Of a stretch of 64,000 nt of DNA, positions 1 to 64,000 are shown piece after piece (position 1 is the stretch's first letter; each line of letters opens with the position of its first letter). A program made the position numbers and the translations under genes. The notes under the pieces are model-generated. The model was not told the origin of the DNA. It made no database searches and worked only from the letters and a program-made list of their open reading frames with translations. The DNA comes from Octopus sinensis (taxonomy: Eukaryota), in the NCBI RefSeq assembly GCF_006345805.1, contig NC_043005.1, positions 4,154,001 through 4,218,000 on the forward strand, read 5' to 3'.

Positions 1-226
1 AAAAACAATTAAAGGCACATTTTCCAAGAAAACTTTAAAAAAAGGAAAAAAAATAGGTAAATTGCCAGAGGATGTTCTCTCTCTCATCATATGTATGTAT
101 ATGCATATATACATGCATATATGGGTACAGAACACAAAAAAACCCCGAAGAAACGAGACATGCAACATAAAGAACATTCCCTTCATCAGTTGTCCCCTGT
201 TTTATCTACTCCGCGTTCGAAGGTAA

Positions 227-250
<24 letters not shown>

Positions 251-263
<13 letters not shown>

Positions 264-474
264 GGTCCCGGGTTGATTCGGGGTTAACCACAGTAAATAA
301 GGTACTCAATACATAGCAGAGTAAAATTAATTTATTATATAGAAGGAGCTTCTACAGGACTAGAACTGTTTCATTCAAGAGAAATCTTCAGGAAGCTAGT
401 TAACAAGAATTGTATTGGCATTTATACATTTAGGCAGGTTTAAAGGGGTGTTGGTGGGGGACTTTTTGGGGGTA

Positions 475-480
<6 letters not shown>
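251..480 (-). mobile_element. Penelope-like pseudo-LTR fragment, left arm of an inverted pair
   Basis: 330-480 is the reverse complement of 1607-1757. It contains a hammerhead motif at 347-397 (-). Confidence 0.7.
347..397 (-). ncRNA. Type I hammerhead ribozyme motif (copy 1)
   Basis: Reverse complement of 1690-1740, with the same helices and core. Confidence 0.7.
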
Positions 481-516
<36 letters not shown>

Positions 517-1320
517 TGTATGTATTTGTATGTAGGTGTACATGTATGTGTGTGTATTTATATTTATTGGTGTATATGTATAGACTAGCCGTCTAAGAGT
601 GTAGACATGAATATGTAGGTACGCGTACGTATGTGTATATACGTGAATGTATGTAGATGTATGTATGTATGAATATAACGCGTGCGTGCGTGTATGCGTA
701 TGAGTGTACGAATGAGTGAGTGTACGTGCTAAAGAGTGTGCGTGAGTGAATGAGTAATTGTTTTCCAGTAGACGGATAAATGGTCTGGCTGTCATAGCCA
801 AGATGTTTGTGACCAAGCGGCCAAGATAACAAAAGTAATAAACGAAGATAATAAAATTAAAATTAGGGAATGGGTCTGTATTTGTATATGTATATATATA
901 TGTGTGTATGTGTAGGTATGCATGGGTACACATATGTATATATATGTATATATATATATGTGTATGTATATATATGTGTATATGTATGTGTATGTATGTA
1001 TATATATGTGTATGTATGTGTATGTGTGGGTGTATATATATGTGTGTATGTGTATATATGTGTATATAGGGACTAGTGTGCTGTGTGTGCATGTGTGTGT
1101 ATGGATTTGTGTGTGTATGCGTGTATGTGAGTAGATGTGTGTGTATGTGTATATATATATTTTTCTGTGTGTATATGTATGTGTGGTCGTGTGTGTATAT
1201 ATACATGTGTGTATACGTGTATGCAAGTGAGTGTGTGTATGTATACATATATATGTGTATGTGTAGATATGTATATGTATGTGTGATTGTATATATATAT
1301 GTGTGTATGTGTAGAGGTAT
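481..1320. repeat. Compound (TA)n/(TG)n/(TATG)n microsatellite tract
   Basis: Directly visible. It explains the H/T/Y/I-rich and V/C/Y/M-rich ORFs here. Confidence 0.95.
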
Positions 1321-1544
1321 AAGTGAGAATCTCCTTATTTACCTAAAACTCTATTCCCCCCCTTTATACATATATATATATATATATATTTTTTAATTTT
1401 TTTTTATTTTTACTTTTTTTTTTATATATTTTTTTATATTTTTTTATTTTCTATTTTCTATTTTTTATTTTTTATTTTTTATTTTTTATATTTTATATTT
1501 TTTATTTTTTATTTTTTATTATTTATTATTTATTATTTTTTATT

Positions 1545-1757
1545 TATTCTCCTATCTAATTTAACACTGACTCCTTGACCACTCCCCCAAGTATGATTTT
1601 TTGCGCTATGCCTACCCCCAAAAAGTCCCCCACCAACACCCCTTTAAACCTGCCTAAATGTATAAATGCCAATACAATTCTTGTTAACTAGCTTCCTGAA
1701 GATTTCTCTTGAATGAAACAGTTCTAGTCCTGTAGAAGCTCCTTCTATATAATAAAT
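1545..1757 (+). mobile_element. Penelope-like pseudo-LTR fragment, right arm of the inverted pair
   Basis: 1607-1757 is the inverted copy of 330-480 and carries the hammerhead motif. The 5' boundary is approximate. Confidence 0.65.
1690..1740 (+). ncRNA. Type I hammerhead ribozyme motif (copy 2)
   Basis: AGCTTC [CTGAAGA] TTTC-tctt-GAAT [GAAA] CAG-ttctagtc-CTG [TA] GAAGCT. Helix I is 6 bp, helix III is ACAG/CTGT, and the GUA cleavage triplet ends at 1734. Helix II is weak and opens with U.U instead of G-C. Confidence 0.72.
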
Positions 1758-1759
1758 AT

Positions 1760-1818
<59 letters not shown>

Positions 1819-1859
1819 ATATATATAAAGGCCTCCGTGCTTTGGGGACGTAACAAACA

Positions 1860-2295
1860 CCATCGATCGTGGCCGTCCGGCAGCCTCATCTGGCACCTGT
1901 GTCGGTGGCACATAAAAACACCATCCGAGCGTGGCCGTCTGCCAGCCTCGTCTGGCACCTGCCAGCCTCATCTGGCACCTGTGTCGGTGGCACATAAAAA
2001 CACATCCGAGCGTGGCCGTCTGCCAGCCCCGTCTGGCACCTGTGTCGGTGGCACATAAAAAACCATCCGAGCGTGGCCGTTCGCCAGCCTCGTCTGGCAC
2101 CTGTGTCGGTGGCACATAAAATCACCCACTACACTCTCGGAGTGGTTGGCGTTAGGAAGGGCATCCAGCTGTAGAAACACTGCCAGATCTGACTGGCCTG
2201 GTGCAGCCTTCGGGCTCCCCAGACCCCAGTTGAACCGTCCAACCCATGCTAGCATGGAAAACGGACGCTAAATGATGATGATGATGATGATGATA
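1860..2295 (-). mobile_element. (CAT)n-headed interspersed repeat (RTE 5'UTR-like), with an internal ~60-bp tandem array
   Basis: The reverse complement begins (cat)n...gtccgttttccatgctagcatgggttggacgg...ctacagctggatgcccttcctaacgccaacc. About 4 units of tggcacctgtgtcggtggcacataaaaac...ccgagcgtggccgtctgccagcctcgtc lie at 1860-2120. Confidence 0.8.
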
Positions 2296-2997
2296 TATAA
2301 AGCTGAAGTTGTCTGTGTATGGCAGGTTTGGTAGCCTTCAACGAACACTATCTCCTCTGAGACCTTGTGGTGCAAGTTGACCAAAATTGAGAGTATGATA
2401 GAAGAAGGCTTGCTCTTCCTTCCGTAACAGATAAAATTCAAATCGGACCACGTTAACACCAAAAATTATTTACATGAAAAAGGTGCTTTTTTCTATGAAA
2501 ATCCCTATTTTTTATGTTTTTTTGACTGCTGTGTTGCCATTTTTCGGTGTTTTTCAACCAGAAAAATGTTCACTTAAAGAAAATAACAAGCTACATGATG
2601 CAAAACTTTTACTTTTCAAAAATTTCAGTTCTAAAGGGTCAAAACAAACCCGAGCAATGGCGGGCGATACTGTTAGTATATATATATATATTATCTAAAT
2701 CAGTTTGATTCGGTTCAGTGCTACTTCAAGTTTCGCAGGCCCCGAACGGGAGCCTGATTCCTTCAGGCTTCTGGAATGCCGAATCAAGAGACCAGTAAAT
2801 GTGTGTGTATACACACACAATATTTAGATTCGCCTATTTAGTGACACTGGTGCAACGTGGGTATATTGGCAACATATATTGAGAAAATTAGCATATGTAT
2901 AAATAAATATTTATTTATTATATGTGAATATGTGTGTGTGTCCAGCTATGGACACACACATTATATACAAACATACATACATATATATATATATATA

Positions 2998-3909
2998 CTA
3001 GCAGTATCGCCCGGCGTTGCTCGGGTTTGTAAGGGAAATAACTATATAAGCATTTTAGTGAGTTATAGCAAAAAAATAGCAAAAAATGCATTAAAAATGG
3101 AATAAAAAATTATGGTAATTTTTTTTAAATCATTGACTCATCGTAGACATTTTTAGAGAGTTACTTCCCTTATATAATAGCGAAAAATGCATTAAAATGG
3201 AATAAAAAATTATGGTAATTTTTTTAAAATCGTAGACTCATCGTAGACGCGCGCTAATACCCAGAAGGGCTCAATATGAATCACGACTATAAGATACCCG
3301 GTTTTGGTTACACTGCACCGCAAAATGTGGGAGTAGTTAGGAATCTAAATCGTAGGAGACAGATACACAACCTTACTTTTATATTTAAAGATTTGTGCAA
3401 CAACTAAAACATTCGGTTGTGCAAATTGTTTGCACAGGAAACCTGCCCTGTGTGGCGGTTTTTGCCGTTTTTGTGGATCTGTTTCAGCTTTTTTAGCGAT
3501 TTCTGTTTTGGCGACTTCAAACCATGAAGTCGTTGTTCTAAAAGAACGCTGGTCTCCTTGACAACGCATTACGACGTTGATTTCCTTACACTCCCTTCCC
3601 CACAGCTTCACGAGGGAGGGAAGAAGGGGGAGAAGCAACACAGGTGCAGGTGCTTGAGCGTGGATGCCAACTCCGCCGCCATCGACACACGAAAAAATAT
3701 GCATTAAAATGGAATAAAAAATGATGTTAAATTATTTTTAAAATCGTAGACTCATCGTAGATGCGCACTAATACCCAGACAGGCTCGATATGAATCACGA
3801 CTATAAGATACCCGAATTCGGTTAAACTGCACCGCAAAATGTGGGAGTAGATAGAAATCTAAATCGAAGGGGACAGACACTCACACAACTACAGTTTTAT
3901 ATATATAGA
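2998..3909 (-). mobile_element. Non-autonomous Helitron, composite with two 5' ends
   Basis: The minus-strand 3' end is the hairpin cccg-agcaacgc-cggg, then CTAG|T at 2998. There are 5' A|TC termini at 3391 and 3909, each followed by a similar ~200-bp module. Confidence 0.75.
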
Positions 3910-5163
3910 TATATACATATTACAAAGCAAAAAAAATTTTAACCCCCAAAAATTTTAGGTTGAAAATTTTGTGGCACTGGGAAACCACTCTAATGACTAT
4001 TGAGGCACACCAACACGCTTGCAGCATTGGCGAGGCTGATGCGCTGGAAAAACCTAGCGTCCTCATTTGTGTAACATTGTCCGTTTTTTTCCGTCCTTGT
4101 TTTTGTATACATTCGCCGCTTTCTTCCAAGGAATCTAATGCTCTTAGCTTAGTTTTTCCTTGAGGCTGGCCAGATTGGAGCAATCTCAAGAATAATCAGC
4201 CGAAATTGTGAGGATAATCTGGTGTTTAACTGAGGAAAGAAAATTTCGAATGACCCGTCCTTGTTTTCTTATATCGTTTATCTGGATGTTTTGTTGTCCT
4301 TTTTTTGTATCACCTAGGTGTCCAGATGTTTTGTACTCTTGTCCCATTTTGTATATATCTCTATATATAAAACTGAAATGCGTTTTTACCGCTTGGTTCG
4401 CTTTCAATGCCACTACATCCCGTCCGATTCGCTCCAAAATTTACAGGGACATGTCGAATGAGGTGACGATGCGCGTGGGCTACCTTAGAAATCCCTATCT
4501 TAAAAGGTGTGGTTGCTAGGGGCCATCTTCCTACCTCACCCTATTTCCTCCAGTACTCTGTCACTCCTCTTCATTTGACAATGCAACTACTGTTATTTAA
4601 TGTAAAGTCTTCCTCAAATCACTTTGTCGCTATTTACTCTCTTCCAAGAACATTTTCACTCACTCTATCTCTTACCTTCCTATACATTTTACTCATGTAT
4701 CTATCAGCGTTCATGGACAGTAACAAATATTACATCGCCATCGCATTCTATTGTCTACCTGTCAACACACACACACACACACATATATACATATATCTAA
4801 TATTATATTTTTATTTTTATGTTTTTGTTTTTGGTTTTTTACTGTTTCATTTCCCTATTAGTGGTTTTATCTCTAATTTAATTTCTACAGCGTGCACACA
4901 CACACACACACACACCTATATGTGGCCCCAGTACACCCGAATGAAATCGGGTTCTCTTCATCAAAATGTGAAAAGGGGTCTACAATTATCATCGCCACAA
5001 CTTATGTATGTCTTCCTCACTCACTCACTCTTTTTCCTAATGATAATTATCATCGCCACCACCAACACCACCAACACACAATCTGGACAATCTTTCTCTT
5101 ATAACAAATCATTTTACATTGCAACGACGTCTGCCACCTCCGCCGTCTCTATTTATTCTGCAA

Positions 5164-5318
5164 ATGACCAGAACTCGGGAAACTTGGTTTAGTGTTCTAT
5201 GGTCTATGACCAGAACTCGGGAAACTTGGTTGAGTGTTCTATGGTCTATGACCAGAAATCGGGAAACTTGGTTGAGTGTTCTATGGTCTATGATCAGAAC
5301 TTGGGAAACTTGGTTGAG
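5164..5318 (+). repeat. 42-bp minisatellite, about 3.7 copies
   Basis: The unit atgaccagaactcgggaaacttggttgagtgttctatggtct starts at 5164, 5206, 5248 and 5290 (partial). Confidence 0.92.
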
Positions 5319-6004
5319 TCCTCATCTTATAAAATGTGGCCCCAGTAGACCCAAATGAAATCGGGTTATATTAACCAAAAGGTGAAAAGGGGTATAAATG
5401 GGGCTGGAAGGGGATTAAAATTTAAAGAAGCGGGTGTTTAGCAATTCTCTGTTACATCAAGCTAAAAATTTGCTCCAGCCTTTTAATCGTCAATGTGTTG
5501 CCGTCCATGATGAAGAAGTTTTGAATGCTTGCCATCGTGAGTCTACTGTCGTGAGAAAGAATCAAGTCAAAACTTGGTTTTTAGGGATTTTCTTTTACAT
5601 CAAGTTCAAAATTTTACGCCAGCCGTTGAACTGTCAATACGTTGCTGTCCATCGTTAAGAAATGCCAGCCATGGTGACTCTACTATCCTCAAATTCTATC
5701 CCTTCAAACTTTGGTTTCCAATATTTTATTATTTTTATTCAGCTCGCAAGTTCGTCTGTCCCTTTTAAATGTTAGTGTTTTGCTGTCTGTCTTGAAGCAG
5801 ACCTTTCCTTTGTAACTGCCTGATATTTATGATTGATCTTTCTAAATATTTTATTTCTCAACTTACTCAAGATCTTTTGTTGTTTATAAATGGGAGAGAG
5901 ATACATAAAGATAGAGAGTAAGAGAAAGCGAGGGAGAGTCCGAGAGAAAGGAAGAGTAAGAGAGTGGGAAAGTGAGAGAAAGGAGAAAGAAACAAAGAGG
6001 GAGA

Positions 6005-6320
6005 ATCATCATCATCATCATCATCGTTTAATGTCCGTTTTCCGTGCTAGCACGGGTTGGACAGTTTGACAGGGGTCTGGGAAGCCAGGAGGCTGCACCA
6101 GGCTCCAGTCTGATCTGGCAGTGTTTCGACAGGTGGATGCCCTTCCTAACGCCAACCACTCTGTGAGTGTAGTGGGTGCTTTTTTCGTGCTGCCTGCACA
6201 GGTGCCAGGGGGGCTGGCAGCGGCCACGATCAGTTGGTGCTTTTTACGTGCCACTAGCACAGAAGCCAGTCAAGGCGGCGCTGCAATCCGCCACGTTCGG
6301 ATGGTGCTTTTTACGTGCTG
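6005..6320 (+). mobile_element. (CAT)n-headed RTE-like interspersed repeat
   Basis: Same family as 1860-2295. Other copies lie near 11515, 25140, 44845, 45590, 52650, 54105, 57340(-), 60850(-) and 62745. Confidence 0.8.
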
Positions 6321-6471
6321 AAAGGAAGCAACAGAAAGTAACAACCACACTCTTACCCGCGCGTAGAGCGGGTCACCTTCAGCTAGTTATATATATATAT
6401 ATATATATATATTATAGAAATATTAAAATTACTAAGTCTCTCTAAAAGAGATTACGACAGCGTTACTGGAA

Positions 6472-6881
6472 ATTAATTGTTATCGCCATATTAATATGGC
6501 AATCTTATAGATATAAGACTAAAAGCTGTCGCTGATTAGCTCCATGAGGCCATCGCCTTAAGATAGCTATATGACACACAAACTGTGTCCATTAGAACCT
6601 TCGAACAAGGGAGGTCAGCCGCTTCACACTGCTAGTCAGACAGCTACAGACGCATTTCAGGGTATTTGCCCCTTGTCAATGTAGCAAATACCCTGAAACG
6701 CGTCTGTAGCTGTCTGACTAGCAGTGTGAAGCGGCTGACCTCCCTTGTTCGAAGGTTCTAATGGACACAGTTTGTGTGTCATATAGCTATCTTAAGGCGA
6801 TGGCCTCATGGAGCTAATCAGCGACAGCTTTTAGTCTTATATCTATAAGATTGCCATATTAATATGGCGATAACAATTAAT
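6472..6881. repeat. 410-bp foldback inverted repeat (198-bp arms, 14-nt loop), Penelope-like
   Basis: 6472-6669 is the reverse complement of 6684-6881 with one visible mismatch (gacgcAtttc vs gaaaCgcgtc). The loop is cccttgtcaatgta. Confidence 0.93.
6643..6685 (-). ncRNA. Degenerate minimal hammerhead ribozyme motif
   Basis: Minus strand: GCTACA [TTGACAA] GGGG-caaata-CCCT [GAAAT]GC[GTC] TGTAGC. The core deviates from CTGANGA/GAAAC by three transitions. The other arm keeps GAAACGCGTC. Confidence 0.6.
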
Positions 6882-6886
6882 ATATA

Positions 6887-7440
6887 TCCTGGAAGGACAT
6901 CTCCTGGAAGGACCGAGTACCAAACGGAGTCATCCTAGAACAGACTAATATGCCAAGCATGCATGCCCTCCTCGTGCGGAGACGACTGCGCTGGCTCGGA
7001 CACGTCTGCCGCATGCAGGACGGTCGCACGCCTAAAGACATCCTGTACAGCGAACTCACCACGGGATCCCGACCCAAGGGACGTCCACAGCTACGATACA
7101 GGGATGTGTGCAAACGCAACCTGAGGACTGCCAACATCCGTGTGGACACGTGGGAGGTAACAGCTGCTGACCGCTCTGCCTGGCGTCGGACAGTGAGGAA
7201 AGGCGTTTCCATGGCTGAGGAAAGGAGAGCACAGCTGTGGTCGGACAGGCGGGACAGGAGGAGGACAACTGCAGCAACACCCCACACGTACCCATCGATG
7301 TTCGTGTGCAGCAACTGTACCAGGGACTGCCACTCTAGAATTGGACTGTTCAGTCACAGCAGACGCTGCTCATCATCAAAGTAGGCCCCACCCTTGGCGC
7401 GACCCATTGTCTATCAAGACAGACGGGAAGAGAGAGAAGA
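6887..7440 (+). mobile_element. 5'-truncated RTE (BovB-like) LINE 3' end
   Basis: Open frame ISWKDRVPN...RRRLRWLGHVCRMQDGRTPKDILYSEL...GRPQLRYRDVCKR...CSNCTRDCHSRIGLFSHSRRC, followed by a short 3'UTR and a (GA)-rich tail. Confidence 0.92.
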
Positions 7441-8794
7441 GAGATATATATATATTATATACATGCTTACATATACACACATTTTTTGTTGATGTATACT
7501 GATAAAGGATGAGAAAATTGTAATTTTTTAAAGATATATTAATTCTACCTATGTATTCTTAACAAAATTATGAATAACAGTTTTTCTAGATATAAGAGCA
7601 GTAATATGGATTTTCTAAAACCTTAAATGATATTTTTTTAAATGTAGCACATTTAGGTGCTCTCAACAGTCAAAGTTCTCAATCTTTTTTAAAATGTTTT
7701 AAATTAGATGTTTGAAACAAAAATTTTGAATAATGCAAGTGAGGAGATAAGCAAAATATGATGACATCAATAAATGAAAGCAAAGAGAGAAGATACTGCC
7801 CAACACAGATTATTTAATGATCTTATAACATTTCGGAGAAAATTCCCCTTCTCAAATAGAAAGAAAATGAAGAATTTACTGTTATTGAAGCCACTCTAGT
7901 GGGTTGTAAGATATAAAGTTAAACATTTATTTAAAAAATTAATAAAGAAAATTATTGCTTATAATAATTTTACTTCTATGTAACAAAATATAATTCATTT
8001 TCCACCATCTAAAAAATCAGTATGGAATGCAGTATAAATATAATTTTTACCCCCATATAGTGAGCTTAATTTATATTTCCTTTGAGTAATTTTGTAAAAA
8101 GACATTTCATATATATGTATGTGTGTGTGTGCACGTGTGTATGTATATATATATATATATATATATAAAAAATACAATTGGGACAAGAACGCAAAACATC
8201 CAAATAGACGATACAAAAAATAAAGGACAGGTCACTCAAAGCCTTCAATCTTCAGTCAAGAATCGGATAATCCTCGCAATTTTGGCTGATTAATCTTCAC
8301 ACACACACACACAACTTTTTTCCATGTAAAAAATTGTTTGCATGTATATAGGCAGTTCCTGTGATGCAACTGTTGTGACACTGGCTGCCACTTACAAGAC
8401 TACTTGTTCAAATCACATTGGATTTATAGATTTATCGTCTAATCACAATACAAACCCACTGACCTAAACTTTTAAACGATTATATTTCCATATGTATTTA
8501 TACACCTGTAAAGAGAGAGTGAGAGAGACAGCCATTAAAAATTTAACTACAAAAGATCAAAGCAAGCAAGTATTTTTAATATCAGCGTAAAACCATGTTT
8601 AAAATTAATGCTGAACACATTTTATGTCTAATACCTCCTTGGACACATATCTTTATTTATTTAACTGTTTTACATCATGTTACATAGTACTTCACTATAT
8701 TTATTCAACTAGAATTTTTTGATGTATGACAAGATATACAAATTACCTTAATCTCTCTCTCTCTTTCCTTCCTTCTTACTAAGGTATACATTGT

Positions 8795-9660
8795 TTGGTT
8801 GGTGTTTGGCAGAATCATTAGAGAAATTAGGCAAATTGCTTTGCAGTATTTGTTCCAAATATTTTATGTTCTGAGTTCAAATCATTCCAAATCATTGCTT
8901 TTAATTCTTGCAGGGTTGATAAAATAAACATGAAGTAACAGGGTCAGTATTGGTTAATCCCATCCCCTAAAAATCACTGGCCCGTGTGTCTAAATCAGAA
9001 ACCATTATTATTCAAAATTCATCAAGGTCAACTTTGCCTTAAATTCTTTTGAGGTCAATAAAATAAAGTACTAGTCAAGTAATGAGGTCAGAAGTATCAA
9101 CTAATCCCTGTTGCTCAAAATTTCTGGCCATGTGCTTAAATCAGTAACTATTATTATAATTATTAATTATTAATTATTAATTATTATTATTATATTATTA
9201 TTATTATTAAGGCAGCAAGCTGGCAGAACCATTAGTATATCAGACAAAATGCTTAGCAGCTTTTCATCTACCATTGTGTTCTGAGTTCAAATGCTGTCAA
9301 AGTCAACTTTGCATTTCATCCTTTTGGGGTCAATAAATTAAATACCAGTGAAACACTGTATCGATGTAATCGACTAACCCCTGCTCAACAAATTTCAGGT
9401 TTTGTGCCTTTAACAGAAAGGATTATTATTATTAACATTATTATTATTAAAGCAACAAGCTGGCAGAATAGTTGGCATGTCAAACAAAATGCTTTCATCT
9501 GCCTTTGCATTCTGAGTTCAAATGCCGCCAAGGTCGACATTGCCTTTCATCCTTTCGGGGTTGATGAAATAAGTACTAGTTATGCACTAGAGTCGATATT
9601 ATCAACTTGCCCCCACCCTCAAAATTTCAGGCTTTGTGCCTATAGTAAAAAGGATTATTA
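8795..9660 (+). mobile_element. Head-to-tail cluster of about 4 tRNA-derived SINE copies separated by (ATT)n
   Basis: Recurrent gctggcagaa...ttctgagttcaaat (B box)...gtcaactttgcctttcatcc...gataaaataagtac...tgtgcct, then attatt. Confidence 0.85.
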
Positions 9661-9673
9661 TTATTATTATTAT

Positions 9674-10435
9674 TGAGGGAAAGAACAGTGCATGCCATCA
9701 AAGTAACACTGGGGTACAAATATACGAAGCTCACTATACCCATCATGACTACCTGTCTAATAAGGTTACGCCAGGCGCATGCATCACAACCATATATGCG
9801 CGACATAGTAATTTCATATTAAGATATACAGCACATGACCTTGCAGGTGGGACCCAGTTAGAATTTTTTCAGATTGAGTAGCCCATCTTGCTCAAAAGGT
9901 CCCTGAATAAGGTTTGTTTAAGGATGATGAACAAAACACCCATGTTTCCAGAGGTGAATTATTCACACCCCAAAGAATTCCTCTCAACACATGGCTATGA
10001 TGCTCCATCACTACTTCTTATTTCTTTATTGCCCACAAGGGGCTAAACATAGAAAGGACAAACAAGGACAGACAAAGGGATTAAGTTGGTTACATTGACC
10101 CCAGTGCATAACTGGTACTTAATTTATCGACCCTGAAAGGATGAAAGGCAAAGTCGACCTCAGCGGAATTTGAACTCAGAACGTAACAGCAGATGAAATA
10201 CTGCTAAGTATTTTGCCCAGCATGCTAACATTTCTGCCAGCTCCCCCACTACTTCTGCTCGCGATCAGAGATGCACATATCATCAGCCACTAAGGGACAT
10301 GCTCAACTGGTGAAGGTCAAGCAACTGACAAGTAAATCTGTGGTATTGAGCAGAATATTTGCTGTAGCCCATCTTTTATACCAAGACAAAACAATGTACA
10401 TGATAACACTTCCAATCAGTTAAGAACAAAAGCCA
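9674..10435. mobile_element. (TAA)n-associated interspersed repeat interrupted by a minus-strand SINE (~10019-10245)
   Basis: 10250-10435 is the reverse complement of part of 29605-29830. The nested SINE is flanked by a duplicated cactacttct. Confidence 0.7.
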
Positions 10436-10475
10436 TGAGAGCCACTGCCTGGTAATTACTATTGTAACATAATTA

Positions 10476-11300
10476 AAGCAGTGAGCTGGGAGAATTCTTA
10501 ACATGCCAGGCAAAAAACTTATTGGCATTTCATCCAGCTTAACATTCTGAGTTCAAATTCCACAGTCGGTGACTGTGCATTTCATCCCCTTGGAGTTGAT
10601 AAAATAAATACCAGTTATGTACTAGAGTCAATGTAATCAACTAGCACCTCCAGAATTTCAGGCCTTACACCTATAATAGAAAGGATTATTTTTATAATTA
10701 TTCAAATTTTTTATGTTCTGAGTTCAAATTCCAACAAGGTCGACTTTGCCTTTCATCTTTTTGGGGTTGATAAATTAAGTACAAGTCACATACTGGGGTC
10801 GATCTAATTGACTGCCCCCCCTCTCCCTCAAAATTTCAGGTATTGTGCCTAGAGCAGCAGAAAAGAATAAAATAAAATACCAGCCAAGTACTAGGTCAGT
10901 GGTATTGACTAATCTCTTCTCTTCAAAATTACAGGCATGGCTGTGTGATAAGAAGCTTGCTTCCCAACCACATGGTTCCGGGTTCAATCCCACCGTGTGG
11001 CACCTTGGATAGGTGTCTTCTGCTATAGCTTCAGGCCAACCAAAGCCTTGTGAGTGGATCTGGTAGACAGAAACTGAAAGAAGCTCATCGTGTGTGTGTG
11101 TTTGTGAGTCTGTGTTTGTCCACCCACCATTGCTTGACAACTGATGTTTGTGTATTTACATCCCCATAACTTAGTGGTTCAACAAAAGAGGCTAATAGAA
11201 TAATTACTAGGCTTACAAAGAATAAGTCCTGGGGTTAATTTATCCAACTAAAGGTGGTGGCCCAGCATGGCCACAGTCAAATGACTGAAACAAATAAAGA
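10476..11300 (+). mobile_element. Cluster of tRNA-derived SINEs (two gctggcaga-type and one ggctgtgtggtaagaagctt-type)
   Basis: A-box and B-box-like heads, with bodies matching other copies in the window. Confidence 0.8.
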
Positions 11301-11305
11301 GTACA

Positions 11306-11511
11306 TGCCTTTAAACCAGCCATATCCTGCTTAAATATCCTACTCGTTTTATATTTAAACTGATCAGATCCAGCCTCTCACTCCTACCCTGCAATGCCAT
11401 TTGAAAGATAAACAATCACATCAGTGAAATGTCAAAGCCATGATTAATTGAAAACAATCTGAATAAATAAGCATTACATGTGACAGTGTAATCCATATGT
11501 TAAAGGGTTAA
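11306..11511. mobile_element. TTAA-terminated MITE-like element (piggyBac-like end)
   Basis: Ends aaagggTTAA. It is the reverse-complement relative of 61487-61684. A related TTAACCCTTT-ended family lies near 49130, 55640-55863 and 62260-62608. Confidence 0.6.
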
Positions 11512-12969
11512 ATTCATCATCATCATCGTTTAACCTTCTCCTTCCATACTGACATGGATGGGACGGTTTGACAAGAGCCAGCCAGGCAGAAGCCTGCACC
11601 AGACTTCTGCAACTGTTTTGGCAGGATTTTTACAGCTGGATACCCTTCCTAACACGACTCAGCAGAGTGGACTGTAACTTAGTGGTTCAACAAAAGAGGC
11701 TAATAGAATAATTACTAGTGCTTTTTAGATGGCACAAACACAGGCAAGGTCAGTGTTGGTAAGGTTTTTATAGCTGGATGCCCTTTCAAATACCAACCAC
11801 TTTACAGTGTGGACCGGGTGCTTTTAAGTGGCACCTGCACCTTTCATTGTTGCTTAACTCCAGGTGAGACCTCATCCAACAGACCTATGACTAAAGGTGA
11901 GCTATTCTTCAGGCTGTACATCTGTTTTCATTTAAGATGTAAGGAGTGTGTGTGTGTGATTTGAGGTAAAGTCGTCAGGTTTTTCAAGCAGGTCGAAGTC
12001 GGTTCGTCAGACAAATGTTGGGTTTGGTTGGTATGTTCCTTTCTCTAAGGTGTGGTTCTTTAAACAGTAAATCAGGAAAAGTAATATAGATATGTTTTGA
12101 TAGGTAAACCAGTATTTTAGAAATTTCATCTGAAAACGCTGTAAAGCTGTTATACATACATGAGCATGTGTGTGTATGTATATAAACATAGATGTATATG
12201 TATGTATGTATATATAACATATATATATACCTATGTGTGTGTATGTAAGATATATATACATATATATATTCACATATGCATTACATCCATATACAAACAT
12301 AGAGATGAGTGTATATATGTATATACACACATACATGGATATATATATATAACACACACATGCATGTGTATTTTTCCTTTTCCTCTTTCTTCACCCTATC
12401 TGTTTACGCTTCCTTTACCGTTTCTGCTGCTGTTACTTCTACAATACTTATCCTTGATGTTGTTGTTTTCCTTGTTCTTGTTCTTGCTGTTATGTTATTC
12501 ATGTTGTTGTCAGTCTTGTTCTTCTTGTTGATTTAATTTCTATTTCTTCATCATCTTTTCCATCCTCATCATCTTCTCCACCTCCTCTTCCTTCTAAAAA
12601 TTTGTTTTGATACTTAAGCCAATGTTTAAGAGAAACTCTTCTGAATGGTATAATGCTGTAATGTATCTTACCCCTTTCCCATAACCTGTTTATTATTATT
12701 ATTATTATTATTATTATTTTCACTTTTTATTTTACATATTGCTCTGGCTTATCTTTTTGGTGTTGTTATTATTAATAGTACTTCTTGTTCGTGCTTTTTT
12801 CCCCCCACCATTCATTTTATATTACTTACTTAGTGTTTTTGTTTTTATGTTCTCCATGTACTATTCAACAAAAAACAATAAAAAGAAAAGGAAGAAATTG
12901 TATATTTTCAGAGCAACCAATGAGTAACTTCAAGAACACACCTACAAAATCAGTTTTCAATGTTTTCTG

Positions 12970-14130
12970 TAGGTATTTGTTATCCTTAGGGCAGTGGATT
13001 GCAAGAATAAGATAGACTGCCCAAGCAAATGTTTTGTAATATCAAGTTACATTCTTTCAAGTTCTGAGATCAAATCTCACCAAAGTTGATTTGTAACTTT
13101 CATTATTCAGTTGTGAAGCAGTGAGCTGGCAGAATTGTTAGCACGCTGGACGAAATGCTTAGCGGTATTTCGTCTGCCGCTACGTTCTGAGTTCAAATTC
13201 TGCCGAGGTCAACTTTACCTTTTACTCTTTCAAGGTCGATAACTTACGTATCAGGTGAGTACTGGGGTCGATGTAATCGACTGGCCCCCTCCTCGAAATT
13301 TCAGGCTTTGTGCCTATAATATAAAGGATTATCTGAGAGTTTTAAAATAATCACTAGTCAAGCACTGGATTGATACATTTGGCTATTCCTTCTTCCAAAT
13401 TTATAACATCTAAGTTATTCATCAATTTTAGTTATCCTTAGGGCGGCAAGTTGGCAGAATCGTTAGCACGCCAGGTGAAATGGTTAATGGTATTTCGTCT
13501 GTTGTTACGTTCTGAGTTCAAGTTCCGCCAAGGTTGACTTTGCCTTTCATCCTTTCGAGGTCAATTAAATAAGTACCAGTTACGCACTGGGGTCGATGTA
13601 ATCAACTTAATCCCCTTGTCCTTATTTGTCCCCTCTTTGTTTAGCCCCCTGTGGACAATAGAGAAATAAATATTAGTTACCCTTGAAGACAGTAAGCTGG
13701 CAGAATTGTTAGCACGCTAGGCAAAATGCTTAGCAGCATTTTGTCTATCATTATGTTCAGAGTTCAAATCCCGCCAATGTCCACTTTTCCTTTCATCTTT
13801 TCAGGGTTGATAAAATAAGTACTGGAGTCAGTGTAATCAACTTACCCCCTCCCCTAAACTGGCTGGCCTTGTGTCAAAATTTCAAATCATTATCAGTTAT
13901 CCTTTAGCTGCCAGAATTGTTAGGATGCTGAGCAAAATGCTTGGCGACATTTATTCTGTCTTTACATTCTGAGTTAAAACTCCAAGTGGTCACTTTGCCT
14001 TTCATCCTTTTGTAGTTCACAAGTACCAACTGAGCACTGGGGTCGATGTAATAGACTTATCCCTCCCCCGAATTGTCTGGCCTTGTGCCAAAATTTGAAA
14101 TCAATATTAGTCATCCTTTAGGGCCTCGGT
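12970..14130 (+). mobile_element. Tandem array of about 5 tRNA-derived SINE units
   Basis: SINE heads near 13116, 13440, 13686 and 13905. A gttatcctt-like linker recurs near 12978, 13431, 13676, 13897 and 14110. Confidence 0.8.
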
Positions 14131-14493
14131 GGAATTGGTAGAGCACAGGACCAAAAGACTTGAGGGGTCTCGCTTGTGTCTCTTCTGCCATGCTTGACAA
14201 ATTTTATCTTTCTGAGCTAGAAAATTAAAGCTAATCAAGAATTGTTGTCCCTCAGCTTCCATGGTTTCCCTTTAGCACGATTTTGGTTTGGGTCTTTTTT
14301 TGTTTCAGTCATTTGACTGCGGCCATACTGGAGTATCGCCTTTAGTCGCGTAAATCGATCCCAGGATTTGTTCTTTGCAAACCTAGTACTTTTATCGGTA
14401 TCTCTGCCAAACCTCTAAGTTACCGGGACCTAAACACACTAACATCGGTTGGGAAGCAATGGTGGGAGGACACACACAGACACACAAACATAT

Positions 14494-14937
14494 GTTAGTT
14501 AGTTAGTTAGTTAATTTGGCTCAAAAGCAAATAGCAAGGCCATGTAGGGGGACATGGAGTTAAGTACAGGGTGGTGTTCATGTAAAGAGTTCAGGCCACT
14601 TGAGGTCCAGGGAGGCTTTGAACAAAGCGGTCGTCGGCATCTTGACCATCTCGTCTGGCAGCTTGTTCCACGGATCCGCAACCCGGACGGAGAAAGCTCC
14701 TCTCCTTCGATTGAGATGAAATCGTCGCAGGTAGAGCTTTTCGGAATGACCCCGCAGCCGACGCTCTGGAGCAGGAGTGAAGAACAGCTCTTTCGAGAGG
14801 TTACACTTTCCGCTTATGATGTTGTGGGCGAGAATGAGATCACCACAGCGGCGGCGTTTTTCAAGAGAATAAAGGTCGAGCGTCCTCAGCCTTTCTTCGT
14901 AGGACAAATTTTTGAGACCATGAACCATGAACCATGG
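14494..14937 (-). mobile_element. 5'-truncated CR1/L2-type LINE 3' end with a (TAAC)n tail
   Basis: Uninterrupted frame LSYEERLRTLDLYSLEKRRRCGDLI...LRGHSEKL...FSVRVADPWNKLP...FKASLD. The (gtta)n tail is at 14494-14514. Confidence 0.92.
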
Positions 14938-15074
14938 CATTCTTTCGATATGAGTCCCATTTACATCACGTGTATTTGTTTACATTTGAAGAAGATCGTC
15001 ACTTTCCGTAAAATTTTATTTTTTTATATATGTGGGTTAGGGTTATGGTTAAGGGTGGAGGAAGAGTATCTTTT

Positions 15075-15752
15075 GGCGATCTTTCGTTTGTAGTAGCACG
15101 TTTCCGTCGATGATTTCCGTAAAAAACTTTTATTTTTTTACATATGGGCTTGCGGGAACATTTGAAGTAATGAGAGCGAAAGAGACTAAGAGAAAGCGAT
15201 TTTATGACGAGGGAATTTCTTTTGAAGTTACCGAAGCATTGATGTACATGTGCGTGTGTGTTTGATGGGGTGTGGGAGACAGACAGTATGTTGTGTAAGT
15301 GAAGTGCTTCTGTTAGTGTGTGTGAAGAGACAGAGAGAGTAATGTGTGAAAGAGAAAGAACTGACATTTTTTACTCGGTGTATGTGTATATGTATGTATG
15401 CATGTATGTGTGTGTGTGTATGTATCTATGTATGTGTGTGTGTATGTATCTATGTATGTGTGTATGTATGTATGTATGTATGGCCGATTCAGTGTACACT
15501 GAATCGGCCATACATACATAGATACATACACACATACATACACACACACATACATAGATACATACATACACACACACATGTACATCAATGCTTCGGTAAC
15601 TTCAAAAGAAATTCCCTCGTCATACAATCGCTTTCTCTTAGTCTCTTTCGCTCTCATTATTTCAAATGTTCCCGCAAGCCCATATGTAAAAAAATTAAAG
15701 TTTTTTACGGAAATCATCGACGGAAACGTGCTACTACAAACGAAAGATCGCC
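15075..15752. repeat. Long foldback: ~185-bp outer arms plus a central loopless palindrome
   Basis: 15075-15260 is the inverted copy of about 15565-15752. The palindrome tatgtatgtatggccgattcagtgt|acactgaatcggccatacatacata is centred at 15495/15496. Confidence 0.88.
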
Positions 15753-16079
15753 CTTTAAGATAAATGAATTTTTCATTAATTATACTCATTAATTTTATTT
15801 TAGCAATTTACATGATGAAGGTCGATAAGTTATCAACGATTCCAGAAGAGATCAATGATATAAGAAATGTGCCGACCCCTGGTTTTAGATTGTGTAGTCC
15901 TAGATAACCGCAGCTAGAAACAGCTACCAAATCTCCTTCAATTTAAAGAACTTGAAGAAAATAAAAATGCTAAAGTATTATCAAACTGTTTCGATGTGAA
16001 TAATTTCAATTCGTTTGTATACATCTTGTAAACATGTAGCCCCAACCAGTTGATTGTAGGCACACCTACACAACTGTGG

Positions 16080-16830
16080 CCCTCCACCCATCGACTTTGT
16101 TTCCTCATAACTTCCAGAACAAATGGATATTTTTTAAAAATTAGATTTTCTAATACGCTTTAGATTGTGTAGATTCTGATTATATCGAAATTTGTGGTGA
16201 AAAATCTTTTCCGGGGATGGAATGAGGACTTTCGGAAAATTCACACGACTCGGCTTAAAACTTTCAGAAAAATGGATAATGTTTTAATGGAATTTTTCTA
16301 TAAATACCTTTCAAAGAGTGTAGATTACGATGGTGAAGGTAAAGAATACGCACACCCAGTGTTTAGGGATTAGGATTACGCCGAAAACGGGTGGTTGCGT
16401 ATTCTTTACCTCCGCCGATTACGATTACATCAGAATTTAATTTGGGGGGGGGGGGGGAAATATGGCGAGTTCGCACGCAGACGACACACTTTACATATAT
16501 TTAATAAAACGGAACTTGAAATTTCGAGGAAGAAAATTGTGATATGTATCAGTATGTATGTGTGTCTGAGTGCAGCATTTAAAAATTTTGTTTTTCATAT
16601 TAAATTCTGATAGAAATCGTAATCTGAAATTTCATTGAAAAATACCCGTTTTTATGAAAGATGAGGAAACAAGGCTGCCTCGTGTGAATCTTCCGAAACT
16701 TCCCATTCCACCTTTGGAAAAAAAAATTGTAATCTGCACCATCTAAAGCATATTTTGAGAAAATTTCATTGAAAAAAAATCTCATTTTTCTAAAAGTTAT
16801 GAAGAAATAAAGTCGGAGGCGCGGACACAT
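16080..16830. mobile_element. MITE-like element with imperfect terminal inverted repeats
   Basis: cgactttgtttcctcataact (~16092) versus agttatgaagaaataaagtcg (~16795), two mismatches. Related sequences lie at 42880-43330, 43490-43960 and 39060-39330. Confidence 0.6.
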
Positions 16831-16899
16831 TTATGAATGTCAAAGGCTCTAAGTATGTCAAAGGCTTTCAGTAAAGACATTAGAAACCTGCAAAGAAGA

Positions 16900-17470
16900 A
16901 AGATCATGTCGAAAGGGTTTACTCAAATCGAAAACATCTAAATAAAAAAGCAAGAAAGGTTTTGATTCTTTTAGGGCCTTGAAAAGGATTAAAAAGCGAG
17001 CAAATTTAACAAGTCTTAAAAGACCCACCAATGGCGATTGTGAAGGCAGGTTGAAGACATCATTTAATATAGCAAAGGAAACTCATATACTATTGGCGAG
17101 GATATTATTATACCAAGCTATTAGGGATATTTAAAAAAATGTGAAAAATGCTCTCGAACTGCTTACCTTGAAATGAAAGGAGAGTGAGTGGACATATCAA
17201 TGAAGTGTTCGCTGATGCGGGGAAAACTTTGGGGCTCAGTGCTTCAGCATTTCAAGTTTTTTATCCAATTCGATGAGTTAATATTCGGTAATTTAAATAT
17301 TTTCATGGCCTATGAGAGGTACAATAGTGTTCTGTTGATGAATTTTTGTTTGCCAATTAACTTAAAGTTGATCCCATAAGGATATTTAAGAATATTAAGT
17401 GCAATGTCTACGGACGATGTCACCAGGTTGGTCGTTGCAGAGGAATAGCTTGGTTGTTCAAGAAAAAGAA
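16900..17470 (+). pseudogene. Decayed hAT (Buster/Charlie-like) transposase fragment
   Basis: The frameshifted peptides NIAK..SYTIGEDIIIP and LQHFKFFIQFDELIFGNLNIFMAYERY resemble the Buster-type motifs IAK..KPHTIGE.LI.P and F.IQ.DE......MAY.RY. Confidence 0.65.
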
Positions 17471-20129
17471 GGGGGGGGGCGGACTTCGGAATAGTTCTCA
17501 AGAAAAGCGTGAAATTTTTTGTTTGTCTTTTCTTTTTTGCGCTATTTGTCGGTCATTTTATGATATCCCACATCTTAAAACGTAATTCCCATTAATTTTT
17601 TTTCCAAATGACTGTTTAGCAAGTTTCGCAACCCGGATCTCCTCGTGGCGCCTTCGGAACAGTTGACACGATTAAAATAAATTATTCAAGTTTTAGAAAT
17701 TTCGTAACTGCCGCATCCCCATCTTATTACAACTTCCAGACCTTTCACAATGTTAATATTTGGTCATATACTTGAAACTATCATTCTTCACAAAAAAATC
17801 TTCAAAATATCCTTTTTTTAAATACCTTTCCTACCGCCCCTCCATCACCCTTTTCCCGTTTCTTTCCTCATTTTAATTTTTTTTAAATTTCTTCTGACTT
17901 TCGTCCCATTCTATAAATCTTTTGTTTTTCTCCATGACACAAACATTAAATGAATTTATTAGGCCGCTCATGATCGTTGGAGCTGCTAAGCATAACAGTT
18001 GAACCATATCTTTTATATTTTACTTGGTTCAGTTATTTGACTGCGGCCATGTTGGAACACCGTCTTAAAGGATTTTAGTCGACCAAATCGACCCTTTTTT
18101 TTATAAAGCCTAGTACTTATTACTGGCATTGCATAACAGATGAGCTCATTGATATGTGTATTCAGCGATGGATTATCCATTAAGCAAAATAAGCTCGAGC
18201 TTCGGGCATCAAGGGAAAGGCGGGGAGCACAAGAGAACTGGTAAATGGTTTGTGGCACAAAAGAAATCACTTTAACCGTGCTAAAATAAAATTCGAAGTG
18301 GTTTCTATGATTGACAATATAATATCAGTGTTCATAGTGTCGTGGTAAGGGCCTGGTCAAAGTATTTTCAATTAAAGAAAGTAGGAGAAAACTTTTCAAA
18401 TGGAAATAAAGTGGAGATATACATAAATAATCATTATTTTCCATCTTAAATGTTAGTTTTGTTTCATTTTATGGTTTAATATTGTTTATATTTTGAATTA
18501 CAAATATTTGGGGTTCACCAAAATCTTTTAAGTGCGTAGGGCTTAATCCGGCCCAATGTGTATGGATCTTGAAGCTAAATTCTTATCGAAAAACAAAAGT
18601 GCAGCAGTTGAGCAGAATTTATTTACATTTTCAAGTTCAAAAATAGTTAAAGCTGGTTTTAGCCATGAAAATTTGCTTTAAACGAAGGAGATAAATGGAA
18701 TGAATTTGGAAGTATGCGGTAATTTAAGCTAAAACTCACTAATTCCCAGCCAAATGTCAGCGTAATTAGCTTAATATTCACCAAACGCACTTCACATCAA
18801 ATATTCCATGTCAATATAACTTCACTGAAGTTCTTTATCAGCTTCGTTAATTATTTTCGATATATTTTAATATTTCCTCGTAAAAACTGGCAATGACATA
18901 ACAGAACGAAGGAATTGTTTTTAAATCAAGTAATTTTTTTTATTAATTATACTTTTTACTTTTATTTTGGAAATCTACATGACGCGGGTCCATTATTTAT
19001 CATTGACCTCTAGAATCGACCAATTCCAGAGGTCAATGATACAAGTTTGCTGATCTCTGCATTACATGATGTAGCTCTAGAAAGCCGTGGCTAGAAATAG
19101 TAGCCAAATCTCCACTGAATTACACTCGACTATCTTCAAAAAAGAAACAGAAGGATATATTACATATAGTAAAACTAGATTACCGAGGCAATATTTCCCT
19201 TAAAGGACAACCTACTGTCTTAAAAAGAAGAAGGACATTAGATCATGTAATCCTAGATAACATACGCGCTGGCACACGCACGCACGCACAGACGCACACA
19301 CACACACACACACACACAAAGAAGGGATTGTTAAGTGGCTGAAACATCTTTGATCACAGGTCTACTGTTCATGGCTGGCCTTGCAACAGTATCCCCAAAG
19401 TATTTTATCCTCTTCTGTTTTCCTTTTATTCCCGAAACACGTCTTCAACAGTTTTTCCTGTTCTCGAAATACGATGTGAAACGGCTTTCAAGTGAGGAAG
19501 GAAACATCTCTCGGAAGCCATTTCCGAGTATTTCTTGCCTCCCTACTTGTTCAATGAGCACCTTTTTGCATTGACGTTTTTGCTTTAGAATATGATTAAA
19601 TATTAGAGACAACGAATTGGTTAAAAGTCTTTTGAGAATCTTGCAGTATTTCTGTTTGAGTAACTGAACTTAGAACAGCAAGCCAACTAACCACTGGCCA
19701 ACGGGAGCTTCTAAGTGGTCATTCAACCAGCAATAACAGTTAAAAATAGCAGTCAAATCTCCTTCAAATTACACCACCGCCAGCTTAAAAGGCAATACAC
19801 TAAATAATGTAATCGTGGGTGCTTCCACTTAGTAAAAAAATGGGAGGGTCACAAATGGAACGTTTTTGAGCATTGGTCTGCTGGATCAAAGTTAACTTAG
19901 GGCTAAAACAACAATAATTCGGCACTACTTAAATACAGTGGTCCCGATTCTTCTACATAACGATGTTTTACAGTGCACACTCGTTAGGGGGTTGGGATTA
20001 GGGTTAGTTTTAGGGTTACTTACTTAGAAGTTAGGGAGCATAAGTCTTAACAGCTAAATGTTTGGACCACAGATGATCAGTTCTAGTAATATCATTCGAA
20101 CCATCGACGCCTCAATCCAGGTATTGACC

Positions 20130-20452
20130 AATTTCACCTAGAACTCCATCGGTTACGACGACGAGGGTTCCAGTCGATCCGATCAACGGAATAGCCTGCT
20201 CGTGGAATTAACGTACAAGTGGATGAGTATTCCACAGGCATGTGTGCTCTTAACGTAGTTCTAAGGGAGATTCAGCGTGACACTGAGTGTGACAAGGCCG
20301 GCCCTTTGAAATACGGGCATAACTCGTTTTTGCCAGCTGAGTGGACTGAAAGAACGTGAAATAAAGCATCTTGCTCAAGGACACAATGCACCATCAGGAA
20401 TCGAACTCACGATCTCGCGATCATGAACCGAATGCCCCTAACCACTAAGCCA
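20130..20452 (-). mobile_element. tRNA-derived SINE with a CORE-like central motif
   Basis: Minus-strand head gtggcttagtggttagggc...gagttcgattcc, then tgtgtccttgagcaagatgc. A plus-strand relative lies at 55218-55545. Confidence 0.75.
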
Positions 20453-21374
20453 CTAAGTGATCCAAATTGTCTCTGGGTGTTGGAATAGTTTCCATACACA
20501 ATAATATGGTGAACGTTTTTTTTCTTGAATTAACTCCCTTTTGTCCTCGACGGCGCTATATCGAATATGAGCCAACAAGGAAACCTCCATGTGGTCATTC
20601 GATCTGCAAGAAACAGCAGCTAAGCATAGCTCATATTATTCCCCATCGTCGTCATTTTCGTCATCGTCATTATCGTCGTCAACACCACCACCATCATCAT
20701 CTGTTTCCTACAATATGATTTCCAGCTTAGACACAAAGCCTGCAATTTTAAGTTCCTGATAATAAGATAGCTGGGTAACATGTGTCCTTGAGCAAGACAC
20801 TTCATTTCACATTGAACCAATCTACTCAGCTGTTACAAGTATCAGCCAACTACTGAAGCAACCGTCTCTCTTTCTCTCTCCTTTCCTCTCTCCCGTGATA
20901 TTTTGCTGGGTCAAGTATGAGGGGTTTGAGTGACTACATGATACATATTACCCACTTATATTCACATACCAATGATATCTGCTTGTAAATTTTCCTTCAA
21001 ATGTGCTGACTCTTTCCAAAACTGGGATTCGTTTTTGGCAAAATAGAATTGTACTGACTTCTAAAACACTATCATCTGCAAGCTAAATATAATATTAGTA
21101 AAAACGATTCCAAAACATTGTTGATAAAAATGTTAATGCAGAGTTTTGTCTATAAATACAGATTTCTAACAAGGTTAACCGTTTTGAGAGAGGAATAGTA
21201 AAGTACAGTCACCACTACTTGTGAGCGAATTCCGTTTTGATAACAAGTGTTATGCTTTTATTTGTAGCAGGAATGTGTAGCAATCAAACTGGGACCACTA
21301 TATCCATTGCAAAAACAGCAATTCAAGAATACAATTGTGATTTGCTAGAATATTACCAACACCATCAAAGAATC

Positions 21375-24098
21375 TGAAACGAACTTAGCGTGAGTGAATA
21401 GTCTTGTCTTGTACTTTCGGGGTACAAGAAAGCAATCACTCACAAGCCGTTGCTTTAATAATCCAGAATCTCTACTAGTCAGAAACAACAAGACGCAGAC
21501 GTAAAATATACATATAACTACTTTATTCTCTTTCTTGGTAACAATCAATAATAAGTGTGTTATCTGATGTCCTTGATTCTGGGCGCGCAAGGCTGAAAGT
21601 TAATAGATTGTAATATTTACAATGTCCAGCCGCTAAACCAGAAAGGGGTCAAGATGGCGTCGAACAGGAAAGTTGAATGTGGTCGGCAACAATTTGGTTA
21701 AAGGCATTCGGCCGACTGCTGCTATCAACCGGAGAGAATATATGCGTGACCGCCGCCTTCAATCGCTGGGTCCCAAGTCGCCGCTTGCTGCTGCTAGTGG
21801 TCAAACGTTCTACGATCCCCCTGCCTTGGCCAGGGTCGTGCTTCCGGTGGTTCGCGCATGCGCGAGAGGGCCCTTCCTTTCTGTGCCTTGGTAAAGGCAC
21901 CAACACGCGCGAAATACAAATGGACGGTGCGCGAGCGCGCACCGCTATAGGGTCACTACAGGCTCCCCTCCAGTGCGTACGCACGAAAGGAAACTTATTG
22001 TAGTGACTGCAAAACTCAAGGTGGACACCAGATAACCAAATAGCACACAACAATATAATGGCAAAATTTATAACATACACAAAAAATTTACTAAAGGAAA
22101 AAGAGAAAAAATACTCAATGAGCAAAAATCAAGAGTGCATGCATGAAAGTGTATACGTCACAAAGTATAGAGCCTTACGCTGAAGGGAGCGGAAGGAAAG
22201 CAAAAACTCACAGTTAATGAACCTAAACGAAATTAAAATCCAACTTCTCTAAAGGTGGTTGATCCTGCAAAATAGCAGTTAAATCAATTGCTGCAGGAGA
22301 GGAAATGGAATTGACAGAAGCTCGCTAGTAACACAAAAGGCAAAAGTGCAAACAGCTGGTGTGATGCGCGACACAGATAATTTTCTGTTAATTACGTGAC
22401 CAAACAGTGGTCTAACAGGGAAAAATAGTTACGCCTATAAATCGGCGCAGCGCATTTGAACATCCGACGTCTATGAGTCGGGAAAAGAATTAGGCTAACA
22501 CAAACGTGTTGCAAAAAAACAAGGCAATACACGTGCGAAGCAAAAGGCGCATGAAATGCAATAGTGCTTGCCAGACCAAAAAACAGCAAGAATATGCCAG
22601 TGGTTAAGCGATTATATGCCTCGTTCGTACAGGAACAAAGGTATGACATGCTGGCGCGTTATAATGGACAAACAACCCTCTCTATGTATACGTGACCGCT
22701 AGGGTCTATAGAAATGAGGGGTGTCCACAAAAGGCAAATTTAGCATGGAAAAAACAAGCGAGAAAAGCATGTGTGACGTATGTATGTGAGAGAGAGCATT
22801 TATGTGTGTGTACGTGTGTGCGACAGAAATACATACAAAGGTGAATGCGAGCAAAAATATAAAAGAATATACAGCGCATAGAAAAAATGTCTCTCGGGGC
22901 TATTCCAGACAAGAGTTAATTTACCAGTCTGTAATAGCCTGAAGTACAATAGCAGTTCGTTCTGTAACAGAAATGTTGAGATCACAAATGCAGATGCCGA
23001 TTGAACACATATCGTGTCGCGGTTGTGGCTTCAATGCTGTGACAGGTTAACTGGAACAGAAGAAATCTCGTAGATAGTGCTGGGCTGTGAATTCTTGGTG
23101 TGCTAATGCACAAACGGCAAGTGGACCAAACTTCCGTGAGTTGCTATGTACATCTTGGTGGAGGTCGACGGTGTTGAAAGGCGACGGTGGTGGTGGAAGG
23201 CGACTGTAGTGGACTTGGGACAACATCGTTCTTAGTGATGATGGCGACGAAGATAGCGACGACGTGAAGTAGAAAGACGACGATGATGATGACGAAGGTG
23301 GAGAAATAGCATCGTTGATATGATGGCGTTCGTCATCATGGCTGTAGAATAAGAAAGAGGCTCCTTCTACAACTGTTCGTGGTGGCCGGAAACAAATCGT
23401 CGAAAGATGATGCGTAGAGTTAAATCGTGTTCCGACTTCGCAGAAAAACTGGATTTTTTTTTGTTGATAAGTGATCTCTGGTTTTAGACCAGAATCATGT
23501 CGGGGTCACCAGTGAAACAAACTTAGCGTGAGTGAATAGTCTTGTCTTGTACTTTCGGGGTACAAGAAAGCAATCACTCACAAGCCGTTGCTTTAATAAT
23601 CCAGAATCCCTACTAGTCAGAAACAACAAGACGCAGACGTAAAATATACATATAACTACTTTATTCTCTTTCTTGGTAACAATCAATAATAAGTGTGTTA
23701 TCTGATGTCCCTGATTCTGGGCGCGCAAGGCTGAAAGTTAATAGATTGTAATATTTACAATGTTCAGCCGCTAAACCAGAAAGGGGTCAAGATGGCGTCG
23801 AACAGGGAAGTTGAATGTGGTCGGCAACAATTTGGTTAAAGGCATTCGGCCGACTGCTGCTATCAACCGGAGAGAATATATGCGTGACCGCCGCCTTCAA
23901 TCGCTGGGTCCCAAGTCGCCGCTTGCTGCTGCTAGTGGTCAAACGTTCTACGATCCCCCTGCCTTGGCCAGGGTCGTGCTTCCGGTGGTTCGCGCATGCG
24001 CGAGAGGGCCCTTCCTTTCTGTGCCTTGGTAAAGGCACCAACACGCGCGAAATACAAATGGACGGTGCGCGAGCGCGCACCGCTATAGGGTCACTACA
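21375..24098 (-). mobile_element. Non-autonomous LTR retroelement (Gypsy-type signals, no pol)
   Basis: Two 586-bp LTRs (21375-21960, 23513-24098) with TG...CA ends and about 5 substitutions. AATC TSD at 21371-21374 and 24099-24102. PBS at 23494-23511. PPT GGAGGGGAGCC next to the 3' LTR. Confidence 0.95.
23494..23511 (-). other. Primer binding site complementary to the tRNA-Trp 3' end
   Basis: Forward atcatgtcggggtcacca matches the metazoan tRNA-Trp 3' end as I recall it (ATCACGTCGGGGTCACCA) at 17/18 nt, and lies 1 nt from the LTR. Confidence 0.85.
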
Positions 24099-24753
24099 AA
24101 TCTGACTTTTCAAGACTTCATGTGAAACTGGATCTAACAGCATCATCTTTGGTGTATTTTTTTCTTAGCAAGACCACCACTATGTCTTCAGTGCATTTTA
24201 GCCACTAAAGACAGATGGTTGATGGTTGATGGTACACATCAAACTGGACACAGAAGCTGGCTAGAATGCTGTCACAATACAAAAAACACAATGGCTGGAT
24301 GGTGATAGCAACACAAGGATCAGTTAACATCATGACAGTGACTACTCTCATACTAAGTCCAGGAACAATGAGCTTCAAACTACCTCGGTTCTTATTGTTT
24401 GTAGTTATGATATTTTTTTGTTTATGATGTAAATTAATATTTTTTAAAATCAAAAATCTCAATTGTAACAAATTAATTGTTTTAGGTGCCTGTGTAGTTA
24501 CAAGCAGACATAGACATTTTCTTGGCCCTCTCAATATTTCACTCAATGGTGCATCCAGGATGTGGGAGCTGGGAGGAGAGAGAGAGAGCTGAGCTAGCAT
24601 CTGGTTGGTACTTATTGCTGAGTAGACTGAAGCAATGGAAAACGAAATGCTTTGTTGAAGGACAAAATACTCTGATTCAAGAATTGAACCTGTGGCCATA
24701 AGATCATGAACTGAACCATGTAACTGCTATGACATGCACCTTCACTTGAGGTG

Positions 24754-25140
24754 CAGGAGTGGTTGTGTGGTAAGAAGCTGGCAGAAACGTGAGCACATTG
24801 GGCGAAATGCTTAGCAGTATTTCCTCTGTCTTTACTTTCTGAGTTCAAATTCCACTGAGGTCAACTTTGCCTTTCATCCTTTTGAAGTCGATTAAATAAG
24901 TACCAATTACACACTGGATCGATATAATCAACTTAATCCGTTTGTCTGTCTTTGTTTGTCCCCTCTGTGTGTAGCCCCTTGTGGGCAGCAAAGAAATAAG
25001 AAGCTTGCTTCCCAACCACATGGTTCTGAGTTCAGTCCCACTGCATAGCACCTTGGGCAAGTGTCTTCTACTATAGCGTTGGGCTGACCAAAGCCTTGTG
25101 AGTGGATTTAGTAGACAGAAACTGAAAAAATCCCATCGTA
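24754..25140 (+). mobile_element. SINE nested inside another SINE head
   Basis: The host gtggttgtgtggtaagaagct|tgcttcccaaccac is split by a ~220-bp SINE. taagaagct occurs on both sides. Confidence 0.8.
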
Positions 25141-26132
25141 TCATCATCATCATCATCATCATCATTTAACGTCCGTTTTCCATGCTAGCATGGGTTGGAC
25201 AGTTCGACCAGGGTCTGGGAAGCCAGGAGGTTGCACCAGGCTCCAGTCTGATCTGGCAGTGTTTCTACAGCTGGATGCTCTTCCTAACGCCAACCACTCC
25301 GTGAGAGTAGTGGGTGCTTTTTACGTGCCACCGGCACAGGGGCCAGGGGAGGCTGGCATACAGCCATGATCGGTTGGTGCTTTTTACGTGTCACCGACAC
25401 AGACACCAGTCAGGCGGCACTGGCATCAGCCATGTTTGGATGGTGCTTTTTACGTGATATATATATATATATATATGTATTTGTGTGTTCATGTTTGTCC
25501 CCCACCCCACCACCACCATCGCTTGACACTGATGTTGGTGTGTTTACATCCCCCGTAACTTAGTGGTTTGGCAAAAGTGACCAATAGAATAAGTACTGGG
25601 TTTACAAAGAATAAGTGCTGAGGTCGATTTGTTCGACTACAGGTGGTGCTCCAGCATGGCTAAAGTCAAACAACTGAAATGAGTTAAAGAATAAAAGGAA
25701 TGATTGGAGGCCATCTGTGTTGCTTGTGTTTAATTAACAGATTCCATAACGAACATTAAATAATGTGGTTTATGTGTGGGTACATTGAAACATATTGACA
25801 AATATAGATATATTAAATACAATACAACACAGATTCTTGATTTATTAAAACAATATCTACCTCTAGAGGATGTTTTGTAATTACTAAATAGCAATTAAGA
25901 TCAGCTGCATATGAGATGGGGAGAAAATCTCAAGATTCAAGAATTTTTCCATTAAGGGAAAAATAGGTTTATTGGAGACAAGATGACAGACATGGACGTG
26001 TGTTTCTGCCTCAGTAAGCATCATCAGCTTATTGTCCTAAACAATCTGCAATTGCAAAGGGACTTAGATTTATGCAAAACAGTGCAAAACACATTTGTGC
26101 CTTTGGTAATTTGCATAATTTAAACAATAACA

Positions 26133-26290
<158 letters not shown>

Positions 26291-27124
26291 GATAGACAGA
26301 TAAATAGATAAAGGTATATCAAATACCATACAACATGGATTCTTTTTATTAAAATTTCTGTTCTCTGCTTCTTGAGGATGTATCATAACTACCAAATGGC
26401 AATTAAAACTAGTCTAGGAAAATATATGTACACGCACACACATGCACACACACACACACAAACACACACGTGCATACACACACACACACACACACAAACA
26501 TATACACGCACACACCTATATGTAAGGTACCTACCCATGGCACAAAATATGAATGCTATGTAGAGAAAGCCCCTTACTGTAATTTTAATTCTAATACCTT
26601 GATGCTAATTATATTCAAGGATGGGAGAAGGAAAAATAAAATTACCAGACAAACACATCATTTTGTGTTTGTTTTTCTTAGTATTGATAATATCTCCAGT
26701 TTCTTTTCTCTCTTTCACTCTCTCACACACACACGTATGTTTATGTGTGTGCATTTATATATATATATATATACACATACATACATACATACATATACAT
26801 ATACATATATATAATTATCATCATCAACTTCATTTAATATTCCTTCTTCCATCTTGGCATGAGTTGGACGTTTTGACTGCAATGCAGTGTCTGTATACAC
26901 ACACACACAAATATTATATATACATACATATATATATACACACACACGAATATATATATATATATATACACATACACACACACATATATTTATATATATA
27001 TACATACATATATTAATACACATACATGCACGCCCTGCCATCCACACAGAAATGCAAGTATATGAATATATATATACATAAACATATACACACACACACA
27101 CACACATATATATATATGTACATG

Positions 27125-27227
<103 letters not shown>

Positions 27228-27974
27228 ATACTATTAAGGAACGTGTCTCATGCAGATGAGGATTGTTTTGTTTTCCAGACACTTAACTTTCTGTGCCGTG
27301 GCAAGTTCTCGTGTAAACATACACTTGCTTACATTGCCTTAGAGTACACCTTGAAGACGTAGGGTCACAGCCATCCTTGTTGTGGGTGTTGGTGTCATTA
27401 TCATCATCATCATCATCACCACCACCGCCACCACCACCATCATTATTACTGTCATCATCCCACCCATCATCATTATCGTCCTCATTCCAATTAGATGTTT
27501 TAATTTGAATGTGGTGGTGGTATCTGCAATCCAAGAGGGGAAAGAAGAGACCTGGGTTCTACTCTCCACCCCAAAGTGGAAGATAGAAGAGAAAAAGAAA
27601 GCAAACTTTTGAAAATATTTGAAATCTATTCAGCAGCAAAACCAGAAGTGGAGGGTATGGGGGGCAGGGCTACCCTTTACCCTCGATTTTATCCTCTTCT
27701 TCCTCGTTGTTTCAATGTTCACTTTTCCAGACAATGCAACCTAACTGTTGTTGGACTTTTGTTATGTTTGCAACTGTTGTGAGTTGATACAAATTATCAA
27801 ACTGCCTCTGGCAATTCTACTTGAGCAAACCCAAGATATAAAGATTTCTAGCATAAGATCAAGGGTCACACATATTTAGAGAAAAGGGACTGTCAGCTAT
27901 TGAAGGTCATGTTTTCTAACTGCCAAAAAGAATGAATTCGCAATGCAGCAGCTATACAATGGGTACAGGTTTAG

Positions 27975-29340
27975 GGATGGAAAAAGAAGGGAGATCCAAG
28001 AAGACATGGCATGCCACCCTCAGAGAGGATCTGAAGCACCGTAGCATCACCTGGGACGATGCTCAAAATCTAGAGGATTGAAGATGTCTTGCTGTCTGGT
28101 GGACATGCCAGCTGTTCAGCAAGAACTAAAATGGTAACCAAAACTATACCAAAACTAAATAATCTAATGTTTCTTTCTCCCTCTCTCTCTCTCTGTTTTT
28201 GTTGATCTTCTTCTTCTTCTTCTTCTTCTCCTTCTTTCTCCTCCTCCTCTTCTTCTTCTTCTTCCTCTTTGTCTTCTTCTTCTTCTTCTTCTTCTTCTTC
28301 TTCTTCTACACCATGTCTTCTTTGGCCAGCCTCTTTTTCCCTCAACTTCCTGTGGCATCCAGCCCATGGCTGTTTTAGCAAGCTGCTTCTCTGGCAACCT
28401 TTGTATGTGTCCAGCCATTCTCATTCGTCTCTCAGTTACAATTGCATGCAGGGGCCTTACTCTTGCTGCTTGGAGAATGGTTTCATTTGTCACGCTGTCT
28501 CTATAAGTGATTCTTAGGATCCTTCTGAGGGACTACTGATGAAATACATCATGTTGGCATGTGATTTTTGCTGTCATTTTCCAGGTCTTGGCTGCATAGA
28601 TCTCTATTGCTGTTTTGTAAGGTGAGCTGCCAGAATCATTAGCACACCGGGCAAAATGCTTAGCGGTATTTCATCTGCCTCTATGTTCTGAGTTCAAATT
28701 CCATCAAGGTTGACTTTGCCTTTCATCCTTTCGAGGTCAATTAAATAAGTGCCATTTATGCACTAGGGTCGATATAATCGACTTAATCCATTTTTCTGTC
28801 CTTGTTTGTCCCCTCTGTGTGTAGGCCCTTGTGGGCAGTAAAGAAATAAAAAACATTAGCATGCCAGGCAAAATGCTTAGCGGTATTTAGTATGTCTTTA
28901 TGTTCTGAGTTCAAATTCGGCTGAGGTTGACTTTGTCTTTCATCCTTTCGGAGTCAATAAATTAAGTACCAATTGTATACTGGGGTCAATCTAACTGACT
29001 GGCCCCCTTACCCCAAAAAATTTCAGGCCTTGTGCCTAGAGTAGAAAAGAATATTGCTGTTTTGTATAGATGAATCTTCAGCTCTACATTTATGTCATTG
29101 CTACACCAAAATGTTGTCAGTCTTCTAAATACTGCCACTGCTTTGCCAATTCTGCAGCTTCTGTCTGTGCATTGCCGTTGCTTGTCACTATACTTCCCGG
29201 ATATGTGAAGCTTGTAAATTCATCAACTGGTTCTTGTCCAACTTTCAGTAGTACATTTTCTCCTTGTTTCTCAGCTTGCATTTCCTTTGCTTTTTGACTG
29301 CTGATTCTCAACCCAGTCTTTGCTGCTCTTTTGTACATGG
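27975..29340 (-). mobile_element. Fragmented RTE-type LINE interrupted by SINEs and (CTT)n, with a 3' piece on the opposite strand
   Basis: Minus-strand peptides GLRISSQKAKEM...VDEFTSFTYPGSIVTSNG (29117-29338) and TNETIL...RRMRMAGHIQRLP...GKRGWPKKTW (28307-28493). Plus-strand RSKKTWHATLREDL at 27975-28130. Confidence 0.7.
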
Positions 29341-29527
29341 TAGGTTGTAAATAGCAGGTAATTTGGCTGTTATTTTTAGTTGTTTGATTCCCGCCTTCAC
29401 CTTAGATGCACCTGGTGTTTGTTAAAGGTGGTTTAATTGTCACAGTGAACAGATCAAGTACCTTTATCAAAGCTCTTGAGTTTGTATTAAACAGTATATC
29501 AGAACAATGGACTTGTATATAGGACAA

Positions 29528-29557
29528 ATAATAATAATAATAATAATGATAAAGATG

Positions 29558-29605
<48 letters not shown>

Positions 29606-30045
29606 TACAGAACCAGGCACCGGCTCTCATGGCTTCAGATCTTAACTGATTGGAAATGTTATCATGTACATTGTTTTGTCTTGGTATAAAAGATGGGCTA
29701 CAGCAAATATTCTGCTCAATTCCACAGATTTGCTTGTCAGTTGCTTGACCTTAACCAGTTGAGCATGTCCCTTGGTGGCTGACAATATGTGCATCTCTGA
29801 TCACGAGCAGAAGTAGTGGGGAAGCTTTATAGCCATGGGTTGAGAGGGATTCTTTGGGGTTTGAATGATTCACTTCTGGTAACATGGATGTTATCAATCA
29901 TTTATGAGCAGTAATACCAATGCTCATCATTAAATATAGGTAATACACCAGTGGATTCACTGGATACAAGTATCCCATAGAAGGTTGTTATAACCTCTAA
30001 CTTAACTCAATAATAATAATAACAATAATAATAATAATAATAATA

Positions 30046-30087
<42 letters not shown>

Positions 30088-30143
30088 ATGATGATGATAA
30101 TAATAATGATGATAATGATAATAATAATAATAGATAGATAGAT
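29528..30143. repeat. (ATA)n and (ATA/ATG)n microsatellites flanking a TAA-associated repeat (29605-29900)
   Basis: Directly visible. The inner segment is the reverse complement of part of 9900-10435. Confidence 0.85.
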
Positions 30144-31960
30144 AGATAGCATTCCCCACACATGGATCCTAGAAACACTAGCCATGAACAAGGTAGCATC
30201 AATAATCATAAAACATATAAAACACTCTATGAATAAATGGCAGACAGTGCTACAGCTCCAAACAAAAGAGGGACTCATAAAAACCAAAGCCATCTCCATT
30301 AGAAGAGGAATATTCCAGGGAGACACACTCTCTCCACTCCTTTTCTGCTTGGCACTGACACCTTTATCAAGCATGCTTAAACAGAACTGGATGTGGATAC
30401 AACTGTTACTATAAAACAATCAGTCACCTCATATATGGATGACCTAAAACTGCATGCTACAAATGTTAAGCAGCTGGAAACATCACTACAGACAGTACAT
30501 GGATTTACCAAGGAAATAAATATGAAATTTGACCTAGAAAAATGTGTCAGGGTAACCTTGAAAAGAGGAAAACTAGTTAAGAGTAGCAACATCACATTAG
30601 ATAAAGCAAATGAAATAAGAGAATTAGACCGAAGCCAGACATACAAATACTTAGGAATCAATGAACTAGATACGATTACAGATGAAAGAGAAAATATAAA
30701 AAGAATAGTATAGGCGAGTTAGATTAATACTGAAAACAGCTTAATGCGAAAAACAAGATAATAGATATCATCATTCTTGCCGTCCCAGTTATAAGTTACA
30801 GCTACAATATCCTTAACTGGACACTAAATGAACTAATCAAAATAGACAGGAAAACAAGAAAAATGACAGGATTTAGGATGCACCACCCAAAATCTGACAT
30901 AGAAAGGTTATATATATTACGTATAGAAAGTGGTAGAGGCCTTATACAACTAAAAATACTATTACAAAATAACCAGCATAGGACTACAAAAATACCTACT
31001 TCATAAGCAAGGAAAACTAATACAGATAACCACAAAACAAAAAACTGTTTTCAGTCTTTAAGGAAGTTGACAAATTGACAAATACAAACAAGAAGTCATA
31101 CTACCTAACAACTATGAAGAAAAAGAAGAAACAACAAAAGCTGTAAAACAAATGAAATCCAAGCGAAAACTAGAACAGCAACGGATCATGATAAAATGAT
31201 GGCAAGAAAAGCTCCTTCAAAGCAAATACTGGGCTAATCTAAACGCAAAAGAAATAGACAAAGCAAAATCCCAGCAATGGCTGAGAAGCTCAGGACTCAA
31301 AGCAGAGACAGAGGGATTTTTAATTGTAGCACAAGACCAAAGCCTCCCCACCAGAAATTACCAAAAACATAATAAAAAGAAACATAGCAAGTAACTGCAG
31401 AATATGTAGAGATGGACAAGAAACAATAAATCATATTATCTCTGGCTGCCCAGTCCTGGCTAAGAAGGAATATATTCACAGACATGACAGAGTTGGGACC
31501 TACACACACTGGAAGCTATGCCAACACTATAGAATAACAGAAAAAAGATGGTATAGGCACACTCCAGAAAAGGTCACAGAAAACGAGAAAGCAACCATAC
31601 TCTGGGATATGCCAATACACACAGATAGAGAAATTAAGGCCAACAGACCAGATATAGTTGTCAGAGATCATGAAGAAAAAAATGCTTTCTAATTGATGTA
31701 TCAACACCGGCAGATGACGACGTGTCTCTAAAAGAAATGGAGAAACTTTCAAAATACAAAGACCTGGAAATAGAGGTAACTAGAATGTGGAATCTAAAAA
31801 TAGAAACAATTCCTATCATTGTAGGTGCATTAGGCATGATAAAAAAATATACAGACAAATACATAACAAAAACACCAGGACTTACAAACACATATAACAT
31901 ACAGAAAATTGCACTCCTAGGCACTGCACACATCCTATGTAAAACACTTTCAATATTGTA
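30144..31960 (+). mobile_element. Decayed R4/Dong-clade non-LTR element (RT, zinc knuckle, restriction-like endonuclease)
   Basis: RRGIFQGDTLSPLLFCLAL, YMDD (30432-30443), CRIC...ETINHIISGC, RHD, and RPDIV...LIDV...K..KYKDL...IPIIVGALG. Many stops and frameshifts. Confidence 0.9.
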
Positions 31961-31964
31961 ACTA

Positions 31965-32632
31965 TTAGATAACGATAAAGGGATAAGCGCAGAATCTGTG
32001 GACAAAATGGTGAAACCGTATGGCATTTTACCAGCCAATGTACGCCACTAGCCCAGAAAGAATATAAGAGATGCCACAACAGTATAGCCAGGCTTGTCCG
32101 TTGGACACTTTGCAACAAGTATGGACTTGACAGAACAAAAAATTGGTACAACCACAAACCTGAAGGCATCGTCGAAAATAGAAACACAAAGATCCTATGG
32201 GATTTTATGATTCAGTGCAACCATGAGATGGAGAATAGGAAACCAGACATAGTGTTAATTGAGAAAGAAAGCAAACGATGCTGGATCATAGACATAGCAT
32301 GCCCAGCTGACAACAAGGCATGCGATAAGGAAGAAAGAAAAGTCGATAGATATGACAGGTTAGCTTGGGAAGTTAAGCAGTTGTGGTTGATTAAAAAGTA
32401 GCAGTAGTACCAATAATTGTCGGAGCCCTGGGAACAGTGAGCAAAAATCTTGAGAAGTACGTGGAATAAATAAGGGCTGCAATAAGGGTGGAGCACTTGC
32501 AGGAAACAGCACTGCTTGGAACTGCTCGAATACTCCGGAAGGTGCTTGAAAAATAAGAGGTGTTACCTTAGTTCACTAGTAGTGAACAGCTGACACTGTA
32601 GTACATCTCCAGTGTTAAAAGCTGTGCAAAGG
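31965..32632 (+). mobile_element. Second, divergent R4/Dong-clade 3' fragment with a 3'UTR ending in (AAT)n
   Basis: RICGQNGETVWHFTSQC...ILWDF.IQCNHEMENRKPDIVLIEK...IIDIACP...ALLGTARILRKVL, then a UTR and aataataataat. Confidence 0.88.
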
Positions 32633-32799
32633 CAATAATAATAATAATGATAATGTTTTCTTTATTGGCCACAAGGCCCTAACACAAAGCAAAAAGGGAC
32701 AATACAAGACAAGGGATATAATAATAATGTTTTCATTATTAACTACTGAAGGTTCACAGAAACACTGGGAACAGTACAGAACAATAGAATGTGGGATTA

Positions 32800-33510
32800 C
32801 ATAAAAGATGTATAAAAATAAAACAATAACAATATAACAATGAATAATTCCCCAAAAGAGGGAGTCTTCCTTGGGTTGCTCATGGAAACCCTATAAAAAG
32901 CACTGTCTCCCTGACCACTAAGTAAAATGCCCTCTTCACACTGTCCATCTCCAACTTACAGGTTCAAGTAGGTCTGTTCACTTGCATCATTCTGGCAACA
33001 TTCACCTACCTTTTAACAAAATTGCTGCGATGCAGAACTTTCTTTTTCATCCTCACTTTCCTTTTCAAGTGAAACTTGATAAAATTGATGAGGGCTTGGC
33101 CAAAGAGGTAAGTATCTGTCTTCAGCCCTTTCAATCTGGTCCACCACACAACCTCTTTTGCTAAGGCTGCCAGACAAAGAAAGACAGCCTGCCCTTCCTG
33201 GCAAAGGAAAACTGTGGGTTCAACATAAACCCACATATCGGAAATACATGGGCACTGGACGAGAACATGCAGAACAGTTTTGGCACTCTGTGTGCATCTC
33301 AGGCACGCCCAGCCGATGGCAGTTCCATACCTATAGAATTTATCCCAAACCAACAATGCTTCTGGTAGCACTGCCAGGCCAAGGATTTCTGGAAATTATT
33401 CATAGGCCTCATCCCAAAAGTCATCCAGAACAGACCAGCCAGTTGATTCTTATTGAAGCCCAGAGTCTTTATTAACCACAAAAGGTTTACATTAAGCAAA
33501 ACATTAAGGA
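32800..33510 (-). mobile_element. Decayed Tx1/L1-clade LINE 3' fragment
   Basis: Peptide LAWQCYQK/ALLVWDKFYRYG...CLRCTQSAKTVLHVLVQCPC, a CCHC-like C-terminal motif. Confidence 0.7.
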
Positions 33511-33729
33511 AGGCACAGGACAAAAATATTGAGTGTGTGTGTGTATGTTATTGTGAGGGTTTTGCATGGAAACAGGTAAGAAAAAAGAAGAGGAAAAAAG
33601 CAAATGGTAGTACGGTAATCCCTCAACCATCGCGGATAATGTTCCAAACCTCCCACAGAAATAATTAAAATCTAAAAAAATATAAATACTTACCAGCCAC
33701 AGAAACCCGCGATATACTGAGGAGTCTCT

Positions 33730-34230
33730 CTTTTATTCTTTTACTTGTTTCAGTCATTTGACTGCAGCCATGCTGGAGCACCACCTTTGGTCAAGCAAAT
33801 CGATCCCAGGACTTAATCTTTGTAAGCCTAGTACTTATTCTATCGATGTCTTTTGCTGAACTGCTAAGTTACGGGGGACGTAAGTACATCAGCATCAGTT
33901 GTCAAGCGATGTCGGGGGTACAAACACATACACACACACACATATACACATATATACGACGGGCTTCTTTCAGTTTCCATCTACCAAATCCACTCACAAG
34001 GCTTTGGTCAGCCCGAGGCTATAGTAGAAGACACTTGCCTAAGGTGCCACACGGTGGGGTTGAACCCGGAACCATGTGATTGGTAAGCAAGCTACTTACC
34101 ACACAGCCACTCCTATGCCAAAAGCAAAGCCGACTTTGGCGGAATTTGAACTTAGAACGTAGCAGCAGACGAAATACTGCTAAGCGTTTCGCCCGGCGTG
34201 TTAATGATCCTGCCAGCTCGCTGCCTTCTG
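33730..34230 (-). mobile_element. Adjacent minus-strand tRNA-derived SINEs
   Basis: Reverse complements of the ggctgtgtggtaagtagcttgct and gagctggcag heads and bodies. Confidence 0.8.
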
Positions 34231-34801
34231 TGAAATAAATTTACATATATTAGCCAGAAAAATCTGCGATGTACTGAGTGTGTGATAGATGAACCACGAT
34301 ATGGCGAGGGATTACTGTAATAACATTTTAACTAGAGTATTCCTCATTAGGGAGGAGATGTACAAGCGCTGATCATGGTAAATCTCCATAAAACAATGGG
34401 TGTCCTGACTTCTGGGGCAGGTGTCTTTTCTCAGTTTCTTATCTCTGATTTACTTACAGGCATATGCTAACAATAACTTTCAAATTAGAAAATAAGTGAA
34501 TCACAAATAAAGATTAAATTTAAGAAGTTTTAGATCTAAAAAATAAAAATTTTTTGGGAAAAAAAATGAGTTTGAAAAATAATAAAAATAAGAAAGGAAG
34601 AGAAAATGAAGGAAATTAAAGAAAATGAAAGTGAATTGCCACAAGCAACTAAATGAGTTAATTATATCCTGACAAAAATAAGTCTGACACTCAATGAGAT
34701 TGCAACTGCGTTTAGTACCTGTCTGTCTGTCTATTTAGCTATCTATCTACCTGTCTAAATAGTGTATGTATGTATATATGTTTGTATGTATGTATGTATG
34801 C

Positions 34802-34859
<58 letters not shown>

Positions 34860-36430
34860 TTATCTATCTTTCTATCTATATTTCTCTCTCTCTCTGTCTC
34901 TCTCTATTTCTTGCGACCTTTCAATTTAATATATTTTGTTTAGTTTGTCTTAGATTTAAGCCAGTCATTTCTAAAAGAAATTAATGTTTATTTTTCACAG
35001 TTCACTGCAGTTCTTTCTGGGGTAAAGAAAAAGAGAAAGAAAGAAAGCAATCAAGCTAGCAAGAAAGAAAGAAAGAAAGAAAGAAATAAAGAAAGAAAGA
35101 AAAGAAAGAAAACCTTTTGCTGATTTATTTATAAAGAAATAATACAAATCAGTTTTTTATTTACTCAGAAATAAGTTGATACTTTTCAGTGAATCACTTT
35201 GTACTAAGAGATATTTTGTAAGTTACAATTCAGTACAGTTTGTTAAAACCAGGTCCACATAGATTGGTACAGGTGAATGAGTTGTGGCTTATTTATTTAT
35301 TGTTATCAGAGAGTCTATGGGAGAAAAAAAGGGCAGAATCAATAAGCTTTTAAGGTTCACCTTAGACGGGTAGGAGTTGGTGGTGATGGTGATGTGATTT
35401 ACAGTTGATCTTCACCACCACCACCACCGTCGCCATCACCACTATCACAACCATTCACCACCACAATCCTCATTATCACCATTCATTTGACTAAAATTCT
35501 TGAAGGCAGTGCCCCAGCATGGCCACAGTCTAATGGTTGAAACAAGTAAAAGACCAGAGGAGTGAGGTGCTGTGACATGAAGAGAGAAGCTCCTCTCTAA
35601 TGAACCAGTCATAGCAGAACTTTAATCTGTAGATAATCCAAGGTATATGTGGCTTAATCTTTGGACAAAAGGACAGTCTGTTTTTCATTGTCCCTTTATG
35701 TCCCTTTGTCTATTTACTTAGCTATCTTAAGATAATGTGGGTACTTTTACACCAGTCAAGGGTAACTCATTTGACAAGTGGGCTACATGGCTCATTATTG
35801 GATGGGCCACACTACCAAAAAAAAAAGGGTCCAAGGTAACTTTTCGTTAGGCTTGCTGTTCAGAAAGTCCTGTGGGCTGCAGTTTGTACATGACTGTTTT
35901 ATGCATTCACTAAACATGCTAGAAAAAGCAGCCAAATCTCCTTATCTCAGTCAACAGTATTTTAAAAAAAAAATGGGTGACATACTATAATCGCTAATAT
36001 AAGTGATGGGCACAGTTGGAAAGCCTTTTGTCATATGTCTATTTGATCAAGGCTGACCTAGGGCTAAAGAACAACAATAGCAACATGCCTTGTGCAAAGA
36101 GTGAGATTTACATAGACGTTCAAAGTGCTAGAAACAGCAGTCAATTCCACCCCCTCACAATCACACCCAGGCGTCTTTAAAAAGGAAAGACATTGAATAA
36201 TGTAGTCTTCGATAAGAGGATCACAATTGGAACGCCTTTGATCATAGGTCTGTGGAGTTGTGGCTAAACCACAATAATCTACCTGTCTGTAACTATTCAC
36301 ATATCAGTGTCCGTCTATCTATCTCTGTCTGTCTATCTATCTATCTCTCTGTCTATCTATCTATCTATATCTCTCTGTTTGTCTATCTATCTATCTATCT
36401 ATCTATCTATCATCTATATCTCTCTGCCTG

Positions 36431-36467
<37 letters not shown>

Positions 36468-38299
36468 ATATCTATATATCTCTGTCTATCTATCTATCGG
36501 TCTGTCTGTCACTTTGTCCGTCTATGTATGTATGTATCTGTCTCTATGTCTGCATGCCTATCTGTCTGATAATCTGTTTACCTTTCTTGTCATCATCAGG
36601 CTGCCTTCATCTATCAACCGATCTGTATTTCTGCTTCCCTGCTTCCTTGTCTTCGTCTACCGGTCTATCTGCCTTTTTGCCTATTATACGTATCAACCCA
36701 TTCAGTAAATTAATACTGGGAACGGGAAAGCAATCACCGACGAGCGCATCGAAAAATAAATAAATATATAAAAAGGCGGGGAGGAAGGAAAAGATGTGGA
36801 AGGAGACAAAACAAAAATAATTAGACGTGAATGTAATGCCAAGGAGAGAAGTACAGCGTGCCAGTCGCATCATGCAACAGTAGGAGACAAGAGCTTCGTC
36901 GGTGAGTTGTATTGGCATGGTAACGCTGCACGGACGCTTTTCTAAAAATCAATGAACTGTGTGTGTGTGCATATATTTATGTGTGTGTGTGGATCTGTGT
37001 GTGTGTGTGTTCGCGTATTAGTGTGAGAATGGAAATATTTCGGTGTAAACGTGCCCGTAGGAAGATGCGAAAATGCATTCTTGAATATAAGTGACGTGTT
37101 TCGTGAATGTTAGTATTTACGTTTTTAAATGTGTGTGTGTGTGTGTGCGAGGGGTGAATGCGTGCGTCGTCTGTATTTGCTATAAGGAAATACTTAGGAA
37201 TTTATATGTAAAAGAAATCATTATTGCACATGATTACGTGCGTGCATATATGCCAACTTAAATATTATCTATCTTCAAATGTTTGCATGTATAAATGCGT
37301 GTGAACTGTCTTGTTTGTGTACGCGCAACAAGAGAAATACTCTGCATGCTTAGAAATATATTGACGCGTGGAATATATATATATATATATATATATACAC
37401 TCTATAATGTGTGTCGCCGTGTGTGCGTGTATAGGTGACACACATCGTTCGAGATAGAAGGAAAAAAAAAAATACATCATGTGATTAATAACTAAAATAT
37501 GTGTAATGTAACAAGTGCTGTTTCGGTATCAACGATCTACGTTTTAGAAAACGAAACCATGAGCCTACTACTTATCCCGCTAACCTTTCTTTTACTCTCT
37601 TTCTTTCTCTCTTTAACTGATCCTTCTTATATCGTATATTGTGTTTTATATTAAAGGTTTTAATCCAAATCAAAGCGATAAAGTTTAACGTGGGTCTCTC
37701 AATTAAGACCGTTGCGGTTTTAGACGACGGGAGACAACCGACTAATGCAACGCACTTGTCACTTTCACATTTTTAGCGCTCAATCGCATCTAATTTTTTA
37801 AACGAAGAATTTAATTTAAATTAATTAAAAAATATTCAATACCTGTATAATTTCTAATAAAATAAAATATTTATTTAAAACAATACACAAGTAGATTATT
37901 TCTCAATTTATTTCAAATTTATTTTAGGGTCGAATAAAAACATGCGATATAGATGTGTTGTTTTTATGAATGACTAAGTAAATTTATAAATGATCTATGA
38001 ATTTATAAAGTGCAACTACGTATCTGTTATCGCGTAAATTTCATTTATCTGAATTTCTTCATGACATCATTATTATTAATCGCTGTTGCTTGGTCAAAGG
38101 CCAATTAAATAGCCATTGCTATGTGGCTATTCTACTATTTGGATACCGCCCAGAATTGTTTTTTTTTAGATTTTATTTTATATTAGAAATTCAACAGATA
38201 AGAATTTTAGCTGTGCAAGCAAAAATTCAATGACAACCCTTAATTATTTTTTTTTAAAAAGCAACAAATATATTTCTAATCGCTACATCAAATTCTTGT

Positions 38300-38460
38300 A
38301 CTTTTTTTTTTTTATTAGCAGCCAATCAACGAATATCATTTATAAAGTTTAGGTCGAGGAAAGGGTAAGTCGTCTACTTGGAATAGCCAAAGGCAGCCAT
38401 CTTTCTGTTTTCCGGTAGAGTAATAACAATCATAAAACTATCTTTATTTTTCAAGGTTCA
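38300..38460 (+). promoter_or_regulatory. Candidate promoter or 5'UTR splice region upstream of exon A
   Basis: CCAAT at 38322 and TATAAAG at 38341. Also a strong donor AAGG|GTAAGT (38364/5) and acceptor tctttatttttcaag|G (38455/6). Unique, CpG-retaining sequence. The TATA and mini-intron readings partly conflict. Confidence 0.35.
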
Positions 38461-38701
38461 TTAAGCTGCTGAGGATGCTGGAAAGAAAAATATTGACACA
38501 CAGAAGAATAGAAAAACCATGGATGAATATTTCGTTAGAATTATTGTTTGCTGGCAAAATTTTTCATTGATAAGTCGTAGCCTGGGTGTTAGCCGGCTGG
38601 TGCGCTCCTCGACTCCAGTCGCTTGACAGATGACACAGGCTGGGACATTCGCTCGGATTTACTCATAAAACACCTGTACAGTCTAAACGGATGCGTGTAT
38701 C

Positions 38702-38801
38702 ATGGATCTAGGAATAGACTTTCAGGATTATAGGGACCTACAGCTTCCCTTATGTATTTTACAACTGGACCCTGCAGACAGAGCAGTTTTGAGAATTGCA
38801 G
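38702..38801 (+). CDS. shot: Spectraplakin (shot/dystonin/MACF1 family), alternative first coding exon A: MDLGIDFQDYRDLQLPLCILQLDPADRAVLRIA
   Basis: ATG in strong context (tatcATGg) with an in-frame TAA upstream at 38684. 33 codons plus 1 nt, then donor GCAG|GTAAGT. LDPADRAVLRIA matches the LDPAERAVLRIA motif preceding CH1 in dystonin/MACF1. The phase-1 join to 40789 gives ...RIA-D-ERD. Confidence 0.9.
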
Positions 38802-40503
38802 GTAAGTGTGACAGATTCTTTATATAAAACTGTTGAATTCCATACATTTTCACCACTTGTAGCATCTATATAGCTATGCCTTATTTTAGACCCCATTTTC
38901 TTGTATTTAACACTGTAAATGTGAAGCAGCTAACGTCGTAATTCTACCGTGTTAATAATATATTCCGAAATATTTCTCTGACTATTTAATTCCAACTCAA
39001 TAATTACTGTTAACTGTTGCAATATTAAGAGGGCATAACTACACATTAGTGCTCCATCGATTTTGTTTCCGCATAACTTTCTGATAATTGCATAATTTTA
39101 AAAGAAATCTTGCAGAAATACATTTTCAAGGGTGTAGATTACCGTTATGTTGATAATATTAAGAAAATACAAATATTTGTTGAAGTAGTTTCGAATCATT
39201 CTCACCCTCTCCGAAATTCGTTTCCACGTAACTCTTGTCTTAAAATGCGTATCATCAAATGACATTTTGCAGAAATATGATTTGGAAAGTGTAGATTGCA
39301 TAATGTTGATGTTTCAAACGTAGAAATCTAATGAAAAAAGGTGTAAAATGCTAAAGTTACCGAAATAAATGGAATACTAATCTAGAATTAATGCTTATTA
39401 GCATTTCCGTTGTTAAACTGAAAGTACAAGCTACATTCTCCTTGAAACAAAACCTTCGAATTTTCTTATAAATAATCTTTATTATTAAATTCTTTAAAAC
39501 AGTCAAATAGATTTTTTAAAAAAGAAATATATTCATCTTTTAATTTTCGTGAATAATTTTTGCGTTGCAGTTTATTTAGTAAGGCACATATTTCACGTCG
39601 CAATTTATTGCATCTTCCTTCAATATCAAACAGTTGGAGGTTACAATCAGTATACAAGGATATATATATACAAATACGTTTGTTATATCAAAGCTGAAAT
39701 CTAAGTCCTTCCACGCCCCCTTATCTCTCTCTATCTCTCTATATTCAATTAAAACCCCAACCACTATGATAAAATAACTCCTGACACAAATATAAATACA
39801 AAGAATAATTGATATTACTTGTCGTGTAACATCTTGTGTTCAGTGATTATTTCTTGGATTCTGTTTCTAAGTCACGCCATCGTCTGTCTGTGCATCATCA
39901 TTGATAGGAAGGAAGCTGCGAGAAGCCCATTCATAAGCTGCTTGTTTAATAATACCCGTAGCCTAACCTGTTTTATCTATTCGGTCCGACCCAGCCTTCC
40001 CCCAAAGCATACGCCAGTAGTGAGAGCAACAGCAACATCTATTTTCGTCCTTCCTCGCTTCTAAGACATCATATTCACTCCTGCCAAATATATATATCTC
40101 AAACATCGACGTTGTTTTCTCGTTTTTCTCATTTTCAAGAGGGATTTTCTTTACCTCGACAAGTTTCTACGAACTCACACCTTCGATCTCTATTCTGTTA
40201 TAGCCACCTTCCCGAAAAAACCTACATTCTGCGCCATGGTTTAGGCCCCTAATATGCAATGTATCCATTGAATCCAAATTTAATAACCAAGCGAGTAGAG
40301 GTTGGGTAGTAACTTTTGGTATCTAAACCTTTTGATCTAGTCAATCTGCACCCGTTTGCATCTGGTAATGGAAATGGATGTTTTCGGTGTATGTGGCCAT
40401 CAGTAGGGTGTGCCCAGCGTAGCCGAAGGTCCAAATATTTCTGTCGTAGGATTGTACCTTTTACTCGGATTTACCTTCCTAAGCAGCCTGTTTTGTTGCC
40501 AAA

Positions 40504-40582
40504 ATGGATACGCCTGGTTATATGGACCCTGAAATGCCTGATGTGATGGTTCAGTATGAAGAAAATCGGAAAAAAGACACAG
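40504..40582 (+). CDS. shot: Spectraplakin, putative alternative first coding exon B: MDTPGYMDPEMPDVMVQYEENRKKDT
   Basis: ccaaaATGg with an in-frame TAA upstream at 40480. 26 codons plus 1 nt, then donor ACAG|GTAACT. The phase-1 join across a 206-nt intron to 40789 gives ...KKDT-D-ERD. No homology support beyond the frame fit. Confidence 0.7.
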
Positions 40583-40788
40583 GTAACTACAATAGTTGAC
40601 GATATCGAAGTAGAGTAAAAGTAGTGTTTTAGGTTCTAGCCACACTCTTGTTGCACACACACACACACACACACACACACTAACAGTCACACCTGCATAC
40701 CTGCCATTCTTCCCTGAAGAAAGTCCTTCAGGTAATCTAATAACTAAAAAAAAAAACTCTACTAATTGTCTTCTTGTTTCTATTTCAG

Positions 40789-40850
40789 ACGAGAGAGATG
40801 CGGTACAGAAAAAGACTTTCACCAAATGGGTGAATAAACATTTACTTAAG
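40789..40850 (+). CDS. shot: Spectraplakin shared exon, start of calponin-homology domain 1: (D)ERDAVQKKTFTKWVNKHLLK
   Basis: Pyrimidine-rich acceptor ttcttgtttctatttcag|AC and donor AAG|GTATGT. The peptide is nearly identical to the plectin/dystonin/MACF1/Shot CH1 start DERDxVQKKTFTKWVNKHL. Confidence 0.96.
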
Positions 40851-43800
40851 GTATGTATATATATATATAAAATAATAATAAAGTGTCGTGTCTATTCACT
40901 GTTCTTAGAGCTAAGACGGGTTGCTCTGCTATTCCGAACTATCATTATTTTCTAGGTACTGTTAATTAATTACTAGCTTACTATAATAATTATACTACCA
41001 CCAAACCACCTTCATGCAAAAACCTCATTTCTTTGACGATTCGAAAGCTTATTCAAATCCCGCTCAGGTTAAATTTGCCTTTCGTCTCTCCCGGGTCGAC
41101 GGAATAAAGTATCAATCAAGTACTGCGATCTGTGATATCGATTAGCTCCCTCCATTCCAAATTACCGGCCTTGTGTCTAAATCAGAAACAATTATATTAT
41201 CTGCATAGTGATAAATATCGATGCCGTCTATGAATTTATACCTCGTAAATTTGACACTTATACACGTGTGCGTGTATCGACGTCCTCGCATTTCTCTCCA
41301 TGTCGCTTTCTCCATTCTAAAAGACACGTACCAACTCATTGATAAGATATTTCACAGACACACGTGTTCTAACACCAATTGGTTTTCCAGTTTCTGCTTC
41401 ATTGTGGAGGGTGGGGGCACCGATATATCATTCATAAAATTGAGTGAACATAGTTGGGAGTAAAGCTCAAATACCTGCTATTAAGATTCGAAACCATTTC
41501 AGAGACACGTCTTCTGAAGTGTCTCGTTACCTTTACAAGTGTTTGTAATATATGTAACCCCATCTCTGCCTCCCTTTATCTCTACTCGCTTGCGCACTTA
41601 TTCTGCATAATATATATCGTATATATACATATATGTATATAAGATTGATTTTACTTACGAATGATACACAATATATGTTATGAAATATGCATTATAAAAT
41701 ACATGTACTGCATGCACATACACAACGCGATTATCAAGTCTTACCCAAATTCGCCGACAAGCTTATGGCTTCGATCCGAGAATATGATAAAAAAAAAAAA
41801 AAAAGATTGGGGAGGGTGCTGCGCAGCGAGTTCGAACCCCTGAAAGTGTTTCATGTAAAGTAAAATAATTTGTGCGAAGCTGATGACTCACTCCACCGCT
41901 ATTTAAGTTTTTGTTTGTTTTGCTTTTCTTCTCGATGCAACACATGAATGCATACGTGTGTGTGGTTGAATCTAGCCATACAAATATATCGACACGAGCG
42001 CAGCACCGATATAGGTTAACGATTTACATACAAGCCCAGCTGATTGATTACATTTTAGACTGGAATCCATTTTCGATTTCGTGCTCATCATTAACCGATC
42101 ATGCTGCATAAGGTCTCGGTCTCCCCCCCTCTCCTTATATACATAGCAAGGGGGGAGAGAGGAAAGCACGTATGTATGTGTGTGTGTGTGCATATATATA
42201 TACACACACACAGGTGCTGTCTCTTGCTTGCCAGTGTCTGTCTTACGCTGTTTCTCTCTCTTCAAAACGAGAAATTTAATAAGCCAGATTTGTTCAACAA
42301 AATGTCTTGGGATTACCTTGAATTATGTGTACGTGTATGGATGTACGTATATTGTCTGTGTGTACGCACATATTGTGTGTGTGTGTGTATGCATACATAT
42401 AAATGGACTATAATACAAATATGTGCGATGATGATGTATGTTGAGATCGATCCCTCACATTCGCTATTGCCGAGTGACGTTTTTCTCTGATCAAAAATTC
42501 TGATCTTATCCTTCCCTACACTTCATTGATTTCATTTCAGCTTCATATTTATTTATTTATCACCTGTCTAAATTAGGTTTTCACCTGCTCAACGGGGGCC
42601 ACTCAACCTGTTAAAACAGCAGCTACATCTCCGCCTTGAAAAGAAAAAACAAAAAGGACCTTGAATAAAGCAGTAGTCTTGATGGTCACAACATTATTAT
42701 TGATCGTAGATCTGATGTATAAAGCTAAAATGGGGTTATTACTACAATACCACCTTAGGTTTATCTTTTCTTGGATAAAACAGAGTTAATCCAATTCATC
42801 GGATTATTTAATATAGATTTTCTGTTAGACACTTGTTACCTTAGTTTGTCTTAGTTGGTATTAGGCATAACTACAGATTAGAGCCCCAGCGACTTTGTTT
42901 CCGTCTAGCTTTCAGGAAAAATGCATGTTTTTAAAAAAATTTTCAGTGACACATTTTTGAGTGTGTAAAAAATTTGCTGATATCTTTAAAGAAGATATAC
43001 TTTTTTCTCTTTTAAGGAATTTCGGATCTTTCTCGTCTCCTTCCAATTGTCTTTCCTCGTAATTCTCTTTAAAATGCATATCTTTAAATGACATTTTATA
43101 TACGTGTCGATTATGTAACAATGATTTGAAAAAAAGTGAAAAACGCTGAAATTTGTAATTTCGGGCCGGGTGGAAAATAGCCTGAAAATATTCCTTCCAA
43201 ATTTTTGTTTTATTAAATTTTATTAACATTGCAATCTACATTCTCGAAACCGTAGCTGTAAAGCTTCACGAAAAAAAAAAATGCTCTTTACAGAAAGTTA
43301 CGGACAAATAAAGTCGGTGGGGCCCTAATCTGTAGTTGCGCCTCACAAATTTTCCAGTATGTGTTATATATTCTACACGTCTATCACTTGACAGAGATGA
43401 TGTGTTGCATGGGTGTGACGCAGAAATATTTTTTTCTGTTCCTCTTTAACACAGAACGAACGATAGACAGAAATCATATGAGAGGCTGACACAACTGCAG
43501 TTTGATGCCCCGGAACTTGTTTCCTCATAACTGTCTGGAAAACGCCTAGTTTTTAATGAAATTTTGCAGGGATATATTTTAGAAAAGAAAGAGAACATTT
43601 TGCAAGTGGATGACTTTTGGGTTATTCTTCACCATTCGGATTTTTTTACCTTCAGTTTCCGTAATTTTAGCATTTCTCATTTTTTTTTCCTGATTTATAT
43701 GACTGAAACATCTTTACATAATATCGACTCTTGAAAATGAATTTCGGTCAAATGTCATTTTAAAAGATACGTTTTAGAGTTATAATGAAACTAATTTGGG

Positions 43801-46800
43801 AGGGGTTAGAATGATACGGAATTCTCTCCCTCCCCATTTTAAAAATATTATCAGCATAATCGTTATCTATGCCATCGAAAATGTGTGTCTGCAAAAATTT
43901 CATTTAAAAATGTTTAATATTGATTTAATTTTTTTTAGAAAGCTATGCAAGAACCTAGGCAGAAGCGGGGCATCAAACTGTAGTTATACTGAAGAGGCTC
44001 TTGTTGGCATGTGGGGGAATGTAATTGTGATAGAATAAATGAAATGAATATGTGTGTGTATAGAGGCATGGCTATGTGGTTAAAGTTTCGTTTGCTGACC
44101 ACATAGTTTTGGGTTCAAACCCACTGCATGGCTCTTTACGCATGTCTTTTTCTATAGCCTCAGGTTGGTCAGGGTCTTATGAGTGCATTTGCTAAGTAGA
44201 AACTGAAAGAAGCCTGCTACATATATATGTATGTATATACCTGTGTGTGTGTGGGGTGTGTGCAGATATGTGTGTCTGTTTGCCTCTCTTTGTATTGGCA
44301 TCAAGCAATCGTTATCAATAACGTCATACAAGTGATGTCATATATTTGCAATCTTCTACAAAAACGTACTTGGCCATTATGCTGTTCTTGTTCAAAGAAC
44401 AAATGAAGGTTGGTGACAAGCAGGGCATCCAGTCATAGAAAATCTTAACAAATTCCACCTGATCCATACACAAACAAAGCTGACTGAATGAAATGTACTT
44501 AGTCATCCTTGTGTTTCAGCCATCAATGTATTCCAGTTAACATTCAACTGTTTTTAGGGTGGCAAATATTATGGCACGAATTTCTATCATTCCTACCTTA
44601 TTCTTTATCTTGCTCATGTTCTGTTATTAATAATTTGGACAATAAATTGACATTGACACTTATTTATTGTCGTGTGTTTTTTTTCATTTTAATCTAAATA
44701 TTCCATTTTGTATGGGTTAAACAGTTGACATCTCACACGCAATGTTAGACCTCAAAACAGTTTTATTTAAAAAAAAAAAAAACAAGAAAAAAATGCTTAT
44801 AAACTTGTGATACCAAACAGTTGTTTGGTGGAGTCTTTCAGATGATTCATCATCATCATCATTTAACGTCCACTTTCCATGCTAGCATGGGTTTGACAGT
44901 TTGACTGAGGGCTGGCGAACCAGATGGCTGCACCACCCTCCAGTCTTGATCTGGCAGAGTTTCTACAGCTGGATGCCCTTCCTAATGCCAACCACTCCGA
45001 GAGTGTTTAACTAATGAATATTGGTTTCAAATTTTGGTACAAGGCCAGCAATTTTGGGGGCGGGGTAAGATGATTACATTGACCTGCCCCCCTCCCACCT
45101 CTTGCAATGCTCAACTGCTATTTGAATTTTATTGGCCCTGAAAGTATGAAAGGTAAAGTTGACCTCAGTGGAATTTGACCTCAGAATGTAAAGATGGATG
45201 AAATGCTGCCAGGCATTTTGCTTGGCTTGCCAACAGTTCTGCCAGCTTGCTATATTGATTAACCAATCAATGGTAACGCCAACATTATGATGCAAGAGCT
45301 TCCAGAATCCTTGTATTTGGTTGACATGATACTGTGAACAATAACGATGATAATCATCATCGTTATCACTTTGACTTTCAATATTCGATTGGTGAGACGG
45401 AGTTCGTTAAAGCAGATTTTCTATAGCTGGATGCCTTCTCTGTTGCCAACCCTCCCTTGTTTCCAAGCAAGGTAATACTTTGCCATGGACAGATTTATTT
45501 TTCACAAAAGACTGGAAACGAACAACCTCACTTGTATGATGGAGACGCTCATTTACATCTACACGTGGGTCCAGTCCCCCATATATCATCATCATTTAAC
45601 ATCTGTTCTCCATGTGGGCATGGGTCGGATGGTTTGACAAGAGCTGGAGAGCTGTGCCAAACACTGTTGTCTCTTTTGGCATGGATTCCATTCCTGGGTG
45701 CCCTTCTTAACACCAACCACTTTACAGAGTGGGTGCTTTTTTTGTGGCACTAGTGGGGATCACTAAGTAACTTGTATAACTCACCCTTGACTGGGTGAGT
45801 AGTATTGAAGAGGATGGCTTTGTGCCAGTTGATGAGAGGTTAAAAGAATAAGAGAGAGAGAGATAGGTATCTTGCTGTAGAAGAGAATATCCCAGTTAAA
45901 GAAGGGAGAGAAAGAGATTCAAAGAGAAAGATAGTGTAGGAGAGAAGGTGGTGACTATACATCAGAACAAGGTACATTGGTGGGGGTGAATATAGGTGAA
46001 TGATACAAAGGACTGGACTGGGTGAGGGGTCAGGGGAAAATATATATATATATGATAATGATGCACACATAATGAGCTTCTTTCAGTTTCTGTCTACCAA
46101 ATCCACTCACAAAGCTTTGGTTTGTCCAGGGCAGGAGTAAAAGACACTTGACTAAGGAATCCCCCATTTATACATATATGATTTGTTTATATGTGTATGT
46201 ATATCTGTGCCTTCTTGACATCGTGTGATAGTTGTCACTGACATAAAAGCTGTTGTGCAGTTTGTCCAGCCCCAGGTTAACCATTGCTGGTCACAGGTAT
46301 TCTGATCATGTTTCTATTCAAAGTTAGGACTGTATCAACCAATGTCCCCTTTGCATTTTTTAGGTATGTAATTTGAGAGAGATGTGGCTGCTATTTTTAG
46401 CAGATTGTGTGACTACAATAGTTCCTTTAGATCACAGGTAATGGTGAAGGTCTTCATTCTGAGAGAAGTCAGTTTTCTCTGAGAATTAGGTCCTTCATTG
46501 CACTCCAGCTGTGTTTGATGTTTTTGAAATCACTTGAAGCATAGGGTATATATTGGGTGCATTATTTCTAACTTACTGAAATCTAGAGTAGTCATAATTA
46601 CAGAGACAAAGGGAAAATAATTTATTAACGAATATTTACATTTCTGCTTCCAAAACTGTGTTTTGAATTTGTGTGTGTTTGTAATTCTGAAATGAGTGAA
46701 GGTTTTGTAATAATATCACAAGTTTTGTATCCTGCTTGTCCCTTGTTTCCAATGTTGATGTCAAGTCATGAGTGCTAACTTGTTTATTGGAGAAAGGAGT

Positions 46801-49800
46801 GAGTTTGTGATAAAATAAAGACAAGCAAAATACAAAATTTGGAACAATAATTTAACTTTGCACCCTTTTAAAAAACCAATCCTTTATGAGTTGTGTACAT
46901 TGTAGAGGACTAATCTATTTTTAAAACACACAAATTATATATAATTAATTGACATCCGTATCCCATGCTGACATGAGTTGGAAGATTTGACCAAGACCCA
47001 ACAAGCCAGAAGACTGCATTGATCTCTGATGTCTCCTTTGACATGGTTTCTATGGCTGTGTGCCCTTCCTAATGCCGACCACTTTACAAGAGAGGAGTGG
47101 GTGTTTTTATTGCGTCTGAACCACATGGTACCAAGCTTAATCCCACTGTGTGGCACCTTGGGCATGACTTCTGCTATAGTCCTGGGCCAACCAAAGCATT
47201 TTGAGTGGATTTTGTAGACAGATACTGAAAGAAGCCTGTCATATATGTGTATGTGTTCATATTTGTCCCCACCACTGTTTGACAGCCAGTGTTGGTTTGT
47301 TTACATCCCCTGTAATCTAGCAGTTCAGCAAAAGATACTGATAGAATAAGTACCAGGCTTTAAAAGTAAGTCCTGGGGTTGATACATTTGACTAAAATTT
47401 CTCAAGGCGGTGCCCCAGCATGAGCTGCAGTCTAATGGTTGAAACAAGTAAGAGCTATACATCCATTATTGATCAGCTGAATGATCAACTCATTAATGAC
47501 CAGAATGCCTGAGTATTCCACAGACACGTAGTCTTTAACTCTTATCATCATAAACCTCTCCAATCTGCGGGAGACACTTTCATGAACCCTGTGCCTCATC
47601 ACTAGGTACACAAATGGGTTGCCCAGGATATGACCCGTAACATTTCAAGGTCACGTATGCACACAGAAGGTTTCATAAAAGTTATTACATTCTAAACATA
47701 GCCATTTTTAGTCTCTTTTGCCAAATCCTTCTATGAACAAGAAGGAGTTGAAACAGAGAACTGTACATGGGAGTAAGAGTGAAAGTAGTTCTCAGGTAGA
47801 ATCAGCATACCAAGGTTATCCCTGTGAGTTACAGGCATCGTTCATCAGGCAAGCTTCTACAGTTTCTATCTTCTGAGCTTCACTTGCAAGGCTTAGATTG
47901 ACCTGAAATTATGGTAAATACACTTGCCAAAACTGCTGTATAGTGAACCCTGGACCGTATGGTTCTGAAGCAAACTTCTTAACCAGTCAACCATATTTAT
48001 AGACTCTTTGTGTGTGTATAAAAAAAAATCATCATTTAATATTTGTTCCCCATGCTGGTGTAGGTTGACTGTTTGATAGGAACAGGCAAGTTAGAAGAGG
48101 GTAGCAAGCCCTGCTGTCTGCTTTGGCATGTTTCTACAGTTCGGTGCCGTTCCTAATGCCATGTGCATGCACACGCACGCGCATGGACAGGCATGGCTAT
48201 GTGGTTAAGAAGTTAGTGTCCCAATCACGTGGTTTCATGTTCATTTCTATTATGTGGTACCTTCACAAATATCCTGTATGATCTTGGGTCAATAATGCTT
48301 TGGGAATAAAGTTGGTAGATGGAAACTGAAAGAAGCACATCATACAATATGTGTGTTTGCACATGCATATATGAGGTCTGTGTTTTCATTTCCATTTGTA
48401 CTGTATAAAAATCACAAGTGAGGAGTGATGGTCATGTCATCACTTCACTTTTGCCAACAAATGCTCTACATGCTTTGCACCTTTGAAGACACGTGAAATA
48501 AAAGATCCCTTGAGAAGCAATGAAGGGTATCCAGCTGTAGAACAATTGCTCAGTGTATTTATCTAACCCATGCTAGCATGGAAAAGGGATGCAACATAAA
48601 TGGAGTGTGTGTGTGTGTTAATAGACTGAGAACATTACAAATATTCCAGAGTTTCCTCTTTCTATCACAAATATATCTGGCCAGCAGAATGACCTGATCG
48701 TCCTCTAATGGGTTAAAAACAGGACATTATGTCTAAGCAAGAGGAATAATTACACAGAATCATTTAAAAAGGAAATAAATATTTCTTATCAGACAATCTT
48801 CCCTTTATCAAGCAGACAATTGCTGCTCTTCCATTGACCAATTCAGGTTTTTGCTTTTGTTTTCTGAATTTTATGTTCATGTTTTGATATTGAATTACAA
48901 TATGATAATATGAATATGAAATTATTGAATATTTATAGAATTTGTAAGCTTCATGTAATAATAGATGGTAAATCAATCATTAAACTATCAGAATGGTTTC
49001 CAGGTCTTGTAAGGGTGAATGACTTTGTTTGTCTTATCATCTTTTTCTTAGCATTTGCATTTCATGTTTACAAAAAGGTGATGTGGTGTGCTCAAGATTA
49101 TTTTCTTTTGTCATCTTTAATCAATTAAACACTGTTGTACCCTTCTGATAGCAACCCCCTTTTGTTCTGTGATACAAACTTCATGTTTGAAGTGATCTAA
49201 ATTAAAATCTCCCAACAAAATTTCTTTCTAATTTATGAGTTCCAAACATCATATTAATAATTCTTCATAATTTTCAAAATTGATTGAAAGTAAGGCAGTA
49301 TAGTTCTAACGAAAGGGCTAAGTGAAATTAGATAAAGGTCTATATCGCATATTGTTGTTTAACCACAGATCAGCCAGGTTCCAGTTATGACCATCTTGTC
49401 TTTAAGTCAGTCTGACTACATTATCAAAAGTCTTTCAGTTCTTTTAGACAGTAAGGTAAAACTTGGAGATTTGATTGCTATTTCTAGCAGGCTAACCAAC
49501 TGCCAAGAGGTTTGAATTGTGAGTGGGTCTATCAAAGACATGATGATGATGAAGAATTGAGCTTGACACTGCATTCTAATAAGAATCTTCAGTTAAAACA
49601 GATGTATGTTGCTTCTATTGTTTACGGTAGTGATCTACACTTCCTCAATGGCACCCATTGGTTATTGTGTTTGCCACACAGTACAGCTTGTAGTGATATA
49701 AGATTGAACTATCCACCCTTCAGACAGTGTTCTAAGTACTCTAATCACTCCCTTATAAGTTACTTTGTTAAAATAATCATCAATATTTTTCTGTAATTTG

Positions 49801-50447
49801 TTGTACTGTTATTATCTGTGTGTCTATATCTTGTGTTTTATGTACAAAAGTTGAACATTTTCTATTTTCACTGACCCCAAAAACATGCTATGAATTTTGA
49901 AATTTTGCCCATTTTTTAAATCCTAGTTAGAAAGTGTAAAATTTCTTTGGAATTATTCACTCCCAATCTACCAGAACATTCCTGGATATAGATTAGGAGA
50001 TTCTTTTACATCTATTAAATTTCCAACTTATTTTAATGTGTAGGAATTCACCATTTTTATTGACCTGGTCCTGTTGGAAATTTCAAATATTCTTTTTTAC
50101 TCAGACTTATTGTTTTAGCAAAGAATCTATGCTTTCATTAATTCAATTAGTTCATCAGAAACTTGTCAATAATTTTTTGTAATCTATTATGTAGTTATTG
50201 TTTGTGTGATTGTGTGTGAGTATATATATTTTATATGCTATGTATAGATGTAAACAATTCATCAATTTTCATTGACCGTGGATGTTTTAGAAATTTGAAA
50301 ATTTGCCCAATTTCAACCGTTTGAATTAACGAAAACATCAGTTCTCTGCAGAAACAAATCTATAAAATAGAACTCTTCACTTTTCAGTTATCTACATAAC
50401 TTCTATGGAATCTTCTACATATTTCAGCTTCCTTGATCGTGGATTCT

Positions 50448-50511
<64 letters not shown>

Positions 50512-53099
50512 TCTCTCTCTCTCTCTCTCTCATCTCTCTGTACTCACACACATGTTCATATTTCCATGCGGACAGGGGTCAGGCAGATCTCACAGTATCT
50601 TTGCATTTATATCATTCCTTTGTCATCCGATGCAAACAACTTGGCAAATGTCCCACTTTGTTGCTGTGTGTGTCTTGTATTTTGGACACCTTTCCTATCA
50701 TCAGCCACCTTACAATAACGAATGGTGCATTTTATCATACTACTGCCAGCAACACAATGATGGCTGTTACAACAAAGCTTAGGAATATCCTTTTATACTC
50801 TCTATTTTTCTGATTAGTTATTAGAACAGTTGTATTGAATAAATTACTGAGCTTGATTTTTTTTTTTTAAATTTATATCTGCACCCACCACCCTTCTTGA
50901 TCCTGTACCCCTATTGTCTTATACTCACTTTCTTGTACCTTGAGGATACATGCTGACACCTTGTCACCACCATCTTTGTCCAGCCAATTACTCCTATCCT
51001 TATATATATTTTCCCCTCTACAGTTACCACATGTGCCTCCTCAACATCTAGGAGAAAGCCACCCCTTCTCTACTCTAAACCCACTCAGTTGATGGGGTTT
51101 TTTCTTATGTATTACTTGAGACCTCACTAGCATCAGTTCTACGAAAAATAGCACCCAGTCCACTCTGTAAAGTGGTTGGTATTAGAAAGGGCATCCAACC
51201 ATAGAAACTATACCAAAGTAGAGATCAGAGCTTGATGCAGTCTTCTGGCTCATTAGATTCTATTGAACCATCAAACTCATCTTAATGAAAAATGAACATT
51301 AAATGATAATGAGAATCTGCACATAGTTTCATTCGGCATATTCTTCTATCATTATTTTAATTTCCTAATTGGCACAGGTCGACCAGGTCTGCACAATGAT
51401 GTCATCCTCATCGCTCCTCTTCACCCTGTGTTGTCTTTCAGGTCTCGCATGCTTACACCTGTCCTCATGCAGTGATCAATGAACTGTGAAGCTGTTTGTC
51501 ATGAGTCTCATCCTGCTTTTTCTCCGTACATCTAAAGGTGAAATGAAGTTAATAAACCCAAACAATGCATATTAAAGGTTTAACTTCTCTGAATCAGTTG
51601 ATTTCCATGAAGTCACCAGTCAGTAGCAAAAGTGAATGTTGTTCAGGAAGTTATAGAGTCAGAAAGACAAAAACCTATTTCCTTTGTGATAAGAGGCTTT
51701 TAACAACCGGGACTTACACTTGACACCGTGAAAGTACTGTTGTGAATGTGAAATATCCTGAATGAATTGGCTGCCACTTGTTGTGTGCTGACCCTTGTTC
51801 CAGTAAATCCAGGATCAAATGCATTTCAGCTGGAACCATTCCGATTTTTTTCTTTCTTTCCAGACATAGTGTATCTAGGATTACATTATTCAATGTATTT
51901 TCCCATTTGTCACAGGTCATCTGACCACATAGATGTTCTCCCATTGGCTCCTAGGATATCAGTCTGTATGAAAGTTAATACAGATTTTTAAATCTGTTAC
52001 TAGCCAACAAAATTTGGGGAACAGTTACAGTTAATGGGATAAATACCAGTTTGTTACTGGTGCTTATTTTAGAGATCATAGAATAGTAAAAAGTAGAGTC
52101 CACTCTGGCAACATTTGAACTTGGAACACACAGAAATATTGCAAAGTGAATCTGCTACTGTTTTTGTCAATCTTCTTCCATTTATATCACAGATAACATT
52201 GTCTCTAATAATATAGGACCTAGTTACAGTGGCTGGGTGAACTAATGTAGAATAACATGCCCCCCTTCGCTACCCCCACCCACCAACTCGGACACAGCTG
52301 AGTAAACCAAGGAAGTTCTATGTCAGTAAATTGTGAGCCTCAAGTCCCTTAAGTAAATAACTGCAGCCCACATATGAAATGCACATAGATGTGTGTGTAT
52401 GCACCCACATGTGCATGCATATATACACTTTTGAAGGTTTTCCACAGAGGTCCTGTCTGGCCAGATCTTACTAGGCTTTGACTGACAAGATATGATGATG
52501 GAAAGGAGGTACTTGCTTAAGATAGAGCACAGTAGGACTGCAGCCAAACCAGAGAGTTGTAGGCTTCTTAACCACAGAGGTGTGTGTGTAAATGCACATG
52601 CACAGACATGTGTAATTTATACACAGCATAGCATAAATCAGAAATGAAATCATCATCATCATCGTTTAACATCCATTGTCCTTGCTGGCATGGGCTGGAT
52701 GGTTTGACCAGGCTGGCATGCTGGAAGGCTGCACCAGACTCCAGTCTGATTTGGCATGGTTTTCTATGGCTAAATGCCCTTCCTAATGCCAACCACTTCA
52801 AGAGTGTAATGGTGCTTTTACATGCCACCAGCATGGGTGCCAATTTGCGTGACGCCAGTATCTGCCACAACTGCAATTTTGCTTGGCTTGATGGGGCTTC
52901 ATGGAGGCAATGACCAAGACAAAGGCCTTGGTCATTGCTTCTATGAGGCCCAACACTCGAAAGGAACTTAGCCACTTTGTCTCTGTGAGGCCCAACACTT
53001 GAAAGGTGTTCTTTGCATGCCACCAGTATGGGTGCAATTGGCTTGACGGGTCCTCTCAAGCACAGCACATTGTCAAAGGTCTTGGTCACCAGTCATTGC

Positions 53100-53990
53100 C
53101 TTTGTGAGGCTCAAAGTTTGAAGATCGTGCTTCACTACCTTGTCCCATATCTTTCTGGGTCTACTTCTACGACAGGTTCTCTCCACTGTTAGAGATCAGC
53201 ACATCTTTACACAGCTGTCCTTGTCCATACATATCACATGACCATACCAGCACAGTCGTCTCTCTTGCACACCACATTTGATGCCTCTTATGCCCAACTT
53301 TTCCCTCAAGATGCTTACTCTCTCCAACATGCACACTGACATTGCACATCCAGTGAAGCATACTGGCTTCATTTTTTCCAAGCCTACGCATGTCCTCGGC
53401 TCTCACAGCCCGTGCAGCATAGCTGTTCACACACAGGCATCAAACAATCTGCCTTTCACTCTGAGAGAGAGGCCCTTTGTTGCTAGCAGGGGTAGGAGCT
53501 CTCTGAACTTTGCCCAGCCTAATCTTATCCCCACAACTACACTCTTGCAGCATCAACCTCCACTACTAACTTGGTCACCTAGATAACGGAAGCTATCTGC
53601 TACCTCTAGTTTGTTCCACTTGCAGTTGATGGAGTCCATTTTCTGTACATTTTCAGTGTTTATTGTACCTGTGCATCTTCCACACACAAAAGCTATTTTC
53701 CCTGTAAACCCTCCTCTAATATTGCTTCACCTTTTGTGTCCAAAGTTTACACCGGGTGCATCCTATGGAATTCCTACCTACACCTTTTCTACAGATTGAG
53801 CAGGGCCATCTACCTGAAGGGATTTGTGATTTGTCTGCCTTCCTACTTACTAAGACTTAGATTTTTGCTTGGTTACTCTAAGGTCCTTTGATTCTAGACC
53901 TTGCTTCCATACTTGGAACTACTTCATTAGTTCAGGTAGTGATTCAGCTATAAGAGCAAGCTCATCAACTTCTATATAAATTAGTTATAA
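53100..53990 (-). mobile_element. Decayed RTE LINE fragment (RT end and downstream)
   Basis: Minus-strand peptides ELALIAES, DSFRYLGDQVSSGG, KGLSLRVKGRLFDACV and LREKLGIRGIKCGVQERRLCWYGHV. Confidence 0.8.
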
Positions 53991-56589
53991 ATTAGGCTAG
54001 CACCATAGTGGATAATGTAATTTACCTATTTGTACTTTTTGACAGCTAATCATTAAGCAATAAATCAGACCTGAAATGTATTTAAACATAAAGCTTCACT
54101 GTCACCATCATCATCGTTTAACATCTGCTTTCCATGCTAGCATGGGTTGGATGATTTTGACTGAGGGCTGGCGAACCAGATGGTTGCACCAGTCTCCAAT
54201 CTTGATTTGGCAGAGTTTCTACAGCTGGATGCCCTTCCTAACGCCAAACGCACGTGTGCGCACATGGAAGCATTAGCACTACATGTTATTAGATTTAATA
54301 AAAGTTGCCGGCTGGGACCATTAGCACACTGGACAAAATGCTTAGAGGCATTTTATCTGTCTTTACATTCTGAATTCAAATTCCGCCAAGGTCATCTTTG
54401 CCTTTCATCCTTTTGGGGCTGATAACATAAGTACCAGTTAAGTACTGGGGTCAGTGTAATTGAATTCCCCCTCCCCTCAAAAACTGCTAGCCCTGTGCCA
54501 AAATTTAAAACCATTATTATGCTTAATAACATATGCAGAGAGTTTAGCTTTTTTTCGATTAGGTTTTGTGAGAGATGCTAATACTCTGTTGCAACGAGTT
54601 TAATAATTACATTAATTATAAAATAACTATCCTCAGGGTGTGTGTGTCTGCATGTCTTTCATTTGGATTGTGCTCGTTACTCCAGCTTACCATTGGCACA
54701 CCTTATTTGTTATTATCATTATTATTAACTAATGTTATTGTTATTCGTGATTAATGTTATTAAAATTTAAAGAGGCCTGTTTGACGAGCAGTGTGTGTGT
54801 GTGTAGAGAGAGATCCACATACATTCAGCCTGAATGATTTAATCTGCTTTTGTGACTGCATTTCTAATGAGTTGTAGACTGCCAAAGTATTTCAATTAAT
54901 TCTTCTATATAATAAGGTCCCTGGAGGAATTGAGTGAAGTCATTTGTAACTCTAGATTGCGATATGCTGTCGTTTGGTCCCATGTCAACCTGGCTGGGGG
55001 TAAATCTAGAAACAGAACATTTTAGCTGCAACTACCCTACCCTACTCTTTTTCTTTTAAGTCATACTTTATCTAGGATGTATTATTCACTATCTTTTAGT
55101 ATGTATGTCGCTTGAGGTGAATTAGGTTGTTATTTTTAGCAGTTCAAGAAAGTACCTACAGGTTCCTTTGTTGGTTTATATCTATTAAGTTGGATTTTGA
55201 TCTTGTATGAGTGACGGCACGTAGCTAAGTGGTTAGGGGTATTCAGCTTGCGATTACAAGGTAGTGAGTTCAATACCTGGTGGGGCATTGTGTCCTTGAG
55301 CAAGACACTCTATTTCACATTGCTCCAATCCACTCAGCGGATAAAAATGAGTTGTACCTGTATTTTCAAAGGTCCATCCTTGCTACACTTTGTGTCATGC
55401 TGAATCTCCCTGAGAACTGTGTTATGGGTATATGTGTCTGTGGAATACTCTGCCACTTGCACATTAATTCACAAGTGGGCTGTTCTGCTGATCAAATAAA
55501 CTGGAACCCTCATCGTTGTGACCAGCAGATTACCAGTGAAGTTTGAGGGAAATTAGCCTGTTATTTTAAGCAGTTCACAAAGCTACATACAGGTTCCCTT
55601 GTTGGTGCTGATCTTGGATGACCTTTTTAGTTGAAATGAGTGATTTTGTTTAAGATTTAAATCTGACTCCTTTCATCTGAATCTGCTTCAAACCACTCCT
55701 GGTCCTGTGATGTGAATTTACTGTTTTAAAGCAATCTAAAACTTACATTGAAATTTCACTTTGTTCCAAACGCCAGCTTAATAAGGACAAACCTAGTTTA
55801 AGCTTAAAATGTGATTCAAGCAACGGCAATGTACTTTAGTAAATATGATAACGAAAGGGTTAAATATGAACACCTTACTACATAGGATGGTCTCAGGTAG
55901 GTTTCTGAATCTAATGTCGCTGTCATACATTGGAATCTTGTTTAACAAGTATTGGGTTTAGCTGAGGTTTTAACTTTGCCTACCACGTTCCACAATGTAG
56001 TTGAAGAGTTAACAAAACAAAGAGGTTCCTTGTTCTAATGTGTTGACTTCAAATATTTGTATATGTATTTTGGAATTTGACAGGGGGACAGAGAACAAAC
56101 AGTCTTTCTAGGCTATTCTAGACATGGCTGGTGGGGGTTAAGTAGATGTAGTTGGTATGACAATATTGGTGGATGTTCAAGTTAAGACAAAATGCCTTTT
56201 AGTATTTACTACATCCTTTATATTTTTCAAGTTAGCTTTGCTTTTTATTTTGTATGAGGATTGAAATAAATTGCTTGTATTTCTACAATGCACAAAATAT
56301 TTCAATTTTTTATATAAATCTTAATATTTAATCACAAAAATATGGTAGGATTTGTATTGATATACATGGAATGACTATAAGGGTCCAGGAGTGTAAAATA
56401 GGAATCAAAAGGGTCCTTAGGCAAAAAATGGTTGAGGTTTACTGGCAAGAGTTTCTACTACAGCTGGAGACACTTTCTCTCACTAACCTTTACTTGTTTT
56501 CCAAGTAATGTATATTTTTCATTTCACTCATAGACACATTGAAAATTGGAACTATGGCACTTTTCATTTGTCTGAGATTATAAACAGAC

Positions 56590-56890
56590 TCTGCTGTTAT
56601 TCAAACTTACTGTCCTCCTTTCTCTGATGTTTTCTAGGACTACTAAAATAGCCTCTGCTCTCCCAGAGCTGGTTGGCTAATGCGACCACCAACCACTCGG
56701 GCATTTCTGATTCAATCACCTCTTCTTTTCACTGTTATGTCCCACCTTCCAGACCCTGCACTAATTACTACACCCAGTCCTTCCTAACCAGACTGTCAGC
56801 CTTTTGGAACTCCCTCCCTTTTCATGTCTTTCTTGCAGGTGTTGACTTTCAAAGATTCAGGAACAACATTAATGGCATCAAGCAAATTGG
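56590..56890 (+). mobile_element. Old CR1-type LINE 3' remnant
   Basis: YTQSFLTRLSAFWNSLPFHVFLAGVDFQRFRNNIN resembles the SF..R....WNSLP...F.....FK..IN motif. Confidence 0.65.
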
Positions 56891-57019
56891 TCTAAGAGGA
56901 CCTGTAAAAGCCATGAGCATTTCTCTTCTTTCAGACCTAACAAATAATGTTGTGTGTGTATGAGTAAAGGAGCAGTTGGACCCTTTATTAGCATCATGTG
57001 AGATACATTCTGAAAATTG

Positions 57020-57290
57020 GCTGGTCCTTGTGAACTTCGAACATAGAGGTTTTGAGGGGAACTAATGTCCCGAGCATTGAGGTAATGGAACACAAACACC
57101 ATTTACGTTGGACCTTATTCAGATGAATGATTGGAGGATCCCTAAGCAGATGCTACATGGTGAACTTGTTTGTGGAAAGCACCCCCAGCAGAAACCAAGA
57201 CTATGATTTAAGGATTGTGAGGAGTTCATGTTGAAAGCATTTGAAATATGGGAGGTCAGTTGGGAAGCAATATTTGTTACTAGCACCAGT
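57020..57290 (+). mobile_element. Old RTE (BovB-like) remnant
   Basis: Peptide HLRW...RMNDWRIPKQMLHGELVCGKH...KPRL.FKD. Confidence 0.65.
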
Positions 57291-60200
57291 GGAGGAAAAT
57301 AAGTGTAGAAAGGAGTGGACGTTTTTGCAAAAACAGACTGGGGCCTGGTGCAGCATTCTGGCTTCCCAGATCCTGGTCGAACCGTCCAACCCATGCTACC
57401 ATGGAAAACGAACGTTAAACGATGATGATGATGATGATGATGATGCATTTCTCATGTAGAATTTAAACAAGCTGCTCTAAAACATTGCAGTGAATGGGGG
57501 GAAGCTTGGTTTCCAATATCTGCAAGCGTGTATGTTTATCAGGAGCTGGGCTTATTTGTCACCAACAATCACGAGTGGTCAGCCATCACACACACACACG
57601 TGTGTGTGTGTGTGTAGATAGATATAATGTCTCTTGCTCCCATAATTCACATCTACATATGATGGTCTGGCCAGTGTAAGCGTCCATGAATTAACATTTC
57701 ATTATCAAATACGCACTTCATTGCATCAAATCAATATTCCTTAGATGTATTCGGGGCTAAACACTAATGTTTTCACTATAAATAAGTTTAAAACTGCTCA
57801 ACAAACAGGTCTATTATTTATCTATCTACAGTGTTGACATTAATAACAACTGGCATTATTTATTTACCTATTTCGCTATTTTACACCCAGTTTTACTTGC
57901 TTACAGAAGTCGGATGTTGGAGTAAATGTTATTTACTGAAGGATGTCCTTTGTTCTGCTAAATACTCAACCATGAAATAAATGTGATTTATTTCTGTCGG
58001 TCAGGCAAATTAGCCCAAGCGTTGTTGCTTGACCCCAGGCCAGTCTGGATCAAGCTGACCCATTCAGTTTTGACCATTCTTACTGTACGTAATTGATTAC
58101 GTTCAATGATGTATCTAAAATTGATAGGTGTCACTTAAAGATTTAGTTGCTATTTTTAGCAGATCAAACAACTATACAGAAGGTCTCTTGTTGATTGAAG
58201 CAAGAGATATGTCTTTCTTAGTGGCTCAAAACCAGCATCTGTTAAATCTCTTCCTATGTCTTCCTGTTTTTTAATTAATAACGTAGGTCTATCATGAACC
58301 CCTAGGACTCATAAAACCAGAATTTAAACTGGTTTCCATGGTGTGTAAGTGATTGAGATTACAATACTCCCCCATGGACAAGATGCTAGTCCATCACAGG
58401 GTTAACTTCCTAATTATCACTGGGACTTGTTTACAGCTGAGTTAGCTGCAGCAATGTGAAATGAAGCGTTTTGATCAAGAACTCAACACACCACCCACTG
58501 CAGGAATTGAAACTATGATTGTAAGATTGTGAGTGCAACACCCTAACCACAAGGCCATGCACCTTCTTAATTACTAATAATGAAAAATATCTGAGGCATA
58601 TTTGAGGGAACTTGGCTCATGCTAGCATGGAAAACGGATGCTAAACGATAATAAAATTTTCTACAATTCAATTGTTTTACCTTTTTTTGTTGTGGCCCCT
58701 AAAAAAATCTAGGTTTTGGATCTGGCTCTTTTACTAAAAAAAGGTTTGAGAATTACTGATAAAGAGACTTCATAATTGACTCTTCTTTTTCATTATCTAT
58801 TTCTTTACTACCCACATGGGGCTAAACACAGAGGGGACAAACAAGGACAGACAAACGAATTAAGTTGATTACATTGACCCCAGTGCGTAACTGGTACTTA
58901 ATTTATCGACCCCAAAAGGATGAAATATGATGAAATATGGCTACGCATTTCACTCGGTGTGCTAACGTTTCTGCCAGCTCGTCGCCTTGTTTCCTTTTCC
59001 TTTTCATTATCACCATCATCATCATTGCTACCCTCATCATCTTTTAATGACCATCTTCCATGCTGGCATGGGTGAGATGGCTCAACAGGTCTGATAGGTC
59101 CAAGGAGTGTAGTGTGTGAGAGGCCAGAACAGGTTTCTTGCTGTAGAGAAGCTGCATTATTTAACTGAAACAACCAGCAGGCACCATTAATAACGATGAC
59201 GTACATCCATTCCAATAGTCTGGCATTAAGTGTTGTCCCTATTTTCATAAATTATCCATCTTTGCCAGAGTCTATTTATCACATTTAGTTTGCAGGCTCC
59301 CATTGCTATTAAGCTAATGGGTTTTTTGTGATAGGGTTTCAAGATGTTTCATCTGGATGCATCGCAATGTGAAGGTCATTCAGTGAGATTTTCATAGCTG
59401 TAGAATGTAAGTAAACCTACTTGAAATGATATTACAATGTGTGTTTGTGTGTGTGTATTATGTATATGGTAGGGTGAAGTGCTGGCCAGTATTGCTTGTG
59501 TATCATATGTTAACTTGACCTTGATTTTGGAATTGTGCCAAATATGCTTATCTACCTCTCACCATCATTATGACACAAAACATATTTATGCTTTATATTT
59601 AATTGTCATTACTGACATTATTAGTGCCATTGTGACAAATACAATTTATGGGACAAGAGTTGATATTTTCTTCAAATGGCTTTGTGAGTGAGTGTGTGTT
59701 TGTGTGTGTGTGTGTTACTTGAAGTGTTTCCAGCCCAACAGTTGTAAATAGTTTAACCGTGAGACCAATTTTTTCTCTCCCTGCCAACCTCGATTTGATC
59801 TATACTACTTTGTATCCATAGAGACTATTTTTTTTTTACTATCTCTAGGTGAAAGAAACATTTATAGAAGGGTGTACTCAGTTGAACCAAATCTAGCAGT
59901 ACTTCATTAGTACTCTCTGGATCCCAGAACTGAATTCCGGTTATCTTTTTATATCATTAGAACAGTTTTTTTTTAATGCATAAATACATATGCAGCAATG
60001 TGTGTGCGTATATTATTTTAGAGGCTGTTGGTGCCTGCATAACATTTCGTAAGGACTGCAACACACTTGAGAATCACTTTTATATGAGTCTCATGTTGTC
60101 AGTAAGTGATACTGATAGTGGTTGTGATGGTATTTAATAACTATGACAGTTAAGGAAGTAGTAGGGGTTATTGCAGGATGAGTGGTAGTAGTAGTAGAAT

Positions 60201-61486
60201 AATAGTATTAATATTAGTAGTAAGTAGTAGTGGTACTGAAGGTACTGAACCCTGTGATCTCACCAATCTTGGATGGCATGGATACTGTTCTTTCCATCCT
60301 GACTGAAATAATAAATAAAAATCGATTTCCACAATGGCAAAATAGACAGTTATCAAATAGCTTTACCCCAGGATGGCTGATCTGGAATTTCTGTACCCAA
60401 CTCCTCTTCTTTATCTTCTCTGTTTAACTTTACAATGTTCAATGTGGTTCAGATTCCATGTCTGTTCTTGTTTCCCACTTTTACAGTCTCTAGTCTGGCT
60501 GAATATACCTATATTTGTATAATTAGAAATAGCATTACGATTAGATTAACATGATTGTCACACCGACCTTCACTGCTACTATAATTAACACCACTGTTAC
60601 TATTAATACTGCCACTAAGCCTTACTGTAACTACTATTACTACCTCTTTAACAGCCATAATCGTTATCATCCTCACTATACCACTGTTACAAACATAACT
60701 ACCTCTGCTGCCATGGCAACCATTATCCATACTCATTCAGAAAATGGGACTCATTTGAAAGCAAGTTTCAAATGTGTGCTATGCTTACAGTAAGAAGCCT
60801 GTTCTGTTCTGGCCCCTTCTTTCATGCTTTAACCCCTCATCTCCTAGCATAAGGCACCTCGCTCTCTTCTTTGGAGTTCATAGTTCTCTGAGCTGCATGT
60901 GCATAGCAACTTAACAAGTGCTGGTGTCGTGAAAAAAGCACCCAGCACACTCTGAAAAGTGGTTGGCATCAGGAAAGGCATCCAGCTGTAGAAATCATGC
61001 CAAAGCAGACACTGGAACACTACATAGTCCTTGGTCTCTTCAGTTCCTTTCAAGCTGCCCACCCTAAGCCAGCATGGACATTCACTGACATTCATGACAA
61101 TGAAATGAAAAAAATTGGCGAATTACTTTTAAATGTTTATAAAAAAGATAGAAATATGTTGTAAAACAACTTCAAAATGATTAACCAACTGCGAAGGAAA
61201 AAGAGAAATCAAAAGTATAAAATAGTGAAATGTTATATGTAAATATTTCCTTCATTTCTTTGAAACTGTAATTGCTACGAATCTATTGTCCTGGCAGTGT
61301 ATGTTAGACTGGCGAGTGGAGGTAACAAAGAAAGGAATCTGGGTTTCAAGATGGAGACATGAAAATAGAAGTGATTGTAATGAAAATTGTTTTAAGATAG
61401 TGTTTAAAATGTAAATATAAAGCAACGTTTTAAATACAATTGGAATTAAGGTTTTACTGTAATCTTAGCTTACTATAAAAGGTTGT

Positions 61487-61684
61487 TTAACCCTTTCACA
61501 TTCAAATATAATGCTTATTCACGTTGTTTTGAATTAATCCTGTATTATCTTATAGCTTCAAGATTTCAGTGATGTGATTGTTTATTTTTAGAAATAACAT
61601 TGCAGGGTAGGTGTGAAAGGCCATATCTAACCAGTTTCCACATAGAACAGAATATTTAGTCTGAATCGAATGCTAAAGCATTAA
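61487..61684. mobile_element. TTAA-terminated MITE-like element
   Basis: Begins TTAAccctttc and ends ctaaagcaTTAA. Same family as 11306-11511. Confidence 0.6.
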
Positions 61685-61711
61685 AGATTTGGTTTTATTT
61701 ATATATATATA

Positions 61712-62017
61712 TGTGGAGGCACAATGGCCCAGTGGTTAGGGCAGCGGACTTGTGGCCGGAGGATCGCGGTTTCAATTCCCAGACTTGGCGTTGTGTGTAT
61801 TTATTGAGCGAAAACACCCAAAAGCTCCACAAGGCTCCGGCAGGGGTTGGTGGTGACTCCTATTGTACTCTTTCACCACAACTTTCTCTCACTCTCTCTT
61901 CCTGTTTCTTGAGTAACGCTGTGATGGACTGGCATCCTGTCCAGCTGGGAGGAACATATACGCCACAGAAACTGGGAAACCGGGCCCATGAGCCTGGCTA
62001 GGCTTGAAAAGGGCAAT
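61712..62017 (+). mobile_element. tRNA-derived SINE with a V/Meta-like central motif
   Basis: A box tggcccagtggttagg and B box ggtttcaattccc. The central gatggactggcatcctgtccag...gaaaccgg resembles conserved SINE domains. Confidence 0.65.
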
Positions 62018-64000
62018 GTTTATATATATATATAAATAGAAAGAGAGGTCCATTTAAGATCAATATTTATGAAACGTATATACAGCAAATTTCTGCATTG
62101 TTTCCATCTGCCAAGTTCCACTCTCTTGAATTGCCTAAGGTGCCATGCAGTAAGAATGAGCCTGAAACCATTTAGTTGTGAGGCAAACTTCTTAACAACT
62201 GTGCAAGTTGCAAGGAAGAAACTTTGAGCAACTTCTGCATTATTAACTCTTTGTTACTAGATTTCTTTTGAAATCTGCTGCCTTTATTGCAATTAATTTT
62301 GAAAATAATAAAGAATTTAGCAGACTAACTTCATTATTAAACTGTTGTTTCAGACATAAATTAATGAGATTTTGATGGAAGGTTTTTAACTCAAGTCACC
62401 AACGTACCGGAGACCATTCATGGTTCCATGAGTCAAACTTCCTCTTTTAAAGTGATCTAAATTAAAAACCTCCATCAAAATTTCAGGTTAATTTATGTTC
62501 AGAACACCAGCTTAATAATGGAAAAATTATTTACCTAATTCTTTATTTTCTCAATCAATTGAAACAAACACACCATATTACCACAGAAATATGGTGACAA
62601 AAGGGTTAAAACAGAAAGTTTGTACCAAAGAACCAGGGCCATTTTGGGAGGGTTGGTATCAAAAGGTTTAAGTTAAGAAACAAAACTTCATGTTGTGGTC
62701 TCATTTATTAAATGTTTTAGCATAAAGTCCTGAAATATCTTAATCATCATCATCATCATCATCATTTAGCGTCCGTTTTCCATGCTGGCATGGGTTGGAC
62801 GGTTTAACTGAGGTCTGTGAAGCCGGAAGGCTTCATCAGGCCCAGTCAGATTTGGCAGTGTTTCTACAGCTGGATGCCCTTCCTAACGCCAACCACTCCG
62901 CGAGTGTAGTGGGTGTTTTTTACATGCCACCATCTTAATCATTTAATATTAGTTAATTTGATAAATCTTGTGTGTTTAAGCAAGGTAGATTGCTTGATTT
63001 TTGTTTACCTGGTTGAAAGTAACTATCATAGTGTTTCACTTTATTGGCAGTGTTGACATTTGGAGGAAACAGCTGTGAAACCCTTTTAGAATTTACATTT
63101 ACATTATCTATATCAATCTCATTACGTTTCAAATTGATTTCTCTCCAATCATTGTTGGGTATTTTATTCCCGGATGTGCGCAATCCCAGGCTGGACTAGA
63201 TTCAAGCATTATCGGCCAACCAGGAACAAAGCCTAACATTTTGAACAAGCTGTTCAAAATGTAATTAGGCACTTTAAACGATGAAGTTAATTATATTATA
63301 ATTTTGCAGGCTTTTAATAATTCATCTTTAGACATTTAGCAAACACATATTTCAACAATTTAAAGCTGTATCGAAATAGGTAGCCATTTTGTTGTAATAT
63401 TGTTTCTCTCTTAATGGTGCAAAAGTGAGCTCTGTCCGATGAAAGGGCAGGTTTCCCAGTTGGCTGGTGCAGGGGTTCTGAAAGCGAGAAATATGTAGTG
63501 AGTGGGTATCTGCATATGTTTGGTGTGTGTGTTTGTGCATGTGTTTGGCATCTGTGTATATGCATGCATGTTGTGTGTATGCAAATGCAGTGCATGTGCA
63601 GTGGGTGGATGTGCATATGTGGTTGCGTGTATTTGTGTATGTACCATTTATACATACACACACACACACCTAACATTGACCTCAATTACATATTTACCCT
63701 TCATCAAAGATTCCCTTCTGTTCAAAGACTCCAAAGTGGAAACCCAGTTTAAACAATACTATTTTTATGACCCTTTCCTAACCCTTTCACCGTTAACAAG
63801 ACAGAATTCCCCACCAGCTTGGCCCTTCTTCACGAAAATCAGTCGGGTTGTTTCTTTATTGATTAGTATTACTGTGAAGGAGGATTATTAGGAAAATAGT
63901 AATACTAACACTACTAATCAATAAGCAATAAGTCAGCTCTTATGACCGAGCAGGACATTGTATGATTGGCTGGCGTATTTTGATGTGTGTGTGTGCTTGT

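What the first reader, a model, noticed from the sequence alone, without database searches (positions are those of the whole stretch)
21371..24102. Very young tRNA-Trp-primed non-autonomous LTR element with a non-coding 1.55-kb interior
Seen: two 586-bp LTRs differing by about 5 transitions (~99% identical), an intact AATC TSD, an 18-nt tRNA-Trp-type PBS and a PPT, but no recognisable gag or pol. Known: 4-bp TSDs and these signals fit Gypsy-type elements, and TRIM/LARD elements are mobilised in trans. Inference: a recently active parasite of an autonomous Gypsy family. Cephalopod repeat content is usually described as SINE/LINE dominated, so this family may be undescribed. It lies about 15 kb upstream of the spectraplakin first exons.
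Basis: partly seen in the sequence, partly recalled or inferred. Interest (0 to 1): 0.7.

Follow-up and report, generated by a model that had tools for sequence, protein, structure and literature searches.

The report
Young non-coding LTR retrotransposon copy
This is a real, recently inserted 2.7-kb retrotransposon copy that carries every signal needed to be copied but no genes of its own, so it must borrow another element's enzymes; this is an ordinary, well-known kind of genomic parasite.

Summary
Two 586-bp LTRs (21375-21960 and 23513-24098) differ by 5 transitions and no indels. They are flanked by an intact AATC duplication. The element lies on the minus strand. An 18-nt primer-binding site sits one base after the 5' LTR and matches the human tRNA-Trp 3' end at 17 of 18 positions. 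A 9-nt polypurine tract precedes the 3' LTR.

The 1,552-bp interior has no gag or pol. A six-frame Pfam scan, an exhaustive HMMER search of its only long open stretch, zinc-knuckle motif scans and Rfam all found nothing.

It is best read as a non-autonomous LTR retrotransposon copied in trans. It is too large for a strict TRIM and too small for a LARD.

A tRNA-Trp PBS plus a 4-bp duplication is the published hallmark of the CsRn1 clade of Ty3/Gypsy. That clade is reported in 9 of 12 cephalopods, so it is the most likely helper. This link is inferred, not shown.

The host genome could not be reached. Copy number, the partner, insertion polymorphism and whether the family is already catalogued remain untested. 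It is a new member of a known kind, of modest interest.

The parts
21371..21374 (.). Target-site duplication AATC, left copy (3' side of the element in its own orientation)
   Evidence: Identical 4-mer abuts both LTR outer ends.
21375..21960 (-). 3' LTR, 586 bp; sense strand reads TGTAGT...GTTTCA
   Evidence: 586/586 alignable with the other LTR, 5 transitions, no indels; the aligned sense strands are shown.
21522..21527 (-). AATAAA in the 3' LTR (sense LTR positions 434-439), the putative polyadenylation signal marking the end of R; a second ATTAAA lies at sense position 502
   Evidence: Motif scan of the sense LTR. Its function is inferred and was not tested.
21963..21971 (-). Polypurine tract GGAGGGGAG, separated from the 3' LTR by CC
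   Evidence: Read directly from the sequence. A 12-nt palindrome GTGCGTACGCAC (21973-21984) lies just upstream of it.
21961..23512 (-). Non-coding interior, 1,552 bp; the sense strand is pyrimidine-rich (T 34.8%, C 25.1%) and CpG observed/expected is 1.03
   Evidence: No ORF longer than 85 aa. No Pfam hit in six frames. No CCHC or CHCC knuckle. No tblastn similarity to the gag pieces (DUF7041-type N-terminal region, CHCC region) of L025/L013. No Rfam family.
23050..23505 (-). Longest stop-free stretch on the sense strand, 152 codons, starting inside the PBS. Its only in-frame ATG leaves 59 aa. Judged to be non-coding.
   Evidence: Shuffle P is 0.035-0.06. An exhaustive HMMER search of 1.84 billion representatives gave two hits, both to translated tandem repeats with scores inflated by repetition. 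No Pfam family.
23494..23511 (-). Primer-binding site TGGTGACCCCGACATGAT, complementary to the tRNA-Trp 3' end; a 1-nt spacer (23512) separates it from the 5' LTR
   Evidence: Unique in the window. Matches the human tRNA-Trp complement at 17 of 18 positions. The same 18-mer sits one base after an LTR-like ...CA end in 19 of the 25 metagenome contigs that hold it.
23513..24098 (-). 5' LTR, 586 bp. The first ~300 sense bases are CpG-rich (29 of 37 CpGs) and are the putative U3 promoter.
   Evidence: The U3/R/U5 partition is inferred.
23875..23883 (-). CATATATTC, the only TATA-like motif in the sense LTR (positions 216-224); a candidate core promoter in the 5' LTR
   Evidence: Read from the sense LTR. 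No canonical TATAAA is present. Inferred only.
24099..24102 (.). Target-site duplication AATC, right copy

Best explanation
This is one copy of a non-autonomous LTR retrotransposon, 2,724 bp without the duplications, lying on the minus strand.

Inferred life cycle: RNA polymerase II starts in the CpG-rich U3 of the 5' LTR and ends after the AATAAA in the 3' LTR. The RNA has no gag or pol, so it is packaged by Gag and copied by reverse transcriptase supplied by an autonomous element. Host tRNA-Trp anneals to the 18-nt PBS and primes minus-strand DNA. The GGAGGGGAG tract primes the plus strand. The helper's integrase joins the TG...CA ends across a 4-bp staggered cut, which produced the AATC duplication.

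The helper is most likely a Ty3/Gypsy element of the CsRn1 clade. The insertion is young, with 5 substitutions between the LTRs.

Shown here: the anatomy, the absence of coding capacity and the youth of the copy. Inferred: transcription, trans-mobilisation, the identity of the helper, and that the RNA template was already non-coding when it was copied.

The confidence of 0.85 is for the non-autonomous LTR retrotransposon reading; the CsRn1-clade helper sub-claim stands at about 0.55.
For: All structural hallmarks sit at exact, mutually consistent positions on one strand: LTRs, TG...CA termini, 4-bp TSD, PBS one base from the 5' LTR, and PPT two bases from the 3' LTR.

The PBS is tRNA-Trp type, matching 17 of 18 positions of a printed human tRNA-Trp complement.

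No gag or pol was found. The six-frame Pfam scan was empty. The 152-codon open stretch has no credible homolog among 1.84 billion proteins and no Pfam family. There is no CCHC or CHCC motif and no tblastn similarity to CsRn1-like gag pieces.

Each LTR has diverged by only about 0.4% since insertion, so the interior cannot have decayed from coding sequence in place. The template was therefore already non-coding.

Youth is supported by 99.15% LTR identity and by CpG observed/expected of 1.03-1.08 against 0.54 for the window.

[quoted passage not shown] Of the metagenome contigs with the identical PBS 18-mer, L025 has DUF7041 starting 22 nt after the PBS, a CX2HX9CX3C motif, and RNase H followed by integrase. 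L013 also has DUF7041. L004, L012/L023 and L013 have related gag sequence by tblastn. L001 holds a ~730-bp non-coding element with the same PBS and a 4-bp TSD; its LTR is about 74% identical to the LTR of gag-bearing L013. This is a precedent for such a pairing.
Against: Only one copy is visible, so neither a family nor a helper has been seen.

The LTR reading frame found nothing in 5.8 billion proteins, and LTR patterns are absent from the scanned collections. Those collections do not hold the host genome, so this absence is uninformative.

A 4-bp TSD and a Trp PBS are typical of CsRn1 elements but not exclusive to them. My metagenome scan asked only for this PBS variant.

The sense strand of the interior is pyrimidine-rich, whereas retroelement sense strands are usually A-rich. 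This is unexplained.

The promoter and polyadenylation assignments rest on weak motifs; there is no canonical TATA box.

RNA folding of the U5-PBS-leader region is only mildly better than shuffles (z about -2 to -2.7) and is not strand-specific.
Confidence: 0.85

Rival explanations
1. It is a one-off internally deleted copy of an autonomous element, not a member of a propagating non-coding family. The deletion would have arisen either by template switching during reverse transcription or by loss after insertion.
For: Only a single copy is seen. The interior starts with an unusually long open stretch of 152 codons (shuffle P about 0.04-0.06) in the position where gag would begin.
Against: A deletion this recent should leave intact, recognisable gag or pol fragments in 1.55 kb, and none is found. 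In the CsRn1-like comparator L025 the DUF7041 gag domain begins 22 nt after the PBS. The equivalent 450 nt here has no such domain. The remaining ~1.1 kb is dense with stop codons in all frames.
Confidence: 0.12
2. It is a non-autonomous LTR element whose helper is not a CsRn1-clade Gypsy element but a BEL/Pao, Copia, another Gypsy lineage or an endogenous retrovirus.
For: TSDs of 4-6 bp occur in all LTR superfamilies (general knowledge). tRNA-Trp is also used by avian alpharetroviruses: one search shows the same PBS type used as an ALV/EAV primer. The element itself has no coding sequence that could assign a clade.
Against: The published clade description links the Trp PBS with the 4-bp TSD. 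The clade is common in cephalopods. All recognisable coding partners of this exact PBS 18-mer in the metagenome hits carry related gag sequence of the kind that in L025 goes with the CsRn1 CHCC motif.
Confidence: 0.25
3. It is not a transposon insertion at all but a local tandem duplication or an assembly artefact that happens to give two direct repeats.
For: None beyond the bare presence of two direct repeats.
Against: TG...CA termini, an exact 4-bp TSD, a tRNA-Trp PBS unique in the window placed one base from one repeat, and a purine tract next to the other repeat all lie on the same strand. The five substitutions between the repeats argue against a collapsed or duplicated assembly.
Confidence: 0.01

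Closest known systems
TRIMs (terminal-repeat retrotransposons in miniature), e.g. biv-TRIM of bivalves (PMC6934838) and animal TRIMs reviewed in PMC10886601
   Same: Non-autonomous LTR elements with two terminal repeats, an interior bounded by a PBS and a PPT, no coding capacity, and mobilisation in trans. Animal examples give 4-bp TSDs and show PBS similarity only to Gypsy elements.
   Different: TRIMs are defined as shorter than 1 kb with repeats of 100-250 bp. This element is 2,724 bp with 586-bp LTRs. Unlike biv-TRIM it has a canonical PBS. Unlike Cassandra, Helenus, Ajax and retrozymes it has no small-RNA or ribozyme module.
LARDs (large retrotransposon derivatives; Kalendar et al. 2004 and the Wicker et al. 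2007 classification, both cited from memory)
   Same: A sizeable non-coding interior between full-sized LTRs, presumed to be mobilised by a Gypsy partner.
   Different: LARDs are several kilobases larger, more than 4 kb by the usual rule. Their defining conserved, structured interior cannot be assessed from one copy. Folding here is only weakly better than shuffles.
CsRn1 clade of Ty3/Gypsy (CsRn1, PwRn1, AgCR-1 to AgCR-14; PMC2582038)
   Same: tRNA-Trp PBS, 4-bp TSD, LTRs of a few hundred bp, and recent activity with LTRs more than 97% identical. The clade is widespread in cephalopods.
   Different: Members of that clade encode a conserved Gag with CX2HX9CX3C and a full Pol. This element encodes neither, so it can only be a dependent of the clade, not a coding member.
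TRIM-like element in metagenome contig Ga0123355_10001019 (L001 5359-6085, minus strand)
   Same: The identical 18-nt PBS with a 1-nt spacer, a 4-bp TSD (CACT), TG...CA LTRs, a G-rich PPT and no coding capacity. Its LTR is about 74% identical to that of a gag-bearing element with the same PBS (L013).
   Different: It is about 730 bp with ~230-bp LTRs. It comes from an unidentified other host. It shows no sequence similarity to the window element beyond the PBS.

Membership tests
LTR retrotransposon (structural definition) | Two direct long terminal repeats ending 5'-TG...CA-3' | tested here: met
   586-bp LTRs, 99.15% identical; the sense strand reads TGTAGT...GTTTCA.
LTR retrotransposon (structural definition) | Target-site duplication of 4-6 bp | tested here: met
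   AATC on both sides.
LTR retrotransposon (structural definition) | PBS complementary to a tRNA 3' end next to the 5' LTR, and a PPT next to the 3' LTR, on the same strand | tested here: met
   The PBS matches the tRNA-Trp complement at 17 of 18 positions and lies 1 nt from the LTR. A 9-nt purine run lies 2 nt from the 3' LTR.
Autonomous LTR retrotransposon | Open reading frames for Gag and Pol (PR, RT, RNase H, IN) | tested here: not met
   No ORF longer than 85 aa and no Pfam family in six frames. No homolog for the 152-codon stretch.
TRIM (strict definition) | Total length under 1 kb and terminal repeats of 100-250 bp (PMC6934838, PMC10886601) | tested here: not met
   2,724 bp in total; LTRs of 586 bp.
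TRIM (strict definition) | No coding capacity; interior bounded by PBS and PPT | tested here: met
LARD | Large size (more than about 4 kb; from memory of Wicker et al. 2007) | tested here: not met
   2,724 bp.
LARD | Interior conserved among copies, with conserved RNA structure | not testable with these tools
   Only one copy is available. Single-sequence folding z-scores are mostly between -2.7 and +1.5 and are not strand-specific.
TR-GAG type non-autonomous elements | Retains a gag ORF only | tested here: not met
   No Pfam gag family, no DUF7041, and no CCHC or CHCC motif.
TRIMp3 (Cassandra/Helenus/Ajax) and retrozymes | 5S rRNA-like or tRNA-like sequence, or a hammerhead ribozyme, inside the LTR | tested here: not met
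   No tRNA by ARAGORN. No Rfam match at E up to 1 across 21000-24500.
CsRn1 clade of Ty3/Gypsy (as helper lineage) | tRNA-Trp PBS | tested here: met
   clade property as stated in PMC2582038.
CsRn1 clade of Ty3/Gypsy (as helper lineage) | 4-bp TSD | tested here: met
   clade property as stated in PMC2582038.
CsRn1 clade of Ty3/Gypsy (as helper lineage) | Gag with the CHCC signature CX2HX9CX3C | tested here: not met
   No such motif in any sense frame. The element is therefore not a coding member of the clade and could only be a dependent of it.
CsRn1 clade of Ty3/Gypsy (as helper lineage) | LTR, PBS or leader sequence shared with an autonomous member in the same genome | not testable with these tools
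   The host genome is not in the searchable collections.

The most novel reading that the evidence does not exclude
This copy belongs to an undescribed, currently mobile, mid-sized (about 2.7 kb) non-autonomous LTR family that hijacks CsRn1-clade Gypsy machinery. Its non-coding interior was not derived from the helper by deletion; the pyrimidine-rich sense strand hints at a captured or antisense origin. The AATC insertion is still polymorphic and lies inside or upstream of a plakin-type, CH-domain cytoskeletal gene.
Probability: 0.25. Interest if true: 0.4.

Novelty: new member of a known kind. Interest (0 to 1): 0.22.

Why it matters
Non-autonomous LTR elements are well documented in plants but only sparsely in animals. 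[quoted passage not shown]

A clean, young copy with a canonical tRNA-Trp PBS is a useful seed for curating the host's repeat library and for finding an active CsRn1-type helper. It could also serve as a presence/absence marker near a large cytoskeletal gene.

It does not change any concept. The mechanism is the textbook one, and LTR/Gypsy elements are already annotated in coleoid genomes (PMC8967140).

Tried and rejected
1. Other copies in the window: blastn of the LTR and the interior found only the element itself.

2. Paralogous empty site: the joined flanks match only a ~60-bp dispersed repeat about 540 bp from the junction. Nothing spans the junction.

3. LTR reading frames as handles to other copies: the search for homologous proteins gave nothing. 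Exact look-ups of the LTR ORF and of the flanking 164-aa ORF gave nothing.

4. Reaching the host genome through a LINE-like ORF (6950-7384): the best hits are only 65% identical, so the host is not in the protein collection. The third protein search was not spent, because the only gene exon in the window is 21 aa.

5. Collection scans: the PBS-junction pattern found 25 metagenome loci, none related to this LTR or interior. LTR-start patterns found nothing in genome contigs or viral contigs.

6. Hidden gag: the 152-codon open stretch was tested by shuffles (P about 0.05), by exhaustive HMMER and by Pfam. The two HMMER hits are translated tandem repeats with per-repeat E about 0.01. Rejected.

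7. Small-RNA-derived or ribozyme-bearing LTRs: rejected.

8. RNA structure of the leader and interior: weak and not strand-specific, so no conclusion was drawn.

9. The fact that all 5 LTR differences fall in the R-U5 half (sense positions 292-580) was considered. It is not significant (two-sided P about 0.06).
Full report
**Observation**

I read 21200-24300, ran the repeat finder and made a global alignment of the two repeats.
- The LTRs are 21375-21960 and 23513-24098, each 586 bp, with no indels.
- They differ at five sites, all transitions: 21381 G/A, 21471 T/C, 21573 T/C, 21626 C/T and 21669 A/G. One of these (21381) is at a CpG.
- Both LTRs begin TG and end CA.
- AATC abuts both outer ends (21371-21374 and 24099-24102).

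**Orientation and priming signals**

The signals place the element on the minus strand.
- Read in sense, the 5' LTR is the reverse complement of 23513-24098. One spacer base follows, then TGGTGACCCCGACATGAT at 23494-23511.
- This 18-mer is the only match in the 64-kb window even with 3 mismatches allowed, against 0.03 expected by chance.
- It equals the complement of the human tRNA-Trp 3' end including CCA at 17 of 18 positions. That sequence is printed in bioRxiv 10.1101/400127. The same vertebrate version is used as an ALV/EAV primer in PMC5029493.
- At the other end, GGAGGGGAG (21963-21971, minus strand) lies two bases from the 3' LTR.

**Interior**

The 1,552-bp interior (21961-23512) has no start-codon ORF above 85 aa. 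A Pfam scan of all six frames, with stops masked, found nothing better than E = 0.067.

The longest stop-free stretch on the sense strand is 152 codons (23050-23505, starting inside the PBS).
- That length is reached in 3.5-6% of composition-preserving shuffles.
- Its only in-frame ATG leaves 59 aa.
- An exhaustive HMMER search against 1.84 billion representative proteins returned two hits. Both are translated tandem repeats in which a weak per-unit match is multiplied (pairwise E about 0.01 for P0101). I therefore treat them as artefacts.

Further checks were also negative.
- No CCHC or CHCC zinc-knuckle motif occurs in any sense frame.
- The 152-codon stretch has no Pfam family, and the element shows no tblastn similarity to CsRn1-like gag pieces.
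- Rfam finds no RNA family on either strand and ARAGORN finds no tRNA. The element is therefore not of the Cassandra, Helenus, Ajax or retrozyme type.

**Age and state at insertion**

LTR divergence is 5/586 = 0.85%. If one assumes 1-5 x 10^-9 substitutions per site per year, T = K/2u gives roughly 0.9-4 million years. That rate is my assumption; no cephalopod rate was checked.

A second, independent sign of youth is CpG content. Observed/expected is 1.08 in the LTR and 1.03 in the interior, against 0.54 for the whole window.

Each LTR has changed by only about 0.4% since insertion. The interior cannot have decayed from coding sequence in place, so the RNA that was copied was already non-coding. 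This is the main argument against a plain one-off deletion. I still give that rival about 0.12 because only one copy is visible.

**LTR anatomy (inferred)**

In sense orientation:
- The first ~300 bases hold 29 of the 37 CpGs, and they include a 20-nt GC palindrome (LTR positions 17-36).
- The only TATA-like motif is CATATATTC at positions 216-224.
- AATAAA is at 434 and ATTAAA at 502.

This suggests U3 of about 1-245, R up to about 455 and U5 to 586. None of this was tested. Folding of the U5-PBS-leader region and of the PPT-proximal region is only mildly more stable than shuffles (z about -2 to -2.7) and is not strand-specific.

**Which helper?**

A TSD length and a PBS cannot by themselves prove a superfamily, but the combination found here is informative.
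- Thomas-Bulle et al. report the CsRN1 clade in 9 of 12 cephalopods (PMC6238403).

I tested the association independently.
- A metagenome scan for 'CA, any base, then this exact 18-mer' gave 25 loci.
- Nineteen of them look like LTR-end/PBS junctions in AT-rich, eukaryote-like DNA. Six are chance hits inside GC-rich coding regions.
- None resembles the window element beyond the PBS.
- Wherever coding sequence downstream of the PBS is recognisable, it is the same related gag, with Pfam DUF7041 called in the two loci scanned:
  - L025 has DUF7041 starting 22 nt after the PBS, the motif CWYHQKFEDEARKCNPPC 777 nt downstream, and RNase H followed by integrase.
  - L013 has DUF7041.
  - L004, L012/L023 and L013 have related gag sequence by tblastn.
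- L001 holds a ~730-bp non-coding element with ~230-bp LTRs, the same PBS, a G-rich PPT and a 4-bp TSD (CACT). Its LTR is about 74% identical to the LTR of gag-bearing L013.

L001 is therefore a small non-autonomous element whose LTR resembles that of an element carrying this gag. It is a precedent for the relationship proposed here.

I put about 0.55 on a CsRn1-clade helper and about 0.25 on some other LTR lineage.

**Classification**

TRIMs are defined as under 1 kb with 100-250-bp repeats (PMC6934838; PMC10886601). LARDs are, from memory, over 4 kb. This element fits neither strictly. It is a mid-sized non-autonomous LTR retrotransposon. The kind is well known, so I rate it 'new member of a known kind'.

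**What could not be done**

- The LTR frame has no homolog in 5.8 billion proteins.
- Exact look-ups of LTR and flank ORFs fail.
- A LINE-like ORF from the window finds nothing above 65% identity.
- LTR patterns are absent from the prokaryote genome and viral collections.

Copy number, solo LTRs, the helper, polymorphism and Dfam/Repbase status therefore remain open. The claims that the element is 'undescribed' and a 'family' are untested.

**Context**

The window is AT-rich, full of microsatellites, and contains LINE fragments.

The only recognisable gene piece is a 63-bp exon at 40788-40850 (+). It encodes [21 protein letters not shown], the start of a calponin-homology domain. It has a clean acceptor (tttcag|) and donor (AAG|gtatgt).
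- It lies 16.7 kb from the element, on the opposite strand.
- It is an internal exon, so the element may be intronic rather than upstream of the gene.
- The motif fits spectraplakins, but from general knowledge it is shared with other CH-domain proteins.
- Neither 'spectraplakin' nor 'cephalopod' was verified.

Published surveys agree that octopus repeats are mostly SINE (about 40%) and LINE (about 30%). They also already annotate LTR/Gypsy in coleoids, at 11-12% of repeats in Euprymna scolopes (PMC8967140).

**Verdict**

It is an ordinary kind of element and of modest interest.

Noticed in passing
window 40788-40850 (+): A 63-bp exon encoding [21 protein letters not shown], the N-terminal motif of a calponin-homology domain. 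It has a polypyrimidine/cag acceptor and an AAG|gtatgt donor. It is the only CH-domain exon in the window, and it is an internal exon rather than a first exon, so the LTR element 16.7 kb away on the opposite strand could be intronic.
   Followed up: partly
L001 5359-6085 (minus strand), contig Ga0123355_10001019: A TRIM-like element of about 730 bp: ~230-bp TG...CA LTRs that are 95% identical, the same tRNA-Trp PBS 18-mer, a G-rich PPT and a 4-bp TSD (CACT). Its LTR is about 74% identical to the LTR of the DUF7041-gag-bearing element in L013 and about 70% to that in L004. This looks like a non-autonomous/autonomous pair in another, unidentified host.
   Followed up: partly
L025 4050-7179 (+), contig JAAGOD010050263.1: A degenerate CsRn1-like Gypsy element. 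It has the same PBS, a DUF7041 gag piece starting 22 nt after the PBS, the CX2HX9CX3C motif, then RNase H and integrase. The gag is broken into several short frames.
   Followed up: partly
L009/L015, L002/L007/L014 and L010/L022: LTR-end/Trp-PBS junctions in which no retroelement ORF was recognised downstream: L009/L015 and L002 have no open stretch of 150 codons or more within their remaining 4-6 kb, L007 and L014 hold only about 2.0 and 0.6 kb downstream, and in L010/L022 the only long ORF is a mariner-type transposase. These may be decayed, truncated or further non-autonomous Trp-primed elements.
   Followed up: no
window 21925-21944 and 24063-24082; 21973-21984: A 20-nt GC-rich near-palindrome (CGGTGCGCGAGCGCGCACCG) lies near the U3 start of each LTR. 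A perfect 12-nt palindrome (GTGCGTACGCAC) lies just upstream of the PPT. Their function is unknown.
   Followed up: no
window 21961-23512: The sense strand of the interior is pyrimidine-rich (T 34.8%, C 25.1%). This is the opposite of the A-rich sense strands usual for retroelements. The interior may derive from something captured in antisense orientation.
   Followed up: no
window 6950-7384 (+), 14578-14940 (-), 33006-33371 (-): Fragments that look like LINE-type C-terminal ORFs. The first has 100 homologs up to 65% identical, including proteins annotated in Littorina saxatilis and in vertebrates. The third has a sub-threshold zf-RVT hit. The second is judged LINE-like by eye only and has no Pfam hit.
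   Followed up: partly
window 20781-20838, 20334-20385, 55289-55346, 58425-58485: Four copies, 77-86% identical, of a dispersed repeat of about 60 bp, probably part of a SINE. One copy lies about 540 bp from the insertion site.
   Followed up: no
P0101 and P0102 (hits): Proteins that are translations of long tandem repeats gave whole-sequence E-values of 1e-16 and 1e-4 against a non-coding query, because a chance per-unit match was summed over 3-17 units. This is a caution for reading such scores.
   Followed up: yes
window 430-1248, 12007-12531, 15313-15792, 26470-27107, 29997-30419: Long 'ORFs' that are merely translations of TG/TA-type microsatellites and of an ATT/ATA-type run (poly-Ile). 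The window is very rich in simple repeats.
   Followed up: no
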